From: Desulfobacterales bacterium
GTDB lineage: Bacteria > Desulfobacterota > Desulfobacteria > Desulfobacterales > JAHEIW01
Length of the DNA: 64,000 nt
NCBI GenBank assembly: GCA_050116835.1
Contig: JASFNW010000006.1
Location: forward strand, 457 to 64,456
Reading direction: 5' to 3'
In this document: in pieces, positions 1 to 64,000 of the stretch
Position numbering within the stretch: position 1 is the first letter of the stretch
How the letters are laid out: the number at the start of each line of letters is the position of its first letter
The notes under the pieces: model-generated
Database searches by the model: none
What the model saw: the letters and a program-made list of their open reading frames with translations, nothing else
What the model was told of the DNA's origin: nothing
Translations under genes and position numbers: made by a program

Positions 1-39
1 CCGGCTGCTAAAAAGAAAACCACCAGAAAGAAACGGTAG
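1..39 (+). CDS. 3' end of an unidentified CDS entering from the left edge (partial)
   Basis: Frame 1 is open from nt 1 to TAG 37-39 (..PAAKKKTTRKKR*). A strong hairpin terminator follows ~45 nt later. No start or recognisable domain lies in the window. Confidence 0.25.
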   Translation, partial: PAAKKKTTRKKR

Positions 40-82
40 TTTCCATATTGCCTTTTCAGCAAACGGGGAGGCGGCGATCATC

Positions 83-116
83 AAAAAAGAAATCCGCCCT
101 TGGGCGGATTTCTTTT
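83..116. terminator. bidirectional rho-independent terminator
   Basis: Perfect 11-bp stem GAAATCCGCCC (89-99) / GGGCGGATTTC (102-112), flanked by A6 (83-88) and T4 (113-116). It therefore reads as hairpin + U-tract on both strands. It lies between the left-edge CDS (+) and the dodecin gene (-). Confidence 0.8.
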
Positions 117-185
117 CATTTGGATTCGGATAGTGCAACGGGTTTCAAAGGCTTGATAATTTGCAAACCGCACCGAAAAATAGCG

Positions 186-389
186 CTAGGTTGCGAGCAC
201 GAAGGTAACCTTCAAAAGAACTTTATATTCGGATATCTTGCCGTTTTTAATATCCACCTGCTGATCTTTAATCCAAACGCTTTTGACATTCTTTAACGTT
301 TTGTTGGCACGTTTGACCCCGACTTTCAGGGCATCATCAAAGCTTTTTTTCGACGAAGCAGAAATTTCGGTTATTTTAGCTACTGACAT
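186..389 (-). CDS. dodecin-family small flavin-binding protein
   Basis: 67-aa ORF MSVAKITEISASSKKSFDDALKVGVKRANKTLKNVKSVWIKDQQVDIKNGKISEYKVLLKVTFVL. Length and residue pattern match dodecins as I remember them. AGGAGG lies 5 nt upstream of ATG 389. Confidence 0.8.
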   Translation of the reverse strand: MSVAKITEISASSKKSFDDALKVGVKRANKTLKNVKSVWIKDQQVDIKNGKISEYKVLLKVTFVLAT

Positions 390-621
390 GTCATCCTCCT
401 TTCACAGGTGTAATGATATCAAATTAAAAGGTGGGTCCAGGTGTAGGATTGGGCAAAAATTAACACGCCGCAGTGCGATTCGATCATTTGCGACATTAGA
501 AATATGTGCATGGGGAAGTAAAAGTCAATATGTGGGAGATCTTCCCTGAATCTTACAGATCCTAAAAACGATCATCACATCATCGGTTATCAGGCAATAT
601 CTAATTCAAGAGGAATTCATT

Positions 622-1119
622 CTAAGCTTTGATCATTTGATCAACTTCACGCTGAATAAACTGCGTGAGTTCCTGTGCCTGCTCCATAGTCATCACCGGA
701 ATGTCAGCAGACAAATCCTTTACTTTATCTTCGGCGATGCCGATGGTTTTATTGATCATAAACGGATCGACCTCACCGTTGTCTAAAACGTAGCCACAAC
801 CGCCGGCAACCCCCAGAAATTCACCATTAACGAAAATGGGGACAGCAAGTTTCATCAGTCCGGCATCACATTCTGCGATGACCGGCTGTCGGCTGCGCTC
901 AGCCTGGGCAGCTATATTTTGATGCGCAACAGCACAGATATAGTTCTGCCCTTTCTCATCGGCCTTGATAATCGGGCAGAGTTGGTTCGCCCAACGTTTA
1001 AAATCTGTTATGCGTATACCGGCCACGTCAAAAACCGAAGCGTTTAAGCCGGATCGTGCATGAATTTTCTGTTCGAGTTCAAGCCATTTCTCTAAGGGTG
1101 CGATGTCGACAAGTTTCAT
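622..1119 (-). CDS. stand-alone PocR sensory-domain protein
   Basis: 165 aa. The start ATG overlaps the stop of the upstream kinase gene (ATGA at 1116-1119). PocR-like Cys/His pattern is present (..QLCPIIK..YICAVAH..AECDAGLMKLAVPIFVNGEFLGVAGGCG..). Confidence 0.7.
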   Translation of the reverse strand: MKLVDIAPLEKWLELEQKIHARSGLNASVFDVAGIRITDFKRWANQLCPIIKADEKGQNYICAVAHQNIAAQAERSRQPVIAECDAGLMKLAVPIFVNGEFLGVAGGCGYVLDNGEVDPFMINKTIGIAEDKVKDLSADIPVMTMEQAQELTQFIQREVDQMIKA

Positions 1120-3059
1120 TCCTTTTTCTCCTTGGATTTTATCGATTTCGGTGTCATTTTCGGAATCGAAATCTTAAATTTCGATCCGCTCCCGGGTTTT
1201 GTTTCAACGCTTATCTTTCCGCCGTGTTGATCGATGATCTTATCGGCAATGAACAGCCCTAGGCCGGTTCCTTTGTTACCTTTGGAGGAAAAAAAAAGGG
1301 TAAACAAATTATCATACGTCTCCTGATCCATTCCAATTCCATTGTCCTGAATTTCAAATATGACCTGCATGGTATTTTGCCGGACGCGAAAAACAATTTG
1401 ATGTTTTTTGTCCGTTTGATCTTCGAGGCAGGCATCCAGCGCATTATCCAAAATGTTGATCAGCGCCAGGCGCACGACACCGGCATCGATATGCAACGGA
1501 CCGACTGTTTCGTCAAAGTCACGGATAAAGTCGATGCCATTTGTCTTAATTTTGGCTTCAACAGTGGCCGCCACATCCTCGGCAAAGTTTATCCCATCGA
1601 TATGCGACCGTTTGAGCTCTCTTTCCTTGGCAAAGAAAAGGATGTTGTGAACCAGTTTGCGAATACGCTCCACAATCGTTTTAACATCCGCCCACCCTGC
1701 TTGAACACGTTCCGGCTTGTTCTTGGCAAACCCCGACTCTACCAGATAAATACCTCCGTCCAAGCCCGTCAGCAGCCCTTTGATGCCGTGTGTAATGGAG
1801 CTGATCTTCAACCCCAGTGATGATAGATGATCCTGTAGTTTGCGAATCTGGGTGATATTGGTGGACATTTCCATGACGTGGGTGACCTCGCCGCTGGCGT
1901 CGCGCAGAGGGGCTGTCCAGATCAAAACGTTGTAGCGCTCGCCGGATTTGGCCATAACCACCATCTCCGTCTGATGAGATTGACCATCTTCAAAAGTTTT
2001 GAGAACCGGACAGTTTGGGCACGGCTCGTCCCGATGCTTGTAGATCTCATAGCAAAAAGTACCCTGTTCGACGTCAAAATCCTCTTTAAAACGTCGATTT
2101 GCCGCGGTCAGCCGAAATTGGCGATCCTGCACTGAAATGTAGCAGGGCACTTCATCAAAAAGCTGCTGGTAGCGCTGCCGGCTGCGATCCAATTCTTCCT
2201 GCAGGCGCTTGACCTCGGTTATGTCGGCCGATATCTCCACGACCAGCTCGACATCGCCGTGCTGGTTGCGAATCGGTGCGGTGTTGACCATCACCGGCGC
2301 TTTCTCACCGCCTACGGTTTGCACAATTGCCCGGGTCCGGAGTCCTTTGCCGCTGGTATAAGTCTGGCCGGCCGGACAGTTTTCCCGGGTACCGGTCTTT
2401 CCGGTATAGATCTCCCAGCTCTTGCATCCAACCTTGTCACCCAGACGGTTCCGATACAATGGATTGACGGCCACTACTTCCAATGCCGGGCTGTGAATGG
2501 AGACATAGCAGGGCATTTCGTTAAAATAGGTCAGACCGCCTTCCAGATTTAAAGCCATTTCCCGCATGGCGGAAGATAACCCTTCTACAGCCTGACCGAC
2601 GGCAACCTGCCGTTCGATTTCGACCAGTTTAGCGGATTTTTCGCGCACCAGAGATTCAAGATTCTCAGTATATTCCCGCAACTGCTGTCGCATGCGGATT
2701 TTTTCATGTGCCCGATTTAAAGCAATTTCCAATACATCGTCGTTGATTGGCTTGGTGACGAAATCGATGGCTTGATACTTGAGGCTTTTAATGGCCAGAT
2801 CCATGTCTCCGTGGCCGGTGATCATAATTACTTCGGTGTCCGGATTTTCCTGCTTGAGGGTGCGCAACAGCTCGATCCCATCCATGCCGGGCATTTTGAT
2901 GTCGGTGAGCACAATCGGCGGGTTTTCCTGGCGGAAGATGCCGAGGGCCTCTTCCCCGTTTTGGGCGGTAAAAACCGTATAGCCGCTGTCGGTTAAGGCA
3001 ATACTGAGAACCTTGCGGATGCCTTCTTCGTCATCGACGATTAATAACTTCTTGTCCAT
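1116..3059 (-). CDS. hybrid receiver-PAS-PAS histidine kinase
   Basis: 647 aa. N-terminal receiver (LIVDDEEGIRK..LTDIKMPGMDG..FVTKP). Two PAS-like modules follow, each with a Cys cluster, then an H-box-like region (SSITHGIKGLLTG) and HATPase_c (NILDNALDA, DNGIGM, GTGLGL). The N-terminal ~140 aa are closely paralogous to ORF 11805-12947. Confidence 0.85.
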   Translation of the reverse strand: MDKKLLIVDDEEGIRKVLSIALTDSGYTVFTAQNGEEALGIFRQENPPIVLTDIKMPGMDGIELLRTLKQENPDTEVIMITGHGDMDLAIKSLKYQAIDFVTKPINDDVLEIALNRAHEKIRMRQQLREYTENLESLVREKSAKLVEIERQVAVGQAVEGLSSAMREMALNLEGGLTYFNEMPCYVSIHSPALEVVAVNPLYRNRLGDKVGCKSWEIYTGKTGTRENCPAGQTYTSGKGLRTRAIVQTVGGEKAPVMVNTAPIRNQHGDVELVVEISADITEVKRLQEELDRSRQRYQQLFDEVPCYISVQDRQFRLTAANRRFKEDFDVEQGTFCYEIYKHRDEPCPNCPVLKTFEDGQSHQTEMVVMAKSGERYNVLIWTAPLRDASGEVTHVMEMSTNITQIRKLQDHLSSLGLKISSITHGIKGLLTGLDGGIYLVESGFAKNKPERVQAGWADVKTIVERIRKLVHNILFFAKERELKRSHIDGINFAEDVAATVEAKIKTNGIDFIRDFDETVGPLHIDAGVVRLALINILDNALDACLEDQTDKKHQIVFRVRQNTMQVIFEIQDNGIGMDQETYDNLFTLFFSSKGNKGTGLGLFIADKIIDQHGGKISVETKPGSGSKFKISIPKMTPKSIKSKEKKE

Positions 3060-3066
3060 GTCGCTC

Positions 3067-3164
3067 GGGTTGTCGGGTTGGCCGGTGGAGCCGGTTAAAA
3101 CAGAAAAAGGAACTGACTCGATTTTTCATACCGCCCAACGGGTTAACGGGCAACGGGCTAAACC
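3067..3164. repeat. AACGGGC-type intergenic palindromic element (copy 1)
   Basis: Right arm CAACGGGTTAACGGGCAACGGGCTAAACC (3136-3164). Partially complementary left arm GGGTTGTCGGGTTGGCCGGTGGAGCCGGTTAAAAC (3067-3101). Same motif as 5542-5648 and 38626-38656. Confidence 0.6.
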
Positions 3165-3196
3165 GATGCGCGTTGGATGCATTGTTGCGATCGGTA

Positions 3197-3547
3197 CTAG
3201 CCGATGGTATTTTTTACGATCCCCACCAGTTTTTCCGGATCGAAGGGCTTTTTCACAAAAGCAACGGCGTCCTTGACCGCATGGTCGCCGTCGATCCCGC
3301 TGACCACTATCACCGGCGTGTTCTTCAATTCTTTGTCCTTCCGAAGCTTGCGGTAAAAGCGGGGGCCCCATTCGCCGGGCATTTGCAAATCCAGACAGAT
3401 CAGATCCGGTTTTTCCGACCTGACGACCTCCAGCCCCTCCATGCTGCTCGAGGCGCTGCAAGTGGCATATCCGTTATCGCTAAACACTGCCTGTAGATAC
3501 CTGACGATAGCCGGGTCATCGTCGATAATTAAAATCTTTTTCGGCAT
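3197..3547 (-). CDS. single-domain response regulator (CheY-like)
   Basis: 116 aa: KILIIDDDPAIVRYL..DLICLDLQMPGEWG..VKKPF. A receiver domain only. Confidence 0.85.
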   Translation of the reverse strand: MPKKILIIDDDPAIVRYLQAVFSDNGYATCSASSSMEGLEVVRSEKPDLICLDLQMPGEWGPRFYRKLRKDKELKNTPVIVVSGIDGDHAVKDAVAFVKKPFDPEKLVGIVKNTIG

Positions 3548-3685
3548 GGTTCACCCCTTTGGTAGAATTGAGCGTCAGGCGCTCAATTTTGAGTTAATGG
3601 TTATGGGTTATCAGAATTGGATGATGATTTTCGATCCTATTTTTTGCGGACATTTTACCAATACCGAATAACAAATAACGGACAA

Positions 3686-4069
3686 CTAATTCCGCACATG
3701 ACAGGTACCGCACATGACCGGGCCTTTCTTTCGTGCAAGGTGACAGCCTTTGCAATTGACATGGAATGCCCTTCGCAAGCCGGGCATATCGCCTGAACCC
3801 TTCTCGGCATGGCAATCGGAACAGCTTTCATCTTCCGAGGACTCATCTTCTAATTTTTGACCGTCCTCGTAAACATGGTGACATTCGTTGCATTCTTCCA
3901 ACGCCGCGTTCTCGTTGTGTTCCTCGTGCCGGAAAACGGCCGAGGGTCGTTGCTTTTTTGAAAAGCCTGCGTCGTCTATAACCTCCATATCTTCCTGTGA
4001 AAATGCCGGCACCAGAATCACGCCAACAAGTAGGAGCGCCAACGGCAGAAATACTCCTTTTTTCATCAT
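3686..4069 (-). CDS. tmcA: periplasmic tetrahaem cytochrome c3 family protein (TmcA-like)
   Basis: 127 aa with an N-terminal signal peptide (MMKKGVFLPLALLLVGVILVPAFS). Four CxxCH haem-c motifs (CNECH, CSDCH, CKGCH, CGTCH). Its context, next to HdrD-like, cytochrome-b and Trp-rich genes, matches the Tmc complex. Confidence 0.7.
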   Translation of the reverse strand: MMKKGVFLPLALLLVGVILVPAFSQEDMEVIDDAGFSKKQRPSAVFRHEEHNENAALEECNECHHVYEDGQKLEDESSEDESCSDCHAEKGSGDMPGLRRAFHVNCKGCHLARKKGPVMCGTCHVRN

Positions 4070-4169
4070 GCTAACTCCTTCTAATTTTCAGGTTCACAGG
4101 TTTCGCGCTCAGAATTCTGCGTTCAGGGTCAACTCAACCTGAAGCTCAGGACCTTTGAACCCTGAATGG

Positions 4170-5510
4170 TTAAAGCGGTTTATCGATCACTTCATATAAA
4201 ATATCACTGATAAATTTAATCTCATAGCCGAGTCCATAGTGATGATTGATATCCTCAAGGCCGCTGTGGCAATTGTGGCAGGGCGCGATGAGTATTTTGG
4301 CACCCTTGGACTTGGCTGCAAATAGCTGCTCGGCTTTGATGCGATTGCCCTGCACGCGCGTCATCTTATACGGCGGCCCGCAATTGATCACTCCGCCGCC
4401 GGCGCAGCAGCAGTAATTGTGCTCGCGATTGGGATGCATCTCGATCAGCTCTTCGCAGATGGCGTTGATCACAAAGCGGGCTTTATCCGCCAAACCGCCG
4501 CCGCGAACAACATTGCACGGATCATGCAAGGTAACGGGCTCCTTGAATTTCTGGCTGATGGTGATCTTTTTATCTTTGATCAATTCGTAATAGAAATCAA
4601 TGGCATGAACAATGGGAATGGGCGGCATGCGCCAGCCCAACCAGCGGTTGCCCACATCATACACCGAACGAAAGGCATGGCCGCATTCGCCCATTACAAT
4701 CCGGTTGACCCGCAGCCGCGCAGCGGTATCAAAATGGGCCCGCTTGACGCGCCCCATGACCTCATTATCACCGGTGAACATGGCCATGTCGCTGTTGTCC
4801 CAACCGGGCGTGGCCGGCATGGTCCAGTCGACGCCGGCCACATCCATAATCACCGCCGCCTGGTAGAGTAGCTGGGCCTGAAATTTGGGTTCGGGCCCGA
4901 TGACCGAATACATGATGTCGGCCCCTTCTTTCTCCAGCGGAATCCGCAGGGTCGGTATTTCAGCCTGGGCCTCCTCCTCCTGCCACTGCAGGGTGTCAAT
5001 CCATTCATCATCTTTTACCCACATCTGGTTCATGGTCACCGAATGACTGTGGGCTGTATCCTGAATGTAGAGCGGGGTAACGCCCAGCAGATGACAGATG
5101 CGCCTGACGGTCAGCATCAGGTAGGCGATGTCGATGCCGAACGGACAATACTGGGCACAGCGCTTGCACAAATTGCACTGGGTTGACGCAATTTCGGATG
5201 CCTCTTTGATGAAATCGGCGCTCACTTTTCCTTTGGCCTTTATCATTTTCCACAGGGTTTGCTTCACCTTGCCCACCGGCGAATACCTGGGATCATTGTC
5301 ATGCGACAGGTAATAGTGGCAGGCTTCAGAGCACAGGCCGCAGTGGACGCAGGTTTCGACATAAGCCTTTAGCCGGGCGCCGGATTCGCCTTTTAAGACA
5401 CGGTTGATGACTTTTTGGATTCGCTCCTCGGTCAGATTTTGGGCACCGACTTCCAGGCCTTCGTCGATTACCTTCTTTTCTTCCTTTTTCTCTTGTGCTG
5501 CTTCAGCCAT
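4170..5510 (-). CDS. tmcB: HdrD/DsrK-like iron-sulfur protein with CCG domains (TmcB-like)
   Basis: Two 4Fe-4S ferredoxin motifs (CVHCGLCSEAC, CNLCKRCAQYCP) and CCG-type Cys-rich regions (PCNVVRGGG, NYCCCAGGG, APCHNCHSG). I moved the start to ATG 5510 (MAEAAQEKK, GGAGGG RBS upstream). The longer track ORF (to 5594) runs through an intergenic repeat. Confidence 0.75.
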   Translation of the reverse strand: MAEAAQEKKEEKKVIDEGLEVGAQNLTEERIQKVINRVLKGESGARLKAYVETCVHCGLCSEACHYYLSHDNDPRYSPVGKVKQTLWKMIKAKGKVSADFIKEASEIASTQCNLCKRCAQYCPFGIDIAYLMLTVRRICHLLGVTPLYIQDTAHSHSVTMNQMWVKDDEWIDTLQWQEEEAQAEIPTLRIPLEKEGADIMYSVIGPEPKFQAQLLYQAAVIMDVAGVDWTMPATPGWDNSDMAMFTGDNEVMGRVKRAHFDTAARLRVNRIVMGECGHAFRSVYDVGNRWLGWRMPPIPIVHAIDFYYELIKDKKITISQKFKEPVTLHDPCNVVRGGGLADKARFVINAICEELIEMHPNREHNYCCCAGGGVINCGPPYKMTRVQGNRIKAEQLFAAKSKGAKILIAPCHNCHSGLEDINHHYGLGYEIKFISDILYEVIDKPL

Positions 5511-5541
5511 TCTCGCCCTCCTTGGAGACGCTTGTATATTT

Positions 5542-5648
5542 GGGTTTGCCGGTTGCGCCGGTTTAGCCCGTTGAGCCGGTAAATTCGCGAACATTCCAAT
5601 GCACGCTTTTTTTCGGGTTAAACGGCTTAACGGGCAACGGGCTCAACC
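5542..5648. repeat. AACGGGC-type intergenic palindromic element (copy 2, both arms)
   Basis: Left arm GGGTTTGCCGGTTGCGCCGGTTTAGCCCGTTGAGCCGGTAAA (5542-5583). Right arm GGGTTAAACGGCTTAACGGGCAACGGGCTCAACC (5615-5648). GGTTTAGCCCGTTG pairs with CAACGGGCTCAACC at 13 of 14 positions. Confidence 0.65.
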
Positions 5649-5692
5649 TATATATTAGATGCTATATTAGATGCATTTTAAAGACAGTTTTT

Positions 5693-6352
5693 TTACCAGT
5701 CACGGGCATGCCTGACCCCCCCGAACTCCGACCCCATGTAGGCCCGGGTCAACGGTGCAAACAGCATGTGGCTCAAACGGGTAAACGGAATGGCCACCAG
5801 CATGACTTCTCCTGAAAGAATATGCACAATCACAAGGGTTTGATACCCGAACCACTGGTAATACACCAAAAATCCCGTGACAAACGGTGCGGCCACGATT
5901 GCCAGAAGAATGTAGTCCGACGCCGAGGTCACATACTGAACTTCCGGACTGACCAGGCGCCGCACCAGAAAAAACCCACAGGCAAAAATGACGATTAGCG
6001 TCATCAGCTGCGCCCAACCGTCGGGCAGCGTCCACCAGCTGAGGTTCCAGGATTCTTCGACCAGGGTCACATGAGCCAGCAGAAAAAGCGGTGTCAGGAT
6101 CAGGCAAATGTGAAATGCAAAGGCCACGATTGTCAGCGCCGGATGCTTTCTCATATTTACAGTGGCAAAGGGTGTGCTCCAGCGAAAAATGGAGCGCAGG
6201 CTGTATTTCAGGCTCATATACGAGTAAATGAATTTTTCTTTGCGATGAACCATTACCATCAGGCTGATCAGCCGGTACAGGCAGCCGCCGATAAAAATGA
6301 TAAATGCCAGCCAGGCCAGCGGACCACTCACAAAAGTGTATAGATCGTGCAT
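5693..6352 (-). CDS. tmcC: integral-membrane cytochrome b (NarI/HdrE/HmcE-like; TmcC-like)
   Basis: 219 aa, multiple hydrophobic helices with conserved His residues. AAGGGGGG RBS upstream of ATG 6352. Sits between the tmcD-like and tmcB-like genes. Confidence 0.65.
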   Translation of the reverse strand: MHDLYTFVSGPLAWLAFIIFIGGCLYRLISLMVMVHRKEKFIYSYMSLKYSLRSIFRWSTPFATVNMRKHPALTIVAFAFHICLILTPLFLLAHVTLVEESWNLSWWTLPDGWAQLMTLIVIFACGFFLVRRLVSPEVQYVTSASDYILLAIVAAPFVTGFLVYYQWFGYQTLVIVHILSGEVMLVAIPFTRLSHMLFAPLTRAYMGSEFGGVRHARDW

Positions 6353-6366
6353 GAAACACCCCCCTT

Positions 6367-7674
6367 TTAGCGTGAAATCTCTTCGACAGGTACAACGTGG
6401 CGTACGTAGCGACCGTTATTGAGTGTGCGCAGCAGAATCTTATCGCCTTCGGGACTGAACGCGGGATCCCAGATCGCATCAAAGTTCTGATCCCAGATGC
6501 GATCATTTACCGCAATGCTGTATCGGCCGTTTCTTTCAATTTTGGCAGCAAGCATATTACCGTCAGGGCTGAAGATGGGCGGCCAGACTCTGTCAAAGCT
6601 GTTTTGCCACACGTCGCCGTCTGCAACAATAAACCAGCGCCCGTCACTTTTGGCCGCCGCCGCAACGCGTTTGCCGTCCGGGCTGAAGACGGCATCCGTG
6701 AGCAGGTCTTTGAAGGTGACCGGCCAGGGGCGCCCGTTGACGGCAACCGTCCATCGGCCGTATTTGGGCGCCACGATTGCCGCCAGCGTTCGGCCGTCGG
6801 AGCTGACCATCGGACGCCAGAGCTGCACAAATTTGCGATCCCAGACGATCTGTCCATCCTGGGCCAGCAACCACTTGCCGCCGGTTCTGACGGGTGCGAT
6901 AACGGCATTGTTTCCAGGATTAAAGATGGGCTCCCAGACACAATCAAATGTTTGCGGCCAGGGAGTACCATCGACGGCTATCGTGTATTCGTAAAGATTC
7001 AGACGAACCTCAGCTGCCAGTTTTTCACCATCTGCACTCATGGCCGTTTTCCAGACATTGACAAAGGTTGTATCCCAGGGTTGTCCGTCTGCAGCCGCGG
7101 TAAAAGCACCCTCTTGAAATTTATGAATTTCGCCTTCGCCAAATTCGACCACCTGCACGGCAGCGGCTGTGCGGGAGCCGTCGGGGCTGAGCGTGGGGTT
7201 GGTCATGTTGGGAAATGTTTTTTCCCAGACGGCATCGTTTAAGGCCATGCCGTAGGTCATATCCTGCTGGACGGCGACGGCAATGTTTTGCCCGTCCGGG
7301 CTGAACTGCATGTCCCACGCATAGCCGAATCGATGCTCCCAGGGCCTGCCGTCCACCGCCACGGTCCATTCGCCCGTTTCGGACACGAAAGCGACCGCGC
7401 GGCCGTCGGGTGTAAACCGCAGGTGCCAGATTTTATCAAAGACCGTCTCCCACGGCTTTCCGTTCACACAGACGTTAAACTCGCCTTCGGCCAGGTTGAC
7501 GATGGCAGCCAGCTGTTCACCGTTCGGACTGACGTAGGGCTCCTCCACCCAGTTGTAGTTTTCATGCCACTGGCGGATATCGGCTATTTCTTTGCTGCCT
7601 GGTTCCCAATCCCATTCAATTCGTGTCAGCATTTGTTCAACTCCCGTTTGCTTGGTTTGGCTTTCATTCGCCAC
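6367..7674 (-). CDS. tmcD: tryptophan-rich repeat protein (TmcD-like)
   Basis: 435 aa, no signal peptide. About ten tandem ~45-aa repeats of the form FSPDG..A....G.W.V.VDG.PW...FD.VW.P. The track start at 7674 is GTG. ATG 7632 (MLTRIEWDW), with GGGAG 8 nt upstream, is an alternative start. Confidence 0.65.
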   Translation of the reverse strand: MANESQTKQTGVEQMLTRIEWDWEPGSKEIADIRQWHENYNWVEEPYVSPNGEQLAAIVNLAEGEFNVCVNGKPWETVFDKIWHLRFTPDGRAVAFVSETGEWTVAVDGRPWEHRFGYAWDMQFSPDGQNIAVAVQQDMTYGMALNDAVWEKTFPNMTNPTLSPDGSRTAAAVQVVEFGEGEIHKFQEGAFTAAADGQPWDTTFVNVWKTAMSADGEKLAAEVRLNLYEYTIAVDGTPWPQTFDCVWEPIFNPGNNAVIAPVRTGGKWLLAQDGQIVWDRKFVQLWRPMVSSDGRTLAAIVAPKYGRWTVAVNGRPWPVTFKDLLTDAVFSPDGKRVAAAAKSDGRWFIVADGDVWQNSFDRVWPPIFSPDGNMLAAKIERNGRYSIAVNDRIWDQNFDAIWDPAFSPEGDKILLRTLNNGRYVRHVVPVEEISR

Positions 7675-7720
7675 CCGGTTTCATGTCTTTTCTGCCGCTG
7701 CCGTTTTTAAGTCCACGCTG

Positions 7721-8116
7721 TTAACCAATCAAAGCGGTCGTGACTTTGAGAAGCTGCTCTGCTTCGGGCGGCTTTTCGATATAAGCGTCCGGATCCGGAA
7801 CGGGATCCTTGAGTCGCGCGTTGACCATATTCAGATAGTGCGCAAAGGTCTTTTGTGTAACGGCAGACAGCATGATGACCGGAATTTGACACAGGGTCTC
7901 ATCGGTTTTCAGCTGCCGATACATCTGAACCCCGCCTTCGCCGGGCATCATGACATCTAAAATGATCAGATCCGGGCAGACCGATCTGGCTTTGAGCATG
8001 CCTTCATTTCCATCACGGGTCATCACCGGCTGGTATCCGCTGGTTTCAAGCAGAGTGGATATGAATATCCGCATATCCAATTCATCTTCTACGATCAAAA
8101 CCGTTTTCTTTTTCAT
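7721..8116 (-). CDS. single-domain response regulator
   Basis: MKKKTVLIVEDELDMRIF..DLIILDVMMPGEGG..IEKP. Receiver only, and a paralogue of ORF 15246-15659. The track ORF starts at TTG 8128; ATG 8116 is preferred. Confidence 0.8.
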   Translation of the reverse strand: MKKKTVLIVEDELDMRIFISTLLETSGYQPVMTRDGNEGMLKARSVCPDLIILDVMMPGEGGVQMYRQLKTDETLCQIPVIMLSAVTQKTFAHYLNMVNARLKDPVPDPDAYIEKPPEAEQLLKVTTALIG

Positions 8117-8159
8117 TGAAGAACCCAACCCTCACAGATGCCGTTGCGGGCATCGACGT

Positions 8160-9083
8160 TTAGAGATGAGCGACTTTGTCCGGATGATTGACGCTGGCCA
8201 CCGGACAGGCGGACCGCAAAACAACCTGCTCAACGGTGCTGCCCAGATCCGCCAATTCGGGATCGACTTCCCGGGTATGGTGGGCCATCACAATCAGATC
8301 ACCGCTCTTTTCGCGGGCAAACTTCAATATTTCAACATAGGGAATCCCCTCGCGGACTTCGATGTCGTAATTGTCATATCCATCCATCTTGGAGACATAG
8401 TGCTTTTCAATTTTTTTCCGGGCGGCATCAATCTGCTCTTCAATCGCCGACTGGTCCATTATGGTGCCGGTGGGACCCGTATTGATTTCGCACGCGTGGA
8501 AAAGGTGGAGTTTAGCGCCCACCTCACGGGCCAAGCCAAAAGCCCACTTGTAAGCGTGGTCAGCGGCCTTGGAAAAATCGGTTCCAAAAACAATGTTGGA
8601 GAATAATTTCCAGCAAGTGGTGCAGGGCCGGCTGATGATCACCACCGGACAACGCGCGGATTTGGCCACCTTTTGCATGGTGCTGCCCACGATGCTGCGG
8701 TAGCGGGTGGCGCCGACATCCTCCTGACGGGTGTGAGATCCCATGATGATCAGATCGATGTCCTCTTTGCGCGCTTTTCTCAAAATTTCCCGATAGGGAA
8801 CACCCACAGTGGCTTCGATCACGACATCCTCACTGTCAGCCAGCAGGGTGCCGTAAGTGTTTTTCATTTCTTCTTTGACCCACTCGATGTAGTCCGGATC
8901 CGGCTCGGTAATCTCTCCGGTTCTCACATCGGTGACAAAAGGGCTGTATCCGCGGCTGGGGATCCCGAGCACATGAAAAACATACAGCTTGGCATCCCAC
9001 TTGAGCTGCAGATCGAAAGCCACTTTGGCGGCGTTGTCGCAGGTGGGGGAAGCCGTTGTGGCAAAAAGAATTTTCTTAAACAT
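8160..9083 (-). CDS. tandem universal stress protein (2 x UspA domain)
   Basis: Two UspA-type halves (MFKKILFATT..IIMGSHTR..VGSTMQKV and NIVFGTDFS..IVMAHHTRE..LGSTVEQVV). Start set at ATG 9083, which has AAGGAGG 8 nt upstream. The track extension to 9140 overlaps the upstream ORF. Confidence 0.8.
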   Translation of the reverse strand: MFKKILFATTASPTCDNAAKVAFDLQLKWDAKLYVFHVLGIPSRGYSPFVTDVRTGEITEPDPDYIEWVKEEMKNTYGTLLADSEDVVIEATVGVPYREILRKARKEDIDLIIMGSHTRQEDVGATRYRSIVGSTMQKVAKSARCPVVIISRPCTTCWKLFSNIVFGTDFSKAADHAYKWAFGLAREVGAKLHLFHACEINTGPTGTIMDQSAIEEQIDAARKKIEKHYVSKMDGYDNYDIEVREGIPYVEILKFAREKSGDLIVMAHHTREVDPELADLGSTVEQVVLRSACPVASVNHPDKVAHL

Positions 9084-9088
9084 TTGAC

Positions 9089-9622
9089 TTACCTCCTTAG
9101 CTCGCAGTGTTCCGGGGTGGCGTGAAAACTGAGCTGCCACGCGATCCCATCGATAAATTCGAACAGCGTATAGACCGTATCAAATTCGAAAATATCGACA
9201 CGGTCCCCAAAAACAACGTGCCTCAGCTTTCCGAGCGTGAGCGGCACGTCCAGCAGGCCGGCCAGCTGCATAGATTTAATTTCCAATGTCTCGCCGGCAT
9301 GGACGCCAAAAAGGGAGTTGTATATTTCCAGCCGCTTGTCCGGAACTCCGATCATTTCAACCGTTTTGCCAAATTCCAGATAATCGAACAAACCGGCGTC
9401 ACAGCCGTTTTCCGGACAGCTTTGGACCTGCTCGGTATAGGTAGGGAAAAACGGGTTCAGTTGATTAAAGAGCGCATATTTGTTGAGCATCTTAAAGAAA
9501 CTTCTGAGGGTGTATACCTCTTGGAGTGCAATCTGACAGCTGAGCAAATCGAGCCGTTCGACATCGATAGCTTTGCCCTCGTAGTGAATGCTGCCGTCTG
9601 CTGTTAAGGTGACTGCGTTCAT
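9089..9622 (-). CDS. hypothetical protein, first ORF of the tmc operon
   Basis: 177-aa ORF with no motif I recognise. Its stop (9089-9091) lies 5 nt from the USP start, and it sits directly downstream of the predicted sigma-54 promoter. Confidence 0.55.
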   Translation of the reverse strand: MNAVTLTADGSIHYEGKAIDVERLDLLSCQIALQEVYTLRSFFKMLNKYALFNQLNPFFPTYTEQVQSCPENGCDAGLFDYLEFGKTVEMIGVPDKRLEIYNSLFGVHAGETLEIKSMQLAGLLDVPLTLGKLRHVVFGDRVDIFEFDTVYTLFEFIDGIAWQLSFHATPEHCELRR

Positions 9623-9699
9623 GGCAATCTTTCGTTACATAAAGGTTTGGACAGCGTGTTGCGCTGTGCGTTTTACCGCGGTGGCCAAACACTCTATGA

Positions 9700-9714
9700 G
9701 CATCAACCGTGCCA
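9700..9714 (-). promoter_or_regulatory. candidate sigma-54 (-24/-12) promoter
   Basis: The minus strand reads TGGCACGGTTGATGC. GG and GC sit at the exact spacing of the consensus TGGCACG-N4-TTGCW. It lies ~75 nt upstream of ATG 9622. Confidence 0.6.
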
Positions 9715-9755
9715 GCCAATGATAATGGCGCTGATAATAATTTATTTTGATTTAA

Positions 9756-9768
9756 TATCAATAGGTTA
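9756..9768. promoter_or_regulatory. candidate IHF site
   Basis: TATCAATAGGTTA matches WATCAA-N4-TTR. It lies in an AT-rich tract between the palindromic UAS and the -24/-12 element. Confidence 0.45.
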
Positions 9769-9814
9769 AATATATATTCGGAAACTTTTTGAAGATCTAG
9801 CCACTCAAAAATAC

Positions 9815-9830
9815 GTTGCAATATTGCAAC
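9815..9830. promoter_or_regulatory. perfect 16-bp palindrome, candidate enhancer (UAS) for the adjacent sigma-54 activator
   Basis: GTTGCAATATTGCAAC is its own reverse complement. It lies ~100 bp upstream of the -24 element. There is an extra TTGCAAC half-site at 9971-9977. Confidence 0.5.
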
Positions 9831-10087
9831 TTTAATTTAGAAATTGCTAGCGACAGCGTCTTATCTGACCTGATGAAAGTCTTTACTTAATTATTTTTTT
9901 TATTTATTTACAGTAATTTATCTACAATCTTCCGATTGATCCGAATCGGTGGGAGATGCTTTGCGACGAATTGCAACATTATACATCATTATGCATCAAT
10001 TGTTGGCAATACTTCTATTCTCGATGGCGGTTGTGCAGAACTAACAACGGTTTTTGGCAGGAGCTGATTCAGTTGGTGGCTAAACCG

Positions 10088-11812
10088 CTAAGTCGAAATT
10101 TTGTATTTTTTCATCTTGCGCCACAAGGTGGAGCGGTTCATATCGAGGGCGGTAGCGGTCTGGCCTTTGTTCCAGTTGTGCTTTTGCAGGGCTTCTAGAA
10201 TCATGGCTTTTTCGCTGTATTCAATTTTTTCCTCAAAAGTTGGTTTTTCCGCGTCCGGCAGCCGGGATGCAAGGTTGCCCTGAAGGGAAAGCGGCAGATG
10301 ATGGCGTTCAATGATTTTATCCTGGCAGACAATCAGGGCATGCTCGATGATGTTTTCCAGTTCCCTGATGTTTCCGGGATAGTCATGGTTTAACAGCACT
10401 TCGAGGGCATCGTTTGATAGTTTTTCGACGCTCGTGTCCCGGGTTGCACACAGACGTTTTAAAATATGAGAAACGAGCAGGGGAATGTCACCCCTTCGAT
10501 TCTTTAATGCGGGCAGATCCAGTCGCATCACATTGAGCCGGTAGAACAGATCTTCGCGAAATCGTTTTTCCCTGACCAGCTGCTCCAGATTCTGGTTGGT
10601 CGCTGAAATGATGCGCACATCCACCCGCGTGGTTTTTCGGCTGCCCAGCGGATAGAACTCTTTGTCTTCCAAAACCCGCAGCAGCTTGGCCTGCAGCGAC
10701 AGGGGCAGATCTCCGATTTCGTCCAAAAAAATAGTGCCGTGGTCCGCTTCCTGAAACCGCCCCGGCTTGTCTTTGTCCGCTCCGGTAAAAGCCCCTTTTA
10801 CGTATCCAAACATCTCCGACTCGAGCAAATTGTCCGGCAAGGCTGCGCAGTTTACTTTGACCAGCGGTTTCTTCGAGCGCCTGCTGGCGTTGTGAATGAC
10901 CTTGGCCAGCACATCTTTGCCGGTGCCGGTAGGGCCTCCGATCAAAACGGTGGCATCGCTTGCCGCCACCACCGGCACAATTTCAAAAATTTTTTGCATG
11001 GCCGGATCCTTGCCAACCATGTCGTAAAATGTGTAGCGACCTCTAATTTCACTGTTGAATTGATATTTCAACGAAAGATCGGAAATCGTCGCCAGACCGC
11101 CGACAATGCGGCCATCTTCATTTTTCAGCGCCATGTAATTGGCCCGGATCGGTATGGCCTGCCCGTCACGGGTTTTGATTTCGCCTTCACTGATTGAACG
11201 GGCCTGTCCATCGGCGATGGTTTCCTCAAACAACAACATATCATGCGAGGTGGTCTTGCCAAATATCATGCTGCAGGATTTCCCCAGAACAGTTCCGCGA
11301 TTAAACCCGGTAATGGTTTCAGCCTGGTTGTTGAAAAAGGTGATATGGCCTCCCCGATCGACGGTCAGCACGCCGATGTCCAGGTTGTCCAGAATAATTT
11401 TGAGTCGACGGTCATCGTGTCTGACACGTTCTAACAAATCCTTGAAGACGGTGTGGTCTTGAAAAACCTCGATGCAGCCCAGCGATTTGCGCTCCGGTCC
11501 GTAAATGGGGGATACAATGCGGGTAATATTTTGCTTGCCTTTATTGCGGTCGCTGACCTCGAAATCGACACTGTCGGCTTGCCGACCGCTTTCGACGGCA
11601 TCCAGATACTGGCATTCGCCGCCACACAGCGGTTCAAGCAATACCTGGCTGCAGTATTTACCGCGCAAATCCGATTCATTATAGCCGGTGATAATTTCAG
11701 CAGAGTGGTTTAAGGAAATAATTTTGCGATCCGGCCCCACGACCATAAGCCCCATGGAAAAGGTGTCAAAAATGTCGCCAAGCTGGCGGTAGTGCAGAAG
11801 AATTTTATCCAT
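10088..11812 (-). CDS. sigma-54-dependent transcriptional activator, PAS-PAS-AAA+-HTH (no receiver domain)
   Basis: 574 aa. Walker A GPTGTGKD, GAFTGA motif (FGYVKGAFTGA), C-terminal Fis-type HTH (NKGQTATALDMNRSTLWRKMKKYKI). The N-terminus is two PAS-like modules; the first has C-x8-C-x3-C. Confidence 0.9.
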   Translation of the reverse strand: MDKILLHYRQLGDIFDTFSMGLMVVGPDRKIISLNHSAEIITGYNESDLRGKYCSQVLLEPLCGGECQYLDAVESGRQADSVDFEVSDRNKGKQNITRIVSPIYGPERKSLGCIEVFQDHTVFKDLLERVRHDDRRLKIILDNLDIGVLTVDRGGHITFFNNQAETITGFNRGTVLGKSCSMIFGKTTSHDMLLFEETIADGQARSISEGEIKTRDGQAIPIRANYMALKNEDGRIVGGLATISDLSLKYQFNSEIRGRYTFYDMVGKDPAMQKIFEIVPVVAASDATVLIGGPTGTGKDVLAKVIHNASRRSKKPLVKVNCAALPDNLLESEMFGYVKGAFTGADKDKPGRFQEADHGTIFLDEIGDLPLSLQAKLLRVLEDKEFYPLGSRKTTRVDVRIISATNQNLEQLVREKRFREDLFYRLNVMRLDLPALKNRRGDIPLLVSHILKRLCATRDTSVEKLSNDALEVLLNHDYPGNIRELENIIEHALIVCQDKIIERHHLPLSLQGNLASRLPDAEKPTFEEKIEYSEKAMILEALQKHNWNKGQTATALDMNRSTLWRKMKKYKIST

Positions 11813-12947
11813 TTGGCATTTTAGGAAGTTTTACAAAAAATTTAGAGCCGGCATTTTCTTGCGATTCGACTTTGATCACACCCTGGTGTGCATCAATGAT
11901 TTTTTTACTGATCATCAACCCGATGCCGGTCCCCTCAGAGCCTTTGGTGGAAAAAAAATGCTGAAATAGTTTCTGTTTTGACTTGGCGGTCATACCGCAG
12001 CCATTATCCAGCACCTGATATTCAACTCCCCATCCGCGCCGCTTCAGCGCACGCACTGTCACGGTTTTGTCCGCAGCGTCCGGGTCAACATGGCGGCAGG
12101 CGTCAATTGCATTGGACACCAGATTCAGCAGACAACGGCAGATGAGATCCGCATCAAAATGACAATCTTTGAGATCCGAATCAAAATCACCGACCAGCTC
12201 GATTCCCAGTTCCTGAGCGCGTGGGCGCATCAAATCTATAACTTCCTGTGCCGGCTGGCGGGGATCACAGGCCTGAATGTTCAACTCGGTGGCTTTGGCA
12301 TAATTGAGCAGATCCAGCGACAGGTTGGTGATCTTATCGACATTGCCCTTGATCATCTCCCAGCCCTGCATCAGATACTTTTGATCATTGAGTTCGATGC
12401 CTTTCTCCAGTACAAAAGCGCCGCCCTTGAGCCCGCCTGTAATATTTTTTATGGCGTGGGAAAGTCCTGCCACCGTCTGCCCCACAGCGGCCAGCCGCTC
12501 GGCTTCAACCAGCTGTTGGGTCTTATCCTGCACCAACTGCTCAAGATTTTGCGTGTATTCATTGAGCTTACGGCGCATGGCAATTCGCTCGGCAGCCCGG
12601 TTCAACGCAATTTCCAGAACTTCATCGTTGATGGGCTTGGTGACAAAATCTGTGGCTTCATATTTAACGCTTTTAATCGCCAGATCCAGATCACCGTGAC
12701 CGGTAATCATGATCACTTCCGTATCCGGGTTTAATTTTTTTAAGCGGCGCAGCAGTTCAATGCCGTCCATTTCGGGCATCTTGATATCGGTCAGTACAAT
12801 CGGCGGTTGTTTGTCTTCGAAGACTCGCAGAGCCTCGACACCATTGGCGGCGCTGTGCACCTGGTAGCCCAAATCCGACAGTGCGATGCTGAGGACTTTG
12901 CGTATCCCCTCTTCATCATCAACAAGTAAAATTGATTTGTCCATCAT
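11805..12947 (-). CDS. hybrid receiver-histidine kinase
   Basis: 380 aa. The receiver (LLVDDEEGIRK..LTDIKMPEMDG) is closely similar to that of ORF 1116-3059. H-box LSHAIKNITGG; HATPase_c (NLVSNAIDA, DNGCGM, GTGIGL). Overlaps both neighbours, suggesting translational coupling. Confidence 0.85.
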   Translation of the reverse strand: MMDKSILLVDDEEGIRKVLSIALSDLGYQVHSAANGVEALRVFEDKQPPIVLTDIKMPEMDGIELLRRLKKLNPDTEVIMITGHGDLDLAIKSVKYEATDFVTKPINDEVLEIALNRAAERIAMRRKLNEYTQNLEQLVQDKTQQLVEAERLAAVGQTVAGLSHAIKNITGGLKGGAFVLEKGIELNDQKYLMQGWEMIKGNVDKITNLSLDLLNYAKATELNIQACDPRQPAQEVIDLMRPRAQELGIELVGDFDSDLKDCHFDADLICRCLLNLVSNAIDACRHVDPDAADKTVTVRALKRRGWGVEYQVLDNGCGMTAKSKQKLFQHFFSTKGSEGTGIGLMISKKIIDAHQGVIKVESQENAGSKFFVKLPKMPNG

Positions 12948-15220
12948 TCGTCTTTTGCGATGGGAAATTCGATTATGAAACCGGTTCCTTCACCTTCGTG
13001 AGAGACCGCCCGGATGCTGCCCTTGCAATCCTTAATGATGCCATAGCTGATCGAAAGGCCCAGACCGGTTCCCTGCCCGACTTTTTTGGTGGTAAAAAAA
13101 GGCTCGAAAATACGCTCTAAAAGGTATTCCGGAATCCCTGTTCCGGTATCATGAACCTCAACCGTGACGGCATCGGCATTGGACTTCGTTTTCAGGCGTA
13201 TGGCTTTGGCGTCCTTGGGGGGCGGCTGGGATTGCCAGCGCTCGTCAATGGCATCCCGGGCATTGATCAACAAATTGATGAACACCTGTTCCAGGCGGTC
13301 CGGATCCGCCATGATCAGGGGCGGATCCTGCTCAAAATCCCGCTTTAGATCGATACCGCGGACTTTGAGTTGCTGGCCCAAAATTCCCAGCGCTTTTTCC
13401 AGTATGGCGTTGACCTGGACTTTTGCCAGCTTGATTTCTGATTTGCGGCCAAATTGCCGCATGTGATTGATGATTTTTGTGGCCCGATCCACATAGGTGT
13501 CGATCTCCTCAGACATGGTCAGCAGGATATCATCTTTGATTTTTTCATTTTTACGAATCTTTTTCATAAAAAAGCGGCTGGCCGTCTTGATGACCGACAG
13601 GGGTTGGTTGAGCTCATGGGCAACGCCGGTGGCCATCTCGCCCAGCGTTGCCATCTTACTGGCCTGGATCAACTGCTGTTCGGTTTCCAGCCGTTGGGTA
13701 ATATCGCTGGTTGTCACCAAATAAACCTTTTCTCCGGGGTATTCATACGGCGATATCCGGATATTCACAAAAAGCGTCCGGCCATTCTTGTCCATGTGTC
13801 TGGCCTGATTGATTTCCGAGGTGGTTTTTATCAGGCTCTGATAACGATCCTGATCTTCCGGTCTGAACAGCTCCAGAAAGGATCTGGCCATCATCTCATC
13901 TTTTTTATAGCCGTAAACCGTTCCGGCGCTCGTGTTACAATCCAGAATCTCCAGCGTGTCCATATCCAATACAAAGACGGGATTGGGGATGTTGTCAAAA
14001 ATAGCGTAGTATTTTTTCTCTGTTTTTTCGAGCTCCTGTTCAAGCAATTTGGTTTCAGTGACATCAAGGCTCATCTCCATGGCCGCTACAATTTCGCCGT
14101 TTTCGTCTTTTATCGGAGATGTTTGAACAATCCAATGAGTGGGGCTGCCGTCTTTGTTGACCCCTCTTTCCTCGCTGAAATGCGACAGGCCGTCTTCAAA
14201 GGTTCGCTCCACCGGACAAATCACGCATTTGTCCTTGCGTCCTTTATAGGCGGCGTAACAGTAATCCCCGGCCTTGGGATTGAATTTCTTGGCAAATTCC
14301 CGATTGTAGCGGATCAGTTTATAGTTGCGGTCCTGAACGGTTATTATGCAGGGAACCCGTTCAAACAGCTTCTGGTATTCATCGCGCTGCTTGTTCAGTT
14401 CGGCCTGTTTTTCACTGATCCGTTTGCCCATTTTGTCGATGGCGGCCGAAAGCCGGCCCAGTTCATCAATCTGATCCACGTCAATTTGATTGATATAATC
14501 ACCATTGGCGATCAGCCGCGTGCCGTCGATCATTTTCTTGATGGGCCGTTTGACAAAGCGCAAAATGAAAAAAATGATAGCCGCCGATGTGATCAGAAAT
14601 AAAATACCGGCAAAGGCCACCAGCCAACCCTTAAACACGCCGAGTTCCCGGTCTGTTTTATCCAGTGATATCACCAGGTCCAGGGCTCCTAAAACCTTCT
14701 TGTCCGCCGGATGCGCATGGCAGGCGTTCGACGCGCACCCCGGTTCGCTGTAAATGGGGCTGATAATGCCCAGCATGCGATGACCCCGGGAATCGGTGAA
14801 AATTCGTGTTCTTTCCCGAAGACTCAACTCCGTCAGGGGCGGCTCCGAGCGGTGGCAGATATAGCAGGCCTCATCCTTGATATTGGTAATTTTGTCCACC
14901 TCAGCGTCTTTGTTCGAAAATTTTATTTCACCGTCTTTATTGTAAATGCGAATGTTTTTAAGTTTTTTCTCCTGTGCGATGTTTTTAATAATTTGCGTGA
15001 TGTCTTCTCTCAAATTATTCATCATGGCATAATGCATCCCAAGCTTGATGGAATGCGACAAACCATCCGCTCCTTCAATAATACCCTGCATGATCTTTTT
15101 ATGCTGATAGTTGATATTAAAATAGGCCCATATTGAGATGCTCAGCAGCAGGATAACCCCCACCAGGATCGTCAGTTTTAAAATGATACTTCGATTAATT
15201 TGATGAAAAATTTTGAACAT
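12944..15220 (-). CDS. membrane sensor histidine kinase (periplasmic CxxCH domain-HAMP-PAS-PAS-HisKA-HATPase)
   Basis: 758 aa. TM helices at about aa 15-35 and 198-220. The loop between them contains CYICH and CASNACH. Also present: HAMP, two PAS modules (the first with C-x10-C-x2-C), H-box VAHELNQPL, and N/G boxes ([21 protein letters not shown]). Confidence 0.85.
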
Positions 15221-15245
15221 TGTGAAAATTGATCCTTTGATGAAA

Positions 15246-15659
15246 CTAAGATGCTACCACTAACAGCTTGCTGATAAGCCGACTGAGTTCGCCCGCATCC
15301 GGCGGTTTTTCCATGTACGCTTCGGGTTCCGGCAGCTCCATCCCCTGGCGCGGACTTAACAGTTTGATTGAGTGTAAAAAGGTTTTGCGCGCAATGGCAG
15401 ATAAAATAATAATCGGTATGGGCGACAGTGCCGGGTCCGTCCGAAAGTGCCGATAGGTCTGAATGCCATCATCAATTTCAGGCATCATGACATCTAAGAT
15501 GACAAGCGCCGGCGGATTGTCGCTGGCCTTTTTAATGGCTTCGGTTCCATCGCTGGCCACGGCAGCTTCAAAACCGGATGTCTCGACCACTGTCGAGACA
15601 AAAATGCGCATGTCATGTTCGTCATCCACCACCAGGATTTTGTGACTTGCCATGGTCAA
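15246..15659 (-). CDS. single-domain response regulator
   Basis: 137 aa: KILVVDDEHDMRIF..LVILDVMMPEIDDG..MEKP. A paralogue of ORF 7721-8116 and the first gene of the RR-HK-REC/HK-EBP operon. Confidence 0.85.
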   Translation of the reverse strand: MTMASHKILVVDDEHDMRIFVSTVVETSGFEAAVASDGTEAIKKASDNPPALVILDVMMPEIDDGIQTYRHFRTDPALSPIPIIILSAIARKTFLHSIKLLSPRQGMELPEPEAYMEKPPDAGELSRLISKLLVVAS

Positions 15660-15781
15660 ATTCCAGTCTCAAAGGGCTTGCAGGTTGACATATAAATGTT
15701 TTATCGCCATCGGTGAATGCAAATTAAGGCCATCAGCGGGCTAATTTTGTACCAAATTGCTTAAATCTGCAAGTCCAAATC

Positions 15782-15802
15782 AAAAAAGCGCCTCCTGGCG
15801 CC
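15782..15802 (-). terminator. orphan rho-independent terminator (minus strand)
   Basis: The minus strand reads GGCGCC-AGGA-GGCGC followed by TTTTTT (A6 at 15782-15787 on the plus strand). It lies 13 nt downstream of a 17-codon mini-ORF (15815-15868). Confidence 0.5.
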
Positions 15803-15973
15803 CGAACCCACTGATCAGATCGATTCTGCAAATGTCTTTGACAAGGTCATCATGGTTCCCGGAATCAATTTTTCTCCTCAATTTGGACCTTCAATATTTT
15901 GACTATAAACGCTAAATTAGATATCATGAAGTCATACCAGCGTTTCAACGTAAACCGCCAAGTTCTAATAGAG

Positions 15974-16360
15974 ATGATGAACCGCTTTTACATCATATGT
16001 GCCGGCTGGATGATGGGCCTGCTGCTTTTAATCGGCGCCGGCTGTGCTGAAATGCAGGGTCGCTCGATAAAAACCTACCACTCTGATTATCACGCGACCG
16101 TACGCGCCAGCTCAGATGCGCTGGAGAACCTGGAAATACCGATTCTGAAGGAAGTATCCGATGAGCTCAAAACCGATTTTTTGGCCAGACGCCCGAATGG
16201 CACGCCGGTGATGGTGGAAGTGAAGCGGATTGATCGTAATTTCACGCAAGTTGCGGTTTCGACCGGCTCCGGGGTCTACCGCTTCGTGGACCGGGACGTT
16301 TCAAATCAGATCCACGGTTTTATTCGAAAAAGGTTGGGAAGTATCACTGTCGAAGAATAA
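15974..16360 (+). CDS. putative lipoprotein (DUF3568-like)
   Basis: MMNRFYIICAGWMMGLLLLIGAGC gives a signal peptide with a lipobox (LIGAGC). The rest is a small soluble domain. The start is uncertain: the track ORF begins at TTG 15899, and there is also ATG 15926. Confidence 0.5.
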   Translation: MMNRFYIICAGWMMGLLLLIGAGCAEMQGRSIKTYHSDYHATVRASSDALENLEIPILKEVSDELKTDFLARRPNGTPVMVEVKRIDRNFTQVAVSTGSGVYRFVDRDVSNQIHGFIRKRLGSITVEE

Positions 16361-16499
16361 GGCCTGCAAAAACCGATTGCCTTTGAAACCTAGCTTTTTT
16401 GTAAGAATGCTGTCCGCGCACGTCTGCGTATGTCTGCGGTTAAATAAAAGTCTCTCACCAATCTTGTCAAAACGCGACCTGCCGTTTTTGAAATAGCTT

Positions 16500-17525
16500 T
16501 TAGCATTCTTTTTGCTTGGAGTAGCCCGGAATCAACGTCTGGGAGCTGATGACACCTGAGATTGTCCGGATCTTGTTGTGTACAAAATCCCCGATTGTCT
16601 CGGCGTCCGAAGAAACCAGATCGCGTTTCAGCACGATTTTGGCAAGGACATCGACATTGCCGTGGACCGAATGGACCTCCTTGACCTCATCAAGTTTAAA
16701 CAGCTTATCGACAAACCGGATTTCCTTTTTTGCTTCAACATTGATCAGCACAAACGCGGTAATCTCCCGCAGCATCTCCGGGTATTGGGTTTCTTTTAAT
16801 TTGGCCATTTTGTCTCTAAACGCCTCCATGGTCTTGGGCACCAGCTGACTGATGCCGATCCCGTATCTGAGCCCGTGGTCATTTCTTTTCCACTGGTGTA
16901 CCGATATAAACGTATATAAATCCGCCAGGGTTCGGCCCGGAAAATGTTTGATCAAACCGCCTTTTTTGATAATGGCAATCAGCGGCCGGTAAACCGTATC
17001 AAACCAATCTCTGGCGGCATCCGGCAATGTTACCGGTTTATTCCTTTCTTTTGCAAGGAAATCCCGGTGCTCGGTTATCTGATCGATTAAAAGCTCATAT
17101 TGGCCAAAATCCGTCAGTTCGATCGTGTGGGGTAACTGGGTTTGGTCATCGAACTTGGCTTTTTCGCGGTAAAGCAAATTATCCAAGCTGCCTTCGGAAG
17201 GGAGAAATTCAGTGACCTTGGCCTGAATCTCGCTGTAGCCCAGTTCATTGGCCGCCGCGATGCGATGATTACCGTCCAGGGCATAATATTCATTTTTAAT
17301 CTGGAAAAGCTTTACCGGCGGCAGGGCCTTGCCCTCACGCATTGCGCTTTTAATTTTATCCAGCCGCTCAACCGGCACATGCGGGCGGATCCGAAAGCGT
17401 TCGTCAAAATCATTATAGCGGCCGACGCTGCCCACAATGCGTTCGAGCGCAACCAATCGAACCCCGCGATCGCGGGTTTCATAGGCGGCTTCTTTTTTCT
17501 GAACCTCTTTGAACGACTTGAGCAT
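16500..17525 (-). CDS. ParB/Srx-like N-terminal domain protein fused to a C-terminal Lrp/AsnC-type (RAM) ligand-binding domain
   Basis: 341 aa. ParB-like box ..PPVKLFQIKNEYYALDGNHRIAAANELGY... The C-terminal ~80 aa (AFVLINVEAKKE..EVKEVHSVHGNVDVLAKIVLKRD..IGDFVHNKIRTISGV) resemble the AsnC-family effector domain. GGAGGA RBS. Confidence 0.65.
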   Translation of the reverse strand: MLKSFKEVQKKEAAYETRDRGVRLVALERIVGSVGRYNDFDERFRIRPHVPVERLDKIKSAMREGKALPPVKLFQIKNEYYALDGNHRIAAANELGYSEIQAKVTEFLPSEGSLDNLLYREKAKFDDQTQLPHTIELTDFGQYELLIDQITEHRDFLAKERNKPVTLPDAARDWFDTVYRPLIAIIKKGGLIKHFPGRTLADLYTFISVHQWKRNDHGLRYGIGISQLVPKTMEAFRDKMAKLKETQYPEMLREITAFVLINVEAKKEIRFVDKLFKLDEVKEVHSVHGNVDVLAKIVLKRDLVSSDAETIGDFVHNKIRTISGVISSQTLIPGYSKQKEC

Positions 17526-17529
17526 CAGG

Positions 17530-18171
17530 TCATCCTCCGGTCGCCGCAGACATTTTCAGCAATTCGCCAGCGTCGTTTTTCTCATCGACATCAAACAGGT
17601 AATAGCCGTAGGTGTTGATCACGCAGGTGCGGTTGTAAAGCGTTATGCGCTGGGATGCATCGCTGAAATGCGTATGGATGTGCCCGTGAATAAAATAGGT
17701 TGGCGAATATTTTTCAATCAACCACCGGAAACTTTTAAATCCCCTGTGGCACCGATCTTCGGCATCGTGGATATGACGCGGGGGTGCATGTGTCATGACG
17801 ATATCGATGCCCTTGCGTCGCCAGATGCGAGGGCGCAAACGTTGTATCCTCCAGTACATCTCGCGCTCGGTATACTGGTTGGGCCCGCCGTTGTACCAGC
17901 GGGAGCCTTCCAGCCCCAGAATGCTTTTCCCTTTAAAATCAGCCAGATCATGGGCCAGATGGGTACAGCCTGCGGGCGACCGCTCGTGCCGCAGGTCATG
18001 ATTACCGCGCACAAAATAAAGCGGCGCATTGAGGCGATCCGCCAGAAACGATAGATACTCCGGCGGCAAATCCCCGCATGCCAGTATAAGTTCAACATTT
18101 TCAAACCGCCGGCGATCAAATTGATCATACAGGATGGATTCAACCCGATCAGAAACTGTTAAAACCCTCAT
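17530..18171 (-). CDS. calcineurin-like metallophosphoesterase
   Basis: 213 aa with MPE motifs: VSDR (D-x-H-type position), ACGDL, VRGNHD, MTHAPP, GHIH. It ends 4 nt from the ParB-like gene, so the two likely form an operon. Confidence 0.8.
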   Translation of the reverse strand: MRVLTVSDRVESILYDQFDRRRFENVELILACGDLPPEYLSFLADRLNAPLYFVRGNHDLRHERSPAGCTHLAHDLADFKGKSILGLEGSRWYNGGPNQYTEREMYWRIQRLRPRIWRRKGIDIVMTHAPPRHIHDAEDRCHRGFKSFRWLIEKYSPTYFIHGHIHTHFSDASQRITLYNRTCVINTYGYYLFDVDEKNDAGELLKMSAATGG

Positions 18172-18226
18172 TTAAGGCCTCTTGCAGATGATGTCATTCT
18201 ATTTTAAGGCCGTATGAAAACTGCCC

Positions 18227-18264
18227 CAAAAAACAAAAAGGGAACCAGATTGAAGCTGATTCCC
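18227..18264 (-). terminator. rho-independent terminator (minus strand)
   Basis: The minus strand reads GGGAATCAG-CTTCAAT-CTGGTTCCC followed by TTTTTGTTTTTTG. It lies 35 nt downstream of the small ORF 18299-18466. Confidence 0.7.
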
Positions 18265-18298
18265 TTATTGGCGTTTGCGGTGAAAAACTGGTCTGTGA

Positions 18299-18466
18299 TC
18301 ACTCTTTGTCGTTTTCTTCTTCCTCACGTTTTCGCCGGTCTTCATTTGACCGCCTTTCAGGAATGTATTCAGTGTAGGAAAATTGACGCCGATCGACACG
18401 TGAACGACGATCTTCTTTGCTGGATTCTTTCTTATTCGATTTATCCGGTGTCTTTTTTGCTGCCAT
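18299..18466 (-). CDS. small basic/acidic protein with DRR repeats (below the ORF-track cutoff)
   Basis: 55 codons: MAAKKTPDKSNKKESSKEDRRSRVDRRQFSYTEYIPERRSNEDRRKREEEENDKE, stop TGA at 18299-18301. Its own terminator follows at 18227-18264. The two >60-aa track ORFs covering this stretch (18214-18498 +, 18265-18495 -) look like low-complexity shadows. Confidence 0.4.
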   Translation of the reverse strand: MAAKKTPDKSNKKESSKEDRRSRVDRRQFSYTEYIPERRSNEDRRKREEEENDKE

Positions 18467-18759
18467 TGCCAACCCCATTTGGACCCTCCAGACATTAAAT
18501 GTGTCCGAATTATTTATGTCAAATCCGACGAAAAATCAACTTTTATTTCCATTTCCCGCGCAACGGCTTTTCTAAGATAGCAAGGGGGGGGTTGCGTGCT
18601 ATAAAAACATTTTATAAAAAGTTCTTGAAAAGATCGGTGTCCATCCATTATTTTACCAAAGCGGCTGATGGTAAACAGAAAAGCGTTCCTATCGGAGCGC
18701 ACATAACCTTTTCCGCAGACACAATTCTGCATACGGATGCCATAACACGACACGGGGGA

Positions 18760-19050
18760 ATGATGATTGCCTATTACGTTCACGATGAAAAAAAAGAATA
18801 TGATACCATTGTCCTGCCGGATACGGATTGCAGCATCGCAGTAACAGCCGATATCTTTGAAAAATTTATTTCAGTGGAGCCGGACTTTTCCGAATGGTCG
18901 GGGGATGCGTGCGGCGATCTGTCTCCTGAAGACTTCGGTGTCGTCATTGCGACCCGGGAAGACGTGGGCGATGTGTGTGTGATTAATGACGAATTGTGGC
19001 GCAAGCGTATGTTTTTTTATATGAATAAGCCGAAAAGATCCCGACACTAG
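18760..19050 (+). CDS. hypothetical protein
   Basis: The track ORF 18499-19050 is open. GGGGGA lies directly upstream of ATGATG 18760 (MMIAYYVHDEKKEYDTIVLPDTDC..), giving a ~96-aa acidic protein. The upstream part of the ORF looks non-coding. No motif recognised. Confidence 0.4.
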   Translation: MMIAYYVHDEKKEYDTIVLPDTDCSIAVTADIFEKFISVEPDFSEWSGDACGDLSPEDFGVVIATREDVGDVCVINDELWRKRMFFYMNKPKRSRH

Positions 19051-19116
19051 CCGTTTTGACCGGCGCGAAAAAGGCGCCTGTGGAACCGCCAAGATCCATT
19101 ACAAGAGAGATAAAAA

Positions 19117-20805
19117 ATGAAAACGGATTTTATGTTCGAAAGTAAACGTTTAGCGGACAACATGGTCTTGACCGTAATTTTGATTGCGACCATTTATTGG
19201 GTTCTGGATTCAATTTTGAATCTGTTTTTTTCCAACCGGTTTAACCTGATCGCTGAACTTTTTGGCCCAGACCTGTATAATGTTTATATCCGAGTGATTG
19301 TATTGTGCCTGTTCATCATCTTCGGCTCCCACGCACAAGCGATTATAAACAAGCTGAAAGTGGCCAAGAAAAAATTGAATGAATCAGAAGAGCTTTGGCG
19401 TTCTCTGGTGGAAACAGCGCCGGACATCATCACGACGGTCGATCGCGAGGGCACGATTCACTTTATCAATCAGCCTACCGGAATACTGACACCGGATCAA
19501 ATGACGGGAAGATGCTTTTATGACTTTCTGCCGCAAGCCTATAAGGAGATGGCGATGGATAGCGTTGATAGTGTATTTCGAACCGGTGAAACCGATAGCT
19601 TCGAAGTCCTCATGGGCGAGAACAGCGACTCGACATGGTATACTTACCGGGTTGGCCCGTTGCGGATCAGCGGAAAAGTGGTCGCGGCCACTATCATTGC
19701 GTCAAATACCACTGAATTTAAACAGGCCGAAGAGCTCAGGCGATACAAAGAGTTATTTGACAATGTGGCCGAAGGTGTTTTTATCCTCAGTCGCAACGGG
19801 CAGTTTATCGAAACCAACGAGCGTGTTCTTGAAATGACGGGGTATTCCAAAGAAGAGCTTTTAAGGTTAAATCTAGCTGATTTGGTTGAGCCCGATCAAA
19901 TCGACTTTGTGAAAAAAACGATGGCAAAAGTAAATCGCGTAAAGGAAATCCGATTCGAACTGAACCTCAAAACCAAGTCCAACAGCCGCATCCCCAACGA
20001 AATTAATTGCCGTCATGTCTCCTATCTGGGTGAATTTTGCTATCTGTGTGTCGCCCGGGACATTACCCAGACCAAAATGCTTCAGAACCAATTGATCCGC
20101 TCCGAGAGGCTGGCCGCCACCGGTCAACTGGCGGCCTCCATTGCGCATGAAATCAATTCGCCCCTGCAGGGAATAACAGCCCTGATCAATGTTATTCGAA
20201 ACCAGCATAAGAACGATAAAAAATTATTGGAGCAACTGGATCTGGTTAGAAACGCATTTGAAAGCATTCGGGATACAGTCCGTAACCTGATCGATCTTAA
20301 CCGACCGGGCAAGGAGAAAAAACAGCAGGTGGATGTCAATCAGGTGATCGAAAATACCGCAACACTGGTTCGCAGTTACTTAACCAAAAGCCAGGTGAAA
20401 ATGAATCTGAATACGGCCGCCAAAAACCCCGTTTTGACAGCATCACCGCAACAGCTGGGACAGGTTCTGATGAACCTGATCAACAATGCCGTCGAATCCA
20501 TTACCGGGACGCCGGAATTTCAAAAAAAACTAAAAGAAAATCCGGCCTATAAGGGAGAGATCGTTATTGAGACCTTCAATGAAAACAAAGAACTGGTTAT
20601 CAAGGTCAAAGACAACGGACCGGGCATTGCCGATAACGACCTGGAACGCATTTTTGATCCATTTTTCACCCGCAAAAAAACCATGGGAATGGGTGTGGGG
20701 CTGTCTATTTGCCACGGTATCATCCAGGATCATAAGGGCTATATCATCGCCGGCAATGACAAAGACGGGGGGGCTGTTTTTACGATTACCCTACCGCTTA
20801 AATAG
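19117..20805 (+). CDS. membrane PAS-PAS sensor histidine kinase
   Basis: 562 aa. N-terminal TM helices, two PAS modules, H-box IAHEINSPLQG, HATPase_c (NLINNAVES, DNGPGI, GMGVGL). Confidence 0.85.
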   Translation: MKTDFMFESKRLADNMVLTVILIATIYWVLDSILNLFFSNRFNLIAELFGPDLYNVYIRVIVLCLFIIFGSHAQAIINKLKVAKKKLNESEELWRSLVETAPDIITTVDREGTIHFINQPTGILTPDQMTGRCFYDFLPQAYKEMAMDSVDSVFRTGETDSFEVLMGENSDSTWYTYRVGPLRISGKVVAATIIASNTTEFKQAEELRRYKELFDNVAEGVFILSRNGQFIETNERVLEMTGYSKEELLRLNLADLVEPDQIDFVKKTMAKVNRVKEIRFELNLKTKSNSRIPNEINCRHVSYLGEFCYLCVARDITQTKMLQNQLIRSERLAATGQLAASIAHEINSPLQGITALINVIRNQHKNDKKLLEQLDLVRNAFESIRDTVRNLIDLNRPGKEKKQQVDVNQVIENTATLVRSYLTKSQVKMNLNTAAKNPVLTASPQQLGQVLMNLINNAVESITGTPEFQKKLKENPAYKGEIVIETFNENKELVIKVKDNGPGIADNDLERIFDPFFTRKKTMGMGVGLSICHGIIQDHKGYIIAGNDKDGGAVFTITLPLK

Positions 20806-20831
20806 GTTGGAAAACAGAAGTCAGAGGTCAA

Positions 20832-22046
20832 TTAGAAGCCGTGTTTTTCGACGGGGGCAGCCCGGGTCGGATTCTGGTTCTCAGATTCAGCCTGCAAATT
20901 GACAAATATTTTTTGCGGGGCGACCCGATCAATTTTAACCCCGAATGGCAAAAACATATTTTTGGCCGAAAGCCGGATGAAGTGCCTGCCGGCATCGATA
21001 TTGCTCAGGTCGACACTCACCTGCACATCTTTATCTTTAAGGGTTCGAATTTTATTGCGCCGTCCCGACAGGGTTAAATCAACAGTTGTCGTCGATCCTT
21101 CGCCCACGATCAGCTGATCGGGAACGTGGATATATTGCACGGGTACCGCGACGGTCAGCTCTGATTCCTGCTGACTTGCCAGGGCGAACCACGCAATTGT
21201 GACAAGGGCCAGCGCACCGAGCTTGGTTCGCCAATTTTCGACAAAAAGCCCTTTAAAGAAATCCTTTACGGCGGGCACGTTGATTTGCGGGCCGCCGATC
21301 ACTTCATTCAGGTGTGCCGTTAATGCGTCCGGATCCTGCCAGGTGACAATTTTTCCGCCCGTTACCGTGGCAACCTCCGAGCGCTCTTCGGAAACCACCA
21401 GACATACCGCATCCGTGACTTCAGACAGGCCCAGCGCTGCCCGATGACGCGTGCCGTATTGAGCCGGCAAATTTTCATTCTCCGATAACGGTAGAATACA
21501 GCCCATCTGGGTAATACGGTCCTGATTTATGATAATGGCGCCGTCATGCGCCGGCGCATGGCGGTTAAATATACTTTTGATCAGGGCCGGATCGGGCAGG
21601 GCCATAATGGGCTGACCGGCGTGAATAAATTCGGAGGGGTTGTCGTTTCTGACCAGTACCATCAAAGCACCGGTCCGGTCGGCAGCCATTTCAAATAGCA
21701 TCTGACACAGTTCTTTGCCAAAAGTCTTCTTGAAAGCACGTCGACGGGATCGCAGGTAGCGCATGGGGCTGACTCTTTCAAGAACCTGGCGGATTTCACT
21801 CTGAAACAAAATCAGCAATAAAATAAGAAGGACTTGCCAAAGGATTTGAAAGACCCATGTGGTCAAATAAAGGTCCCACAATTTGGCGATCGAATAAACC
21901 CCGCCCAGAGCCACCAGGCCGATAATAACCCGCAATGCGCGACTTTCACGGAACCACACGTATAAATGGTAAACAACAACCGTCAGAAACAAGATATCGA
22001 CAATATCGCGCCACATGGGCGTCGGAATAAGACCAATCAGGTACAC
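20832..22046 (-). CDS. cdaA: diadenylate cyclase CdaA fused to a YbbR/CdaR-like domain
   Basis: N-terminal TM helices are followed by a DAC domain (..TGALMVL..HDGAIII..GTRHRAALGLSE..VVSEERSEVA..). Then comes a further TM segment and a C-terminal YbbR-like beta-domain (ELTVAVPVQYIHVPDQL..VDLSNIDAGRHFIRL..). Start set at GTG 22046 (GGAG 6 nt upstream); ATG 22016 is also possible. The track start at 22109 is unlikely. Confidence 0.8.
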   Translation of the reverse strand: MYLIGLIPTPMWRDIVDILFLTVVVYHLYVWFRESRALRVIIGLVALGGVYSIAKLWDLYLTTWVFQILWQVLLILLLILFQSEIRQVLERVSPMRYLRSRRRAFKKTFGKELCQMLFEMAADRTGALMVLVRNDNPSEFIHAGQPIMALPDPALIKSIFNRHAPAHDGAIIINQDRITQMGCILPLSENENLPAQYGTRHRAALGLSEVTDAVCLVVSEERSEVATVTGGKIVTWQDPDALTAHLNEVIGGPQINVPAVKDFFKGLFVENWRTKLGALALVTIAWFALASQQESELTVAVPVQYIHVPDQLIVGEGSTTTVDLTLSGRRNKIRTLKDKDVQVSVDLSNIDAGRHFIRLSAKNMFLPFGVKIDRVAPQKIFVNLQAESENQNPTRAAPVEKHGF

Positions 22047-22266
22047 AGGTGACTCCGTATTCGATTCGCAGACACGTCTGGCCCGGCAAGAACAGTTTCT
22101 TGCGGCCACCGAATTTTAAGAGGATATAAAAGAATTCTAACAGGATAACCGGCATTCGTCAATTTTGCCGCCGCCGCCGGATTTTATAACGTTAAGAGGA
22201 AAGGCGATATTTGCAAAGATATGACAGTGATAAAAAAACGCGTAAATCGATGGCCTTAGCCCCACA

Positions 22267-22617
22267 TTAGCCTGCATAGGGTTTCCCGCATTCTTTACAG
22301 CGCCCATCCGGACCGATGACGCCGATGCAGCTTTCATCACTGCAAAGCGTGCGATTTTCCCAGTCATCGCCATTGTCGGATGTCGGTGGCACATCAGCAA
22401 CTGCCGCATCGGCTGCCTGGTTTTCATAAGATTCGGCAGTGTGGGCTTTATCTTCAGTTTGCTCTTTTTCATAAGGCCGGCCACATTCCTTACAGCGCCC
22501 ATCGGGGCCGATGACGCCGATGCAACTTTCATCGCGGCACAAGATGCGATTTTCCCATTTGTTATCATCCGATTCATTTTCCTCTTCGCCGTTAAATTCG
22601 ACAGGCTCTTCCGACAT
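22267..22617 (-). CDS. acidic protein with two tandem zinc-ribbon-like repeats
   Basis: 116 aa. WENRILCRDESCIGVIGPDGRCKECGRPY and WENRTLCSDESCIGVIGPDGRCKECGKPY (C-x4-C..C-x2-C) are separated by an acidic linker. The stop lies 3 nt from the HAD gene. Confidence 0.6.
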   Translation of the reverse strand: MSEEPVEFNGEEENESDDNKWENRILCRDESCIGVIGPDGRCKECGRPYEKEQTEDKAHTAESYENQAADAAVADVPPTSDNGDDWENRTLCSDESCIGVIGPDGRCKECGKPYAG

Positions 22618-22619
22618 TT

Positions 22620-23237
22620 CTACACCTCCAGTAAGCTTTCAAGTTCTTTTAGACTTTCGATATGATAGGGTGCCGGCAAGGCTTCGTTGCGATACGCGAC
22701 GAAGGGCACATTTGCCGCTTGCGCCGCCTCGGCATCCACCTGTGAATCGCCCACATACAGGGCCTGATCGGAGGCGACACCAAAATGGGATATGACTTTC
22801 AGCAACATGTCCGGGTGCGGCTTGGGTCGCGGGATATCAACCGAGGTGACCACCAGATCAAAATAATCGGTTAATTTAAATTCAGCCAGCAGCCGATCGA
22901 TCGTATCGGTACGGTTGGTTGCAATAGCAGTGCTGAATTGGGGCCTTATCCGTTTGAGCAGCGCGGCCAGATCAGGTTCAACTTTCAAATATTTAATGAA
23001 TTGGCCGTAATCCATCTGTCGACGATAGGCGTGCACCGCCGCAATGCTTTGCGCGCCACCGAATAGATGTGCGATGGATTCATTTAATGTATGCTGATGG
23101 GCATAGGCAAACTGATCGGCCGTCATTGCCGGTTTGCCGAAATGCGCCAGAATATGATTGTAATACGCCCGGTTGGCCGCTTCGGTGTCAAAAAGAACGC
23201 CGTCGCAGTCAAATGCAACAACACGAATATTTTTCAT
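22620..23237 (-). CDS. HAD-IA family hydrolase (phosphoglycolate-phosphatase-like)
   Basis: 205 aa. Motif I FDCDGVLFDT, motif II ATNR, motif III/IV K..YVGDSQVDAEAA. Confidence 0.8.
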   Translation of the reverse strand: MKNIRVVAFDCDGVLFDTEAANRAYYNHILAHFGKPAMTADQFAYAHQHTLNESIAHLFGGAQSIAAVHAYRRQMDYGQFIKYLKVEPDLAALLKRIRPQFSTAIATNRTDTIDRLLAEFKLTDYFDLVVTSVDIPRPKPHPDMLLKVISHFGVASDQALYVGDSQVDAEAAQAANVPFVAYRNEALPAPYHIESLKELESLLEV

Positions 23238-23243
23238 ATGGAT

Positions 23244-24320
23244 TTACTGGGTTTGCTCTTTTTTTTCTGCGGGCCGTTGCCGCAGATCACCATAAACCCG
23301 GATTCTCAGTTTGGGCTGAATCTTGCTGTCAGTTTCCAGAGTGATCATATCAAAATAGCGCCCTTGCTGTAATCGCTTGTTTTCAATTAGCAGCGCGTAA
23401 ACCGGTCCATGCTCGCCTTTTTCTTCCGACAGTTCAAAACGAATATCTTTCCCGTCTCTGGCACTGACCTTAACGATTTTGAAAGGATATTTCTTTTCAG
23501 GAGTAATCATCACTTTTCTTTTGATCTTATCTCCGGCTACCCCCCGCAATTTAACCCGGTTGGGCTTTATGGTAACAAATTTATTTACGCTACCGCTAAC
23601 GGTAAGCTTCAACCGTGGGTTTTTTTCATCGTTCGTGAAAAGAGTGGCACGTTTGCGGATCATTTGGCCGCCCTTATTATGGGTGTTTACCTTAAGCGTT
23701 ACTTTGCCCTCACCACCGGGAGGGATCTGCCTCGTGTAAGAGGCCGCCGTGCACCCTCAGTCGGTCTTAACTCTGCGAATTTCGAGCGGGGCCGAGCCCT
23801 TGTTCTGAACGACAAATGCATGGGCAACCTCCTGGCCTTCAACCACCGGATTGAATCTGTAGACGGCGGCGGGAAGAACTGCCAGCGGCTGCTTATGGGA
23901 AATCTGCAAAATCTCGACGCGTTCACTCCGCACAGAATCTTGGCTGCCACTCTTTTGCGCTGTGGTTTGAGTGTCAGCAAATGTTCTGGTTATCAGACGG
24001 CTTTTGGCAATACCTTGTTTTAAAAACCATTGTTGAACAGCCTGGACCCGTTTTTGTGAAACCGCATGATTCTCCTGAGGGGTGCCATTTTGATGGGCGT
24101 ATCCTACAATGCGCAGCCCCATGGCCGGATCGCCCTTTAGCGCTGCCTGAATTTTCTGTAAATCATGTTCAAATTTCGGATTGATCTCGGCGGAATCAAT
24201 TTTAAAATAAAGCGTCGCCAAATCGACCGGCAAGCTGTCTGCTCTGGCGCCGTGAGCATGGGTGACAAAGCAACCGATATATAAAGCGAAACCAAAGATT
24301 GCACCTGCCTTTTTTAACAT
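23244..24320 (-). CDS. exported OmpA-like / DUF1573 protein with in-frame TGA (candidate selenocysteine) at 23757-23759
   Basis: Track ORFs 23757-24320 and 23244-23663 are in the same frame. Only TGA plus 31 sense codons separate them. Read-through gives ..GSAPLEIRRVKTD-U-GCTAASYTRQIPPGGEGKVTLKVNTHNKGGQMIRKRATLFTNDEKNP... This is the DUF1573 hallmark (..SCGCT...I.PG..G.I.V......G...K.I...SN) with TGA at the first Cys. The N-terminus has a signal peptide and an OmpA-C-like domain. Confidence 0.6.
23700..23759 (-). promoter_or_regulatory. candidate SECIS region 3' of the in-frame UGA
   Basis: The mRNA is UGAGGGUGCACGGCGGCCUCUUACACGAGGCAGAUCCCUCCCGGUGGUGAGGGC. Possible helices by eye: GAGGG/CCCUC lower stem with GCCUC/GAGGC upper stem (loop UUACAC), or CCCUC/GAGGG with a GGU-containing loop. 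Not scored against a SECIS model. Confidence 0.3.
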
Positions 24321-24527
24321 TAGACTTACTCCTTCCGTAATCTAAAAATTGACTGACTATAGAAATTTTATGTTGCCTGTTCATGGATGTCAAGCATCTG
24401 GCGATTAAGCGTCTGATTATCTTCGTTTTTACGCTCTTGCTAGATTCGATCGGCGCATAAAAAAACCGGTCGAATAACGTTTGAATTTTGTTCGAGGGCA
24501 CGGCGCAATCTTTTTTTTGATAAATTT

Positions 24528-24672
24528 AAACGGCCTCGCAAACCTTTAGTTCTTGTTCGAGGGCAAGGCGAAATCCGGTTCGAAAACGGAGCGTACACGT
24601 TAGTACGCGAGTATTTTGGACCGGATTTTAACACTGCCATCGGGCAAGAGATGAGGGTTTGCGAGGCCGTTT
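24528..24672. repeat. long nested hairpin element immediately downstream of priA
   Basis: Outer arms AAACGGCCTCGCAAACC (24528-24544) / GGTTTGCGAGGCCGTTT (24656-24672) are perfect 17-mers. Middle stem AAATCCGGT (24571-24579) / ACCGGATTT (24620-24628). Inner stem GCGTAC (24591-24596) / GTACGC (24603-24608). Confidence 0.6.
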
Positions 24673-27113
24673 TAGAGGAGGGAGACCGGGTCAACATCTA
24701 CGACAACCCTCACCCTGCGATTATTGAACACCGCCGGATGATCAGCCATCAGCCGACCAACAAATTCATGCAGGTCTTTGACGCGCGTGCCCTTCAAAAG
24801 AATCTGCCAGCGATACCGGCGGGCAATTTTGGCCAATGAGGATTCTATTGGCCCTAAAACGTCAACGGTATCATAAACAGGCGCATTTGACGTTTTCAAA
24901 GTTAGGCACAAATTTCCGAGGCGAGCGGCATGGTCCCGGGTGTGTTGCGGGTCCATACTTGATATCCGCAGCTGGATCATTCTTGAAAACGGCGGATATT
25001 TCAGCGTCCGGCGAAAATGTATCTCCTGTTTGTAAAAAGCCGTATAATTTTGATCTTTCGCCGCGGAAATACTGAAATGCTCCGGATTATATGTTTGTAA
25101 AATGACCCGTCCCGGAGCGTCGCCTCTGCCTGCACGGCCTGCCACCTGGGCAATCAGCTGAAAGGTGCGTTCACCTGCTCTAAAATCAGGAAAGCTGAGT
25201 GATAAATCAGCACAGATAATTCCCACCAGGGTGATATTTGGAAAATCGTGACCTTTGGCCACCATCTGGGTACCCACCAGAATATCGATTGATTGATCAT
25301 TAAGGCCTTTGAGTAATCTCAAAATACTTCCTTTGCGGGTGGTGGTATCCCTATCCATGCGCGCAACACGGGCTTCCGGAAAAATTTTTTGCACTGTGGC
25401 TTCAATCTTTTCGGTACCCAGGCCTATTTTTTTGATGTCAGAAGATTTGCAACTATCACAGCTGAGGGTCGCCGCCCGGGAAAATCCACAGTAATGGCAA
25501 CGAAGCGCATTGGCCTTCCGATGGTAGGTCAGGGAAATATCACAATGTCGACATCGCAGGGCCTGGCCGCATGATCGACAGAGGGCAAAATTGGCAAACC
25601 CGCGACGATTGATAAAAAGCAGTATCTGCTCTTTGCGATCCAGGGTCTGCTTCATCGACCGATGTAGTTCAGGTGTAATAAAGCGCCGAATCCCCCGGTA
25701 TCCCATGCTTTCACGAAGATCCACAATTTTTATGTCGGGCAACGAGCGCCGTTCGATACGCTGTTTCAGATTAACTTCGATGAATTTTCCGATGCGGGCA
25801 TTATAATAGGACTGGATAGAGGGTGTAGCGGATCCCAGCAGGACCAGGCAATTATTTTGTTTTGCCCTGACCACCGCCAGATCCCGGGCATTGTATCTCA
25901 AATTGTTTTCCTGTTTGTAAGAAGTGTCATGCTCTTCATCCACGATCACGAGACCGACCTCAGAAAATGGGGCAAAAACAGCCGACCGCGCACCAATAGC
26001 GATCTGAGCTTTGCCCTGCACGATAAGACTCCATTGATCAAACCGCTCACCGGCCGAAAGACCACTGTGCAGCACGGCGATACGCTCGCCGAAGCGGGCA
26101 CGAAAGCGCCGTTCCATCTGCGTAATCAGGGCAATCTCTGGAACCAGAACCAGAACGGATTGACGCCGCTTGAGGACTTCGGCCGTGATTTGCATGTAAA
26201 CCTCGGTTTTGCCGCTGCCGGTGACGCCTTGCAGCAGAAAGGCCGCAAAACCCTGATCTAATCTGTCGTTGACCTGTGTGACGACGCTTTGCTGTTCGGC
26301 ATTTAACTCATGGGCCGTATCCGCACGAATGGTCTCTCCAAATGGATCTCGGTAGACGCGTTTTCGTCGAACCGTCAGGTAGCCGCCATTTTCTAGTGCC
26401 CGAACCAGGCGGGCTGCATTGGGGGCCTGCTTTTTTAAATCAGGCATTGACATTTCACCCTGCCGGCCGAGGATTTTAATGATCTTCTGACGGGCTTTTG
26501 AAAGTCGATCCACCGGAGCATCTGGCTTGCTCAGCGCAATATAACGTTCGGTACGCGTTCGGGTTGAAGCCCCTCTCAGTTCTCGCGTCTTTGCAATCCA
26601 TCCGCTGCGCTGCAATGCCTGTAACAGTGCACCGGGCACATTTTGGCTCAACTTGTCGTTAAGGTGTTTCAGGCGACAGGGCCCGGATTCAAGCAGCTGC
26701 AATACCGATCGTTGAAGGGAGGTGACGGTTTTGTTTCTTAATGCGGCCTTACCTTCGGCTGTAATCGACACGGCAGCATAATCATAAAGGGTAAGACCAC
26801 CGGGAAGCGCGTTTTTGATGACATCACCGATGGGGTGCTTATAATAGTCGGCAATCCATTGATAAAAAGGAATCATCGACGGTGGAAAAAGGGATTGCTG
26901 ATCGAGTACGTCTAAAATATGCTTGATTTCAGCCGGCTCTGTTTCAGTCGCAGAACCCATGATATAGCCGGTTACCCGTCGCTGACCGAATGGTACCAGA
27001 ACGCGTTTGCCCGCGGTAATGAATGGGCTCAAAAAAGGCGGGACGCTGTAAGTAAAGGTATGGTGAACCGGCAACGCAATCGCAATTTCGAGATGTGAGT
27101 TTTCGACAGTCAT
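24672..27113 (-). CDS. priA: primosomal replication-restart helicase PriA
   Basis: 813 aa. Walker A GVTGSGKTEVY, DEEHD box, Cys-rich zinc-binding insertion (CRSCGQALRCRHCDISLTYHRKANALRCHYCG), C-terminal domain. Confidence 0.95.
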   Translation of the reverse strand: MTVENSHLEIAIALPVHHTFTYSVPPFLSPFITAGKRVLVPFGQRRVTGYIMGSATETEPAEIKHILDVLDQQSLFPPSMIPFYQWIADYYKHPIGDVIKNALPGGLTLYDYAAVSITAEGKAALRNKTVTSLQRSVLQLLESGPCRLKHLNDKLSQNVPGALLQALQRSGWIAKTRELRGASTRTRTERYIALSKPDAPVDRLSKARQKIIKILGRQGEMSMPDLKKQAPNAARLVRALENGGYLTVRRKRVYRDPFGETIRADTAHELNAEQQSVVTQVNDRLDQGFAAFLLQGVTGSGKTEVYMQITAEVLKRRQSVLVLVPEIALITQMERRFRARFGERIAVLHSGLSAGERFDQWSLIVQGKAQIAIGARSAVFAPFSEVGLVIVDEEHDTSYKQENNLRYNARDLAVVRAKQNNCLVLLGSATPSIQSYYNARIGKFIEVNLKQRIERRSLPDIKIVDLRESMGYRGIRRFITPELHRSMKQTLDRKEQILLFINRRGFANFALCRSCGQALRCRHCDISLTYHRKANALRCHYCGFSRAATLSCDSCKSSDIKKIGLGTEKIEATVQKIFPEARVARMDRDTTTRKGSILRLLKGLNDQSIDILVGTQMVAKGHDFPNITLVGIICADLSLSFPDFRAGERTFQLIAQVAGRAGRGDAPGRVILQTYNPEHFSISAAKDQNYTAFYKQEIHFRRTLKYPPFSRMIQLRISSMDPQHTRDHAARLGNLCLTLKTSNAPVYDTVDVLGPIESSLAKIARRYRWQILLKGTRVKDLHEFVGRLMADHPAVFNNRRVRVVVDVDPVSLL

Positions 27114-27384
27114 AGATCAACAATTCATCTTTAAATGAACATCTTTTCGCCGATGCTTTTTTAGCCTCGCGCAAATCGTAAATATTTTTAATCTTTTAAA
27201 TTTTTTACAAAATGGATATACATATTTTCAAAATAATGTTAATATAGCCTTAAGTTAAATTGGATTCAACCCAAAGCGGTTACGAGTGCCGCCAGGTCGG
27301 TGATCGTATATTTTGACCTGCATTTTTAAGATCGGTTCTAATGAAATTCAAGATCTGGACGATATATACATTAAGGAGGCCGTT

Positions 27385-27687
27385 ATGCGAAAATTAATAA
27401 AATCATGGGCGGTTATTGGTGTGATCGCGGCTCTGATCATTATGCCCTTTGCAACGACAGTCCAGGCACAGGATTATTTTGAAGCCAAGGAACCCGGCGG
27501 CGGTGCCATGATGTATGATACGATTGTGGTCCGGCCGATTGGCATTGTGGCAACAGCCGTTGGATCGGTTTTTTGGCTGGTTTCGTGGCCGTTTTCGGCG
27601 TTGAGTGACAGCACCGATTTGGCGACTGAAAAACTCATTAAAGAGCCCGCCGCATATACCTTTAGAAGACCTTTAGGCGAATTTTAG
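27385..27687 (+). CDS. small exported/membrane protein, function unknown
   Basis: MRKLIKSWAVIGVIAALIIMPFATTVQAQ signal sequence, then a second hydrophobic segment. AAGGAGG lies 5 nt upstream of ATG 27385. The track ORF starts earlier at 27313. Confidence 0.6.
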   Translation: MRKLIKSWAVIGVIAALIIMPFATTVQAQDYFEAKEPGGGAMMYDTIVVRPIGIVATAVGSVFWLVSWPFSALSDSTDLATEKLIKEPAAYTFRRPLGEF

Positions 27688-27718
27688 AGCTTTCGACCCC
27701 ATTTAAATCTTCTTCTGC

Positions 27719-27747
27719 TTGACACCGGGGTATTAATTGCATATACG
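27719..27747 (+). promoter_or_regulatory. candidate sigma-70 promoter of upp
   Basis: TTGACA (27719-27724), 17-nt spacer, TATACG (27742-27747). Overlapped by a perfect 10-bp inverted repeat ATTAATTGCA/TGCAATTAAT (27732-27741 / 27752-27761). Confidence 0.45.
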
Positions 27748-27838
27748 AGGCTGCAATTAATGACTCATGATATACCTGTATCTGTTTTTTTCCTGCCTGC
27801 CGTAGCATAACGTTAACCGATCGCAAAAGGAGGCCGCC

Positions 27839-28465
27839 GTGCCGGTACATGTCGTAGATCACCCCTTGGTCAAGCACAAATTGGCGTTTATGCGGGAACA
27901 TGATATTACAACCAAAGATTTCCGCGATCTGGCATCTGAACTGGCCAATCTTCTAACCTATGAAGCCACCAAGCATCTGGAGACCGAAACCGTCACCATT
28001 CAAGGCTGGGCCGGCGAGGTTGAAGTTGAAAAAATTAAAGGCAAAAAAATCACCGTCGTACCGATTCTTCGGGCCGGGCTTGGCATGATGGACGGTGTCC
28101 TCAATCTCATACCAACCGCCAAGGTCAGTGTTGTCGGCCTGTACCGCAACGAAGAAACACTTGAACCCATCAGATATTATGTCAAAATGACCAATCAGAT
28201 GGAGGAGCGCATTGCACTGATTTTGGACCCCATGCTGGCGACCGGTGGTACGGTTATCGCCACAATCGATCTGATAAAAGAAACCGGCTGCAAGCACATC
28301 AAAGGTATATTTATGGTCGCCGCACCGGAAGGGATCGAACGCTTACAAAAGGCCCATCCCGATGTCGAAATATGGGTTGCTGCCATAGACGAGAAACTAA
28401 ACGAGGTCGGATATATCTTACCTGGCTTGGGAGATGCGGGCGATAAAATATTTGGTACCAAGTAA
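27839..28465 (+). CDS. upp: uracil phosphoribosyltransferase
   Basis: 208 aa: [49 protein letters not shown] start with AAAGGAGG upstream. Confidence 0.95.
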
Positions 28466-28532
28466 ACCCGGCACAAAATATTGATTGGGCTTTTCAAACC
28501 GCAACGATTGGGGCACTTCGCGTCCCTGTCTT

Positions 28533-28601
28533 TTACCGCCTTTGGCGGTAAGAGGCATACCGCCCGCCGGGCGGTTGCCGTTGACTCTGCCTCTTCGTTT
28601 T
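28533..28601 (+). terminator. hairpin cluster / possible attenuator between upp and uraA
   Basis: Hairpin 1: TTACCGCC-TTT-GGCGGTAA (28533-28551). Hairpin 2: ACCGCCC-GCC-GGGCGGT (28559-28575). Hairpin 2 is enclosed by AGAGGCA (28551-28557) / TGCCTCT (28588-28594), followed by TCGTTTTC. Confidence 0.4.
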
Positions 28602-28626
28602 CAGCCATCAGAGGACCCGCGTAAGT

Positions 28627-29874
28627 ATGGCCGTCAAGGATTGGATCACAGACTATAAATTAAGTTATCCAGACAGCCTATTTAGTGTCCAAGTCCTTCT
28701 GGTCGCATTTGGTGCGCTGATCACCGTACCCATCCTTACCGGTTTGGATCCCGGCGTTGCTTTGTTTACAGCCGGCGCTGCGACCCTCATTTTCCACGGC
28801 TTCACCAGAAAGCGCATCCCGGTCTTTCTGGCGTCATCTTTTGCTTACACGGCCCCGATATTAATCGCCACAGAAACATGGGGCCTTGCGGCCACCCTCG
28901 GAGGGCTTGTGGCCGCCGGCCTTGTCTATACCGGTATTGGCGGCATCATCTACTGGAAAGGCCGCAATTTCATTCCGTCATTGTTTCCCCCGATTGTAAT
29001 CGGACCGACCATCATGGTCATCGGTCTGATGCTGGTACCGGTTGCCGTGTCCATGGCGCTGGGCAATTCAAACCCCGCTCATCTGATACCCGATAAAATC
29101 GGCTTGCTGATCGCTGCCATCACGCTGGTGGTGACCATTGTCATGTTTATGCTGGCCCGGGGCATTTTGAAACTGATACCCATTATCGGCGGTCTCACCG
29201 CGGGATATCTGGTTTCTATCCCATTTGGCATCATTGATTTTTCAATTGTTTCCAGTGCACCATGGCTTGCCGTTCCAAAGTTTTTACTCCCGCAATTCAA
29301 CATTCATGCTGTTGTATTTCTGGTTCCGGCAGTGGTCGCACCGGCGATTGCGCATTTTGGCGATATCCTCGCTATCGGTGAGATCACAGAAAAGGACTAC
29401 CTGAGGGAACCCGGTATCCATCGAACGCTGATGGGCAATGGTGCAGCCAACACGGCCGCAGCCTGTATCGGCGGTCCACCGGTTCGTGTTTACGCCGAGA
29501 TTAGCGGAACCGTTGCGGTTTTCAAGAAATGGAATCCGGTCACAATGGTGTGGGCCGCTATTCTGGCCATGGCACTGGCCTTTGTGGGCAAGTTGAGCGC
29601 CATCATCCAGACCATCCCCGATCCTGTTAACGGCGGTATTCTGATTTTATTTTTCGGTGCACTGGTGGTGGCGGGCATCAATTGCCTGCGCAAGGTCCAG
29701 TCAAAATTAATGGAATTCAGAAATTTACTGATTGTGGCGATTATTTTGGTGACCGGAATCGGTGGAATCACCTTTTCCGCCGGCGCGTTCACCCTGAAAG
29801 GAGTGGCGCTGGCAACGCTGACGGGCGTCATTTTAAATCGGATCCTGCCGGGTGAAATGACAGCCGAAAGCTGA
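28627..29874 (+). CDS. uraA: uracil/xanthine permease (NCS2 family)
   Basis: 415 aa, polytopic. Typical NCS2 N-terminus (..VQVLLVAFGALITVPILTG..) and its position after upp. Confidence 0.85.
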   Translation: MAVKDWITDYKLSYPDSLFSVQVLLVAFGALITVPILTGLDPGVALFTAGAATLIFHGFTRKRIPVFLASSFAYTAPILIATETWGLAATLGGLVAAGLVYTGIGGIIYWKGRNFIPSLFPPIVIGPTIMVIGLMLVPVAVSMALGNSNPAHLIPDKIGLLIAAITLVVTIVMFMLARGILKLIPIIGGLTAGYLVSIPFGIIDFSIVSSAPWLAVPKFLLPQFNIHAVVFLVPAVVAPAIAHFGDILAIGEITEKDYLREPGIHRTLMGNGAANTAAACIGGPPVRVYAEISGTVAVFKKWNPVTMVWAAILAMALAFVGKLSAIIQTIPDPVNGGILILFFGALVVAGINCLRKVQSKLMEFRNLLIVAIILVTGIGGITFSAGAFTLKGVALATLTGVILNRILPGEMTAES

Positions 29875-30194
29875 AACACCAGAATTTTAGCGCCAATTAT
29901 CGCTTATTCAAATAATGACTCGGATCGATCCGGGCCCAGTAAACATAAATATATGAGGGGTCGCGGAGTCTTTCCAACCAAAGCCTCATAATAGCGGAAT
30001 GAATTATCAGCAGCGCAATCCTGCACTGTTTGAAGTCGCTGATATTGCATTCCGCTATCGGATTAAAAAACTCCCCGGCCGATTGGTTCGATAGCAAAAT
30101 AATTCTCATCCGTATCTTGCAAAACCGAAAAATTTGACAACTTTCTAAAATTTTTATATTTTTTATATAAAAGGGTGAGGTTAAGGAGCGCATT

Positions 30195-30665
30195 TTGACC
30201 AAACTGATACGCTTGGGCACCGATATGACAGATGCCATTTTAATGGTGCTAAAATACGTCAAAATAACAACCGGAAACGAGCCTACCCAATCGGAAGTGG
30301 CAGAAGCCCTCAAGAGCTACTTTATTTTAAACGAAATCGGCAACCAGATTAAATTTCAACGCAAAAAACAGGTAACACCGACCCCGCCGAAACCGCGTTT
30401 ACGGGATCCTTTCTGGAAGATGGACCTTAAATCGGGGCCGGCGAAAAACAATTGGATCAGAGCCGGCCTTTTTTCTGAAACCATTCAAGACGCCCTCACT
30501 ACGGTGCACCGCTTTGTAAAAGACTCAGGCGCGCCAGAGCCCAGAGAAGCCGAAATCGCCTTAAGCCTTAAGAGCAGTTTTATTCTCAGCGAAATCAAAA
30601 ACCAGATCGACTGGCAACGAAACAATCGGAACAAATCAGTTGATTCGCTATCTTTAGAAGAGTAA
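30195..30665 (+). CDS. hypothetical protein with an internal duplication
   Basis: 156 aa. TTG start with AAGGAG 6 nt upstream. EPTQSEVAEALKSYFILNEIGNQIKFQRKKQ is repeated as EPREAEIALSLKSSFILSEIKNQIDWQRNNR. Confidence 0.5.
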   Translation: MTKLIRLGTDMTDAILMVLKYVKITTGNEPTQSEVAEALKSYFILNEIGNQIKFQRKKQVTPTPPKPRLRDPFWKMDLKSGPAKNNWIRAGLFSETIQDALTTVHRFVKDSGAPEPREAEIALSLKSSFILSEIKNQIDWQRNNRNKSVDSLSLEE

Positions 30666-30915
30666 GTCGCTTAGAATCAATAAGCTACCGATCCCATCCG
30701 GATTTAGGCAACGCTGCGATTCGTTCCCAAACACAGGTTTTTCTTTGCTTTTCGAAGACTTTCGAAAATAATTCGTTTGCATCAAATTCAAATGAACGTT
30801 AGGTTATCCGGGGTCGATGCGCTCGCGTGCAAGGATGCAACCGACCGCTTTCAAGTGGCAGGCGTCCCGTAACCCACCCAGCAGGCGCCAACCCCTATAA
30901 TCGCCGGGACTCAGA

Positions 30916-31479
30916 ATGGGATGCTTAACACCATTTGACAGATACTCAAATGCCGCTCGAAAACGGGCTCTGATTATTGCCCTTGTTTTAAGCCTTGTCC
31001 TTTTGGTCGCACTGCGAATTCTTGATGTTCCCCTGAGGACCGCGGTTGCGCCCCGCGGAATCGTGTCCTTCGAGCTGGCAAAAGATGCATCCGCCTCTCG
31101 ACAGATCCGGGCTTCCTGGAATGCTCGGGCCAAAACGCATGCCGCCTTCAGCCTGGGTCTGGATTATCTTTTTCTCATCGTCTATGCTGTTTTCATATCT
31201 CTGGCGTGCGTTCAGACCGGCGAAGCGATCCAACACATCAGCCCGCTGCTGGCCCGTGTGGGAGGGATTCTGGCCTGGGCTCAATTTGCAGCCGCCGTTT
31301 TAGATGCGGTTGAAAATCTGGTTTTGATTTCTCTACTGCTCGACTCAGAACGCTCGTGGTTGCCGGCTGTGGCACGCGGGTGCGCCATCATAAAATTTGC
31401 GATCGTCAGCGCCGGATTCATTTACATCGGTGGCGGTTTGCTCGTGATCGCAATACAAACATTTTTAAAAGAAAAATGA
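30916..31479 (+). CDS. hypothetical integral membrane protein
   Basis: 187 aa with about 4-5 hydrophobic helices. No motif recognised. Confidence 0.55.
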   Translation: MGCLTPFDRYSNAARKRALIIALVLSLVLLVALRILDVPLRTAVAPRGIVSFELAKDASASRQIRASWNARAKTHAAFSLGLDYLFLIVYAVFISLACVQTGEAIQHISPLLARVGGILAWAQFAAAVLDAVENLVLISLLLDSERSWLPAVARGCAIIKFAIVSAGFIYIGGGLLVIAIQTFLKEK

Positions 31480-31651
31480 TCATCCATGGCCTTTAAAATT
31501 CTCTTCTGGATTTATCTGATAAATGCGATTTTGTTGATTAATCATGAAATCGACTCCGCTTACTGGAAAGAGTGGTAATAATAAAAAGCGCCAAAAAAGA
31601 TAAAACCGGGGCAATGACACCTGGTATGGTAACGTTAGAGGAGACGCTGAT

Positions 31652-32005
31652 ATGATCCACCATGTTGTATTGATGAAATTTAAGCCGGCAGCCAACGACA
31701 GTGACATCGCTGCACTTGAGAAAAGTCTCGATGATCTTCCCAATCGGATCATTGAAATCCAAACCTACGAATTTGGCCGCGACCTGCTTCACAGCGCAAA
31801 GCACTACGACTTCGCACTGGTTGCGTTATTTGCCAATCTGGAAGCTGTTCAGCGCTACCAGGAGCACCCCGCCCATTTGGAAGTTTGGCAAATGGTAACC
31901 CGGTTGAGCGAAAGCATATTAACGGTTGACTTTGAAGGAACCGATGCCGGTAAGATTAAAAAAGACGAGGAGAGCGCCATGCTCAGCCGTCTCGGTGGTA
32001 TTTAA
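31652..32005 (+). CDS. Dabb-family stress-responsive alpha/beta-barrel protein
   Basis: MIHHVVLMKFKP..I..L...L..LP..I.EI....FG.D......YDFALV..F......Y..HP.H pattern. AGAGGAG RBS. Confidence 0.8.
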   Translation: MIHHVVLMKFKPAANDSDIAALEKSLDDLPNRIIEIQTYEFGRDLLHSAKHYDFALVALFANLEAVQRYQEHPAHLEVWQMVTRLSESILTVDFEGTDAGKIKKDEESAMLSRLGGI

Positions 32006-32148
32006 TCCGTGGCGTTAGCCTCATTGTATTTGCAGACATTTTTACAGTTTAAACTGGCTCAACACGCTTAACTGGCTTTACCGGATAACCCGGCCAATCA
32101 GGCGCCTTGGAAACGGGGTTTTTCTCTGGGGCGGCTTCGGGTCAGGCG

Positions 32149-32697
32149 ATGAACCCTATATTGTCCAAACTCAAGGGCGGGGACCGCCGTTCGATCGGAA
32201 ATGTCAGGGCGGTCGTGGCAACCGTTGGCAAACAGCCGGATTTATTCAAAGATCTGGTCGCTGGACTGTTTGATCGGGATCCGATTGTGCGGATGCGGGC
32301 TGCAGATGCCATGGAAAAGATATCGACAGATGATCCCCGATTGCTGCAGCCGTTTAAATCCAAGCTCGTTGGCCTGGCACAGCAGACCCGTCAGCAGGAA
32401 CTGCGCTGGCATCTGGCCCAAATGATCCCCCGCTTGGATTTAACACCTCAAGAAACAACTTCGGTAACTGATGTTTTCGTTGATTATTTATGGGATGACA
32501 GTAAAATTGTTGTCACTTTTGCGATGCAGGCTCTGCACGATCTGGCCGTAAAGAAAGGCAGGGTTTCGACCCGTGTGTTAAGCGCCTTGGAGAATCTGAC
32601 GCATACCGGCAGCCCGGCAATTAAGGCGCGCGGGAAAAAACTGCTTCCCAAATTGAAAAATCTACCACAAAAACCCAGCACAGAAGGATCGAATTAA
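32149..32697 (+). CDS. HEAT-repeat-like protein
   Basis: Start at ATG 32149 (MNPILSKLKGGDRRSIG). Helical repeats ..DPIVRMRAADAMEKI.. are HEAT/armadillo-like. The track start at 32107 is TTG. Confidence 0.5.
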   Translation: MNPILSKLKGGDRRSIGNVRAVVATVGKQPDLFKDLVAGLFDRDPIVRMRAADAMEKISTDDPRLLQPFKSKLVGLAQQTRQQELRWHLAQMIPRLDLTPQETTSVTDVFVDYLWDDSKIVVTFAMQALHDLAVKKGRVSTRVLSALENLTHTGSPAIKARGKKLLPKLKNLPQKPSTEGSN

Positions 32698-32791
32698 CAT
32701 ATTAAAACACGAAAGGTTCAGCCGCATGCCGGTTGAGGTGCTCACCGGCCTGCTTTAACGGGTGAATCCCGATTTTAGAAACGAGGCGTGT

Positions 32792-33808
32792 ATGCGGAAA
32801 AAAGTTTATATTGCCTACACCGGAGGGACGATCGGCATGAAGCGCACGGCAGATGGTTTTGTGCCGGCTTCCGGATATCTGGAACAACTGATGGGCAATC
32901 TGACGGAACTCAAAAGTGATTTGTTGCCGGAATATCAGATTGGTGAGTATAAACCGCTGCTGGATTCTTCGAATATGACGCCCGCAGACTGGCTCAAAAT
33001 AGCCCATGACATAGCCAGGCACCACGACGCGTTCGACGGATTTGTGATTTTGCACGGCACCGACACCATGGCCTATACGGCCTCGGCCTTACCCTTTATG
33101 CTGCAGGGACTGCGAAAACCGGTAATCATTACCGGTGCCCAGATCCCCCTGTGTCAAATCCGCAATGACGCCCGGGAAAATCTGATTACAGCGCTGCTGA
33201 TTGCGGCCAATTTTAAAATCCCTGAAGTCTGCCTGTGTTTCGGTGACAAACTGCTGCGTGGCAACCGGGCGGTAAAAGTCGATGCGGACAGCCTGGATGC
33301 CTTTGAATCGCCGAATTTTCCGCCGCTGGGGACTGTCGGCATTGAAATCAAAATAAACTGGGACCTGGTCTTACCGCCTCCCAAAACCCGCAAAAGAATA
33401 AAAGTAACGGGCTTCAGCGAATCCAGCGTGGCCGGGCTAAGACTATTTCCGGGCATTTCAGTCGACATTGTTAAAAATTTTCTGCAGCCTCCCATTCGGG
33501 GGCTAATACTGGAAACTTATGGAAGCGGCAATGCAGCCGAAGACCGGGAGCTGCTCGCGACCTTGAAAGCAGCCAACGATCGTGGTGTTATCATTGTCAA
33601 CTGCACCCAGTGTCTGAAAGGTACGGTTAATATGGAGGACTATGCGACGGGCAGTTGGCTGGCAAAAGCCGGCGTCATCAGTGGCTTCGATATGACTTCC
33701 GAAGCGGCTCTGGCGAAGCTGTCGTTTTTGCTCAGCCAAAAATGGTCGGTTGCAAAAATGAAAGAAATGATGCAAACCGATGTGAGGGGCGAATTAACGC
33801 GCCATTAG
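32792..33808 (+). CDS. ansA: type I (cytoplasmic) L-asparaginase
   Basis: MRKKVYIAYTGGTIGM (TGGTI motif), HGTDTMAYTASAL, GAQIP. Start set at ATG 32792 (GAGG 5 nt upstream). The track start at 32762 is GTG. Confidence 0.85.
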   Translation: MRKKVYIAYTGGTIGMKRTADGFVPASGYLEQLMGNLTELKSDLLPEYQIGEYKPLLDSSNMTPADWLKIAHDIARHHDAFDGFVILHGTDTMAYTASALPFMLQGLRKPVIITGAQIPLCQIRNDARENLITALLIAANFKIPEVCLCFGDKLLRGNRAVKVDADSLDAFESPNFPPLGTVGIEIKINWDLVLPPPKTRKRIKVTGFSESSVAGLRLFPGISVDIVKNFLQPPIRGLILETYGSGNAAEDRELLATLKAANDRGVIIVNCTQCLKGTVNMEDYATGSWLAKAGVISGFDMTSEAALAKLSFLLSQKWSVAKMKEMMQTDVRGELTRH

Positions 33809-33947
33809 TTCCGGCAATGGACCAAAGGATTTTTGAGCCGGGAGACCAGAAAGCAATCAATTTTGGGGACGGGCACGCCTCATGGCTTTCCAGCTGTTGA
33901 AATGGTAACAGGCTCAACCCAGATATAACATAATTTGAGGTGCAGAT

Positions 33948-34244
33948 ATGCAGAATATGAAAGAAGAAGATCAGTGGGTGTGGGTGGTGGTTCAGAATCC
34001 CGGCGGCAACGAGCAATTTTTGGGTCAGCACGATGAACAGGAGGACATCTCTTTTATCCCCGCTTTTACCGAAAAGGAGGCCGCCCAGCAGGGTTACCCG
34101 AACCTGACACGCGATCCGGGGCACAAATACGAAGTGCAGGCCATTTTGCGGGAAGAATTGGTAAAAGACGCCGCCGCCGGAGGCTTTTGGGTCTTTTTGC
34201 TCAATGAAAACGGCGATATACTGGAAAAAATAAAGACCGAATAA
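33948..34244 (+). CDS. hypothetical protein
   Basis: 98-aa acidic ORF (MQNMKEEDQWVWVVVQNPGGNEQFLG..) with GAGG upstream. No motif recognised. Confidence 0.5.
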   Translation: MQNMKEEDQWVWVVVQNPGGNEQFLGQHDEQEDISFIPAFTEKEAAQQGYPNLTRDPGHKYEVQAILREELVKDAAAGGFWVFLLNENGDILEKIKTE

Positions 34245-34290
34245 GGCAGGAGACCCATATTAGCTGATAGCTCATAGTAAAAGCTGTGGG

Positions 34291-36291
34291 CTATATGTCC
34301 AGAGCTGCTAAAAATCCCCCGTGAATGGCATCGTTGAGCTTTCCCAGCCTCAAACCATCACCCACCGTGGCAAACGGTATCCCCAGTTTTTTGATTTCCG
34401 CTGAAAGTCCTGGAACGGATTGCGCCCCGGAGGCCAGAATAACACTGTCAAATTGCATCTGTTGGGTCTGATCTTCTTTTTCGAATTTCACAATTCCGTC
34501 GCGGACAGAGGTCACCTTAGTACTGGTTTTCACCTTAACCCCGTAACGCTTCAGGTTATCAAATACAATCCATCGCGTTGACTTGCCGATATCCTGTCCG
34601 ATTTTGGGGAGCATTTCAAAAACAGTGACCTTTGAAGAGCCCCGAAATAATAATTCCCGTAACCGTTCGACACCGATGGCTTCGTATGTAAATAAAAAAT
34701 GAAGGGTCTCCGGTGTTAGCGTGCCTTTGGTCGCAACAAATAAAGCGGTTTCCAGACCCACCGAGCCGCCACCGATAACGGCAACCGATTTCCCGAGTGC
34801 CGGGTTTTCTTTCAAGACCTGCCAGGCAGAATAGACACAGGGATCATCATATCCTTCGATAAGCGGCGTTGACGGTGCAGCACCCTCTGCCAGAATAATA
34901 TAGTCCGGATTTTGCTGCTGGACAAAACTCGGATCAACGGTTGTATTGAGATGCAATGGGATTTGGTGCTTTTTGATCTGCGCCCGGTAATATCGAATGA
35001 ATTCTAAAAGCTCCTGTTTATGCGGCGGGGCACCCGCAATCCACAACTGCCCGCCGATATCTGAATCTTTTTCGAACACGTCGACCTGGTGACCGCAGGC
35101 AGCGGCTGTAATGGCGGCTTCAAGGCCGCTGGCACCCGCCCCCACCACCATGACTTTCTTTGGTTGATCCGTCGTTGAAAGTTGCCGCTCTCCCTCGAAT
35201 CCGGCCCGGGCATTGCCGACACAAAATACCGGCTGCCCGCTGAATACCTGGTCGGTGCAGCCCTGAGAACAACCCACGCAAGGGCGAATTTCATCCGCCT
35301 TGCCCGCAAACGCTTTTTGGGGCCACTGCGGGTCAGCGATCAAGACTCGACCCAGATTAACCATGTCGGCATAACCGTCTCTAATAATCTTTTCAGCGCT
35401 ATCGGGATCCGATATCCGGTTGGATGCGATGATCGGTACACCGACGGTGTTTTTGATATTCAGCGACAAAAAGGCAAAGGCAGCTCGCGGTAGATGCATG
35501 GGCAACTGCGGGACGCGCGATTCATGCCAGCCACCGGTCACATTGATGGCATCCACACCGGCTTTTTCATACACCCGGGCAAATTCCGGTGTATCTGTGT
35601 CGGTATTGCTATCGCGCACAAAATCGTTTCCCGCCATGCGGATCGTCAGCGGATATTCGGCGCCCAGGCGCTTGCGCAGCATTTCAATTAATTCTCTGGG
35701 AAACCGCACCCGGTTTTCAAAGCTGCCACCATAGTCATCGGTTCTCTGGTTGGTGCGCTTGGAAAGAAATTGCGAAATCAAATATCCGGCTGAAGCCAGG
35801 ATTTCGATGCCGTCGAAACCGGCTTGCTTGGCCCTGACCGCTGCCCGGGCGAAGTTTTCTTGGGCCTGCTGAATGTCCGCGATGGTCATTTTACGCGGCG
35901 TCGTCTGGGAGTAACGTGAATAAACCGCAGACGGTGCCATTGGCTGCTCGCCATCGATAAACATAGGGTGCGAGTAAGCTCCGGCATGAAACAATTGAAT
36001 CCAGGCCCGGGCTCCGCCCTCTTTGATGAGATCCGTAAGTTTCCTGAAGTCCGCAATGGCTTCATCATGGGTCAGCGACAAGGCGATGGCGCCCGACCCG
36101 ACAAAATCTACCCCCACCGGCCCGACCGTCACCAAGCCGGACCCGCCTTTGGCTCTTTCTGCAAAATAGTTGTAGTACCGATCGTTGAGCTTTCCATCCG
36201 TTGAGTACAGCAGCCCCAGCGATGGATAGGCGATTCGATTTTTTATTTCCAAGGTATTAATTTGGATGGGGCTGAATAAATAGCGATACAT
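34291..36291 (-). CDS. OYE-like FMN domain + 4Fe-4S + FAD/NAD(P)-binding oxidoreductase (2,4-dienoyl-CoA reductase / amine-demethylase family)
   Basis: Start at ATG 36291 (MYRYLFSPIQINTLEIKNRI, AGGAA 6 nt upstream). OYE-type TIM barrel, Cys cluster RPCVGCSQGCTD, two dinucleotide folds (VMVVGAGASGLEAA, VAVIGGGSVGLETA). The track extension to 36396 runs through a repeat element. Confidence 0.8.
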   Translation of the reverse strand: MYRYLFSPIQINTLEIKNRIAYPSLGLLYSTDGKLNDRYYNYFAERAKGGSGLVTVGPVGVDFVGSGAIALSLTHDEAIADFRKLTDLIKEGGARAWIQLFHAGAYSHPMFIDGEQPMAPSAVYSRYSQTTPRKMTIADIQQAQENFARAAVRAKQAGFDGIEILASAGYLISQFLSKRTNQRTDDYGGSFENRVRFPRELIEMLRKRLGAEYPLTIRMAGNDFVRDSNTDTDTPEFARVYEKAGVDAINVTGGWHESRVPQLPMHLPRAAFAFLSLNIKNTVGVPIIASNRISDPDSAEKIIRDGYADMVNLGRVLIADPQWPQKAFAGKADEIRPCVGCSQGCTDQVFSGQPVFCVGNARAGFEGERQLSTTDQPKKVMVVGAGASGLEAAITAAACGHQVDVFEKDSDIGGQLWIAGAPPHKQELLEFIRYYRAQIKKHQIPLHLNTTVDPSFVQQQNPDYIILAEGAAPSTPLIEGYDDPCVYSAWQVLKENPALGKSVAVIGGGSVGLETALFVATKGTLTPETLHFLFTYEAIGVERLRELLFRGSSKVTVFEMLPKIGQDIGKSTRWIVFDNLKRYGVKVKTSTKVTSVRDGIVKFEKEDQTQQMQFDSVILASGAQSVPGLSAEIKKLGIPFATVGDGLRLGKLNDAIHGGFLAALDI

Positions 36292-36360
36292 ACACATTTC
36301 CTTTAAAAATTTTACACGGTTATCTGGGAACCTCCAGTTGGATACATCTGATATTGACTC

Positions 36361-36442
36361 ACCACGAAGAACACGAAGATCTAAAAGGGAAAACACATAA
36401 ATTTACTTTTATCCTTTCGTGTCCTTCGTGCCCTTCGTGGTT
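36361..36442. repeat. CACGAAA-type intergenic palindromic element (copy A)
   Basis: ACCACGAAGAACACGAAGA ...spacer... CCTTCGTGCCCTTCGTGGT. The arms are reverse complements apart from 3-4 mismatches. Same family as 52349-52432 and 62259-62342. Confidence 0.7.
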
Positions 36443-36626
36443 ATGTAAACCTCACTTGAGCTTTCTGCATAACAATAAAAGTTAATATAAACAATAGTCG
36501 CTTCAGCACCGGTGTATCTCGAAATTCGTGCGGATCGGCTCTAAAAGTCGAAAAAGGGGAACAGGGTAGCATTGCTTCTGATTTATTTTTAAGCTCACCG
36601 ACAGCTGCAGGCCAAAGGCAACACCG

Positions 36627-37778
36627 TTATCTTACTACAAGTTCCAGGGGCATCCGCGATAGAGATTCACAGCCCGCGTCTGTTACCACCACCGTGTGAC
36701 CGAAGCACATAGCCTTTTCAGCAGCGCTATCCATGAGAATCATGTGGAGGAAAAAGACCATGTTGGGCTGAGCCACCACTGGATTACCGTGATAGAACAT
36801 GGGCCAGTCCATCCAGTTGGGCGCGAAGGTAGTCCCCAAGCTGTAGCCTGTTGCATTGAGCCGATGCGGTTTCATGCCGGCGTCATCGCAGACCCGGGCA
36901 TATGCGTCGAATACTTCACCAATGGGACGTCCCGGCCTCAATGCCGCCTCACAGGCCGTCATGGCCGCCATGCAACAATCGTAAAGTCCCGAGTGGCGGG
37001 GGGTGAGCCTTCCCACTGGAATGGTCCGCATCAAGGCGGCATGGTAGTGACGATATACGCCGGCAAATTCCAGGGTCAGCTGATCTTCGGGATCAAGATG
37101 GCGGCGTCCGGTAAAGTATCGGCACAGGAGTGCATCTTGCCCTGATCCGATAATGAATTCGTTTCCCGGATAATCGCCGCCCCCCCGGAACACAGCCCCT
37201 TGCATAGCGGCAAGGATATCCCCCTCGAAAGCGTTTGGACCGACAATTCGATGGGCTTCCTGGAGGGCCTGATCAGCCAGCTCAGCAGCCTTGCGGACAT
37301 AAGCCATTTCGGCAGGGCTCTTGACAACCCGCAGACGGCTCACCAGGTCGGAAGCATCCTCCAGTTCGCAGAATCCGTCCAGAGCCTTGTCCAGTTTTCG
37401 ACCATTGGCAGCGGTCAATCCATACGCCTCAAATTCCACGCCGAGCTTTTTGCCCTGACATCCGTATTCAGCAAGGATTTCCTTCAATTCAAGGGCGGGA
37501 TTCGCATCCGATCGATCCAGCCAGATTCGAACATCTTCGATGATGGATGTATGCTCTGCCTGTCTCAGGTCCGGGGCCCGGGTCAGAAGCGTCATACGAC
37601 CGTCACCGTGAAGGTAAAGGCACTGGAAAAAGACATACCCGAACGTATCGTAACCGGTCAGATAGTACATGCTCTCCTGGCGAAACATCAGTAAGCCGTC
37701 TACATGTCTTGCTTGCATCGCCGCAAGGGTATTTTGCTGACGATCGTAAAATTCCTCTTTTGTGAAATGTATTCCCAT
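36627..37778 (-). CDS. M24-family metallohydrolase (Xaa-Pro peptidase / creatinase-like)
   Basis: Creatinase-type N-terminal domain (..GLLMFRQESMYYLTGYDT..) and a pita-bread C-terminal domain (..HYHAALMRT.., ..GYSLG.., ..FFLHMIL..). Start at ATG 37778 (GAGGGA 7 nt upstream) is preferred over 37793. Confidence 0.8.
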   Translation of the reverse strand: MGIHFTKEEFYDRQQNTLAAMQARHVDGLLMFRQESMYYLTGYDTFGYVFFQCLYLHGDGRMTLLTRAPDLRQAEHTSIIEDVRIWLDRSDANPALELKEILAEYGCQGKKLGVEFEAYGLTAANGRKLDKALDGFCELEDASDLVSRLRVVKSPAEMAYVRKAAELADQALQEAHRIVGPNAFEGDILAAMQGAVFRGGGDYPGNEFIIGSGQDALLCRYFTGRRHLDPEDQLTLEFAGVYRHYHAALMRTIPVGRLTPRHSGLYDCCMAAMTACEAALRPGRPIGEVFDAYARVCDDAGMKPHRLNATGYSLGTTFAPNWMDWPMFYHGNPVVAQPNMVFFLHMILMDSAAEKAMCFGHTVVVTDAGCESLSRMPLELVVR

Positions 37779-38100
37779 TTTTAAATCCCTCATTTTTGAA
37801 TGCAGATTTGCCGGTTAAAGTGATGAGCATAGTGACTCTGAAAGACATTGTAAAGGTCAATTTAATCCGGGCACGCACAAGACAAGCAGGTGCATTTCAA
37901 CCGGGAAGAATGGGCGGCAGATGACAGCGGCTTTGACCCGAAAAAGGCAAGCGACCCCGTCTGGGGCGACATTAAACAGATAGAAATAAAAGGGTATTGA
38001 GGTTTTAACCCAATTATAATAACATATTATACAATATTGATTGCCGAATCATCCATTTTTGAAATTCGAGCGCCAAAAAACCAGGCAAGGAAACGCGACC

Positions 38101-38610
38101 ATGGCCGAAGACAGCATCGAAGACAAAGGAAAACCATCCGGAAAAAATGTTGCGGATCGCGATGATGAAAACCTTCCGGAGGACGAGGCACGCCCGGAAA
38201 CCGTCGAAGCCGCTCCTGACGAAGACGGTGAAAAAGCCAAAAAAAGCCCAACTGAAGAAACCGTTAGCCAGGAAAAAAAACAGCCTGACGCCCAACCGGA
38301 TCCTTTAGCTTCCGCCAACGACAGCCCTGAACAAATACAAGCTGTTGAAGACTTTGATCTGAATTTATTATTGGAGATTCCACTGGAAATAACCGTTGAA
38401 CTGGGGCGTAAACGCGTTCGGATTCAGGAATTGCTCGAGCTTGCGCCCGGCTCGACGGTCAGTCTGGCCAAACTCGAGAATGAGCCGGTTGACATACTGG
38501 CAAATGACAAATTGATTGCCAGAGGAAAAGTCGTTTTGCAGAATAAAAAATATGGCATTCGCATCACTGAAATTACCAGCCGCATGAACCGCATCAAAAG
38601 CCTGCACTGA
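38101..38610 (+). CDS. FliN/SpoA-domain protein (orphan)
   Basis: Acidic low-complexity N-terminus, then a SpoA domain: LLLEIPLEITVELGRKRVRIQELLELAPGSTVSLAKLENEPVDILANDKLIARGKVVLQNKKYGIRITEI. ATG 38101. No other flagellar or T3SS genes lie in the window. Confidence 0.65.
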   Translation: MAEDSIEDKGKPSGKNVADRDDENLPEDEARPETVEAAPDEDGEKAKKSPTEETVSQEKKQPDAQPDPLASANDSPEQIQAVEDFDLNLLLEIPLEITVELGRKRVRIQELLELAPGSTVSLAKLENEPVDILANDKLIARGKVVLQNKKYGIRITEITSRMNRIKSLH

Positions 38611-38625
38611 AACCCATCCTAAACA

Positions 38626-38656
38626 GTTGCGCCCGTTTCCCGTCGACCCGTTAAGG
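38626..38656. repeat. AACGGGC-type element (copy 3, single arm)
   Basis: The minus strand reads CCTTAACGGGTCGACGGGAAACGGGCGCAAC; compare TTAACGGGCAACGGGCTAAACC at 3143-3164. Also forms GTTTCC..GGAAAC. It lies between convergent genes. Confidence 0.45.
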
Positions 38657-38669
38657 AAACAAATTGCAG

Positions 38670-38924
38670 CTATTCTTTTTGTGACGGTACGGCCAACGTC
38701 CTCACATCGTGGCCGGTCACTGCTAAAAACCGCTTGAGATTTGCGTTCGCTATCACCAGAAAATGGCGCTTTCCTTTATGATCCCGAAAAAAGAGATTCT
38801 TGGTCTTGGCCGCCGGCAGCGGCGGCACAAGCCGCTTGACATCTTCTACGGTATAAACCGGGGGATGATCGACACGTTCGTAATCGATGTGATGCTCAGC
38901 GAGTATGTGATAGAGGTCGGCCAT
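38670..38924 (-). pseudogene. 3'-truncated YbaK/aminoacyl-tRNA-deacylase-like gene
   Basis: MADLYHILAEHHIDYERVDHPPVYTVEDVKRLVPPLPAAKTKNLFFRDHKGKRHFLVI.. matches the N-terminal half of YbaK/ProX-type proteins. The frame stops after ~84 aa, and only 59 nt remain before the convergent gene. The C-terminal half is therefore missing. Confidence 0.5.
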
Positions 38925-39116
38925 TGGCTTTTTACTCCTTTTCATTTTGAAAAACATTTCCTTTGATTAAAGTCAAGTGTCAAGCGGTTTGCGTGCTTGT
39001 AAATCCGGCGCAAACGGACGGTTGTCTGTCTGTGCTGACGATTACTCCTTGACAGCCAAATCGGTGTGTCGATATACCAAAACCCTTGAGTAACCCATCA
39101 CGGATCGGAGACCCTC

Positions 39117-40094
39117 ATGCAGAAAAATCAACTGCTTTACCTGTCAAAAGCCGATGTGGAAACCATCGGCGTCACGATGGCTGAAATCATTAAATCTTTG
39201 AAGGTCGCTTTTCGCGCCAAAGGTGAAGGCCGCACCGAAATGCCCCCCAAACCGGGGATTCACCCCGGCGGGGGCGACAATTTCATTCATGCCATGCCGG
39301 CCTACATTGCAGATTTAGATTCGGCCGGCATCAAGTGGGTTGCCGGATTTCCGGAAAACCCCCAGAAGGGTTTGCCTTACATCACCGGTCTGTTGATATT
39401 CAATGATGTCGAGACGGGTTTGCCGCTTGCCGTAATGGATTGCGCCTGGATCACGGCCATGCGAACCGGAGCGGCCACTGCCGTGGCCGCCAGCTATCTG
39501 GCGCGCCCGGAATCATCGGTGGTGGGCATGCTGGGTTGCGGTGTGCAGGGGCGCAGTAATTTGGAAGCCCTAAATGAATTGTTTCCTTTAACAACAGTCA
39601 GTGCCTATGACGTGAATGCTGAAACCCTGCAAAAATATGCCGCGGAAATCCACGCCGACCTGGGCCTGGAAGTTATACCGGCGGCAACACCCCGGGAGGC
39701 CGTCAGTGGCTGCGATATCGTGGTAACCGCCGGTCCGATTTTAAGAACACCGCATGCCACGATTAAGGCCGGCTGGCTGGACGAGGGGGCTTTTGCCTCC
39801 CTGGTGGATTATGATTCTTACTGGGATCCGGAAGCCATGGGCGAGGTGGCCAAATTTTGTACGGACGATACCGCCCAATTGCGCCTCGGTCGACAAATGG
39901 GATATTTCAAAGAAATTCCAGATATTTATGCTGATTTGGGCGAACTGGCGAGCGCTCAAAAGCCCGGGCGGCAATCCGCTGAAGAACGAACGATGACCGC
40001 CAATCTGGGCCTGGCCCTGGATGATATGGCGGTTGCCCCCCTTCTATACCAGCGTGCTGTTGAGCAGGGAATTGGCACTTGGTTGCCGCTCTAA
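39117..40094 (+). CDS. ornithine cyclodeaminase / mu-crystallin family enzyme
   Basis: 325 aa. Rossmann motif MLGCGVQGRSN and family-typical ..AMPAY......G.KWV..FP.N....LP.I.G...... Confidence 0.8.
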   Translation: MQKNQLLYLSKADVETIGVTMAEIIKSLKVAFRAKGEGRTEMPPKPGIHPGGGDNFIHAMPAYIADLDSAGIKWVAGFPENPQKGLPYITGLLIFNDVETGLPLAVMDCAWITAMRTGAATAVAASYLARPESSVVGMLGCGVQGRSNLEALNELFPLTTVSAYDVNAETLQKYAAEIHADLGLEVIPAATPREAVSGCDIVVTAGPILRTPHATIKAGWLDEGAFASLVDYDSYWDPEAMGEVAKFCTDDTAQLRLGRQMGYFKEIPDIYADLGELASAQKPGRQSAEERTMTANLGLALDDMAVAPLLYQRAVEQGIGTWLPL

Positions 40095-40172
40095 ATTCGA
40101 AATTTGAATCTCGGATTTCGGGCTTCGGATTTTAATTCGACTTGTGCAAATACGATAAAAAAGGGAGCCAAA

Positions 40173-41351
40173 TTGACTCAAACTGACCATGTGTATGATG
40201 TCATTATCGTGGGCGGTGGCATCATGGGCAGCGCCACAGCTTATTACCTGATGACGGCCGATCCAACGCTAAAGGTTGCCGTGGTTGAGCGCGATCCGAC
40301 TTATGCACAGGCGTCAACCACGCTTTCGATGAGCAATGTTCGCACCCAGTTCAGTTTAAAAGAAAACGTTCAGATTTCCCAGTACGCTCTGGATATTCTC
40401 AGCGCCTTTGAAGAAGATATGGCTGTGGACGGCCAGAAACCGAGAATATATTTTCGGCAGGAGGGTAATCTTTTTCTGGTTGCGGCCGGCGCAGAAGATG
40501 CCGCCCGGCAGGCCTACCAGATGCAGACACAACTCGGTTGCCGGGTTGAATGGTGGTCACCGCAAAAGATCAAAAATCATTACCCGCTGTATGAGCCACA
40601 GCCTTTTGTGGCCGGGACCTTCGGCCCGGACGACGGTTATATTGATGCCTATGCCGTTTTGATGGGTTATAAGTCCAGAGCCCGATCCCTGGGTGCAACC
40701 TATGTTGCGGACCAAGTCGTTCAGATCAACAAGGATCATTCACTGGTGAGCGGTGTGCAACTGGCATCTCAAGATCATTTATCAGCTAAAATCGTTCTCA
40801 ACTGCGCCGGTGCATGGTCTGCCGATGTGGCCAAGACAGCAGGCGTAGAACTGCCGGTTGTTCCCGTCAAACGGCAGGTGTTCGCCCTGGAGACGGCCGT
40901 CAAACCCGAAAGCCCGCTTCCATTAACCGTACTGCCCTCGGGTTTGTATTTTCGGTCAGAAACGGGCGGCATTATCTTATTGGGTAAATCGATGGCGGAT
41001 GATGCAATCGGATTCAACTTTAACTGGGATGAAAAGCGGTTTTTAGACATCTTATGGCCGGAATTGGCCGAGTTTGTCCCGGCCTTCGATACGCTTAAAC
41101 TGCGCCGGGGCTGGGCCGGTTTATACGCCGTCAACACCCTGGATGGAAATGCCATTTTAGGCGAATGGCCTGAGCTCATGGGTTTTTATCTGGCCAATGG
41201 TTTTTCCGGCCATGGGCTGCAACAGGGACCGGCGGTCGGAAGATATTTAAGTGAGCTGATTTTAGGCCGCCCGGTGTCTTTGGATTTATCTATTTTCGGG
41301 CCCGAGAGGATTCTTGAAAAGCGGCCATTAAGTGAAAAGGGCATTGTTTAG
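40173..41351 (+). CDS. FAD-dependent oxidoreductase (DAO family; D-amino-acid/sarcosine-oxidase-beta-like)
   Basis: DVIIVGGGIMGSATAYYL dinucleotide fold. Start set at TTG 40173 (AGGGAG 5 nt upstream). The track start at 40104 runs through a repeat-like spacer. Confidence 0.8.
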   Translation: MTQTDHVYDVIIVGGGIMGSATAYYLMTADPTLKVAVVERDPTYAQASTTLSMSNVRTQFSLKENVQISQYALDILSAFEEDMAVDGQKPRIYFRQEGNLFLVAAGAEDAARQAYQMQTQLGCRVEWWSPQKIKNHYPLYEPQPFVAGTFGPDDGYIDAYAVLMGYKSRARSLGATYVADQVVQINKDHSLVSGVQLASQDHLSAKIVLNCAGAWSADVAKTAGVELPVVPVKRQVFALETAVKPESPLPLTVLPSGLYFRSETGGIILLGKSMADDAIGFNFNWDEKRFLDILWPELAEFVPAFDTLKLRRGWAGLYAVNTLDGNAILGEWPELMGFYLANGFSGHGLQQGPAVGRYLSELILGRPVSLDLSIFGPERILEKRPLSEKGIV

Positions 41352-41376
41352 GTTGAAATAAATTCAGACAAGTGAG

Positions 41377-41405
41377 TTGACATCTGGTTTGCAAAATGCT
41401 TAGAT
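41377..41405 (+). promoter_or_regulatory. candidate sigma-70 promoter of the ABC-transporter operon
   Basis: TTGACA (41377-41382), 17-nt spacer, TTAGAT (41400-41405). About 110 nt upstream of ATG 41514. Confidence 0.35.
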
Positions 41406-41513
41406 AGCCCGATTTGATGGCCGCAAACTGGCGGTCAGGGCGCATTTATCGTTGGTTGAATCCTATAAGTAATCGCGAGCTCGTTTTTCTGCGCATTAAT
41501 TTGGAACCCTGTT

Positions 41514-42287
41514 ATGGCTGAACTGGTACTGGAAAACGTATCCAAGCGATTCGGCGGCCTTCTGGCGGTCAATAGCCTTGATCTGCAAGTCCCCACCGGA
41601 AAAATCCTGAGTTTGATCGGTCCAAACGGAGCGGGAAAAACAACTGTTTTTAATATGATTACAGGTGTTTATCCACCAACCGAGGGAACGATTAGCTACA
41701 GAGGCAAAAAGCTCAATCATCTCAGGAGCAACCGCATTATCGCCCAGGGCATTGCCCGTACCTTCCAAAACATCCGGCTGTTCAAATCGATGACCGTTCT
41801 GGAAAATGTCAAAGTCGGAATGCATTGCCGGACCCAAAGCGGTGCGGTCCGAGCCCTGCTGAAAACACCCGCTGTGAAGCGGGAGGAAAAGGAGATTGTC
41901 GAAAAATCCCTTGAAATTTTGGAATTTATCGGCCTGACCCGCTTCCACAATGATTATGCATCGGGTTTGCCCTATGGCGAACAGCGCCGCCTGGAAATCG
42001 CCCGGGCATTGGCGACCCAACCGGATCTATTGCTACTCGATGAGCCCGCCGCCGGCATGAATCCCAGAGAAACCGCCGACCTGATGGATTTAATTATGAA
42101 GATACGGGAGACGGGCCTGACCATCTTCCTGGTTGAACATGATATGAGACTGGTGATGGGGATCTCCGAAATCGTAACGGTTTTGGATTACGGCCAAAAA
42201 ATTGCCGAGGGTAGCCCAAAAGAAATTCAGCAAAATGAAAAGGTCATCGAAGCATATTTGGGAACCGGTGCCAAAACAAAGAATTAG
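41514..42287 (+). CDS. livG: branched-chain-type amino-acid ABC transporter ATPase (LivG-like)
   Basis: 257 aa. Walker A GPNGAGKTT, signature YGEQRRLEIARAL, Walker B LLLLDEPAAG. Confidence 0.85.
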   Translation: MAELVLENVSKRFGGLLAVNSLDLQVPTGKILSLIGPNGAGKTTVFNMITGVYPPTEGTISYRGKKLNHLRSNRIIAQGIARTFQNIRLFKSMTVLENVKVGMHCRTQSGAVRALLKTPAVKREEKEIVEKSLEILEFIGLTRFHNDYASGLPYGEQRRLEIARALATQPDLLLLDEPAAGMNPRETADLMDLIMKIRETGLTIFLVEHDMRLVMGISEIVTVLDYGQKIAEGSPKEIQQNEKVIEAYLGTGAKTKN

Positions 42288-42375
42288 GCACCTTCAGGAA
42301 CCTGAGTGCCATGTGCTCAGGATTCAGTAACCATTAGTTAACAATGATGAAAAAGATGCAAAAGGAGGTAACACC

Positions 42376-43500
42376 ATGCGAAAAATCGGAATTATTGCAC
42401 TTTGCCTGACCCTGATCATCGGTTTTCACGGCCTGGCTTTTGCCAAAACTCTTAAAATCGGCACATTGAGCCCCCTGACGGGACCCTATGCCCAGGACGG
42501 CACAGACATCCTGCAGGGTGTGAAAACGGCCGTATCTGTTTTTGGCAAGGTGCCCGGATATGACGATGTAGAGGTTATTCCAGGCGATAGTGCCTGTGAT
42601 GGCGGCAAAGCGACTATGGCCGCCAACAAACTCATCAACAGCGGCGTGGATGTGGTGGTCGGCGCCTATTGCTCATCGGCCACCGAACCGGCACAGATTC
42701 CGCTAATGGAAGCCAAGGTCGTTCAGATCACCCCGGCTTCAACCAATGAGCGCCTGACATCCAAAGGGTATGAGTATTTCTTCCGCATGCCGCCCCGGGA
42801 TGATGTGCAGGCCTGGTCCACGGTGCAGTTTCTCGAAAACAAACTCAATGCCAAAACCATCGCCTTAATTGATGACAAGCAGACCTACACCGCCGGACTG
42901 ACCGAAAACATCACCAAGTTCGTTAAGGAAAATGACAAGGTCAAAGTCGTGGCGCACGAACACATCACGCCGGGAGACAGCGACTTTACAGCCGTATTGA
43001 CCAAGCTGAAAAGACTCAGCCCGGATGCGATCTATGCATCTGTTTACCAGCCTGAGGGATCTAAAATGATCCAGCAATACCGCAAACTGGGCCTTACCGC
43101 CGATTTCATCAGCGAAGATGCTGTTTTTCATCCCAAGTTTCTGGAAGTCGGCGGCCCGGCGGCCGAAGGCGCCTATCTAACTTTCGCCAAGGCCCCGGAT
43201 ACTCCCGAAAGAAGCAACTTCGAAACGACCTACAAAAAAATGTGGAATGTCGACAATGTCGGATCCTATGCCTATTATGCCTACGATGCCGCCATGATGG
43301 CGCTGGAGGCGATTAAAAAGGCGGGCACCACCGATTCCGACACGTTGCAAAAGGTCATCCGCGAAAACTCCTGGTCGGGTGTTACCGGTGACATCAAATT
43401 TGATGAAAAAGGCGACCGCAAACTGGCTCACATCGTCTGGGTCGTCAAAGACAACAACTTTGTGCCGTACTGGGATCCGATGACCGGCAAGGACCTTTAA
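42376..43500 (+). CDS. periplasmic substrate-binding protein (LivK/PBP1 family)
   Basis: 374 aa. Signal peptide MRKIGIIALCLTLIIGFHGLAFA and a type-1 PBP pattern (LKIGTLSPLTGPYA..). AAGGAGG RBS. Confidence 0.85.
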   Translation: MRKIGIIALCLTLIIGFHGLAFAKTLKIGTLSPLTGPYAQDGTDILQGVKTAVSVFGKVPGYDDVEVIPGDSACDGGKATMAANKLINSGVDVVVGAYCSSATEPAQIPLMEAKVVQITPASTNERLTSKGYEYFFRMPPRDDVQAWSTVQFLENKLNAKTIALIDDKQTYTAGLTENITKFVKENDKVKVVAHEHITPGDSDFTAVLTKLKRLSPDAIYASVYQPEGSKMIQQYRKLGLTADFISEDAVFHPKFLEVGGPAAEGAYLTFAKAPDTPERSNFETTYKKMWNVDNVGSYAYYAYDAAMMALEAIKKAGTTDSDTLQKVIRENSWSGVTGDIKFDEKGDRKLAHIVWVVKDNNFVPYWDPMTGKDL

Positions 43501-43510
43501 ACCATTCTTT

Positions 43511-43543
43511 GGACCGGGCAGTTTCATGCCCGGTCCATTTTTT
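43511..43543 (+). terminator. rho-independent terminator/attenuator after the binding-protein gene
   Basis: GGACCGGGCA-GTTTCA-TGCCCGGTCC (perfect 10-bp stem) followed by ATTTTTT. It lies 10 nt after the stop at 43500. This is the classic arrangement for over-expressing the SBP relative to the permease genes. Confidence 0.85.
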
Positions 43544-43707
43544 ACAATATCAAAGACGATCAGAAATCCGAATCAAACCGCGTCGGACCGAACAAGAGAT
43601 TTTTTTCGTCGGTCTTCTGTTGGCCAACCGCCGATAAAGCGAGGATTTGTCGACAGGGGGCAACGCTGGAAGGAATAAAATCAAGCTGAAAAGGACCGTA
43701 TAACCGA

Positions 43708-44628
43708 ATGGAGCTGACCGCTTTTCTTTTGCAACAAACAATCAATGCCCTTTTTCTGGGCAGCATTTATGCCCTGATCGCATTGGGCTACACCATGGTA
43801 TACGGCATCGTCGAGTTGATCAATTTCGCTCACGGGGAGCTGTTTACCGCCGGTGCCTTTATCGGCCTCATTGTGCTGACCGCCTTGCAACAAGTCGGAT
43901 GGGTGGACGCCCACTTCATTCTGACCATGTTTATCGTATTCGGCATGGCCATGGTCTATGTGGCTGTACTCGGTGTGGCCGTGGAACATGTGGCCTATAA
44001 ACCCTTGCGGACCTCATCGCGTTTATCGGCGTTGCTCAGCGCACTGGGCATGTCGATCTTTTTATCCAACGGGATGATGCTCAGCCAGGGGGTATCGGAT
44101 CGGCCTTATCCCCAGGTTTTTGGATTGGATGCCATCGATATTATGGGCGCCAGAATCACCAACGGCCAGATCTTCATTATCCTGCTGGCCGTGGCCCTGA
44201 TGGTTGCGTTGCAGCTGTTCGTGCACCGCACCCGTTTGGGCAAAGCCATGCGGGCAACCGCACAGAATAATACCATGGCGCGAATCCTCGGCATCAATAT
44301 AGATCAGACGATTCGCATTACGTTCATGATCGGCCCGGCCCTGGGGGCAGCCGCCGGTGTAATGGTTGGCCTGTATTATGGCGCGGTGCGCTTTGACATG
44401 GGCTTTATTTTCATGATCAAGGCCTTTGCCGCAGCGATTTTGGGAGGAATCGGTTCGATTCCCGGCGCCATGCTGGGCGGATTGATTATTGGCGCCATCG
44501 AGGTGCTCTGGGCCGCTTTTCTGCCCAGTGCCTGGAAAGATGTCACCACGTTTACCGTATTGATTTTAGTTCTTTATTTCAAGCCGAGCGGTCTGTTGGG
44601 TGAAGGTACTGCGGAGGTGCGTGTCTAA
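43708..44628 (+). CDS. livH: ABC transporter permease (LivH-like)
   Basis: 306 aa: ..ALGYTMVYGIVELINFAHGELF.., polytopic. Confidence 0.85.
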   Translation: MELTAFLLQQTINALFLGSIYALIALGYTMVYGIVELINFAHGELFTAGAFIGLIVLTALQQVGWVDAHFILTMFIVFGMAMVYVAVLGVAVEHVAYKPLRTSSRLSALLSALGMSIFLSNGMMLSQGVSDRPYPQVFGLDAIDIMGARITNGQIFIILLAVALMVALQLFVHRTRLGKAMRATAQNNTMARILGINIDQTIRITFMIGPALGAAAGVMVGLYYGAVRFDMGFIFMIKAFAAAILGGIGSIPGAMLGGLIIGAIEVLWAAFLPSAWKDVTTFTVLILVLYFKPSGLLGEGTAEVRV

Positions 44629-45854
44629 TGGTACGACAGGAACTCAAGAAACTGGTCATTTACACATTTTTTCTGGCCGTCCTTCTGATTCCCATGCTGG
44701 GCTTTAGAAGTACCTCTTTCGAACCCGGCCGGGCGTTCAAAACCTTAGGGGTTTTTGTGGCGCTTCTGATTTTAAGCTCTGTGATTAACCTGGTTCGCAG
44801 CCGCTATATGTCAAGCGACACCCAGAAAATTCCCTTTACCGAGCGCGTCGGCGAACAATTCAACCGCGTGCCCAAGCTGTATACCCTGGGGGCGCTGTTT
44901 GCCTTTGCCTTCATCTTTCCGCTGTTTGCCAACAACTACATGATCGATGTCGGCATCACCTGTCTGATCTATGTCTCGCTGGGCTTAGGCTTAAACATTG
45001 TCGTTGGGCTTTGCGGGCTGCTTGATCTGGGCTATATTGCTTTTTATGCTGTCGGCGCATACACTTATTCGCTGCTCAACCTGACCTATGGTCTGTCATT
45101 CTGGGCCGCACTGCCCGTGGGTGTTGTTTTGGGTATGATTGTCGGCTGCATCATCGGCTATCCCACACTAAAGATGCGCGGAGACTATCTGGCAATCGTC
45201 ACACTGGGTTTCGGCGAAATTGTGCGCCTGGTGCTCAACAACTGGGATTCGCTGACCGCCGGTCCCAACGGCCTGTTCGGAATGAAAAGACCCGCGCTAT
45301 ATTATCCGAGTTTTGCCGAGGGTGGACTTGAGTGGGTAACACATTATCTCAAATCCTTGCCCGCTCTTTATTATCTGATTTTGCTCATCGCCATTTTAAC
45401 GATCATCGGTGTCAGACGCCTGGACAACTCCAGAATTGGACGGGCCTGGATCGCCATCCGCGAAGATGAAGTGGCGGCGGAATTATCCGGCGTACCCACC
45501 ACCTGGATCAAACTTCTGGCATACGCTCTGGGGGCCGCCTTTGCCTCGGTGGCCGGCGCCTTTTTTGCAGCCAAACTGAGCTACACCAACCCCAACTTTT
45601 TCCTGTTTATGGAATCGTGTATCGTGCTTTGTATCGTCGTTCTCGGCGGAGTCGGCAGTATACCCGGTATTGTGGTGGCAGGTTTTATCCTGATCGCCGT
45701 GCCCGAGGTATTCCGCGAGCTGGAAAATTACCGCATGCTGGCGTTCGGGGGGATTATGACCACCATGATGGTTCTGAAGCCCGAGGGGTTGATTCCGGCA
45801 TCACGGCGCAGACGGGAGCTGCATGAGGGCAAGAAAAAAGAACCTGAAAACTGA
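44628..45854 (+). CDS. livM: ABC transporter permease (LivM-like)
   Basis: 408 aa, polytopic. TAATG overlap with livH. Confidence 0.85.
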   Translation: MVRQELKKLVIYTFFLAVLLIPMLGFRSTSFEPGRAFKTLGVFVALLILSSVINLVRSRYMSSDTQKIPFTERVGEQFNRVPKLYTLGALFAFAFIFPLFANNYMIDVGITCLIYVSLGLGLNIVVGLCGLLDLGYIAFYAVGAYTYSLLNLTYGLSFWAALPVGVVLGMIVGCIIGYPTLKMRGDYLAIVTLGFGEIVRLVLNNWDSLTAGPNGLFGMKRPALYYPSFAEGGLEWVTHYLKSLPALYYLILLIAILTIIGVRRLDNSRIGRAWIAIREDEVAAELSGVPTTWIKLLAYALGAAFASVAGAFFAAKLSYTNPNFFLFMESCIVLCIVVLGGVGSIPGIVVAGFILIAVPEVFRELENYRMLAFGGIMTTMMVLKPEGLIPASRRRRELHEGKKKEPEN

Positions 45855-45862
45855 AATTCGCA

Positions 45863-46585
45863 ATGATGGACAACCAACCAATTCTCGAACTTCGCGAAGT
45901 TCACACCTACTACGGCAACATTCATGCCTTAAAGGGTATATCCTGTTCCATATCAAAGGGGAATATCGCCTGCCTGATTGGTGCCAACGGTGCCGGCAAA
46001 TCAACGACCCTGATGACCATCTTCGGGGTCCAGCAGGCCGCCAAAGGTGAGATCCTCTTCAACGGCGAACCCCTCCATCGGCTGCGGCCTGAACAGGTGG
46101 CAGCCAAAGGCGTTTCGCAGATACCGGAGGGACGTCAAATTTTTCCACGCATGTCGGCGCTGGAAAACCTTCAGATGGGTGCCTTTCTGCGTAAAGACAA
46201 AGATGAGGTGGACAAGGATATGGAGTGGGTATTCAGCCTATTTCCGGCGCTAAAAGAGCGTCGGCGTCAACTGGGCGGCACCCTCAGCGGCGGCGAGCAA
46301 CAGATGCTGGCCATTGGTCGGGCGCTCATGTCGCGGCCCACCTTGTTGCTGCTGGATGAGCCGTCCCTGGGTCTGGCACCGAAGCTGGTGGAAAAAATTT
46401 TTGAAACGATTGAGGAAATCAACAAACAGGGGGTCACCATTTTCCTTGTGGAGCAGAACGCCCACATGGCTCTGACAATTTCAGCTACCGGCTATGTCAT
46501 GGAAACCGGGCGCATTGTACTGAGCGATAAAGCCGCCGCTCTGCTGGAAAATGAACAGGTAAAGAAAGCCTATCTGGGCGAATAG
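45863..46585 (+). CDS. livF: ABC transporter ATPase (LivF-like)
   Basis: 240 aa. GANGAGKSTT, LSGGEQQMLAIGRAL, LLLLDEPSLG. Confidence 0.85.
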   Translation: MMDNQPILELREVHTYYGNIHALKGISCSISKGNIACLIGANGAGKSTTLMTIFGVQQAAKGEILFNGEPLHRLRPEQVAAKGVSQIPEGRQIFPRMSALENLQMGAFLRKDKDEVDKDMEWVFSLFPALKERRRQLGGTLSGGEQQMLAIGRALMSRPTLLLLDEPSLGLAPKLVEKIFETIEEINKQGVTIFLVEQNAHMALTISATGYVMETGRIVLSDKAAALLENEQVKKAYLGE

Positions 46586-46787
46586 TGTTCATTTTAGAAT
46601 TTGGATTAAATGATAGAATCACCTAAAGTATAATCTCCTTCCTTAGAGTTGCGACTGCCTTATAAAACCCATTATTTCAGCCCGATCAGTACCCGACTGA
46701 TCGTGACAACTGGAATGCCATGCATTACGTTTAACCCTAACCGTTAATTGAATAGTTATAATCAATCCATACATTAAACAAAAAATT

Positions 46788-49700
46788 ATGCCTGATAATA
46801 AAAACATCATCGAAGCCGCCATTGCTCTGGCCGAAAACTGGCAAAAGCGGGCCAACGCCTTAATGCGCCCACAGGATAAAAAACGATACAATCAGCTGGC
46901 TCGCCTGCTGGCCAATCCACAAGATAAAATTATGCTGACCCAGCTCATCGATCAAAGCTTCCGATCCGCCAGCCCGCGGCGGGTGGCCGATCAGATCTGT
47001 TACCTGCTTGACGTGTGCGGCATCCCCGGCTTTTTTTTACCTCTTGAACGCCTGCTGATGCACATCTTTAAGCTCACCGCACGCTTGTTTCCGAATTTGA
47101 CGGTCCCGCAAATGATCAAAAAAATGCGGGCAGACACCCGCCACACAATTATCCCGGGTGAAACCGATGCATTGCAGCGGTATTTGCAAAGCAGAAATGC
47201 ACAAGGGGTAAGGGTCAACATCAACCATCTGGGGGAAGCGGTTTTGGGAGAAGACGAGGCGCGCAAGCAACTGGATCAATATCTGCATGATTTGAAAAAT
47301 CCGGACATCGAATACGTCTCGGTTAAAATTTCAACCATCTTCTCACAGATCCTACCGCTCGCATTTGAGTATTCGGTCAATCATGTCAGCGAGCGGCTGG
47401 CCGAACTCTATCGCACGGCTGCCGATCATCCGTTCACCAGGTCCGACGGTCACCGCATCCCTAAATTCGTCAACCTGGACATGGAAAACTACCGGGACCT
47501 GGCCATTACGGCCGCCGCCTTCATGCGAACCCTGGATCTGCCGGAATTTAAGTCCTATTTCGCCGGAATGGCCTTGCAGGCTTACTTGCCGGATTCATAT
47601 GGCATGCTGCAAGAAGTTACCCGCTGGGCCCGTCAGCGCGTGGCGGCCGGCGGAAGCCCGGTCAAAATTCGCATCGTTAAGGGCGCCAACATGGAAATGG
47701 AAAAAGTCGAGGCCTCCATTTTTGACTGGCCCCTGGCTCCCTATGACGACAAGCTTTTAACCGACGCCAATTACAAACGCATGGTCGATTTTGGCATGCA
47801 GCCTGAAAATATCCGGGCGGTCCACCTGGGAATTGCCTCCCACAACTTATTCGAACTGGCCTATGCCTATCTGACCGCTCAACAAAACGAGGTGCTACCC
47901 TATTTTTCATTTGAGATGCTGGAAGGTATGGCAGACCATGTGCGCCGTGCCATTCAGGAAACCGGCCAGGAAATCGTGCTCTACGCGCCGGTTGCCACCC
48001 GGGCACAATTTATCAATGCCATTGCTTATTTGATTCGTCGCCTGGATGAAAATTCCGGCCGGCAAAATTTTTTACGCCATATCAGCGATCTACATACGCG
48101 ATCCCGCAGATGGCAAACGCTTGCCGACCGGTTTGCCGACTCTGTCCGCCAAAAAAGCAAGGCACGCCGGACACCCCACCGCAAACAAAACCGGCTCAAC
48201 GAAACCTTTTCGGGCCCGGCGCCATCGATGGCCCTTTCGGAATTTCAAAACGAACCCAACACCGATTGGTCTCTGGCCGCCAATCGCAAATGGGCCGCGG
48301 CCATTCGTCAAAAATGGAAAAAGAATGCGACAAACCGTCCCCCTGATATCCCGCTCGTCGTCGGCGGTGAGAACATTTTTGCGGACCGCAACCGAAAGGA
48401 AAGACGAGATCCGGCTCAAATCAATGCCGATGTTATCGTGGCCCGCTTTGCCCTGGCCAATGCAGCCGATGTCGATAAGGCTGCTGCAACCGCCAAAAGC
48501 GATCCGGACGGATGGCGCCGCAAAAGCGTTAAGGAACGCCAGCAGATACTGTCGCAAGTGGCCATGCAACTCCGCAGGGCTCGCGGCGATCTAATCGGGG
48601 CTGCTGCAGCCGATACCGGCAAGGTGTTTGCCGAATCCGATGTGGAGGTTTCCGAGGCGATCGATTTTGCCGAATTTTATCCCCGTTCGGCAAACCGTTT
48701 TGCCGACATTCAGACCATCCGCTGCCGCCCCAAAGGCGTCGGTGTGGTGATCTCGCCATGGAATTTTCCGATTGCCATTCCATGCGGGGGCATCGTGGCT
48801 TCGCTGGCAGCCGGCAACACCGTTATCTTCAAGCCGTCTTCCGAGGCGGTGCTGGTGGCCTGGGAGCTGTGTCAGTGCTTTTGGCGAGGCGGTGTGTCCA
48901 AAAACGTGCTGCAGTTTTTACCCTGCGCCGCCAAGACTGCCGGCAATCATTTAGTCGTGCACCCGGATGTGGATTTTATCATTCTGACCGGCGGCACAGC
49001 CACCGGCCTGGACATCTTGAGGCAGCGACCGGAGGTCTATCTGGCCGCTGAAACCGGCGGGAAAAACGCCACCATTGTGACGGCTATGTCGGATCGCGAT
49101 CAAGCCATCGGCGATATCATCTATTCGGCTTTCGGCAACAGCGGTCAAAAATGTTCGGCCACGTCACTGTTGATCCTTGAAAAAGAAGTTTATGACGACC
49201 CCCACTTTAAAACACAGCTGGTCGATGCGGCTCGCAGTTTTCGCACCGGTTCTGCCTGGAATTTTGAAAACAAAATGGGACCGCTGATCCACCCGCCCGG
49301 CGGAGATTTGAAAAAGGCGCTGACGCAGCTGGAAGCGGGGGAAAACTGGGCATTGAAGCCTGAAATGATGGATGGCAATCCGCATCTGTGGACACCGGGA
49401 ATCAAATGGGATGTCCGCCGGGGCAGTATCACTCACATGACCGAATTTTTTGGCCCTCTGCTGGGGGTGATGCGCGTGGAAAATTTACAGCAGGCCATCG
49501 AATGGGTCAACCAAACCGGCTATGGCCTCACCTCCGGTCTGGAAAGCCTGGATCCGCGTGAGCACGTCTTCTGGAAGGAGCATGTCAGGGCGGGCAACCT
49601 GTACATCAACCGGGGCACCACCGGTGCGGTGACCCTGCGCCAGCCCTTCGGGGGAATGGGCAAATCGGCTTTAGGCGCCGGTTTCAAAGCCGGTGGGCCC

Positions 49701-50390
49701 ACATATGTTGCCCAGTTTATGCAGTTTGAAGAAACTGAAATGCCGAGGGTCGGTTCACTCCAGCACCCGTATCCTCTGCTGCATCTGGCGCAGTTGTGGC
49801 AGCGAAAATGTGATTGGGGAAATTTTGAGGGTGTCGAAACCGGTATCATCAAAACCGTAAGGGCCATCAAAAGCTACCTGTACTGGGTTGAACAGGTGTT
49901 CGCTCGGGAAACTGACTACTTCCATCTGCGAGGCCAGGACAATATCCTACGCTATCTGCCGGTCGGGAAAATGGTCGTCCGCTTACATGCAGCAGACAGC
50001 CTGTTTGAAACCCTGGCTCGCATTGCAGCGGCCCGCATTACCGGATGCGACTTGACGGTCAGTGCGCCCGAAAATTTGCACAATGCGGTTACGCAATTTT
50101 TATTCACTGTAGAGGGCCGGCGGCTGATGGGCGGTCTTTCGGTTTTGCGGGAAACCGATGCGGACCTGATCGCCAAAATGCCTGCCATTGACCGCATCCG
50201 CTATGCCGCCCCGGAGCGGGTGCCGCCTGAGCTGTTTGCAGCCGCCGCCAAAACCGGATTCTATATCTCCCGCAATCCGGTGGCAATGGAAGGCCGCATC
50301 GAGCTGCTGCAATACTACCGCCAGCAGAGCATCTGTCACACCTACCATCGCTACGGCAATCTGGGTGAACGCGCTCTGGAATGGGAATAA
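46788..50390 (+). CDS. putA: bifunctional proline dehydrogenase / L-glutamate-gamma-semialdehyde dehydrogenase PutA
   Basis: 1200 aa. PRODH barrel (..SVKISTI.., ..IRIVKGANMEME.., ..FEMLEGMAD..) followed by an ALDH domain (..ISPWNFP.., ..ETGGKNA.., ..GQKCSA.., ..EFFGPLLGV..). Confidence 0.9.
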   Translation: MPDNKNIIEAAIALAENWQKRANALMRPQDKKRYNQLARLLANPQDKIMLTQLIDQSFRSASPRRVADQICYLLDVCGIPGFFLPLERLLMHIFKLTARLFPNLTVPQMIKKMRADTRHTIIPGETDALQRYLQSRNAQGVRVNINHLGEAVLGEDEARKQLDQYLHDLKNPDIEYVSVKISTIFSQILPLAFEYSVNHVSERLAELYRTAADHPFTRSDGHRIPKFVNLDMENYRDLAITAAAFMRTLDLPEFKSYFAGMALQAYLPDSYGMLQEVTRWARQRVAAGGSPVKIRIVKGANMEMEKVEASIFDWPLAPYDDKLLTDANYKRMVDFGMQPENIRAVHLGIASHNLFELAYAYLTAQQNEVLPYFSFEMLEGMADHVRRAIQETGQEIVLYAPVATRAQFINAIAYLIRRLDENSGRQNFLRHISDLHTRSRRWQTLADRFADSVRQKSKARRTPHRKQNRLNETFSGPAPSMALSEFQNEPNTDWSLAANRKWAAAIRQKWKKNATNRPPDIPLVVGGENIFADRNRKERRDPAQINADVIVARFALANAADVDKAAATAKSDPDGWRRKSVKERQQILSQVAMQLRRARGDLIGAAAADTGKVFAESDVEVSEAIDFAEFYPRSANRFADIQTIRCRPKGVGVVISPWNFPIAIPCGGIVASLAAGNTVIFKPSSEAVLVAWELCQCFWRGGVSKNVLQFLPCAAKTAGNHLVVHPDVDFIILTGGTATGLDILRQRPEVYLAAETGGKNATIVTAMSDRDQAIGDIIYSAFGNSGQKCSATSLLILEKEVYDDPHFKTQLVDAARSFRTGSAWNFENKMGPLIHPPGGDLKKALTQLEAGENWALKPEMMDGNPHLWTPGIKWDVRRGSITHMTEFFGPLLGVMRVENLQQAIEWVNQTGYGLTSGLESLDPREHVFWKEHVRAGNLYINRGTTGAVTLRQPFGGMGKSALGAGFKAGGPTYVAQFMQFEETEMPRVGSLQHPYPLLHLAQLWQRKCDWGNFEGVETGIIKTVRAIKSYLYWVEQVFARETDYFHLRGQDNILRYLPVGKMVVRLHAADSLFETLARIAAARITGCDLTVSAPENLHNAVTQFLFTVEGRRLMGGLSVLRETDADLIAKMPAIDRIRYAAPERVPPELFAAAAKTGFYISRNPVAMEGRIELLQYYRQQSICHTYHRYGNLGERALEWE

Positions 50391-50438
50391 ATTGATGACT
50401 TGTCCCGGCGTAGCATTTTGATGCGAGGACGGAAACTC

Positions 50439-50464
50439 GACAGAGCAGAAATGGATCCTCTGTC
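50439..50464. terminator. weak hairpin between convergent putA and ABC-ATPase genes
   Basis: GACAGAG-(12 nt)-CTCTGTC, a 7-bp stem with no clear U-tract on either strand. Confidence 0.3.
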
Positions 50465-50493
50465 TTCTGACATCTGATCTCTGTCATCTGTAT

Positions 50494-51213
50494 TTACAGC
50501 GCACAGTATTTTTCATAGGCATCCTGGGAGAGAGTATGAATCGCGCTTTCGTGGCAGACACTGCCCTGATAGACGAGATAAGCGCGATCGCAGGTGTGTC
50601 TGGCAAAATTCAGGTTCTGTTCAGCCAGCAAGATCGATACCCCTTCAGACTTCAGACGTTGAATCGTCTGGGCCAGTTGTTCGACAATGACCGGTGCCAG
50701 CCCCTCCGAGGGTTCGTCTAAAATGATCATTTCGGGATTGCCCATCAGGGTGCGGGCGATGGTCAACATTTGCTGCTCACCCCCGCTGAGGGTGCCGCCG
50801 GCCTGATTGCGCCGTTCTGCTAAATTCGGAAACAGCTCAAATATGCGTTCAGGCGTCCAGGGCTCGAGACCCTCGCGCGGCGGCTGTTTGCCGACTTCCA
50901 GATTCTCCAAAATGGTCAGCTTGGAAAAAATCCGTCGATCCTCGGGCACGTAACCCAGCCCGAGGGCACAGGTTTTAAACGGCGGTAATTTTTGAATCGC
51001 CTTGCCCTTGTAAAATATTTGGCCGCTTTTGGGCGCGACGATACCCATTATGGATTTAAACGTTGTCGTCTTGCCGGCACCATTGCGCCCGAGCAACACA
51101 TTGACTTCTCCGCATTTAACCTCAAGGGCCATGTCAAATAATATCTGGGCCTTGCCGTAAAATGTGTTGAGGGCGTCAACCTTCAACATAATCTCTTGAG
51201 TGTCTGTGTGCAT
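50494..51213 (-). CDS. ABC transporter ATPase (LivF-like)
   Basis: GRNGAGKTTT, LSGGEQQMLTIARTL, MIILDEPSEG. The start may instead be ATG 51189 (MLKVDALNTFYG). Confidence 0.85.
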   Translation of the reverse strand: MHTDTQEIMLKVDALNTFYGKAQILFDMALEVKCGEVNVLLGRNGAGKTTTFKSIMGIVAPKSGQIFYKGKAIQKLPPFKTCALGLGYVPEDRRIFSKLTILENLEVGKQPPREGLEPWTPERIFELFPNLAERRNQAGGTLSGGEQQMLTIARTLMGNPEMIILDEPSEGLAPVIVEQLAQTIQRLKSEGVSILLAEQNLNFARHTCDRAYLVYQGSVCHESAIHTLSQDAYEKYCAL

Positions 51214-51523
51214 AGCAATTTATTCAACAATTATTTCAGAGGTCGAAGTGTTTTACATCCAAACCCTCACAGTGAGCAGAATGAACGATCGTTCGCGAAG
51301 ACCGCGCACTGTTTGAGTGCATTAGGGATCGTTGCAAAAGAACAGGAATCGGCAAGATGTCATGGATCTCAAATTAGATTCAAAACATGATAGCCTATTG
51401 TTATATAACCTTCACTGTTATTTTGCACCGAGCCCTTATGCACGAGTTTGCGCGGCTTTCGCGAGCGATTATTCATGGAGCAGCTCTCAGTTGCAAAAAC
51501 GCACCGATCCCTCGATTATTAGA

Positions 51524-52291
51524 TTATTCTTTCACCGGACCGGCAGTTTCACCGCGTCCCAGATAGATTTCCTTAACCCTTTCGTTCGCTTGAACTTCAT
51601 CCGGAGAGCCCTCGGCCACCAGCTCGCCGCGATTTAAGACAATGATGCGATCGGCATAGTTAAAGACCACATCCATATCATGTTCAGTGAAAAGCACACC
51701 GATATTTTGCGTGCGCACAATATCTTTTGTCAATTCCATCAGGTTTTGAGCCTCTGCCGGTCCCATCCCGGCTGTGGGTTCATCCATGAGCAGCAATCTT
51801 GGTTTATTTGCCAGTGCCACGGCCAGCTCCACGCGTTTCAGGTCGCCATAGGCCAAAACACCACAGGCCCGATCAGCCTGATCTTCAATCCCCAGCAATT
51901 TGAGCAGCGCCATAGATTCTTCTACATACAGACGGCTGACCTTCTTCAACAGAGATTTGGTGCGCCGGTGATAGGAAACAAGCACCATTTGAACATTTTC
52001 CAGTACCGACATGGAGGCAAAAGTGGAGGTTATCTGAAAAGTGCGACCGACGCCCAGCTTCCAGACATCTCTGGGTTTACTGCCATTGACGTTTTTTCCC
52101 ATGATGACAATATCACCATGATCCGGTCGAAGTTGCCCGTTGATGAGATTAAAACAGGTGGATTTTCCGGCCCCGTTGGGTCCGATCATTGCCAATAACT
52201 GCCCGTCTTTCAGTTGAAAGCTTACATCGACAATGGCTTTAACGCCGCCAAAGGCCTTATGAAGGTTATGCACTTCTAAAATCGTTGCCAT
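51524..52291 (-). CDS. ABC transporter ATPase (LivG-like)
   Basis: Start at ATG 52291 (MATILEVHNLHKAFGG). GPNGAGKST, YGDLKRVELAVAL, LLLMDEPTAG. The track extension to 52381 runs into a repeat element. Confidence 0.85.
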   Translation of the reverse strand: MATILEVHNLHKAFGGVKAIVDVSFQLKDGQLLAMIGPNGAGKSTCFNLINGQLRPDHGDIVIMGKNVNGSKPRDVWKLGVGRTFQITSTFASMSVLENVQMVLVSYHRRTKSLLKKVSRLYVEESMALLKLLGIEDQADRACGVLAYGDLKRVELAVALANKPRLLLMDEPTAGMGPAEAQNLMELTKDIVRTQNIGVLFTEHDMDVVFNYADRIIVLNRGELVAEGSPDEVQANERVKEIYLGRGETAGPVKE

Positions 52292-52348
52292 GGTATTCTC
52301 TTTGTCGCAACATGGTGGTCGGACATACTCTAAAAGCGATAATGCAAA

Positions 52349-52432
52349 AACCACCACGAAAACACGAAAGGAAAGAACCACGAAATAATTCTTTGGTTTT
52401 CGTATTTTAAAATTTTCGTGCTTTTGTGGTTA
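52349..52432. repeat. CACGAAA-type intergenic palindromic element (copy B)
   Basis: AACCACCACGAAAACACGAAAGGAAAGAACCACGAAA ... TTTTCGTATTTTAAAATTTTCGTGCTTTTGTGGTT. Lies between the permease and ATPase genes. Confidence 0.7.
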
Positions 52433-52472
52433 AATCATTCTTCCTGTCTTTTCGTACCTTAAAGTGATAAGG

Positions 52473-54311
52473 TTAATCTTCAAAATACTTGCCCAATCGA
52501 TTATGAATGGAGCCGGCGATCCCCTGCGGAAAGGCCACAACCAAGAATATAAATATACATCCGATAGCCAGCTGCCAAAAATCAAACCGCGCAATTTTAT
52601 CATGCAGCCAGGTATAGGCTGCTGAGCCGGCAATCGGTCCGAATAGCGTTTCAACTCCCCCCAACAAGACCATGAATAAAAACTCGAAGGAACGCGGGAT
52701 TGCCATTTCATCCGGAAACACACTGCCTTTTGAAAAAACGTAGATCCCGCCGGCAAGCCCGGCAAACACCCCTGCAATGGTGAAGGCCAACCACTGGTGC
52801 CGGCGCAGGTTAATTCCGATTGAGTCCACCCTGAGCGCTGAATCCCGGCAGGCGCGCATGGTATAGCCAAAAGGTGTAAATATGAAATAGCGCAGCAAAA
52901 GGATCCCACCGATGCATAAGACCATGGTCAGATAATAAAATACAACTTTCCCACTGGCCCAATCCGAAGGCCAGATCGTTAAAAGGCCATCATCTCCACC
53001 GGTAAATTCCCCCCATTGAAATACAATAGACCAACAGATTTGAGCAAAGGCCAGCGTCAGTATGGCAAAATACACACCGGACAACCGCACACAAAACCAA
53101 CCGATGATCAGTGCCAAAAGTCCCACAAATACGGGAGCAAAAAGGATGGCCAGTTCCATCGGGGAATTCAGATAATGCACCATCAGCGCCGCCGAATAAG
53201 CGCCCCCACCGAAAAAAGCCGCGTGCCCGAACGACACCATCCCGCCCGCCATCATAAAATACAAACTCATGCTCACTAACGCAAAAAGCGCAATTTCAGT
53301 CATCAATACCAAGCTGAACGAGTCAACAAATGCCGGCAAGACGAGAATGAATATGAGAAGCGCCAACCCCAGGAGTTTTAATTTTTTGGATGCCGGTTTC
53401 AGAATTGAATCCGCTATCTCCCCTGCACCATGCTCTTCAACTTCGGCTTTACCAAAAAGGCCGTGGGGGCGAATAATCAGCACCACTGCCATAGCCAGAA
53501 ACATCAGGACCAACGTGCTTTGCGGAAAGACCAGGACGCCAAATGAATTGAGCTCACCAATAATCACAGAAGCCAAATAAGCACCCGGAATACTGCCCAT
53601 TCCGCCGACCACTACGATCACAAAGGCGGCTGCGATCATGTTTAAATCCATCAGCAGATTGGCGCCGCCTTTGGGCAGCTGAACCGCACCGCCCAATCCG
53701 GCAATACAGGACCCTAAAAAAAATACCGTTGTAAACAGCCAGGTCTGGTTGACGCCTAAAGCATCTGACATTTCTCTGTCTTCAGTAGCTGCGCGGACTA
53801 AAATCCCCCAACGGGTATGACTCAACAATAACCAGAGGCCGATAAGAATCAACGGTGCAATAACGATAAGCGCAATGTCGTACTGCGGAAGTAAAGTCCC
53901 CATGACATCAATACTGCCCTCCAGACCCGGCGCCTGTTGGCCGAGGATATCTTCGGCACCGAATAGCCAACGGGACAGATCCTGAATGATTAGCACAACG
54001 CCAAAGGTGGCAAAGAGTATGAACAGCTCCGGCGCGCTGTAGAGCCGCCTCAACAAAAATACCTCCAACACAACGCCGATTAAACCGACAATCAGCGTCG
54101 CCAGAAAAATCCCTGCCCAGAAAGAGAGTGCGCCATGAGGGAAAAAATCGATCAGATAATAAGCCAGATAGGCACCGACCATATAAAATGAACCATGCGC
54201 CAGGTTAACGATGCGGGACACACCAAAAATTAAAGAGAGCCCGCAGGCCACCAAAAACAGGGCCGAAGCATCGGATAAGCCGGTCAGAAACTGTACAAGA
54301 TAAAAACCCAA
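52473..54311 (-). CDS. fused LivH-LivM-type ABC transporter permease
   Basis: 612 aa. The N-terminal half is LivH-like (..ACGLSLIFGVSRIVNLAHGSFYM..) and the C-terminal half is LivM-like (..GMVSFGHAAFFGGGAY..). Confidence 0.85.
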   Translation of the reverse strand: MGFYLVQFLTGLSDASALFLVACGLSLIFGVSRIVNLAHGSFYMVGAYLAYYLIDFFPHGALSFWAGIFLATLIVGLIGVVLEVFLLRRLYSAPELFILFATFGVVLIIQDLSRWLFGAEDILGQQAPGLEGSIDVMGTLLPQYDIALIVIAPLILIGLWLLLSHTRWGILVRAATEDREMSDALGVNQTWLFTTVFFLGSCIAGLGGAVQLPKGGANLLMDLNMIAAAFVIVVVGGMGSIPGAYLASVIIGELNSFGVLVFPQSTLVLMFLAMAVVLIIRPHGLFGKAEVEEHGAGEIADSILKPASKKLKLLGLALLIFILVLPAFVDSFSLVLMTEIALFALVSMSLYFMMAGGMVSFGHAAFFGGGAYSAALMVHYLNSPMELAILFAPVFVGLLALIIGWFCVRLSGVYFAILTLAFAQICWSIVFQWGEFTGGDDGLLTIWPSDWASGKVVFYYLTMVLCIGGILLLRYFIFTPFGYTMRACRDSALRVDSIGINLRRHQWLAFTIAGVFAGLAGGIYVFSKGSVFPDEMAIPRSFEFLFMVLLGGVETLFGPIAGSAAYTWLHDKIARFDFWQLAIGCIFIFLVVAFPQGIAGSIHNRLGKYFED

Positions 54312-54391
54312 AACTATTCCTTTATATGATCAAGATTAAACCATCGGAGGCGAATAATTCAAATATAGTGAAACTTACTCTGCACAATTAA

Positions 54392-54563
54392 ACTCGAAAT
54401 TCTAAGCACGAAATACGAAACAAATTCCAAATTCGAATATTTAAATGTTCAAAATATTAAAGATCGCAACTGAATATACATAGATGGAAAAATACGTAAT
54501 TGTGAGTTTAATAATTTGGTCATTCGAATTTGTTTCGAATTTCGATTTTCAATATTCGGATTT
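54392..54563. repeat. TTCGAAA-type inverted-repeat element
   Basis: Left arm ..CACGAAATACGAAACAAATTCCAAATTCGAAT (about 54405-54438). Right arm CATTCGAATTTGTTTCGAATTTCGATTTTC (54521-54550). The core CGAAACAAATTC / GAATTTGTTTCG is perfectly complementary. The AT-rich spacer is ~80 nt. Confidence 0.6.
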
Positions 54564-54564
54564 A

Positions 54565-54598
54565 GTTGCCGGTGCGGCTAAACGGCCACACCGGCAAC
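54565..54598 (-). terminator. strong hairpin directly after the binding-protein gene
   Basis: GTTGCCGGTG (54565-54574) / CACCGGCAAC (54589-54598), a perfect 10-bp stem. It lies 7 nt after the stop at 54605. There is no clear U-tract, so it is more likely an mRNA-stabilising or partial terminator. Confidence 0.5.
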
Positions 54599-54604
54599 TG
54601 AGTA

Positions 54605-55819
54605 TTATTGCGGTCTTAGTTTCATGACCTCTGCGTCACTGGGAAGATAATCTTTTCCGTCGGCGTATTTCCAATTTACCATGACACCTTTGCCATCTTT
54701 TAGAGCCGTGTAGCCCACATAGGCCCCCATGGTCGACTGGTGATCAATTTTGCGGTATGACATCGGGCCGACAATCGAATCGAAGGTTAAGCCTTCCATG
54801 GTGTCCACTAATTTTTCGGTGTCGAGCGTGCCGGCCTTCTTCAGCAGATGGTAAACCGAATACATGGTATTGTAACCCACCACCGAACCGGTGCGCGGAT
54901 AATCGTTGAACTTTTTTTGGTAGGCGGCCACAAACTTCATGTGCGCCGGCGTCTTGATATCATACCAGGGATATCCGGTGACCAGCCAGCCCTCCGGGGC
55001 CTCATCCTTCAGAGGATCCAGATATTCGGGTTCGCCGCTTAACAGGCTGACCATAAAGGTGTTGTCAAAGAAGCCTCTGAGTTTGCCTTCGCGCACAAAT
55101 TTAGCCAGATCGCTGCCGAAGGTTACATTGTAAACGGCTTCGGGTTTGGCGTCAGCCAGGGCCTGAATTTCGGCGCCGGCATTGATCTTAAACAGTGCCG
55201 GCCACTGTTCGGCCACAAACTCAACGTCCGGACGCTTGGCTTTTAAGACCTTTTTGAACGAGGCCACTGCATCTTTGCCATAAGCGTAATTCGGTGCAAT
55301 GGTGGCCCAGCGTTTGGCGGGATTTTTGGCAGCATCGACCGCCAGCATGGCTGCTTGCATATATGTCGATGGCCTCAACCGAAAGGTATAACGATTGCCC
55401 TTGGCCCAAACAACCGCATCGGACAGGGGTTCGGCGGCAATATAAAGCACTTTGTTACGCCCGGCAAAATCGGTTACCGCCAGTCCCACGTTGGAGAAAA
55501 AGGATCCCATGAGCAAAGCAACCTTATCTTTGCCGACCAACTCTTCAGCAACCTTTACAGCCTCACCCGGTTTTCCCTGATCATCCCGGGAAATGACTTC
55601 GATTTTTTTGCCCATCACACCGCCGGCGTTGTTGATTTCCTCCAGCGCCAGTTGCCAGCCATTGCGATAGGGGTGGGTGAAACTGGCCAATTTGCTGTAA
55701 GTCTGGACATCACCGACTTTAATGGTATCGGCGCCCAAAACTGCTGGCGCCGCTCCAAGAGCCAGCACGAGCGTGACGATCAGTAACGCAAACATGATTT
55801 TGCTAATCTTCATTTCCAA
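54605..55819 (-). CDS. periplasmic substrate-binding protein (LivK/PBP1 family)
   Basis: 404 aa. Signal peptide MKISKIMFALLIVTLVLALGAAPAVLGA and a type-1 PBP pattern. GGAGG RBS. Confidence 0.85.
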   Translation of the reverse strand: MEMKISKIMFALLIVTLVLALGAAPAVLGADTIKVGDVQTYSKLASFTHPYRNGWQLALEEINNAGGVMGKKIEVISRDDQGKPGEAVKVAEELVGKDKVALLMGSFFSNVGLAVTDFAGRNKVLYIAAEPLSDAVVWAKGNRYTFRLRPSTYMQAAMLAVDAAKNPAKRWATIAPNYAYGKDAVASFKKVLKAKRPDVEFVAEQWPALFKINAGAEIQALADAKPEAVYNVTFGSDLAKFVREGKLRGFFDNTFMVSLLSGEPEYLDPLKDEAPEGWLVTGYPWYDIKTPAHMKFVAAYQKKFNDYPRTGSVVGYNTMYSVYHLLKKAGTLDTEKLVDTMEGLTFDSIVGPMSYRKIDHQSTMGAYVGYTALKDGKGVMVNWKYADGKDYLPSDAEVMKLRPQ

Positions 55820-55864
55820 TTCCTCCTTTCCAAAGTTAGGAACTCCGGATGGTTTGGAGAGTCC

Positions 55865-56722
55865 CTAGTTTGATGGTGAAATGAGCTCCCGAACACTTTC
55901 TGTCATCACGAAAACTTCTTTTAGCGCGATCAAAGCGCCGACAATGCATCCCTGCCCGCAAAGGGCGTTGGCTTTCGACAGTGCCGTTTTAACGGCCTGA
56001 ATCTTTTTGCCGGTGCTCAAAGACCCCACGTCAACGGTAACGTGGATCCCTTTTAGATCCGTGTTGCAATCCATCTGTTCTGCCGGTGTCTGAGCGATGC
56101 TGCTGTCCTTCACGAAGCAAGCATTGGCTATCGCGGTGGCAGCTGCATCCGCAATCGAAGCATCGTTTGCAATCACGGTAACCGCCGATGCAATCCCCCG
56201 GGTGAAGCTTCTGCCGCCGAGACCGCTGGTGGTCACGCCCCAGGAAAACCGGCGGGCATCCAGATGGGCGATATGGGATATATCCAAACTGTTTATGTGC
56301 GGTCGGATACCGACGGTTGCCGTCTGACCGGCTGCCATCCGTATGGCGATATCACCCCCATTGTCCACAACCACCTTGGCGGGCCCGCGGCCAAACAGCC
56401 AGTCGGCCACGGCATCGGCAATCGTGCCTGCCACGGCCGCCATGGGTGTCAGGTCCGCATCGCCAACCGCTTTTACGCTTTGAATCATCCGCTGCGCAAG
56501 ATCGTTGTCCGGCACTGTCACGATTTGGTCGACAGGCAAAGCCAGTATCGTGCGCTGTTCGGCGATCGCTTCCAGGTATCCAAAGGATACCTCCGCGGCC
56601 TGCCGGCACAGGGCTAATTGCGGTGCGCCTTTTTGCCAGGCGCGGATGGCCAATCGCATCGGCCCGCATTCGGCCAATACGGTTTCTTCATCCGGCAACG
56701 TTATGAATCGTTCATAGGACAT
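55865..56722 (-). CDS. UPF0280 family protein (ApbE-like fold, from memory)
   Basis: 285 aa: ..CGPMRLAI..TPMAAVAGTIADAVADWL..VDNGGDIAI..TTSGLGGRSFTRGIASAVTVIA... Pattern typical of UPF0280. Its stop lies 4 nt from the upstream hnr-like gene. Confidence 0.6.
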   Translation of the reverse strand: MSYERFITLPDEETVLAECGPMRLAIRAWQKGAPQLALCRQAAEVSFGYLEAIAEQRTILALPVDQIVTVPDNDLAQRMIQSVKAVGDADLTPMAAVAGTIADAVADWLFGRGPAKVVVDNGGDIAIRMAAGQTATVGIRPHINSLDISHIAHLDARRFSWGVTTSGLGGRSFTRGIASAVTVIANDASIADAAATAIANACFVKDSSIAQTPAEQMDCNTDLKGIHVTVDVGSLSTGKKIQAVKTALSKANALCGQGCIVGALIALKEVFVMTESVRELISPSN

Positions 56723-56725
56723 TGC

Positions 56726-58249
56726 TTATTTTGACCCGTGCTTTTTGACTTTAAAGGGCTTGATGGCCTCGGTGTGCCCCCCCATTTCTTCATAATCTTT
56801 CAGTTCCATCGTGTACTCAAGGGGGCAGATGGTGGCCGGTGTGGGCGTCCAATAAAAAGCGCCGGACTTGACGCGTTCGACATCCACCATAAAAGAAATA
56901 CCACCCCCCGGCAGGATAAATCCGGGGGAGCCGCCGACGGTCAAATGGGCCCGGCCGTTATGCACCGCCCGGGTAAGTTTGATCGGATAGCGCGTCACAC
57001 CGGCCCGTGCGCTGCCGCCGGCACCGGCGGTATAGATGGCCGAAACCCGGGAAGGCTGGCAGCTGTCGGCAATTGCCTTGAGGGCGGCCTTGGCTTTTTT
57101 AGAAAGCGGTATTTCCGTTAGTGTACCTCCTTTACCGATTTTAAAAATGGCGCCGTTTTGGCCGGTGGTCTCGGTAATCAAAATGGTCATGCCCGGGCGG
57201 GCCATTTTCATGTCGACTGAGCTGATGACATCCACTGGATTGGAGATGGAGGTGCCGCCCCAGCCGTTGCCATGATCACCGAAATAGCGTCCCGGGGTGC
57301 TTTCGTTAAACTTCAGCCGGATACCGGTTGATTTGGCACCGGCGTAAACACCGGCCACATGGCGACTCATCTGTCCGGTAATGTGTGAATCAATGATAAT
57401 GACCTCATCGGCAGCCGCTGCCAGCAATGGCGCGAATAATCCCATGGTGGCGCTGCCGCAGCCCACCCGCATTCTGGTTGCTTCCCGACCGTCAATTACG
57501 GGCGGGTGGCCCACCTGAACTTCCAGCCGGCTGCCATTTTCGATTTTAAGACTCACGCGTTTGCGATTGGCAATTTCGGTAATGGTTCTGGCAATTACAA
57601 AACCATTTTTCCCGGTCAAACGGTTGACACCGCCGATGTGCAGCATTTTTGAACCGTATTGCTCTGTCTCCACCATGCCGACTTCTCTTTTACCTGCAAA
57701 AATGAGATCGCCCTCTTTGCCGATGGGGATGTCCGTATCGATTTTGACGATGATAGAGCTGTAGCTCAACGGTACTTCGGTTACGACGGTGACCACATCC
57801 ACACCGCGTCTTTTGGTCTGCACAATTTGGGGCGCCGGTTTGCAGTCCGGGTAGGTTGTCCCGGCGCCGATGGCCGTAATCAGGGGTTTGCGGATATTGG
57901 CCTTGGGCTCGGGACCGACGATTTCTTTGACATCGGCATAGGTGTGCAGGCGCGTCAGGCGCAGAAGTTTTCCCCCTTCGTTGCGGTACCGGTGGCAGGC
58001 GCCGACAAACCCGGGCTGGATCCAGCATTTGATCGGACAGGCATCACATTCAATCGCCTCTGCCGGCATGCTGTCAGCGTCAATCACGGCATCACTTTCG
58101 CAAACGCGCATGCACACGCCGCAGTGGGTGCACCAGTGATCATTGATCAGCGCCTTTTGCTTGACCAGTTTAACGGCATCGACCGGGCAATCGCGCACGC
58201 AATAACCGCAGCCGATGCATTTTTCAGTATCTACCCTCATTGTAGGCAA
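56726..58249 (-). CDS. hnr: 6-hydroxynicotinate-reductase-like iron-sulfur (flavo)protein
   Basis: 507 aa. N-terminal 2 x 4Fe-4S ferredoxin motifs (CIGCGYCVRDCP, CTHCGVCMRVC) plus further Cys (CDACPIKC..GACH). It sits beside the enamidase-like and XDH-family genes, as in the Eubacterium barkeri nicotinate cluster. Confidence 0.6.
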   Translation of the reverse strand: MPTMRVDTEKCIGCGYCVRDCPVDAVKLVKQKALINDHWCTHCGVCMRVCESDAVIDADSMPAEAIECDACPIKCWIQPGFVGACHRYRNEGGKLLRLTRLHTYADVKEIVGPEPKANIRKPLITAIGAGTTYPDCKPAPQIVQTKRRGVDVVTVVTEVPLSYSSIIVKIDTDIPIGKEGDLIFAGKREVGMVETEQYGSKMLHIGGVNRLTGKNGFVIARTITEIANRKRVSLKIENGSRLEVQVGHPPVIDGREATRMRVGCGSATMGLFAPLLAAAADEVIIIDSHITGQMSRHVAGVYAGAKSTGIRLKFNESTPGRYFGDHGNGWGGTSISNPVDVISSVDMKMARPGMTILITETTGQNGAIFKIGKGGTLTEIPLSKKAKAALKAIADSCQPSRVSAIYTAGAGGSARAGVTRYPIKLTRAVHNGRAHLTVGGSPGFILPGGGISFMVDVERVKSGAFYWTPTPATICPLEYTMELKDYEEMGGHTEAIKPFKVKKHGSK

Positions 58250-58295
58250 TACCTATTTTTCGATATTTTCTTGGTGACGGTTCACCCATCCATTG

Positions 58296-58710
58296 CTCCC
58301 TCGCCCCCTTTAGGGGGAGAGGGTTTAGGGTGAGGGGGATTCATTCAAATGCAAAAGAATTTTCCCCAATACGGCATTCTTTTCTTTTAAAACATCACTG
58401 TTCCAGAATCTTAAGATACGATAACCCCTATTTCTCAGAAATTCTGAACGGTTATCATCCTGTTCCTGGGTCAATGCATGTTGGCCACCATCAATCTCGA
58501 TGATGATTTTTTTCTCGGCACAAACAAAATCAACTATAAAAGGCCCAATAGGTCGCTGGCGGCGAAATTTGAAACCACCTAACTGACGATTGCGGACACT
58601 GTTCCATATTGCTCGCTCCGCATCTGTCATATTTTTTCTCAGGATTCTGGCTCTTTGGCTCACTCCTGCTCCCCTCACCCTACCCCTCTCCCCTCGCCGA
58701 GGGGAGAGGG
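58296..58710. mobile_element. DUF559 cassette bounded by imperfect ~40-bp inverted repeats
   Basis: Left end CTCCCTCGCCCCCTTTAGGGGGAGAGGGTTTAGGGTGAGGGGGA (58296-58339). The reverse complement of the right end (58671-58710) is CCCTCTCCCCTCGGCGAGGGGAGAGGGGTAGGGTGAGGGG. Each end is itself a GC-rich hairpin. The cassette sits inside the ena-hnr spacer of an operon. Confidence 0.55.
58325..58678 (-). CDS. DUF559 (Vsr-like endonuclease fold) domain protein
   Basis: 117 aa: ..ARILRKNMTDAERAIWNSVRNRQLGGFKFRRQRPIGPFIVDFVCAEKKIIIEIDGGQHA..RSEFLRNRGYRILRFWNSDVL.., the DUF559 signature. GTG start. Both ORF ends extend into the flanking repeats. Confidence 0.8.
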   Translation of the reverse strand: MRGAGVSQRARILRKNMTDAERAIWNSVRNRQLGGFKFRRQRPIGPFIVDFVCAEKKIIIEIDGGQHALTQEQDDNRSEFLRNRGYRILRFWNSDVLKEKNAVLGKILLHLNESPSP

Positions 58711-58778
58711 AATTGGAGTGTCAGAAGATTTTAATGAGTCAGATATAATAAACGAACACCATGCTAAAATCTAATTCT

Positions 58779-59939
58779 TTACAAAACTTTCGGCTTGCGT
58801 ACCGGCGGCGGCGTATTGCGGCTTTTGGCCACCACAATCTCGCCATCGACCAGCACCATGGCAACTGCGGGCACATCGCCGGCTTTAATCGCAGCCAGCG
58901 CATCCGCCCCCACCGAGCCCATAGGTGTATCCATGATCACCAGATCCGCCTCATTTCCCTCCGAAATCACACCCCGGGGCAGTTTGTGCACGCGGGCCGT
59001 GTTGCCGGTAGCCATACAGATGGCCTGTTCTGGTCTGATGGCCGTCAGACTGGCCAGGTGGCAGATGACTCTGAGCACACCCAGCGGAATCACCCCTGTA
59101 CCGGAAGGCGCATCGTTTCCGATAATGATGCGGCCCAGGGCATTTTGTTCTATGCACAGGTTAGCGGTTTCCACCGCCACCTTGGGATTGCCGCAGTGAA
59201 CGATTTCCAGGGCCAGATCGGTTTCTTTTACCAGACGCTGCACTTCATCCATGGCAACTGCGGTCGGCCCGCCGTTGATATGAGACACGATATCGGGATT
59301 TGCCTGAATGACCATTTCAGCTGTCACCGTGCTGCTGCCCGGAATAGAGGTCCCGCCGGCATGCATCATCACTGTCATACCGTACTCTTTGGCCCATTGC
59401 ACCATCGGAGCAGCATCTTCTGGATTCTTGATGGTCCCCAGTCCAATTTCGCCGACGGTTCGTACACCTTCTTTGGCCAGTTCTTCAAAGTCACTTTTGA
59501 CAAGACCTTTTTCCAGTATCACCGAACCACCGACAACTTTACCGCCACCCGGTCTAAAATTGGCAAAGGATTTCGCGGCTAACATCGCCAGCGCTTTGGT
59601 GCCGGCCGGATCCTTGGGGCGCCCCGGCAGATGGACTTCCCCGGCGGAAATAAAGGTGGTCACACCCCCATGGACCTCGCTTTCTAAGAATCCGGTCTGA
59701 TTTTGTCTGGGGGTATAGTCACCTAAAACCGTGTGACAGTGCGAATCAAACAAACCGGGCATGACGGTCGCGCCATCACAGTCAATGATCGTTTTGGTAT
59801 CGGCGGCATCGAGATTGCCTTCCGGGCCAACTTGTTTGATCTTGCCGTCTTCGATTAAAATGGCATCGCCGGGCAAGATCGGATCGGCAATATCGCCGCT
59901 GACAATTGTTCCAATATTTTTTAGAAGGACTTCAGGCAT
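58779..59939 (-). CDS. ena: enamidase-like amidohydrolase (1,4,5,6-tetrahydro-6-oxonicotinate hydrolase family)
   Basis: Start at ATG 59939 (MPEVLLKNIGTIVSGDI, GGAGGTGG RBS; ATGCCTGA overlap with the upstream stop). Amidohydrolase motifs (PGLFDSHCH, MHAGG, SHINGG, GNDAPSG). Overall similarity to my recollection of the E. barkeri enamidase sequence. Confidence 0.65.
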   Translation of the reverse strand: MPEVLLKNIGTIVSGDIADPILPGDAILIEDGKIKQVGPEGNLDAADTKTIIDCDGATVMPGLFDSHCHTVLGDYTPRQNQTGFLESEVHGGVTTFISAGEVHLPGRPKDPAGTKALAMLAAKSFANFRPGGGKVVGGSVILEKGLVKSDFEELAKEGVRTVGEIGLGTIKNPEDAAPMVQWAKEYGMTVMMHAGGTSIPGSSTVTAEMVIQANPDIVSHINGGPTAVAMDEVQRLVKETDLALEIVHCGNPKVAVETANLCIEQNALGRIIIGNDAPSGTGVIPLGVLRVICHLASLTAIRPEQAICMATGNTARVHKLPRGVISEGNEADLVIMDTPMGSVGADALAAIKAGDVPAVAMVLVDGEIVVAKSRNTPPPVRKPKVL

Positions 59940-62220
59940 TTTCCACCTCCCTGGGACCAAAATGGCCGGCTTTAATACTGGTTTCCAATACACGCTCTAA
60001 ATTGGCGGGTAACTGATAAATCCTCTTACCGAGTGCATTTGCGAGGGCATTGACGATCGCCGGCGCGGTCGGAATCAAAGCCGGCTCGCCCACACCCTTG
60101 GCGCCGAACGGACCGCTCGGCTCCGGTGATTCCACGATGATGGGGATAATTTCCGGCATGTCGGCACAGGTGGGAATCAGATAATCTTTGAATGAAAGGG
60201 TTTGCCCGGGGACAAAAGCTTCCATCAGCGCAAAACCCATCCCCATGGCCACCCCGCCGCAGATCTGCCCTTTGACGTTTTCCGGATGAATCGCCTTGCC
60301 GACATCATGGGCTGCCACGATTTTTTCCACCTGCACTTCGCCGGTCAGGGTATCCACGCGAACGAGCGCCAGCTGGCAGGCAAAGGCATAAGTCGCGTAA
60401 GGCACGCCCTGACCGGTATCCGGATCCAATGGTACGGTATCCGGATCAAAAAATCCATTCCAGGTCAGCGGCAGCCCTTTTTTATGAAGTCGCTGTGCCA
60501 GCCACGCAAAATCCACCCTGTTGTCGAAATCATTGGCATCGCTGACATATCCGGAATCCAACCGCAAAGCCGCCTTGGGGACTTTCAGTTTGTTCACTGC
60601 TTCGGTCATCAACACATCGGCCAGTTTTTCGGCAGCATCTTTGACCGCATTGCCGGAAATATAGGTCTGGCGACTGGCAGAGGTCGCACCGGCATTCGTG
60701 GTACATTTGGTGTCTGCCACGACCATGCGGATATCTTCGGGCGTCAGGCCCAGGGATTCAGCGGCAATCTGCGCCAGCACCGTGGTGGATCCCTGCCCAA
60801 GTTCTGCGCAGCCGGTAAACAGCGTGATATGACCGTTCATGTCCATGGTCATTCTGGCTGTTGATGGGTTTTGTACACCGGTGTTGCCGATGCCGTACCA
60901 CATACAGCCGATACCCATGCCTCTTTTGATATGGGAACGACCGGTTTCATTCAGCCAGCGCGACCGGGCCTGCTCATAATGCGGCTGAATGGCTTCCAGG
61001 CATTCACCGATCCCGACACTGGCCGTTAATTTCTGGCCGGTGGCCGTCACCGACCCCTCTTTTAAGGCATTGGTGCGGCGCATTTCCAGCGGGTCGATGC
61101 CGAGCTTGCGGGCCAGCAGATCCATTTGAGATTCATGGGCAATGGCAATCTGGGGTGTGCCGAAACCCCGCATGGCACCGGAAAACGGGTTGTTGGTATA
61201 CACACAGAGGCTTGTAACATCCACGTTTTCAATCTGATAGGGACCGGTGGCGTGCACGGCCGAGCGCGATGCCACGGGTATGCCATACGATGCATACGCA
61301 CCGGTATCACAGGTAACGACAGCCTGCATGGCCAATAGCCGACCGTCGCGGTCCGCTCCGGTTTTTATCTTCATTTCGAGCGGATGCCGTTTAGCGGTGG
61401 CCAGATAGGCCTCTTCCCGGCTGTAGACGATGCGTACCGGTCTTTTGAGGTGATGGAGCGCCAGACCGATAAAACCCTGCACATTCATATCCAGTTTAGA
61501 TCCGAATCCGCCTCCGGTGGCGGCTTGTATGATTCGCACCTGCTGATCCTCGAGCCCCAACAGGCTGGTGACTTCTTTATGGTCGTAATGGGGATTTTGC
61601 GTGGAAGCGAAGATTACCAGCGAACCATCATAGTCCACATAGCCGGCACCGGCATCCGGCTCCAGATAACTGTGCTCGATGTGTCCGGTTTGGTATGTCT
61701 TTTCAACGACCGCGGCGCATTGTTTAAATGCCGCTTCAACATCACCTTTTTTGATTTTGCGCGTGAACAGCAAATTGCCTTTTTCATGGATCTTGGGCGC
61801 ATCGGGAGCCAGAGCCTCTGCAGGGCTGCGCACGGCCGGCAGTTCAGAATAGATAACCTCAATGGCTTTGAGCGCCTGATCGGCTGCCGCTTCGGTTTCA
61901 GCCGCAACCAGAGCAACCGGTTCGCCGATGCTGCGCACCTTGTCATCTGCCAGAAGCGGCTGATCTTTATTAATGATGCCGACTCGATTTTGTCCCGGGA
62001 TATCTTCAGCGGTGAAAATGCAAACGACACCCTCGATCACGGCCGCTTTTTCGAGCTTGATTTTTTTGATCCGGGCGTGGGCCGTTGTGCTTCGCAAAAC
62101 TCTAAGGATCAGCGGATCGTCAAGTTTCAGATCGGCGCTGAAAATCGGCTCACCCCGCAGTCTTTTTTCTAAACCGATTTTGCGGATGTTTTGCCCTATG
62201 GTTTTATATTCCGCTTTCAT
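59932..62220 (-). CDS. xanthine-dehydrogenase-family molybdopterin subunit (nicotinate-dehydrogenase-like, unsplit)
   Basis: 762 aa. Aldehyde-oxidase/XDH a/b hammerhead domain plus the two Mo-pterin-binding domains (..GGGFGSK.., ..RGFG.PQ.., ..GEPA..). Confidence 0.85.
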   Translation of the reverse strand: MKAEYKTIGQNIRKIGLEKRLRGEPIFSADLKLDDPLILRVLRSTTAHARIKKIKLEKAAVIEGVVCIFTAEDIPGQNRVGIINKDQPLLADDKVRSIGEPVALVAAETEAAADQALKAIEVIYSELPAVRSPAEALAPDAPKIHEKGNLLFTRKIKKGDVEAAFKQCAAVVEKTYQTGHIEHSYLEPDAGAGYVDYDGSLVIFASTQNPHYDHKEVTSLLGLEDQQVRIIQAATGGGFGSKLDMNVQGFIGLALHHLKRPVRIVYSREEAYLATAKRHPLEMKIKTGADRDGRLLAMQAVVTCDTGAYASYGIPVASRSAVHATGPYQIENVDVTSLCVYTNNPFSGAMRGFGTPQIAIAHESQMDLLARKLGIDPLEMRRTNALKEGSVTATGQKLTASVGIGECLEAIQPHYEQARSRWLNETGRSHIKRGMGIGCMWYGIGNTGVQNPSTARMTMDMNGHITLFTGCAELGQGSTTVLAQIAAESLGLTPEDIRMVVADTKCTTNAGATSASRQTYISGNAVKDAAEKLADVLMTEAVNKLKVPKAALRLDSGYVSDANDFDNRVDFAWLAQRLHKKGLPLTWNGFFDPDTVPLDPDTGQGVPYATYAFACQLALVRVDTLTGEVQVEKIVAAHDVGKAIHPENVKGQICGGVAMGMGFALMEAFVPGQTLSFKDYLIPTCADMPEIIPIIVESPEPSGPFGAKGVGEPALIPTAPAIVNALANALGKRIYQLPANLERVLETSIKAGHFGPREVENA

Positions 62221-62258
62221 GAACTTTGCCCAGAAAAATTCCTATTAAAAAAATAATT

Positions 62259-62342
62259 AATCACGAAAGCACGAAAGGAAGAAAGCAGGAAAGGAAAATA
62301 ATAAACTTTCATGTTTTTAAGTTTTCGTGTTTTCGTGGTTTT
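62259..62342. repeat. CACGAAA-type intergenic palindromic element (copy C)
   Basis: AATCACGAAAGCACGAAAGGAAGAAAGCAGGAAAGG ... GTTTTCGTGTTTTCGTGGTTTT. Lies between the FAD-subunit and Mo-subunit genes. Confidence 0.7.
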
Positions 62343-62388
62343 AATTTACTGTTTAATCTAAAAAGCATATATTTATTTTTCTTGATCA

Positions 62389-63246
62389 TTATTGAATCAA
62401 AGGATGCATCATACGCATAAACAGCCCCTGAATGGCCGGCTCCTTGTACACTGCTGAGGGTCTTCGGCCGGTGATGCTGAACATTTTGTCCGCCAGCAGC
62501 TTACCGGCTTCCCATAAGATATGTTCAGCGGGCACTTTACCGGTCATGTATTCTTCGATTTCACGGAATCGATGCGGGGTTGGGGTACACGATCCCAATG
62601 CAAATCGCATATACGCAATTGAACCACCCTCATCCTGATAGGCCATGGCGGCCATGCTCATGCGTGCGATGGCCAGCTCCTGTCGCCGACCAATTTTCTG
62701 AAAATCAGCAAAAGTCACCTCCTGGGGCCTGGGCTGCAAAATAAAATGGCTGATGATTTCATTCGAATGCAAACTGCAGTGATAGGGCCCGCTGGCCATT
62801 TCTTCAATCGTGACGTGACGCTGACCCTCTGAGGTCAACACCACCGCTTCGGCATCATGAATCAGCAACGGCGGTATGGTATCGCCGCACGGAGAACAGT
62901 GAGCGACGTTGCCACCGATGGTGGCCACATTCCGTATTTGCCGGCTGGCAAATTTTTCTGCTGCCTTTCTCAGGGCCGGCGCCATGTCGGCGATGGTGTC
63001 GGACTCTAAAAGTTCACTTATGGTTACCGCCGCGCCGATAGACAGTTGACCGTCGCGCATCTCAATCTGTTTTAAATCTTCCAGTCGGCTGACGTCTAAG
63101 AGAAAGCGGGTTTTTAAAGCACCGGATCGCAAATCGACCATGATGTCCGTACCACCGGCCAGGATTTTGGTTTCCGCTCCGTTGGTATTTAGAAAATGAA
63201 GGGCATCTTCTAAATTCGTGGCTTTGATGTAGTCAACGTCAAACAT
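62389..63246 (-). CDS. XDH/CO-dehydrogenase-family FAD-binding subunit (CoxM/NdhF-like)
   Basis: 285 aa: ..KILAGGTDIMVDL.., ..IRNVATIGGNVA.., C-terminal CO_deh_flav_C-like region. Confidence 0.85.
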   Translation of the reverse strand: MFDVDYIKATNLEDALHFLNTNGAETKILAGGTDIMVDLRSGALKTRFLLDVSRLEDLKQIEMRDGQLSIGAAVTISELLESDTIADMAPALRKAAEKFASRQIRNVATIGGNVAHCSPCGDTIPPLLIHDAEAVVLTSEGQRHVTIEEMASGPYHCSLHSNEIISHFILQPRPQEVTFADFQKIGRRQELAIARMSMAAMAYQDEGGSIAYMRFALGSCTPTPHRFREIEEYMTGKVPAEHILWEAGKLLADKMFSITGRRPSAVYKEPAIQGLFMRMMHPLIQ

Positions 63247-63369
63247 GATGGTATTTCAATCTGCGACTCTTGTTGCCGAGTAGTGGTTTCAAAAGCCGCA
63301 AACCAACAGAAAAGGGGTTTTGAAACGGCTTTTGCTCAATTTTGCATTAGCCATATGGCCAAAGCAGCG

Positions 63370-63864
63370 TTAATCCTTTTTGAAAGCGGCCTGCTTTTCA
63401 GCGGCGGCTTCGACGGCTTCCATAATGCTGTGATACCCGGTGCAGCGGCAGAGGTTGCCCGAAATCGCTTTGACAATCTCACTGCGCTTGGGGTGCGGGT
63501 GTTTTGCCAGCAGGGCACTGGTGCTCATCAACAGCCCGGGTGTACAAAATCCGCACTGAACGGCGTGCTTTTCGGCAAAGGCTTCTTGAATCGGGTGCAG
63601 GCCGCCGCTTTGACTTAGACCTTCGACTGTCCACACGTCGCGCCCGTCCAACTGGGCCGCAAATATCAGGCAGGCGTTGACGGCGCGACCCTCAACCACT
63701 ATGGTACAGGCCCCGCATTCGCCAATGCCACATCCTTCTTTGGTGCCTTTGAGGTCAAGCCTGTCTCTGATGAGTTCAAGCGCCGTCATCCCCGCCGGGA
63801 TATGCAGCTGCTTCTTTTCTCCGTTGATGGTACACTGAATTGTTATGCGATTTGCTTTCGTCAT
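63370..63864 (-). CDS. XDH-family (2Fe-2S)-binding small subunit (CoxS/NdhS-like)
   Basis: CGIGECGACTV-type and CGFCTPG / CRCTGY motifs. Start at ATG 63864 (MTKANRITIQCTING, GGAG 6 nt upstream). The track start at 63876 is TTG. Confidence 0.9.
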   Translation of the reverse strand: MTKANRITIQCTINGEKKQLHIPAGMTALELIRDRLDLKGTKEGCGIGECGACTIVVEGRAVNACLIFAAQLDGRDVWTVEGLSQSGGLHPIQEAFAEKHAVQCGFCTPGLLMSTSALLAKHPHPKRSEIVKAISGNLCRCTGYHSIMEAVEAAAEKQAAFKKD

Positions 63865-64000
63865 GTCCAACTCCAAGCTGACATATCTGAATCAAAAAAC
63901 CTCACGCAAAGCCGCAAAGATATTTTTTGATATGAAAATTAGTGGTTCATCCATCAAGCCCCGGGCTCTATTTCGAAAGAGGTCATGTTTTTTTCTGAAT

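Follow-up and report, generated by a model that had tools for sequence, protein, structure and literature searches.

A probable selenoprotein gene of the known OS_HP2/DUF1573 family with a candidate two-hairpin SECIS element downstream of its UGA

Two open reading frames (ORFs) on the minus strand of the window (the whole stretch of DNA analysed, 64,000 nt) lie at 23757–24320 and 23244–23663, and share a single frame. The gap between them consists of a TGA codon (23757–23759) and 31 sense codons. The locus raises the question of whether it holds two genes, one damaged gene, or one gene in which the TGA is read as selenocysteine (Sec). The region 23244–24320 is very probably one gene, whose product is a selenoprotein, predicted to be exported, of the known OS_HP2/DUF1573 "U-G-C" family, and the in-frame TGA almost certainly encodes Sec.

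Gene layout and family membership

The coordinates, the common frame and the translation of the two ORFs agree with the first-pass annotation of this DNA, which had joined them into one gene whose recoded UGA takes the place of the first Cys in a DUF1573 C-G-C motif. The joined frame is directly observed, and its read-through product is 358 aa long (...IRRVKTD-[TGA]-GCTAASYTRQIPPGGEGK...). The order of its domains is signal peptide, OmpA-like domain, DUF1573 domain (across the TGA) and second Ig-like domain. The U-G-C codons read TGA-GGG-TGC at 23759–23751. The locus comprises the following features:

24365–24393, minus strand: candidate sigma-70-like promoter TTGACA-17-TAAAAT, the best site in a scan of 22000–24750, assigned by an 11/12 consensus match only
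24329–24336, minus strand: strong Shine-Dalgarno sequence GGAAGGAG, 8 nt upstream of ATG 24320, read from the sequence
23244–24320, minus strand: complete gene of the probable selenoprotein, 358 codons including one UGA (Sec188), plus a TAA stop (23244–23246)
24320 to 23757, minus strand: upstream ORF, 187 aa, ending in the TGA at 23757–23759
23663 to 23244, minus strand: downstream ORF, 139 aa, its ATG (23663) lying after 93 nt (31 sense codons)
24249–24320, minus strand: probable signal peptide (MLKK, hydrophobic core, AHG/A), predicted from the sequence and the alignment
23937–24209, minus strand: OmpA-like (peptidoglycan-associated) domain, residues 38–128, PF00691
23586–23873, minus strand: DUF1573/OS_HP2 Ig-like beta-sandwich, residues 150–245, containing U188-G-C190
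23757–23759, minus strand: UGA, almost certainly the Sec188 codon; TGA in 85/86 loci, C-x-C in distant homologues
23751–23753, minus strand: Cys190 codon TGC, partner Cys of U-G-C; invariant in the protein alignment, TGC or TGT in 84/84 sequences
23247–23585, minus strand: C-terminal second Ig-like beta-sandwich with a Lys/Glu-rich tail, predicted from a homologue model, the alignment and tandem Ig/ASH-like matches

The Pfam match to DUF1573 (PF07610) crosses the TGA, covering residues 153–245 with 68.8 bits against a cutoff of 26.1. The OmpA match (PF00691, residues 38–128) scores 55.3 bits against a cutoff of 27.2. By eye, the OmpA-like NHAVSQKRVQAV retains the Asn and Arg of N-x-x-L-S-x-x-R-A, and GYAHQNG in the same domain has His where the G-x-T-D motif usually has Asp. 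Of 85 related loci, about 20 have an OmpA domain, which is confined to a "long form" subclade. In some homologues the core of the signal peptide contains a lipobox-like Cys.

The product matches the NCBIfam model NF041425, "OS_HP2 family (seleno)protein", with 144.3 bits (E = 1.1e-42) where the cutoff is 100. Residues 150–245 align to positions 2–97 of the 98-position profile, and membership of the family is a direct observation. OS_HP2 was defined from two TGA genes of Olavius algarvensis symbionts (delta1 and delta4), and in 2007 it had two Sec members and no Cys homologues (PMC1976440). A "DUF1573 domain-containing protein, PF07610, motif UGC" is listed as a prokaryotic selenoprotein in a 2022 review (PMC9312934), and the same DUF1573/PF07610/UGC entry appears in a 2026 review (PMC13188914); both credit Zhang & Gladyshev 2007 (PMC1976440). 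OS_HP2 can be equated with this entry because they share that reference, because the neighbours of the entry in the table are the COG1810/DUF166 family and OS_HP3, and because the same residues match PF07610 and NF041425. Because the family dates from a 2007 description and is covered by an NCBI model of its own, the gene is of an already-known kind, correctly called and not a discovery. The first-pass annotation had proposed a new selenoprotein family; given the NF041425 match and the reviews citing the 2007 paper, that claim of novelty was wrong and its reading of the sequence was right.

The window gene resembles OS_HP2 in its PF07610 domain, U-G-C motif, Sec position and deltaproteobacterial sulfate-reducer lineage. 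It differs in its N-terminal OmpA-like domain, the mark of the long form, and, whereas no Cys homologues were counted in 2007, many Cys forms now exist. In the literature searched, no experimental report of selenium incorporation for the OS_HP2 family and no paper addressing DUF1573 function were found. What goes beyond the catalogue entries consulted is the candidate SECIS of two hairpins that overlaps PPGGE, the long form with its OmpA fusion, the priA/OS_HP2/HAD synteny and the mis-translation of the family in public protein sets. The 2007 description is extended by about 80 species with a conserved TGA, by many Cys homologues and by a SECIS constraint measured against Cys-form controls. 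There is no new family or mechanism here, and the value lies in supporting evidence and in annotation: one selenoprotein gene, not two ORFs.

The UGA column in relatives

With the read-through product as query, a protein search found 14 homologues, of which three are full length (339–358 aa). At the TGA column 12 are printed with "W" (KTDWGCT); of the other two, P0012 has Cys and the second has C-N-C. This "W" is artefactual. The DNA of three related loci (L001, L002 and L004) has a stop at the column printed "W", and the table 11 translation of the contigs encoding P0001 and P0006 departs from the database protein, with a stop exactly at the "W" column. The gene caller had therefore switched to a TGA=Trp table.

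Relatives were sought in one genome per GTDB species, and 215 species have one. The best 80 of these 215 are all Desulfobacterales or "delta" MAGs, and the closest shares 80% identity with the window gene (88% for its PriA). The first-pass assignment of the DNA to Desulfobacterota is likewise supported, the organism being one of the Desulfobacterales. A set of 86 loci, including 79 Desulfobacterales-type MAG species, four metagenome contigs and the window gene, has TGA at the column in 85 and TGC in one (L005), with pairwise amino-acid identity going down to 39%. This conservation of the TGA is observed in the DNA itself. The ratio of 85:1 is not an unbiased Sec:Cys estimate, because the loci were fetched via peptide patterns that include RQIPPGGE, and the counts are not independent events, because the Sec forms are a related clade. 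Conservation within the family is highest in the 31 codons after the TGA (GCTAxSYTRQIPPGGEG), which the first-pass annotation had taken as a continuation of the domain.

Among 1.84 billion cluster representatives searched with a profile, 32,572 match at E ≤ 1e-3, and the best 150 of them were aligned to the profile (HMM-based) to read the Sec column. Among these best 150, the three residues from the column onward are CGC in 95, CSC in 13, CDC in four and another C-x-C in about nine. WGC is found in six of the 150, again a TGA read as Trp, and about 11 begin 4–6 residues past the Sec column, being truncated calls at the in-frame stop. Cys at the column in distant homologues and TGA in the close ones is what the first-pass annotation had suggested looking for, and the pairing of the two is seen directly in the alignments. 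Sec is thus predicted to take the place of the first Cys in the C-x-C hallmark of the family. That this Cys is the kind of residue that selenium replaces argues for a redox or metal-binding role of the motif. Public protein sets widely misannotate the family, wrongly giving Trp in place of Sec or listing truncated C-terminal fragments.

Candidate SECIS hairpins downstream of the UGA

Two short hairpins can be drawn in the coding region 3′ of the UGA:

23729–23744, minus strand: candidate SECIS hairpin 1, GCCUC-UUACAC-GAGGC, +16 to +31 (U of UGA = 1)
23707–23724, minus strand: candidate SECIS hairpin 2, CCCUCCC-GGU-GG-U-GAGGG, +36 to +53, formed by the codons of I-P-P-G-G-E-G

SECIS-like stem-loops just 3′ of the UGA had been proposed in the first pass, and comparative data bear them out through covariation in hairpin 1 and frozen synonymous sites in hairpin 2. 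In the RNA alignment, which comprises 82 distinct segments of 96 nt, the TGA occupies columns 7–9. Across the relatives hairpin 1 follows the consensus G(C/U)CUC-loop-GAG(G/A)C and hairpin 2 the consensus CCCUCCC-GGY-GG-N-GAGGG, in which the GG of the apical loop is invariant. Over both hairpins 97.7% of cells are paired (99.3% in hairpin 2), versus 39–58% when the partners are slid by 1–3 columns, and RNAalifold independently predicts both. In hairpin 1, the pair between alignment columns 23 and 36 covaries (U-A 33, C-G 27, U-G 22, unpaired 0/82); it joins a non-synonymous Ala/Val/Thr position with a synonymous Arg position. Codons within this hairpin are nearly fixed, with Val as GTC in 56/56 and Thr as ACG in 62/63.

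Hairpin 2 cannot show covariation because it is encoded by the invariant I-P-P-G-G-E-G. Its paired third positions are frozen, with CCT in 83/84, CCC in 81/84, GAG in 84/84, and Ile as ATC or ATT, never ATA. The third positions in its loop and bulge (both Gly codons and the next Gly) vary freely, and Pro codons elsewhere in the gene have a relative entropy of 0.81–0.90. At paired third positions the relative synonymous entropy averages 0.15, versus 0.81 outside the element (Mann-Whitney p = 8e-6), and 0.75 at unpaired third positions within it. The control is a group of seven Cys-form genes that encode the identical [IV]PPGGE peptide. The codon string CCT-CCC-GGN-GGN-GAG occurs in 67 of 70 distinct Sec forms versus one of the seven Cys forms (Fisher p = 2.4e-6). 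The peptide is the same and its codons are frozen only in the Sec forms; the constraint is therefore specific to TGA forms and acts at the RNA level, a selection read directly from the codon counts. Such a constraint on TGA forms would be the prediction for a SECIS element, and the Cys forms appear free of it, because their IPPGGE codons are not frozen.

Folded as a single sequence, the 86-nt segment is no more stable than its shuffles (z = −0.32), and its minimum free energy structure does contain both hairpins. Support for the SECIS comes from the comparative data, and thermodynamics alone would not give it. Neither a gathering scan of the whole window nor a permissive scan of 23650–23800 gave an Rfam match; the Rfam SECIS models do not cover the element downstream of UGA188.

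The loop of hairpin 1 is essentially without G. In the textbook data on fdhF, guanosines of the apical loop have a role. With about 40 nt between the UGA and the GG loop of hairpin 2, the spacing reaches or slightly exceeds what is usual for a bacterial SECIS. Apical-loop guanosines have a known role in bacterial SECIS elements according to the legend of Figure 5 in the 2007 paper (PMC1976440). Hairpin 2 is likely to be the SelB-binding element, by analogy, because its loop has the invariant GG and that of hairpin 1 has essentially no G. As in the Escherichia coli fdhF SECIS (textbook description and the Figure 5 legend of PMC1976440), the candidate element is a coding-region structure directly 3′ of the UGA, whose apical loop contains conserved G residues and has a bulged base beside it. 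Unlike the fdhF SECIS, which is one hairpin of about 40 nt, it consists of two short hairpins, carries its bulge on the 3′ side and has its GG loop some 40 nt away from the UGA; both this spacing and the two-hairpin layout are atypical.

Decoding of the UGA, possible function and genomic context

In the proposed mechanism, SelB carrying Sec-tRNA(Sec) would serve ribosomes at UGA188 and would be recruited by the mRNA element directly 3′, that is, by the hairpins at +16 to +31 and +36 to +53. The UGA could alternatively be decoded without a Sec system, through an alternative code (Trp or Gly) or through near-cognate or programmed read-through that places Trp or Cys at position 188. This is improbable. 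Gene callers did choose a TGA=Trp table for short contigs, and the Sec machinery is not seen in the window: the 64-kb stretch has no tRNA, and there is no selA, selB or selD among the 17 window ORFs scanned with NCBIfam. However, eight of the window's 43 long ORFs terminate at TGA, which shows that the genetic code here is the standard one. The column also pairs with Cys, not Trp, in homologues, and the codon is followed by a conserved RNA structure specific to TGA forms. Moreover, the family is curated as a selenoprotein, and the Thermodesulfobacteriota are among the most selenoprotein-rich bacteria (PMC13188914). This richness, the conservation pattern and the curated family together suggest that the genome is Sec-competent. 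A scan of the window for other TGA-joined ORF pairs gave no second convincing selenoprotein.

A slightly less probable alternative is that the UGA is mainly a regulated terminator, with selenium supply selecting either a short, functional OmpA-only protein or the full protein. Sec insertion is inefficient in bacteria, and in the long form a complete OmpA-like domain precedes the UGA. Yet most members of the family are short and have no OmpA domain, termination would leave half a beta-sandwich, and there is no sign of selection for a truncated product in the sequences compared.

Still less credence attaches to a pair of genes, one for a truncated OmpA/half-DUF1573 protein and the other for a C-terminal protein initiated at ATG 23663. 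Mechanical ORF calling does yield two ORFs, and many public proteins begin 4–6 residues past the Sec column. The internal ATG is preceded by AAGGG, which is weak as a Shine-Dalgarno sequence. In the first pass the downstream ORF, if separate, had been described as starting in mid beta-sandwich with no ribosome-binding site. Against two genes, the 31 intervening codons are the best-conserved stretch, the Pfam and NCBIfam domains cross the gap, and the internal Met is not kept in homologues, which have R, K or T. In the homologue model, the split would also fall inside a beta-sandwich. An ordinary Cys or Trp DUF1573 gene in which the TGA arose by sequencing or assembly error or by a recent nonsense mutation (a pseudogene) might be suspected from the database homologues with W, which at first sight look like TGG-to-TGA changes, and from the TGC of L005, but this reading is effectively refuted by the origin of the "W" in a TGA=Trp table, by the stops in the DNA of L001, L002 and L004, and by a TGA in 85 of 86 loci with frame and domain conserved on both sides.

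For the selenoprotein reading, structural clues come from Cys homologues. The AlphaFold2 model of the Cys homologue P0012 (pLDDT 88.9, pTM 0.73, from a 14-sequence alignment) has two Ig-like beta-sandwiches and an N-terminus of low confidence. Its C76-G-C78 is placed where the turn after strand 67–74 meets strand 78–83, with the second Cys opening the strand, and the U-x-C pair of the window gene would accordingly be modelled at or beside an inter-strand turn. Foldseek matches of this model in the PDB are HYDIN/ASH-type Ig domains and an uncharacterised Porphyromonas gingivalis protein (2QSV), with no enzyme fold among them; the PDB sequence search gave only 2QSV (E = 0.005). Cys DUF1573 proteins (P0012/L005, P0061/L086 and 2QSV of P. 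gingivalis) have the same two-domain Ig-like architecture and the same C-x-C position as the window gene, and some also share the downstream HAD hydrolase. They differ in having Cys in place of Sec and in their unfrozen IPPGGE codons.

Exported or periplasmic thiol-disulfide selenoproteins of the DsbA/DsbG-like, thioredoxin-fold UxxC type also combine Sec and a nearby Cys with a signal peptide (here a predicted one). The Sec-Cys pair and the signal peptide are consistent with a redox role in the envelope, and it would be reasonable to draw a redox function from U-G-C. The likeness is a functional analogy, not membership: unlike the thioredoxin-fold proteins, the window gene encodes an Ig-like/ASH-type beta-sandwich with U-x-C spacing. 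Tentatively, the protein may be exported, with the long form held at the peptidoglycan via its OmpA-like domain, and U188/C190 may form either a selenenylsulfide redox couple of the envelope or a site for soft metals or metalloids.

The gene is flanked by PriA upstream and by a HAD-IA hydrolase, a Cys-rich repeat protein and CdaA downstream, in agreement with the first-pass annotation, which had named a HAD hydrolase, a Zn-ribbon protein and CdaA-YbbR. The Cys-rich repeat protein that follows the HAD-IA hydrolase has no family match. The HAD-IA hydrolase gene begins 6 nt past the stop of the selenoprotein gene, and the two are probably co-transcribed. Across 85 loci, priA adjoins the gene in 56 and a HAD hydrolase in 79. 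A HAD hydrolase is also found 3′ of two Cys-form genes (L086 and L088), which are regarded as orthologues and not as distant paralogues because the same hydrolase follows them.

A more ambitious reading, which is rather doubtful, would make OS_HP2 a near-universal, syntenic (priA/OS_HP2/HAD hydrolase) envelope selenoprotein of Desulfobacterales. Its SECIS would be unusual in being bipartite, with a SelB-binding hairpin about 40 nt from the UGA built from the PPGGE codons, so that peptide and RNA would constrain each other, and in its long form the OmpA-like domain would anchor a U-x-C redox or metal site at the peptidoglycan. If true, this envelope, bipartite-SECIS and peptidoglycan-tether reading would be the first clue to what the DUF1573 C-x-C motif does.

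The NCBIfam matches of the 17 window ORFs also include two-component kinases, TmcB/TmcD, a sigma-54 activator, an asparaginase, an OYE-type flavoenzyme and an ABC permease. PriA, CdaA, Upp and a uracil permease are matched in the same set.

Putative export signal and OmpA-like domain

The N-terminal part of the selenoprotein comprises two features:

24249-24320, minus strand, putative signal peptide (columns 7-40 of A1, the protein alignment of homologues)
23937-24209, minus strand, OmpA-like domain

The hydrophobic core of the putative signal peptide contains a conserved Cys, which lies within a canonical lipobox (L-A-S-C or V-A-G-C) in some homologues and in the context Y-I-G-C in the window protein. 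The latter may be a lipoprotein or, alternatively, a substrate of signal peptidase I, with AHG preceding the cleavage site. OmpA-like domains usually carry a G-x-T-D site, the Asp of which contacts diaminopimelate. By eye, this site is occupied by G-Y-A-H in the window protein, and the N-x-x-x-S-x-x-R motif is retained. Judging from these residues, peptidoglycan binding may be altered.

Cysteine-containing relatives and misannotated proteins

Locus L005, at which the priA and HAD neighbours are absent, is the single TGC (Cys) locus within the first set. Of the two SECIS-like stem-loops, hairpin 2 is exactly retained in its nucleotides (L005 10225-10290); hairpin 1 is disrupted by a C-C mismatch in the same interval. 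L005 looks like a recent Sec-to-Cys conversion in which the SECIS element has been left as a fossil. A Cys-form relative is also found at locus L090:

L090 1-412, gene for a 648-aa protein with GTP_EFTU domains
L090 501-1247, Cys-form DUF1573 gene (protein P0039, motif C-S-C), immediately downstream

The 648-aa protein combines its GTP_EFTU domains with a weak SelB beta-barrel match; a SelB-like elongation factor therefore adjoins a Cys member of the selenoprotein family.

Two erroneous versions of the OS_HP2/DUF1573 selenoprotein are present in public protein collections. In one, the Sec position is given as Trp because, for short contigs, the gene caller changed to a code table in which TGA means Trp; the other comprises fragments beginning 4-6 residues past the UGA. 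The entries concerned are proteins P0001-P0011 and P0013, loci L001, L002 and L004, and representatives P0074, P0100, P0115, P0123, P0133, P0135, P0151, P0152, P0154, P0159 and P0160.

Other genes in the window

4170-5594, minus strand, TmcB (835 bits)
6367-7674, minus strand, TmcD (619 bits)
20832-22109, minus strand, CdaA ORF as listed (GTG start)
22267-22617, minus strand, acidic protein of 116 aa with two near-identical repeats

TmcB and TmcD belong to Tmc, a transmembrane complex for electron transfer in sulfate reducers, as two of its subunits, and their presence is consistent with a Desulfobacterales origin. The 116-aa protein, for which no NCBIfam match was found, has the repeat W-E-N-R-x-L-C-x-D-E-S-C-I-G-V-I-G-P-D-G-R-C-K-E-C-G-x-P-Y, and its gene is kept downstream of the HAD gene at 22 related loci. 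The CdaA match starts at residue 32 of the listed ORF, preceded by approximately 30 extra Cys/Arg-rich residues, and the true start probably lies downstream of the listed GTG.

Follow-up and report, generated by a model that had tools for sequence, protein, structure and literature searches.

A putative operon for nicotinate import and degradation with a predicted B12-free lower branch in a Desulfobacterales genome

Results

Gene content of the locus

The window, a stretch of 64,000 nucleotides, belongs to a Desulfobacterales genome which is 97% complete and carries dsrAB (dsrA, 615 bits against a cut-off of 392.85). In the open reading frame list and the Pfam and NCBIfam scans, eleven genes lie on the minus strand, in the order and at the positions given in a preliminary description of this DNA. 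From the high-coordinate end, they are as follows.

63370..63876, minus strand: NdhS-like [2Fe-2S] subunit, 168 aa (Pfam Fer2_2 and Fer2)
62389..63246, minus strand: NdhF-like FAD subunit, 285 aa (Pfam FAD_binding_5 and CO_deh_flav_C)
59932..62220, minus strand: Mo-pterin subunit, equivalent to NdhL plus NdhM, 762 aa (Pfam Ald_Xan_dh_C, MoCoBD_1 and MoCoBD_2)
58779..59939, minus strand: enamidase, 386 aa from the ATG at 59939 (PDB 2VUN)
58296..58710, minus strand: DUF559 cassette with a Vsr-like endonuclease fold, ORF 58325-58678 (Pfam DUF559, E 1.2e-41)
56726..58240, minus strand: 6-hydroxynicotinate-reductase-family Fe-S protein, 504 aa, with an N-terminal 2x[4Fe-4S] ferredoxin domain
55865..56722, minus strand: UPF0280 protein, ApbE-like, 285 aa, 3 nt downstream of the reductase gene
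54605..55813, minus strand: LivK-type periplasmic binding protein, 402 aa with signal peptide (Pfam Peripla_BP_6, E 9.6e-69)
52473..54311, minus strand: fused LivH-LivM permease, 612 aa, with two BPD_transp_2 stretches
51524..52381, minus strand: LivG-type ABC ATPase (Pfam ABC_tran and BCA_ABC_TP_C)
50494..51213, minus strand: LivF-type ABC ATPase, 67-89% identical to proteins at the same position in related loci

The most likely start of the enamidase is the ATG at 59939, which gives the 386 aa first described; its longest ORF has 404 aa. For the Fe-S protein, the ATG at 58240 is the most likely start and gives 504 aa as in its relatives, three fewer than first described. Translation of the binding protein most likely begins at 55813, and the product carries a Sec-type signal peptide. 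The true start of the LivG-type ATPase may be further inside its ORF, since its relatives align from residue 25-34. For comparison, we used 63 genome loci with an enamidase.

Hydroxylase, reductase and enamidase

The Mo subunit aligns first to NdhL and then to NdhM of nicotinate dehydrogenase: residues 3-411 have 3HRD_A (NdhL) as the best PDB match (E 7.7e-122), and residues 432-740 match 3HRD_B (NdhM, E 7.7e-72). These consecutive matches indicate an unsplit form and confirm the earlier claim of a single polypeptide. As this is the usual state outside Firmicutes, it is not remarkable. The sole PDB match of the FAD subunit at E <= 1e-25 is the nicotinate dehydrogenase chain 3HRD_C (E 1.2e-30). 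The 2Fe-2S subunit is generic in its family, with 3HRD_D as just the sixth PDB match (E 6.5e-41), and 25 related loci have it in the same place. By homology, the three-subunit hydroxylase would convert nicotinate to 6-hydroxynicotinate. On contig C124, the host genome encodes another XDH-type hydroxylase cluster, accompanied by a TRAP transporter.

The Fe-S protein belongs to a family whose gene is present next to the enamidase gene in 49 of the 63 loci. Relatives 74-86% identical bear the name 6-hydroxynicotinate reductase in NCBI or JGI, as do some of the members adjoining enamidase. Enamidase and Mo hydroxylase are neighbors of this family in Desulfobacterota and Firmicutes alike, and the family also occurs in Firmicutes loci with a complete lower pathway of the Eubacterium barkeri type. 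In a 31-sequence alignment (A2), C17, C21, C40, C43, C46, C50, C68, C71, C75, C85, C264, and C397 are invariant and C11 and C14 are nearly invariant (>=90%). The invariant cysteines are compatible with two [4Fe-4S] clusters and one further cluster. Synteny, source names, and the cysteine pattern support a probable orthology to E. barkeri Hnr, and the conserved family beside enamidase and Mo hydroxylase in two phyla bears out the reductase-like assignment in the preliminary description. By homology, this Fe-S flavoprotein would reduce 6-hydroxynicotinate to 1,4,5,6-tetrahydro-6-oxonicotinate.

As had been supposed, the amidohydrolase is closely related to E. barkeri enamidase over its full length (2VUN, E 1e-151, 508.7 bits). 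In longest-ORF numbering, its residues 20-404 align without gaps to residues 2-386 of 2VUN, and the next PDB match follows at E 1.5e-05. A generic dihydroorotase-like enzyme is ruled out by this full-length match. The enamidase would open the ring to give 2-formylglutarate and ammonium, a step assigned by homology. Taken as a whole, the upper module very probably leads from nicotinate to 2-formylglutarate by the E. barkeri-type route.

A candidate flavin transferase downstream of the reductase gene

In 41 of the 44 loci with room for it, the UPF0280 gene follows the reductase gene within 700 nt. Each of the 27 members of the family has a Pfam ApbE match at E <= 0.01, and none of the scores inspected reaches the Pfam cut-off. 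The predicted model of UPF0280 (pLDDT 94.8) retrieved the uncharacterized DVU1097 (2O34), its nearest structure, as the first Foldseek match and exclusively ApbE/Ftp/FmnB flavin transferases (PF02424) thereafter, with probability 1.00 and E of 1e-5 to 1e-3. The motifs GGD, TSG, and D-x-x-x-T align with the host genome's own ApbE in hhalign. UPF0280 differs from these transferases in length (285 aa vs about 310-340 aa) and in being cytoplasmic.

These features suggest that UPF0280 matures the reductase, probably via attachment of its flavin. However, the proposed client is without the canonical [S/T]GA[S/T] site of the ApbE/Ftp/FmnB systems. Its sole ApbE-like target motif is GSAT, and Thr268 of this motif is replaced by Met in 1 of 31 sequences, which also counts against the role. 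We give flavin attachment by UPF0280 an even chance.

The ABC importer

For the binding protein, the match to PDB 3I45 spans the entire mature chain (residues 30-403, E 3.2e-152). This structural-genomics binding protein was reportedly crystallized with nicotinic acid bound. Residues 7-287 of the permease are UrtB-like and residues 387-600 are UrtC-like, and the LivH-LivM fusion is found in all nine related loci carrying the permease whole. The binding protein and permease genes adjoin the nicotinate cluster in 10 Desulfobacterales loci; in 10 other loci, TRAP transporters replace them. We also inspected 42 metagenome loci of >=9 kb whose binding proteins are 53-67% identical to that of the window. 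Reductase, enamidase, or PF06684 genes are also carried by 24 of these, with reductase and enamidase products 39-51% identical to those of the window. Synteny in these two independent sets strengthens the earlier idea of a dedicated ABC importer.

Nicotinate would be captured by the periplasmic binding protein and imported through the fused permease with the two ATPases, and we consider this predicted function likely. The system shares the Peripla_BP_6 binding protein, the LivH/LivM-type permease domains, and the LivG/LivF-type ATPases with the LIV/HAAT-family importers. Unlike in those, the permease halves are fused and the genomic neighbors are for nicotinate catabolism, not amino acids.

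The lower branch beyond the window

The end of the window's contig (C6) overlaps the start of contig C232 by exactly 127 nt. The operon continues there with a PF06684 protein, a methylmalonate-semialdehyde-dehydrogenase (MMSDH)-like enzyme, and a GntR/FCD regulator. The PF06684 gene is a near-universal partner of enamidase (present in 43 loci). The later steps had been described as possibly lying beyond position 64,000, truncated, or different; of these, "different" is what stood, and the E. barkeri form beyond 64,000 did not. Of the hgd/hmd/mgm/mii genes envisaged past the window, Mgm, Mii, and Hmd were not found in the operon or anywhere in the 97% complete host genome by tblastn, nor was MutL. 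Family searches of the same genome gave no match for PrpF or MutL, and it has no detected B12 mutase, PrpF isomerase, or reactivase. Among related loci, 20 have the MMSDH-like dehydrogenase and 9 have genes of the B12 branch (Mgm, Hmd, or Mii); no locus has both.

The C232 dehydrogenase is 82% identical to its counterpart in locus L018. Its top family is TIGR01722 with 350 bits, below the MMSDH cut-off of 448.5, and the runner-up family reaches 264. The PDB matches at E <= 1e-60 number ten, each of them an MMSDH, and MmsA/IolA (1T90, 4ZZ7, 5TJR) are its best solved relatives. As in MmsA/IolA, its catalytic Cys293 lies in a GQRC motif, and 34 residues upstream Asn takes the place of the general-base Glu. 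Its residues read as the active-site signature of a CoA-acylating MMSDH. They include the Arg-Cys pair to which the β-carboxylate binds in MMSDH. Besides the score below the cut-off, what sets it apart from MmsA/IolA is that its family branch travels with enamidase (20 loci). A paralogue with 41% identity is encoded on contig C80.

That 2-formylglutarate is the substrate is a guess from genomic context. Since this compound is a 2-substituted malonate semialdehyde, the chemistry would equal that of MmsA/IolA: 2-formylglutarate, CoA, and NAD+ would give glutaryl-CoA, CO2, and NADH. Glutaryl-CoA may then feed the route of the host's Acd-type glutaryl-CoA dehydrogenase (752.8 bits against a cut-off of 470). 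We lean slightly towards this glutaryl-CoA step. In an alternative resembling the Azorhizobium branch, 2-formylglutarate would first be decarboxylated, spontaneously or with help of the PF06684 protein, which has no assigned role; the dehydrogenase, which misses the MMSDH cut-off, would oxidize glutarate semialdehyde to glutarate in free form, to be activated by a CoA transferase or ligase encoded elsewhere. There is a precedent, reportedly described by Kitts et al. in 1992. We consider this alternative unlikely: the enzyme has the Arg-Cys pair and is without the Glu of hydrolytic aldehyde dehydrogenases, PF06684 occurs also in Firmicutes loci with the B12 branch, for which a decarboxylation would be detrimental, and none of the clusters has a conserved CoA transferase or ligase.

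Substrate and integrity of the operon

The operon may instead target a different N-heterocyclic carboxylate, e.g. another pyridine carboxylate, and merely resemble a nicotinate system. The Mo subunit is just moderately close to E. barkeri NdhL and NdhM, and specificity in this hydroxylase family is not readable from similarity. The cluster is also without the PncA-like nicotinamidase gene present in 12 related loci, and the hydroxylase cluster on C124 could be added to these points. Against this, nicotinate dehydrogenase is the best solved relative of both the FAD and Mo subunits, the enamidase is very close to a characterized enzyme over its full length, and enamidase, reductase, and hydroxylase travel together across phyla. 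The nicotinamidase-like gene (NF008623; 166 bits, cut-off 174) belongs to the cluster in those 12 relatives. We therefore regard another substrate as quite improbable and nicotinate as the substrate with considerable confidence.

The DUF559 cassette, between the enamidase and reductase genes, is outside the pathway. Its gene is a true insertion, since the four nearest relatives (L009, L010, L012, and L013) have no cassette and a mere 150-220 nt between the flanking genes. The sequence CCCTCTCCCC has just three copies in the window, all flanking the cassette, which could in principle disturb transcription of downstream genes. Enamidase is absent from both other genomes of the genus, so the nicotinate trait is accessory. 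A decaying operon, in which the cassette and repeat-filled spacers uncouple the reductase, UPF0280, and transporter genes and the pathway is dead in this strain, would fit the insertion being specific to this genome, the spacers of 293 and 310 nt in the transporter part, and the two congeners, but is very improbable as all ORFs are intact and full-length compared with relatives, the cassette sits in an intergenic gap on the operon's strand, and a terminator scan gave sites no more numerous than in shuffled sequence.

Discussion

We read the stretch from 50494 to 63876 as most of a single operon for nicotinate import and degradation with a B12-free lower branch, at a probability of roughly 0.72. 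The E. barkeri cluster, in the 2006 work of Alhapel et al., reportedly consists of NdhFSLM, Hnr, and Ena, then Hgd, Hmd, Mgm, Mii, DmdAB, and Dml; the first three nicotinate genes are said to have been remarked there already in several Proteobacteria. Both systems share the first three steps, namely Mo/FAD/Fe-S hydroxylation, reduction of the ring with an Fe-S flavoprotein, and its opening by enamidase. The Mo protein is split into NdhL and NdhM in E. barkeri, whereas it is one polypeptide in the window. Firmicutes loci have a sigma-54 activator and this operon a GntR/FCD regulator. Unlike E. barkeri, this operon has a predicted LIV-type ABC import, and its host has one MMSDH-like dehydrogenase in place of the B12-branch genes.

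Azorhizobium caulinodans, an aerobe, also reaches 2-formylglutarate by reduction and hydrolytic ring opening, and passes B12-free through the glutarate/glutaryl-CoA pool to crotonyl-CoA. Kitts et al. (in the 1992 work) are said to have found that it decarboxylates, oxidizes to glutarate, and then makes glutaryl-CoA. These are separate steps ending in CoA transfer, whereas this operon, whose host is a sulfate reducer with the Desulfococcus-type Acd glutaryl-CoA dehydrogenase, is predicted to use one CoA-acylating, decarboxylating reaction. The upper module itself is ordinary; the lower branch and the importer are the predicted variants. In this sulfate reducer, a single dehydrogenase step would stand in for the eight-gene B12-dependent branch of E. 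barkeri.

Gene organization of the nicotinate cluster

The order of eleven minus-strand genes claimed in the preliminary description of the nicotinate cluster was confirmed by the ORF list together with Pfam and NCBIfam scans. The genes and elements for which positions are needed here are as follows.

54605-55813, minus strand: LivK-type binding protein with a Sec-type signal peptide; start most likely at 55813
55865-56722, minus strand: UPF0280, an ApbE-like protein
56726-58240, minus strand: Fe-S protein of the 6-hydroxynicotinate reductase family; likely start at the ATG at 58240, giving 504 aa, the same length as its relatives
58296-58710: DUF559 cassette with a 117-aa gene
63287-63330: palindromic element of about 44 nt in the spacer between the FAD and 2Fe-2S subunit genes

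The amidohydrolase (386 aa) likely starts at the ATG at 59939. In the permease, LivH and LivM are genuinely fused: residues 7-287 are UrtB-like and residues 387-600 are UrtC-like. A scan for promoters and terminators gave site counts no higher than in shuffled sequence, and no transcription units were drawn from it.

Two elements lie in spacers between genes. The DUF559 cassette is without counterpart in the four nearest relatives, and its hairpin-forming ends hold the window's only three copies of CCCTCTCCCC; it looks like a mobile unit inserted in an intergenic gap of the operon. The palindromic element, GTTTCAAAA ... TTTTGAAAC, recurs at 81-91% identity on seven or more further contigs of this genome and is probably a REP-like repeat.

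The upper pathway

The upper three steps are the ordinary Eubacterium barkeri module. Pfam domains assign three adjacent ORFs to separate [2Fe-2S], FAD, and Mo-pterin modules of the XDH family. Against PDB sequences, residues 3-411 of the Mo subunit matched NdhL of the E. barkeri nicotinate dehydrogenase (3HRD_A; E 7.7e-122) and residues 432-740 matched NdhM (3HRD_B; E 7.7e-72), both ranking above 4-hydroxybenzoyl-CoA reductase. The sole PDB match of the FAD subunit at E <= 1e-25 was 3HRD_C, and the matches of the small Fe-S subunit were generic and uninformative. Whereas the Mo protein of E. barkeri is split into NdhL and NdhM, a single 762-aa ORF spans both here, as had been noticed from the sequence. 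We found the split form in Firmicutes loci and one Desulfobacter MAG; because a single polypeptide is the rule elsewhere, the unsplit subunit is unremarkable. As the majority state among the 33 loci carrying a Mo subunit, it was rejected as an unusual feature. Splitting thus follows lineage and is not needed for function.

Nicotinate dehydrogenase of the E. barkeri type has a labile selenium cofactor. The one indirect sign of it in this genome is YqeB (TIGR03309), a selenium-linked Mo-cofactor factor encoded on another contig, C124 (347.7 bits; cut-off 220). YqeB, MocA, and XdhC-type maturation genes directly follow the nicotinate cluster in two compared loci (L028, 13605-15913; L057, 18186-20896), an arrangement consistent with a Mo cofactor of the E. 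barkeri kind, which is selenium-dependent and contains a cytidine dinucleotide. A second XDH-family hydroxylase cluster is present on C124 (5400-15400; loci L002, L087, and L088), consisting of FAD, Fe-S, and Mo subunits, the last 38% identical to that of the window, with a TRAP transporter, a MocA-like cytidylyltransferase, and YqeB. The cluster of one Desulfobacter MAG (L063) is a mosaic: its enamidase and reductase are 68-70% identical to those of the window, and its downstream hydroxylase genes are Firmicutes-like, with a split Mo subunit (47-50% identity) and an FAD subunit at 31%, suggesting a module swap.

The 386-aa amidohydrolase had been called enamidase-like, and it proved to be a close full-length relative of the E. 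barkeri enamidase (EC 3.5.2.18; 2VUN), far from other amidohydrolases: the match has E 1e-151 and is ungapped over 385 residues, and the next PDB match has E 1.5e-05. A scan of species-representative genomes with the enamidase gave 63 loci, E. barkeri not being among them, and their gene content was scored by tblastn and ORF clustering. Most are Desulfobacterota MAGs at 65-94% identity; the Firmicutes loci, at 57-65%, belong to Sedimentibacter, Pelosinus, Peptococcaceae, Veillonellaceae, and Clostridium. Of 151 genomes sampled within the order, 13 had the enamidase, and neither of the two congeners did; the trait is therefore accessory and patchy.

The Fe-S protein has an N-terminal 2x[4Fe-4S] ferredoxin domain and no other Pfam or NCBIfam match. 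It belongs to a large family, in which relatives at 74-86% identity bear the name 6-hydroxynicotinate reductase in NCBI or JGI records, as does an Atlas cluster at greater distance. Its gene occurs in 49 of the 63 enamidase loci and adjoins the enamidase gene in complete E. barkeri-type loci (L047, L048, L052, L053, and L060 among others). Because these Firmicutes loci hold the whole E. barkeri-type lower branch, position fixes the family identity (Hnr, EC 1.3.7.1). In an alignment of 31 sequences from two phyla, the eight cysteines of two CxxCxxCxxxC motifs are invariant at six positions and nearly so at C11 and C14, and C68, C71, C75, and C85 are invariant. The E. barkeri enzyme reportedly has two [4Fe-4S] clusters and one [2Fe-2S] cluster (Alhapel et al. 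2006); the cysteine sets agree with this, providing for two [4Fe-4S] clusters and one further cluster. With the whole 507-residue model, Foldseek and VIA-align lists were filled by ferredoxin-domain matches, and no solved relative of residues 140-500 surfaced among them; this gives no evidence of a new fold.

A predicted lower branch beyond the window

The window covers positions 457-64456 of its contig (C6), which extends about 700 nt past the window end and then stops. In the closest long loci (L014, L016, L017, and L018), GntR, aldehyde dehydrogenase, and PF06684 genes lie, in this order, upstream of the 2Fe-2S gene. The PF06684 protein ('AA_synth', formerly DUF1185; E 3e-71) is found in 43 of the 63 enamidase loci. 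In the genome under study, its residues 30-197 are encoded at the very end of C6 and its residues 1-71 on a second contig, C232, which also encodes a GntR regulator and a dehydrogenase sharing 82% identity with its L018 counterpart. C6 ends with the same 127 nt with which C232 begins; therefore the contigs join and the operon continues. An NAD kinase gene on C232 (L072, 3266-4120, plus strand) is divergent from the GntR regulator of the operon; this proximity may reflect a connection with pyridine-nucleotide metabolism or mere chance.

The C232 dehydrogenase resembles CoA-acylating methylmalonate-semialdehyde dehydrogenases (MMSDHs). Its top family is TIGR01722 at 350.1 bits, below the family cut-off of 448.5 and 86 bits ahead of the next family (264), and all ten of its solved relatives at E <= 1e-60 are MMSDHs. 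The nucleophile motif is GQRC (Cys293), and Asn259 (INGNGKNH), 34 residues upstream, occupies the place of the general-base Glu of hydrolytic aldehyde dehydrogenases. Both features are conserved across the enamidase-linked dehydrogenase branch.

The preliminary description had suggested that later steps of the E. barkeri type may lie beyond position 64,000, or that the pathway may be different. Firmicutes loci carry the full lower branch: an Hgd-like dehydrogenase, a serine-dehydratase-like Hmd, an aconitase-type pair, a B12-binding mutase, a PrpF isomerase, a MutL-type reactivase, and a PEP-mutase/ICL-type lyase. In the genome under study (97% complete), tblastn returned nothing related to the mutase, the isomerase, Hmd, or the reactivase, and a family search found no PrpF or MutL match. 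We rejected a B12 branch just past the window, as C6 continues into C232 and these searches show that the genome lacks the branch; the suggestion of a different pathway stood, with the MMSDH-like dehydrogenase as its probable enzyme. Across the compared loci, the dehydrogenase occurs in 20 and B12-branch genes in nine, with no locus having both, and one Firmicute (L057) has the dehydrogenase.

The genome also encodes an Acd-type glutaryl-CoA dehydrogenase (NF045552; 752.8 bits vs 470) and carries dsrA with dsrB. In Azorhizobium, biochemical work reportedly established a B12-free route onward by way of the glutarate pool (Kitts et al. 1992, cited in PMC9304392). In the searchable literature, we found no paper joining 2-formylglutarate to glutaryl-CoA or describing a one-step MMSDH-like conversion, and a search on 'niacini' sulfate reducers found nothing.

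UPF0280 as a candidate flavin transferase

Of the 44 loci whose sequence extends far enough past the reductase gene, 41 have a UPF0280 gene within 700 nt downstream of it. All 27 aligned members match Pfam ApbE (PF02424) weakly (E <= 0.01; best 2.3e-07), and the window protein scores 21.2 bits, below the cut-off of 25.6. Its model (pLDDT 94.8) has the ApbE fold. Foldseek returned 39 matches at E <= 0.001: the uncharacterised DVU1097 (2O34), then only ApbE/Ftp/FmnB flavin transferases. N121, G122, G123, D124, S166, G167, D192, and T196 are invariant and T165 nearly so. In an hhalign comparison (probability 68%, E 4.9e-05) with the ApbE that this genome encodes, NGGD, TSG, and D192-x-x-x-T196 fall opposite IGGE, TSG, and ADGLAT. 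We take the GGD, TSG, and Asp/Thr motifs to have a role in Mg binding.

Because the E. barkeri reductase carries a covalently bound flavin, we infer that UPF0280 attaches flavin to the reductase, which is the most economical reading. A candidate flavin site in the reductase is GCGSA, which is invariant across the 31 sequences; the next residue, Thr268, is kept in 30 of them and replaced by Met in one. This site is similar, although not identical, to the [S/T]GA[S/T] site of ApbE clients. A literature search found nothing on UPF0280.

A LIV-type importer linked to nicotinate catabolism genes

The importer consists of a Peripla_BP_6 binding protein, two BPD_transp_2 permease domains, and two ATPases of the LIV/HAAT family. 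In 10 Desulfobacterales loci, UPF0280 is followed by the corresponding binding protein (77-92% identical), the fused permease, and both ATPases. Ten other loci have a TRAP DctPQM set next to the nicotinate cluster, and a PTS-EIIC-like permease is present in two Firmicutes loci. A role in substrate import fits this pattern, since the catabolic core is constant while the transporter type varies. The binding protein matches the structural-genomics entry 3I45 over the whole mature chain (E 3.2e-152); this structure reportedly contains nicotinic acid, and a literature search found nothing on it.

All matches in a protein search with the binding protein were at least 82% identical, which is uninformative on distant lineages. 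As an independent test, binding-protein cluster representatives at 43-51% identity were gathered by an exhaustive search, metagenome contigs were scanned with their alignment, and the count was limited to 42 loci of at least 9 kb. The fused permease adjoins the binding protein in all of them except L106, where the contig ends right after the binding-protein gene. Reductase, enamidase, or PF06684 genes are also present in 24 of the 42, usually in the order reductase, UPF0280, PF06684, binding protein, permease. Since the reductase and enamidase there are only 39-51% identical to those of the window and show the same linkage, the link between importer and catabolism holds far outside the lineage. 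The proposed coupling of a LIV-family ABC transporter to nicotinate genes is supported by the 10 Desulfobacterales loci and these 24 metagenome loci. We found no paper in the searchable literature on a LIV-type nicotinate importer or on a partnership of UPF0280 with the reductase.

Other transport arrangements were seen among the compared loci. Two Syntrophaceae MAGs (L042 and L044, 23-6260) have another LIV-type binding protein (cluster c52), accompanied by separate LivH and LivM genes; all of these lie with an MMSDH-like dehydrogenase upstream of the hydroxylase genes. A LIV-family importer thus seems to have been recruited a second time, independently. A pyrrolysine-free MttB-family methyltransferase (PF06253, E 7e-63) is found beside or inside the nicotinate cluster in L016, L029, L037, L039, L040, and L065. 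It is accompanied by its own TRAP transporter in L029, L037, L039, and L040, none being seen in L016, and its gene lies between those of the reductase and UPF0280 in L040. The enzyme may demethylate N-methylnicotinate (trigonelline) to nicotinate. The nicotinate cluster of the genome under study has no MttB-family gene.

Proposed pathway and its significance

To our knowledge, E. barkeri is the only source of gene-level information on how nicotinate is degraded anaerobically, and its route includes a long branch that requires B12. In the present locus, homology and synteny are the basis for assigning the first four enzymes. Nicotinate, the substrate that we infer for the ABC system, would be imported and then hydroxylated at C6 by the Mo hydroxylase. 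The reductase would carry out a two-electron ring reduction, and the enamidase would open the ring hydrolytically with release of ammonium. The MMSDH-like dehydrogenase is predicted to catalyze oxidative decarboxylation to glutaryl-CoA, which the Acd route would convert to acetyl-CoA, coupled to sulfate reduction.

The most far-reaching form of this reading is tentative, and we give it roughly a 40% probability as a whole. It holds that nicotinate degradation proceeds without B12 in sulfate reducers and in many other anaerobes, with an enamidase-linked MMSDH branch converting 2-formylglutarate directly to glutaryl-CoA and CO2. The 3I45-type binding protein and the fused permease would form a nicotinate-specific ABC importer, and UPF0280 would be a cytoplasmic flavin transferase dedicated to the reductase.

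The analysis offers testable functions for four poorly annotated families: the MMSDH-like branch, UPF0280, PF06684, and the LIV-type binding protein, which databases label as branched-chain amino acid-specific. Sulfate reducers already use the glutaryl-CoA pathway for aromatic compounds, and a shorter route into that pathway is suggested by this locus together with its many relatives. If true, this route would explain the complete oxidation of nicotinate by sulfate reducers.

Follow-up and report, generated by a model that had tools for sequence, protein, structure and literature searches.

Gene organization of the nicotinate locus

The window, by which we mean the whole stretch of 64,000 nucleotides of a Desulfobacterales genome analysed here, carries toward its end a run of minus-strand genes in which a member of the 6-hydroxynicotinate reductase (Hnr) family is directly followed by a UPF0280-type gene. 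The features, in order of coordinates, are:

50494..55819, minus strand: Liv-type ABC importer made up of a binding protein, a fused permease, and two ATPases; it follows the UPF0280 gene directly
55865..56722, minus strand: UPF0280-type gene of ApbE fold, Hnr-linked subfamily, 285 aa (from the ORF and profile comparison)
56723..56725, minus strand: 3-nt spacer between the Hnr stop codon TAA (56726-56728) and the UPF0280 start codon ATG (56720-56722), read from the sequence
56726..58249, minus strand: gene of the Hnr family, with its likely ATG start at 58240 (504 aa)
58325..58678, minus strand: DUF559 gene, inserted between those for enamidase and Hnr
58779..59993, minus strand: gene for enamidase, the step after Hnr (PDB 2vun match)
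59932..62220, minus strand: nicotinate dehydrogenase molybdopterin subunit, NdhL and NdhM in one chain (3hrd_A and 3hrd_B matches)
62389..63246, minus strand: Mo hydroxylase FAD-binding subunit
63370..63876, minus strand: Mo hydroxylase [2Fe-2S] subunit

The enamidase and nicotinate dehydrogenase chains match solved Eubacterium barkeri structures (2vun, E 1e-151; 3hrd, E 8e-122 for chain A and 8e-72 for chain B) and, judged from its gene content, the locus is a nicotinate module of the E. barkeri type that holds the Hnr–UPF0280 pair, the upper-pathway genes in common with the nicotinate fermentation cluster of that organism being those for nicotinate dehydrogenase, Hnr, and enamidase. Comparison was made with 80 related loci, which are those kept from a scan of genome contigs of Desulfobacterota, Bacillota, and others, the E. 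barkeri locus not being among them. The DUF559 gene is absent from all 80 and is for that reason not regarded as a member of the module. A Liv-type importer beside the pair is a minority trait, seen at 9 to 16 of the 80 loci.

The preliminary description of this DNA placed the UPF0280 gene 3 nt past the Hnr-like gene, and both reading frames and the spacer were verified in the minus-strand sequence. The end of the Hnr-like frame, at 56726, also stands, but the TTG start at 58249 is less likely than the ATG at 58240, because the database homologues are 504 aa long and begin at this codon, 9 nt downstream. Among 53 related loci, with start codons picked heuristically, the distance from the Hnr stop to the UPF0280 start has a median of 3 nt, and in 33 of them it is at most 10 nt or the genes overlap. 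The 3-nt spacing is a layout typical of translational coupling, and such tight spacing is general across related loci and no chance of this window.

At its N-terminus Hnr has a 2x[4Fe-4S] ferredoxin domain and an invariant CX2CX3CX9C, the third Cys cluster of the protein (C65/C68/C72/C82 in the 504-aa numbering), and its homologues are labelled 6-hydroxynicotinate reductase by both NCBI and JGI. All the features by which membership of the Hnr family was judged, namely 2x[4Fe-4S], the extra Cys cluster, and a context of nicotinate dehydrogenase and enamidase, were found. The core of about 440 aa is matched by no Pfam family and by no PDB sequence, a search of the protein for an FMN_bind domain found none, and Foldseek and VIA-align searches with the predicted model (pLDDT 95) returned matches for the ferredoxin domain only and none for the core. 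The Hnr enzyme was described in 2006 by Alhapel and colleagues, who reportedly found a covalently bound flavin in the E. barkeri protein; it was reportedly purified as a single polypeptide species of about 54 kDa, and no accessory protein for it is known to be discussed there.

Co-occurrence of the UPF0280 subfamily with Hnr

Among 401 genomes of Desulfobacterota, the full-length UPF0280 type (E <= 1e-22) was present in 62 of the 63 that have Hnr, a count that takes in one copy cut by a contig end (E 1e-15), vs 1 of the 338 that lack it, and among 300 genomes of Clostridia it was present in both of the Hnr-positive genomes and in none of the other 298. The preliminary description had named co-occurrence across genomes as a check on its proposal, and the association turned out to be near-obligate and specific. 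The two genes are adjacent on the same strand in 55 of the Hnr-positive Desulfobacterota genomes; among the remainder are two clear contig breaks and two genomes in which the genes lie on separate contigs. Across all genomes examined there are a few (four) in which the UPF0280 gene is kilobases from hnr or on the opposite strand. The genome to which the window belongs has one Hnr and one UPF0280 gene, adjacent to each other. Of the 80 related loci, 71 have the UPF0280 gene immediately after Hnr and 2 more have it no farther than 5 kb away, while of those lacking an adjacent copy five have Hnr at a contig end and one is a true exception. Cultured carriers among these loci include Clostridium tyrobutyricum and Sporomusa aerivorans. 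It stays beside Hnr despite the relocation of enamidase or Mo-subunit genes at seven loci, and a GltD-fused variant of Hnr is still adjoined by it.

The UPF0280 subfamily is co-inherited with Hnr across phyla, usually in translational coupling. Because the gene sits 3 bases after hnr and accompanies Hnr in almost all genomes examined, its product is very probably a partner and helper dedicated to this reductase. A literature search found no paper on a link between Hnr and UPF0280.

Apparent Hnr–UPF0280 fusions were considered as Rosetta-stone evidence and rejected. Three such proteins come from contigs with fragmented neighbours, one of them having an internal frameshift, and are probable artefacts because the contigs are long-read assemblies and the members of their clusters (>=90% identity) range from 444 to 786 aa. 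Four further large open frames proved to span genes that lie in different frames, and in a fifth case a stop codon separates the two genes.

Relationship to generic UPF0280 proteins and to ApbE

The 285-aa protein matches NCBIfam NF003322/PRK04334 over residues 9-277 (E 5e-56, 190 bits), which places it in UPF0280 at the family level only, because the equivalog cut-off is 290 bits. It matches DVU1097 (PDB 2o34) both by sequence (E 2e-9) and by structure (VIA-align Z 12.2), hhalign gives 99.9% against generic UPF0280 members, and its close homologues carry the precomputed Pfam family PF27030, 'AbpE_bact'. The generic UPF0280/COG2122/DUF375 proteins (DVU1097, DvMF_0044, and M. acetivorans MA1715) are the nearest relatives by sequence and structure, and they have in common with the Hnr-linked proteins a short ApbE-like core and the PMAAVAG, NGGD, TSG, and ADAAAT motifs. 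The generic proteins are about 245 aa long, whereas the Hnr-linked ones reach about 285 aa and are alone in having an insert of about 30 aa (PAExLDPxTD). A conserved Cys (VCTSS) and a conserved His (GHSxSxG) mark the generic branch, but in the Hnr-linked branch Arg replaces that His and no Cys is conserved; the VCTSSG-x-x-GHSxSxG signature of the former reads TSGxGGRSFTxG in the latter, among whose 74 sequences no column holds His or Cys at >=80% conservation.

The Hnr-linked proteins are a distinct subfamily, and the generic UPF0280/COG2122 paralogue goes instead with the homocysteine enzyme DUF39, as it is present in 23 of 26 DUF39-positive genomes vs none of 15 DUF39-negative ones; the two branches are alike in that each is tied to one ferredoxin-linked reductase. 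The genome of the window has no match to PF01837 (DUF39) and no member of the generic branch. Generic members adjoin genes for HIT-domain (nucleotide-handling) proteins at 11 of 20 loci. COG2122 is needed for DUF39-dependent homocysteine synthesis (cofitness r = 0.98), and it has likewise been described as devoid of the N-terminal part of ApbE (PMC5764234). A persulfide relay has been proposed as its role. UPF0280 had been presented in the preliminary description as still uncharacterised, which is right for its biochemistry but overlooks this genetic role of the generic branch. These nearest characterised relatives are tied genetically to homocysteine and sulfide chemistry and not to flavin, an observation that counts against a flavin role. 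We also considered the Hnr core as a distant homologue of DUF39, by which the two branches would form paralogous enzyme–helper pairs, and found this unsupported: hhalign of the core against DUF39 detected no homology (probability 0.1-1.6%), and there is just a short 'VDVVT...P.x.SSG' likeness.

The ApbE-like fold that the preliminary description had ascribed to UPF0280 was confirmed, so that of its three refuting conditions the two examined, on co-occurrence and on fold, went in favour of the proposal. Although the Pfam ApbE (PF02424) score of 21.2 bits lies under the gathering score of 25.6, hhalign against ApbE gives 97.2% in local and 98.0% in global mode, and VIA-align gives Z scores of 7.2-8.8 to 17 ApbE/Ftp/FmnB entries, with 143-172 residues aligned, vs at most 6.2 to unrelated T-folds; the AF2 model compared, made from a 37-row alignment, is poor across residues 138-233. 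A double T-fold is common to the Hnr-linked protein and ApbE/Ftp/FmnB (V. cholerae 6nxi, T. pallidum 4ifu, E. coli 4xgv, and L. monocytogenes FmnB 7esa), the profile homology covering the catalytic half.

The comparison with the ApbE active site, another check named at the outset, gave a divided answer. Invariant in the subfamily are G20-P21, V97-A98-G99, N121-G122-G123-D124, S166-G167, G170, G176, D192, and T196, and among 74 sequences S166, D192, and T196 are conserved in 100% and R171 in 99%. The hhalign alignment maps S166 and D192 to Ser241 and Asp285 of V. cholerae (Vc) ApbE and R171, at the +5 position, to the FAD-binding Arg262 of FmnB, while S166 and D192/T196 align with the TSG Ser and the ADAxxT motif of E. 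coli ApbE (residue roles, including that of Vc His257, after the review PMC12052999). The catalytic Ser, the metal motif D192-x3-T196, and the GGD strand are features of ApbE that have been retained. The HxIDPxTG loop with the general-base His (Vc His257) is missing, being a gap in the profile alignment of the subfamily. The N-terminal flavin-side segment is not recognisable by profile: in global mode the alignment starts only at residue 107 of E. coli ApbE and pairs nothing with about 85 N-terminal residues of ApbE, among which is the flavin-side Y60 of E. coli Ftp. The structural alignment covers the whole ApbE chain, yet with only about 165 aligned residues and a model that is poor in the stretch mentioned above.

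No signal peptide and no lipobox were found in the 285-aa protein, which is about 60-70 residues shorter than ApbE; the members of this subfamily are cytoplasmic, cut-down ApbE-fold proteins. In setting they come closest to the ApbE of Klebsiella pneumoniae, which is cytoplasmic, and to the one that forms a domain of trypanosomal fumarate reductase, and like the cytoplasmic ApbEs the Hnr-linked UPF0280 proteins each serve a single soluble reductase. Precedents are known both for ApbEs in the cytoplasm and for ApbE domains that act as flavin transferases on their own reductase (PMC12052999; bioRxiv 10.1101/2020.12.30.424822). The targets of ApbE are distinguished by a D-x-x-[ST]-G-A-[ST] motif and an FMN_bind domain, whereas Hnr, the presumed target here, has neither, the motif occurring in 0 of 63 Hnr sequences and its [ST]GA[ST] part likewise in 0 of 63. 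The stretch 'VGCGSAT' of Hnr was considered as a site of the ApbE (SGAT-like) type and rejected, as its Thr varies across the family.

Possible role in the maturation of Hnr

Our leading idea, tentative and drawn from alignments and gene context, is that the UPF0280 protein may be an FMN transferase acting at a non-canonical site; the preliminary description had proposed it as the enzyme that installs the covalent flavin of Hnr. The protein would bind FAD-Mg2+ through its retained nucleotide and metal site and transfer the FMN moiety, in phosphoester linkage, to a residue of newly synthesised Hnr that bears a hydroxyl group, and the product would be the covalent flavin reported for the E. barkeri enzyme. 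This flavin could then couple the one-electron input from the Fe-S clusters to the two-electron reduction of the ring. Recognition and base catalysis would have to differ from those of ApbE, because there is neither a His loop nor a canonical target motif; the catalytic base might be supplied by the insert peculiar to the subfamily (aa ~203-236, with the conserved D218 and D222) or by Hnr itself, and the candidate acceptor, admittedly a guess, is the invariant T477 (P-x-E-[YF]-T-M), the most conserved candidate in Hnr. Taken as a whole, this mechanism is a serious possibility to which we would give somewhat less than an even chance. As far as the alignments allow a judgement, the deleted His loop, the N-terminal segment without counterpart, and the lack of a target motif in Hnr speak against the canonical ApbE reaction. 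A canonical ApbE was searched for in seven Hnr-positive genomes and was not found in three of them (90-100% complete), which speaks for a need of a dedicated enzyme. Prediction of a complex of Hnr and the UPF0280 protein, both given as alignments, reached a score of 0.17, the mark being 0.32, and is taken as evidence neither for nor against the idea.

It is also conceivable, though rather unlikely, that the protein is a maturation factor of another kind, which activates Hnr or loads a group other than flavin in the manner of COG2122 for DUF39. A nucleotide-dependent reaction at the retained Ser/Arg/Asp-Mg site would be involved, candidates being help with the third Fe-S cluster and phospho- or nucleotidyl modification. 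The division of the family into two branches, each serving one ferredoxin-linked reductase, fits this reading, as do the tracking of DUF39 by the generic branch, the requirement for COG2122 in homocysteine synthesis (PMC5764234), the HIT-domain genes beside generic members, and the fact that no recognisable trace is left of the part of ApbE that binds flavin. A persulfide relay, however, needs a Cys such as the generic branch has in VCTSS and the Hnr-linked branch does not conserve, and homology between the Hnr core and DUF39 went undetected (hhalign <=1.6%). Moreover, the cofactor that Hnr reportedly needs is of the very kind attached by enzymes of the ApbE fold, which also speaks against this reading.

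Conserved gene order and translational coupling with a median gap of 3 nt are typical of subunits made in a fixed ratio, and the UPF0280 protein might accordingly be a subunit present in stoichiometric amount in the reductase, with a structural or ligand-binding function, rather than an enzyme that acts a single time as Hnr matures. Its T-fold pocket could hold, for example, the substrate or product, which are planar, or else a flavin or nucleotide bound non-covalently. T-fold proteins often bind planar heterocycles, urate oxidase and pterin enzymes being among the weaker structural matches (VIA-align), and two of the apparent fusions have the form of a single ORF. We consider this reading unlikely, since the fusions are probably frameshift artefacts, invariance falls on the residues that serve catalysis and metal binding in ApbE and not on a surface patch, the gene is kilobases from hnr or on the other strand in the few genomes mentioned above, and the E. 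barkeri enzyme was reportedly purified as a single polypeptide species of about 54 kDa. On balance the protein is probably a maturation factor rather than a subunit, if only by a modest degree of confidence.

Each catalytic step of the known E. barkeri nicotinate pathway already has an assigned enzyme, and for this reason an accessory role fits the UPF0280 protein. An extra pathway enzyme acting on a small molecule (a tautomerase, a hydrolase, or an FAD pyrophosphatase that supplies FMN like T. pallidum Ftp) is improbable on this ground and because, where other genes of the module have been rearranged, it is Hnr in particular that the gene stays with, even though it is co-inherited with the whole Ndh-Ena-Hnr module and certain proteins of the ApbE family are FAD pyrophosphatases (PMC4436053, PMC4767422).

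Should the UPF0280 protein prove to flavinylate Hnr, it would be a flavin transferase of the cytoplasm that recognises a new site and works without the catalytic His, which would widen the scope of protein flavinylation, provide a new tagging tool, and hint at what the sister branch does. Otherwise, the tight linkage would still mark the protein as a requirement for active recombinant Hnr, and in either case the Hnr–UPF0280 gene pair is a clean two-protein test system. A broader reading, which is speculative and on present evidence quite unlikely, is that the two branches of UPF0280 consist of cytoplasmic relatives of ApbE that do without the His and, after translation, attach a cofactor derived from flavin or a nucleotide to ferredoxin-dependent two-electron reductases without a recognisable cofactor domain, the Hnr-linked branch to Hnr and COG2122 to the DUF39 homocysteine synthase. 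Were it true, one explanation would cover the covalent flavin of Hnr as well as the dependence of homocysteine synthesis on COG2122 in archaea and deltaproteobacteria, and it would define a second, motif-independent class of intracellular protein flavinylation.

The nicotinate gene module and its Fe-S protein

The gene of the UPF0280-type protein and that of the 6-hydroxynicotinate reductase-type protein (Hnr) lie among the following reverse-strand genes (window coordinates unless stated):

G000:C6:64690-65148 (contig of the window's own genome; would be window 64234-64692, just past the window end), AA_synth/DUF1185 gene
63370-63876 (-), [2Fe-2S] subunit, xanthine-dehydrogenase-family hydroxylase
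62389-63246 (-), FAD subunit, same hydroxylase
59932-62220 (-), molybdopterin subunit, same hydroxylase; best PDB matches 3hrd A + B
58779-59993 (-), amidohydrolase (enamidase); 2vun
58325-58678 (-), small DUF559 gene
56726-58249 (-), 507-aa Fe-S protein (Hnr-type)
55865-56722 (-), 285-aa UPF0280-type protein
(-), Liv-type ABC importer

The single strong PDB match of the amidohydrolase is the Eubacterium barkeri enamidase (2vun, E 1e-151, full length), and the top matches of the molybdopterin subunit are 3hrd A and B, both Mo chains of the E. barkeri nicotinate dehydrogenase, which form a single polypeptide in the window. These matches make the module the upper segment of the anaerobic nicotinate pathway already described. 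A collection-wide scan of species-representative genomes gave 80 related loci (L041-L120), spanning Desulfobacterota, Bacillota (Clostridium, Sporomusa, Desulfosporosinus, Moorellaceae) and others, with the enamidase in 72/80 flanks and the Mo subunit in 63/80. None of the 80, not even L041 with an Hnr 87% identical, carries an equivalent of the DUF559 gene (Vsr/endonuclease fold) that separates the enamidase gene from hnr; that gene is therefore a recent arrival in the operon. The AA_synth/DUF1185 gene (PF06684), the operon head upstream of the [2Fe-2S] subunit, occurs in the cluster in 63 of the 80 loci, directly after the UPF0280 gene or heading the operon, and is fused to UPF0280 in the database ORFs P0429, P0430, P0432 and P0437; after UPF0280, it is the second uncharacterised gene to accompany the nicotinate module.

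The Fe-S protein gene occupies the position expected for hnr, and its homologues are labelled 6-hydroxynicotinate reductase by the source databases. An N-terminal 2x[4Fe-4S] domain is accompanied by a third Cys motif, C65, C68, C72 and C82, which is invariant. Sequence searches with the core of about 440 residues (approximately 58-504) matched no PDB entry and, at E up to 10, no Pfam family. The predicted structure is confident (pLDDT 95), but fold searches with it returned ferredoxin-domain matches only and are hence uninformative on the core; homology of the core to DUF39 gained no support from profile comparison. A GltD-like module (Fer4_20 + Pyr_redox_2) is joined to the Hnr core in some cases (proteins P0244 and P0249, loci L194 and L195), which suggests that these variants may be driven by NAD(P)H instead of ferredoxin.

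Linkage of UPF0280 to Hnr

Direct reading of the sequence bears out the gene order of the preliminary description exactly (Hnr stop, three bases, ATG of the 285-aa gene), the sole correction being the Hnr start, since homologues begin at 58240, 9 nt past the TTG. The median spacing in related loci is likewise 3 nt; apparent fusion proteins are probably assembly artefacts. Among 401 Desulfobacterota genomes, the phylum of the window, the Hnr core was found in 63 and matches to the UPF0280 query in 289, in two clearly separate tiers: a full-length one (residues ~10-280, E <= 1e-22) and a weak one (residues ~66-205, E 1e-18 to 1e-6, proteins of ~245 aa), which is the generic UPF0280/COG2122 branch. 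Of the 63 Hnr genomes, 61 have the full-length type and one more has a copy truncated by the end of its contig; among Hnr-negative genomes the type is present in only one, where it lies 440 nt from a contig end; the weak-tier paralogue occurs in most of the genomes and never adjoins Hnr. In 55 of the 63, UPF0280 immediately follows Hnr in the same orientation. Clear contig breaks part the two genes in genomes G024 and G277, they are on separate contigs in G020 and G249, the clusters of G246, G312 and G169 are rearranged, and in G158 Hnr is truncated at a contig edge and UPF0280 was not found. In G020 and G246 the UPF0280 gene still adjoins nicotinate-type genes; at one of these loci (L199, G020:C109; L200, G246:C60) it directly follows a Mo-hydroxylase large subunit, and at the other it is the last gene of an ABC-importer run, with a [2Fe-2S] subunit gene next to it.

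Hnr is rare in 300 Clostridia genomes (2/300), and the full-length type occurs in exactly those two, the weak tier alone in 46 others. Across the 80 loci of the collection-wide scan, Hnr is immediately followed by a UPF0280-type ORF in 71 and has one no more than 5 kb away in 2 more; 5 are uninformative because Hnr stands at a contig end. The one true exception is L062 (9670-14185), where no UPF0280 relative was found in the 6.8 kb downstream of Hnr; the genes found there instead are AA_synth, a Tpt1/KptA-like one and nicotinate phosphoribosyltransferase. The UPF0280 gene remains beside Hnr at loci with relocated enamidase or Mo genes, and a PF27030 gene lies 2 nt downstream of the GltD-fused variant of L195. 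Given these counts, presented without P values because related genomes are non-independent, and the adjacency that outlasts rearrangement of the module, the link is specific and near-obligate.

Fold and active site of the Hnr-linked branch

The 285-aa protein scores E 5e-56 against the NCBIfam UPF0280 models, under the equivalog cut-off, matches the structural-genomics protein DVU1097 (2o34) by sequence, and hits Pfam ApbE only weakly (21.2 bits, under the gathering score); close homologues are assigned to PF27030 'AbpE_bact', a newer Pfam family. Its N-terminus reads as acidic and devoid of a hydrophobic stretch, which marks the protein as cytoplasmic. One ordinary ApbE is encoded elsewhere in the genome. 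A profile of 74 Hnr-linked sequences matched that of ApbE with 97.2% probability (residues 99-208 vs E. coli 189-311), rising to 98.0% in global alignment and to 99.9% against the generic branch. The first AF2 model was mediocre (mean pLDDT 66, poor at residues 138-233), yet it reached Z 12.2 to 2o34 and 7.2-8.8 to 17 ApbE/Ftp/FmnB entries, vs <=6.2 for unrelated T-folds.

In ApbE, the conserved catalytic residues are Ser241, His257 and Asp285 (V. cholerae numbering), Arg262 of FmnB binds FAD, and Mg2+ is essential (PMC12052999, a 2025 review). Counting along the E. coli ApbE sequence and following the profile alignment, Ser241 maps to S166 and Asp285 to D192, within D192-x3-T196, and R171, five residues past the Ser, takes the position of Arg262. 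Across the 74 sequences S166, D192 and T196 never vary and R171 is conserved in 99%, but the His257 segment (HxIDPxTG) falls in a gap. Since E. coli residue 107 is the first one covered by the global alignment, the ApbE N-terminal segment, which includes the flavin-side residue Y60, has no aligned counterpart. The branch has an insert of ~30 residues with conserved acidic positions and lacks two features of the generic one, a conserved Cys and the His of GHSxSxG, which stands at the R171 position. The ApbE-like fold proposed in the preliminary description stands. The site has kept its nucleotide and metal half, with the Ser, Asp, Thr and Arg positions, while its base and flavin-side half could not be recognised.

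The generic branch and homocysteine synthesis

The family had also been called uncharacterised, which holds for biochemical activity, none being known, but not for genetics. In Desulfovibrio vulgaris, COG2122, DUF39 and a NIL/ferredoxin protein are required for homocysteine synthesis (cofitness r = 0.98), MA1715 helps Methanosarcina to assimilate sulfide, and the authors noted that the COG2122-ApbE homology apparently stops short of the flavin-binding region (PMC5764234). Our search of 41 genomes for both families agrees with this association, the generic branch occurring in 23/26 DUF39/HcyBio genomes vs 0/15 without DUF39. Unlike most sampled members of the phylum, the window's genome yielded neither DUF39/HcyBio nor the generic branch, its sole UPF0280 being the Hnr neighbour, and the organism presumably makes homocysteine by another route. 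In 11 of 20 Desulfobacterota loci (L121-L140) the generic gene adjoins, on the same strand, a HIT-domain (nucleotide hydrolase/transferase) gene, which hints that this branch may act in nucleotide chemistry.

Possible function of the 285-aa protein

That the protein attaches flavin to Hnr, as first proposed, is the favoured single reading, at somewhat short of an even chance. The ApbE-like fold, the Ser, Arg and Asp-Mg positions still in place, the covalent flavin reportedly carried by the E. barkeri Hnr, and the failure to find a canonical ApbE in 3 of 7 Hnr-positive genomes sampled all speak for it; the missing His, the unrecognised flavin-side segment and the non-flavin genetics of the sister branch speak against it, as does the target, since neither D-x-x-[ST]-G-A-[ST] nor even [ST]GA[ST] occurs in any of 63 diverse Hnr sequences. 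Candidate flavin-carrying residues are T477 (P-x-E-[YF]-T-M) and Y195, invariant family-wide, and the nearly invariant C261 and S410; the 'GCGSAT' stretch was rejected, its Thr being variable. A maturation factor of another kind is rather unlikely; with no conserved Cys in this branch, a persulfide relay is disfavoured. It is similarly doubtful that the protein is a stable subunit of Hnr: invariance falls on the residues that are catalytic in ApbE, the gene is sometimes kilobases from hnr, and the E. barkeri Hnr was reportedly purified as one polypeptide species, all of which favours a maturation enzyme. Other roles are quite improbable, and a catalytic step of the pathway is unlikely because, to our knowledge, every step already has an assigned enzyme. 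Our literature search found no paper linking UPF0280 to Hnr; to the limit of what comparative genomics can secure, the 285-aa protein is a dedicated partner of Hnr.
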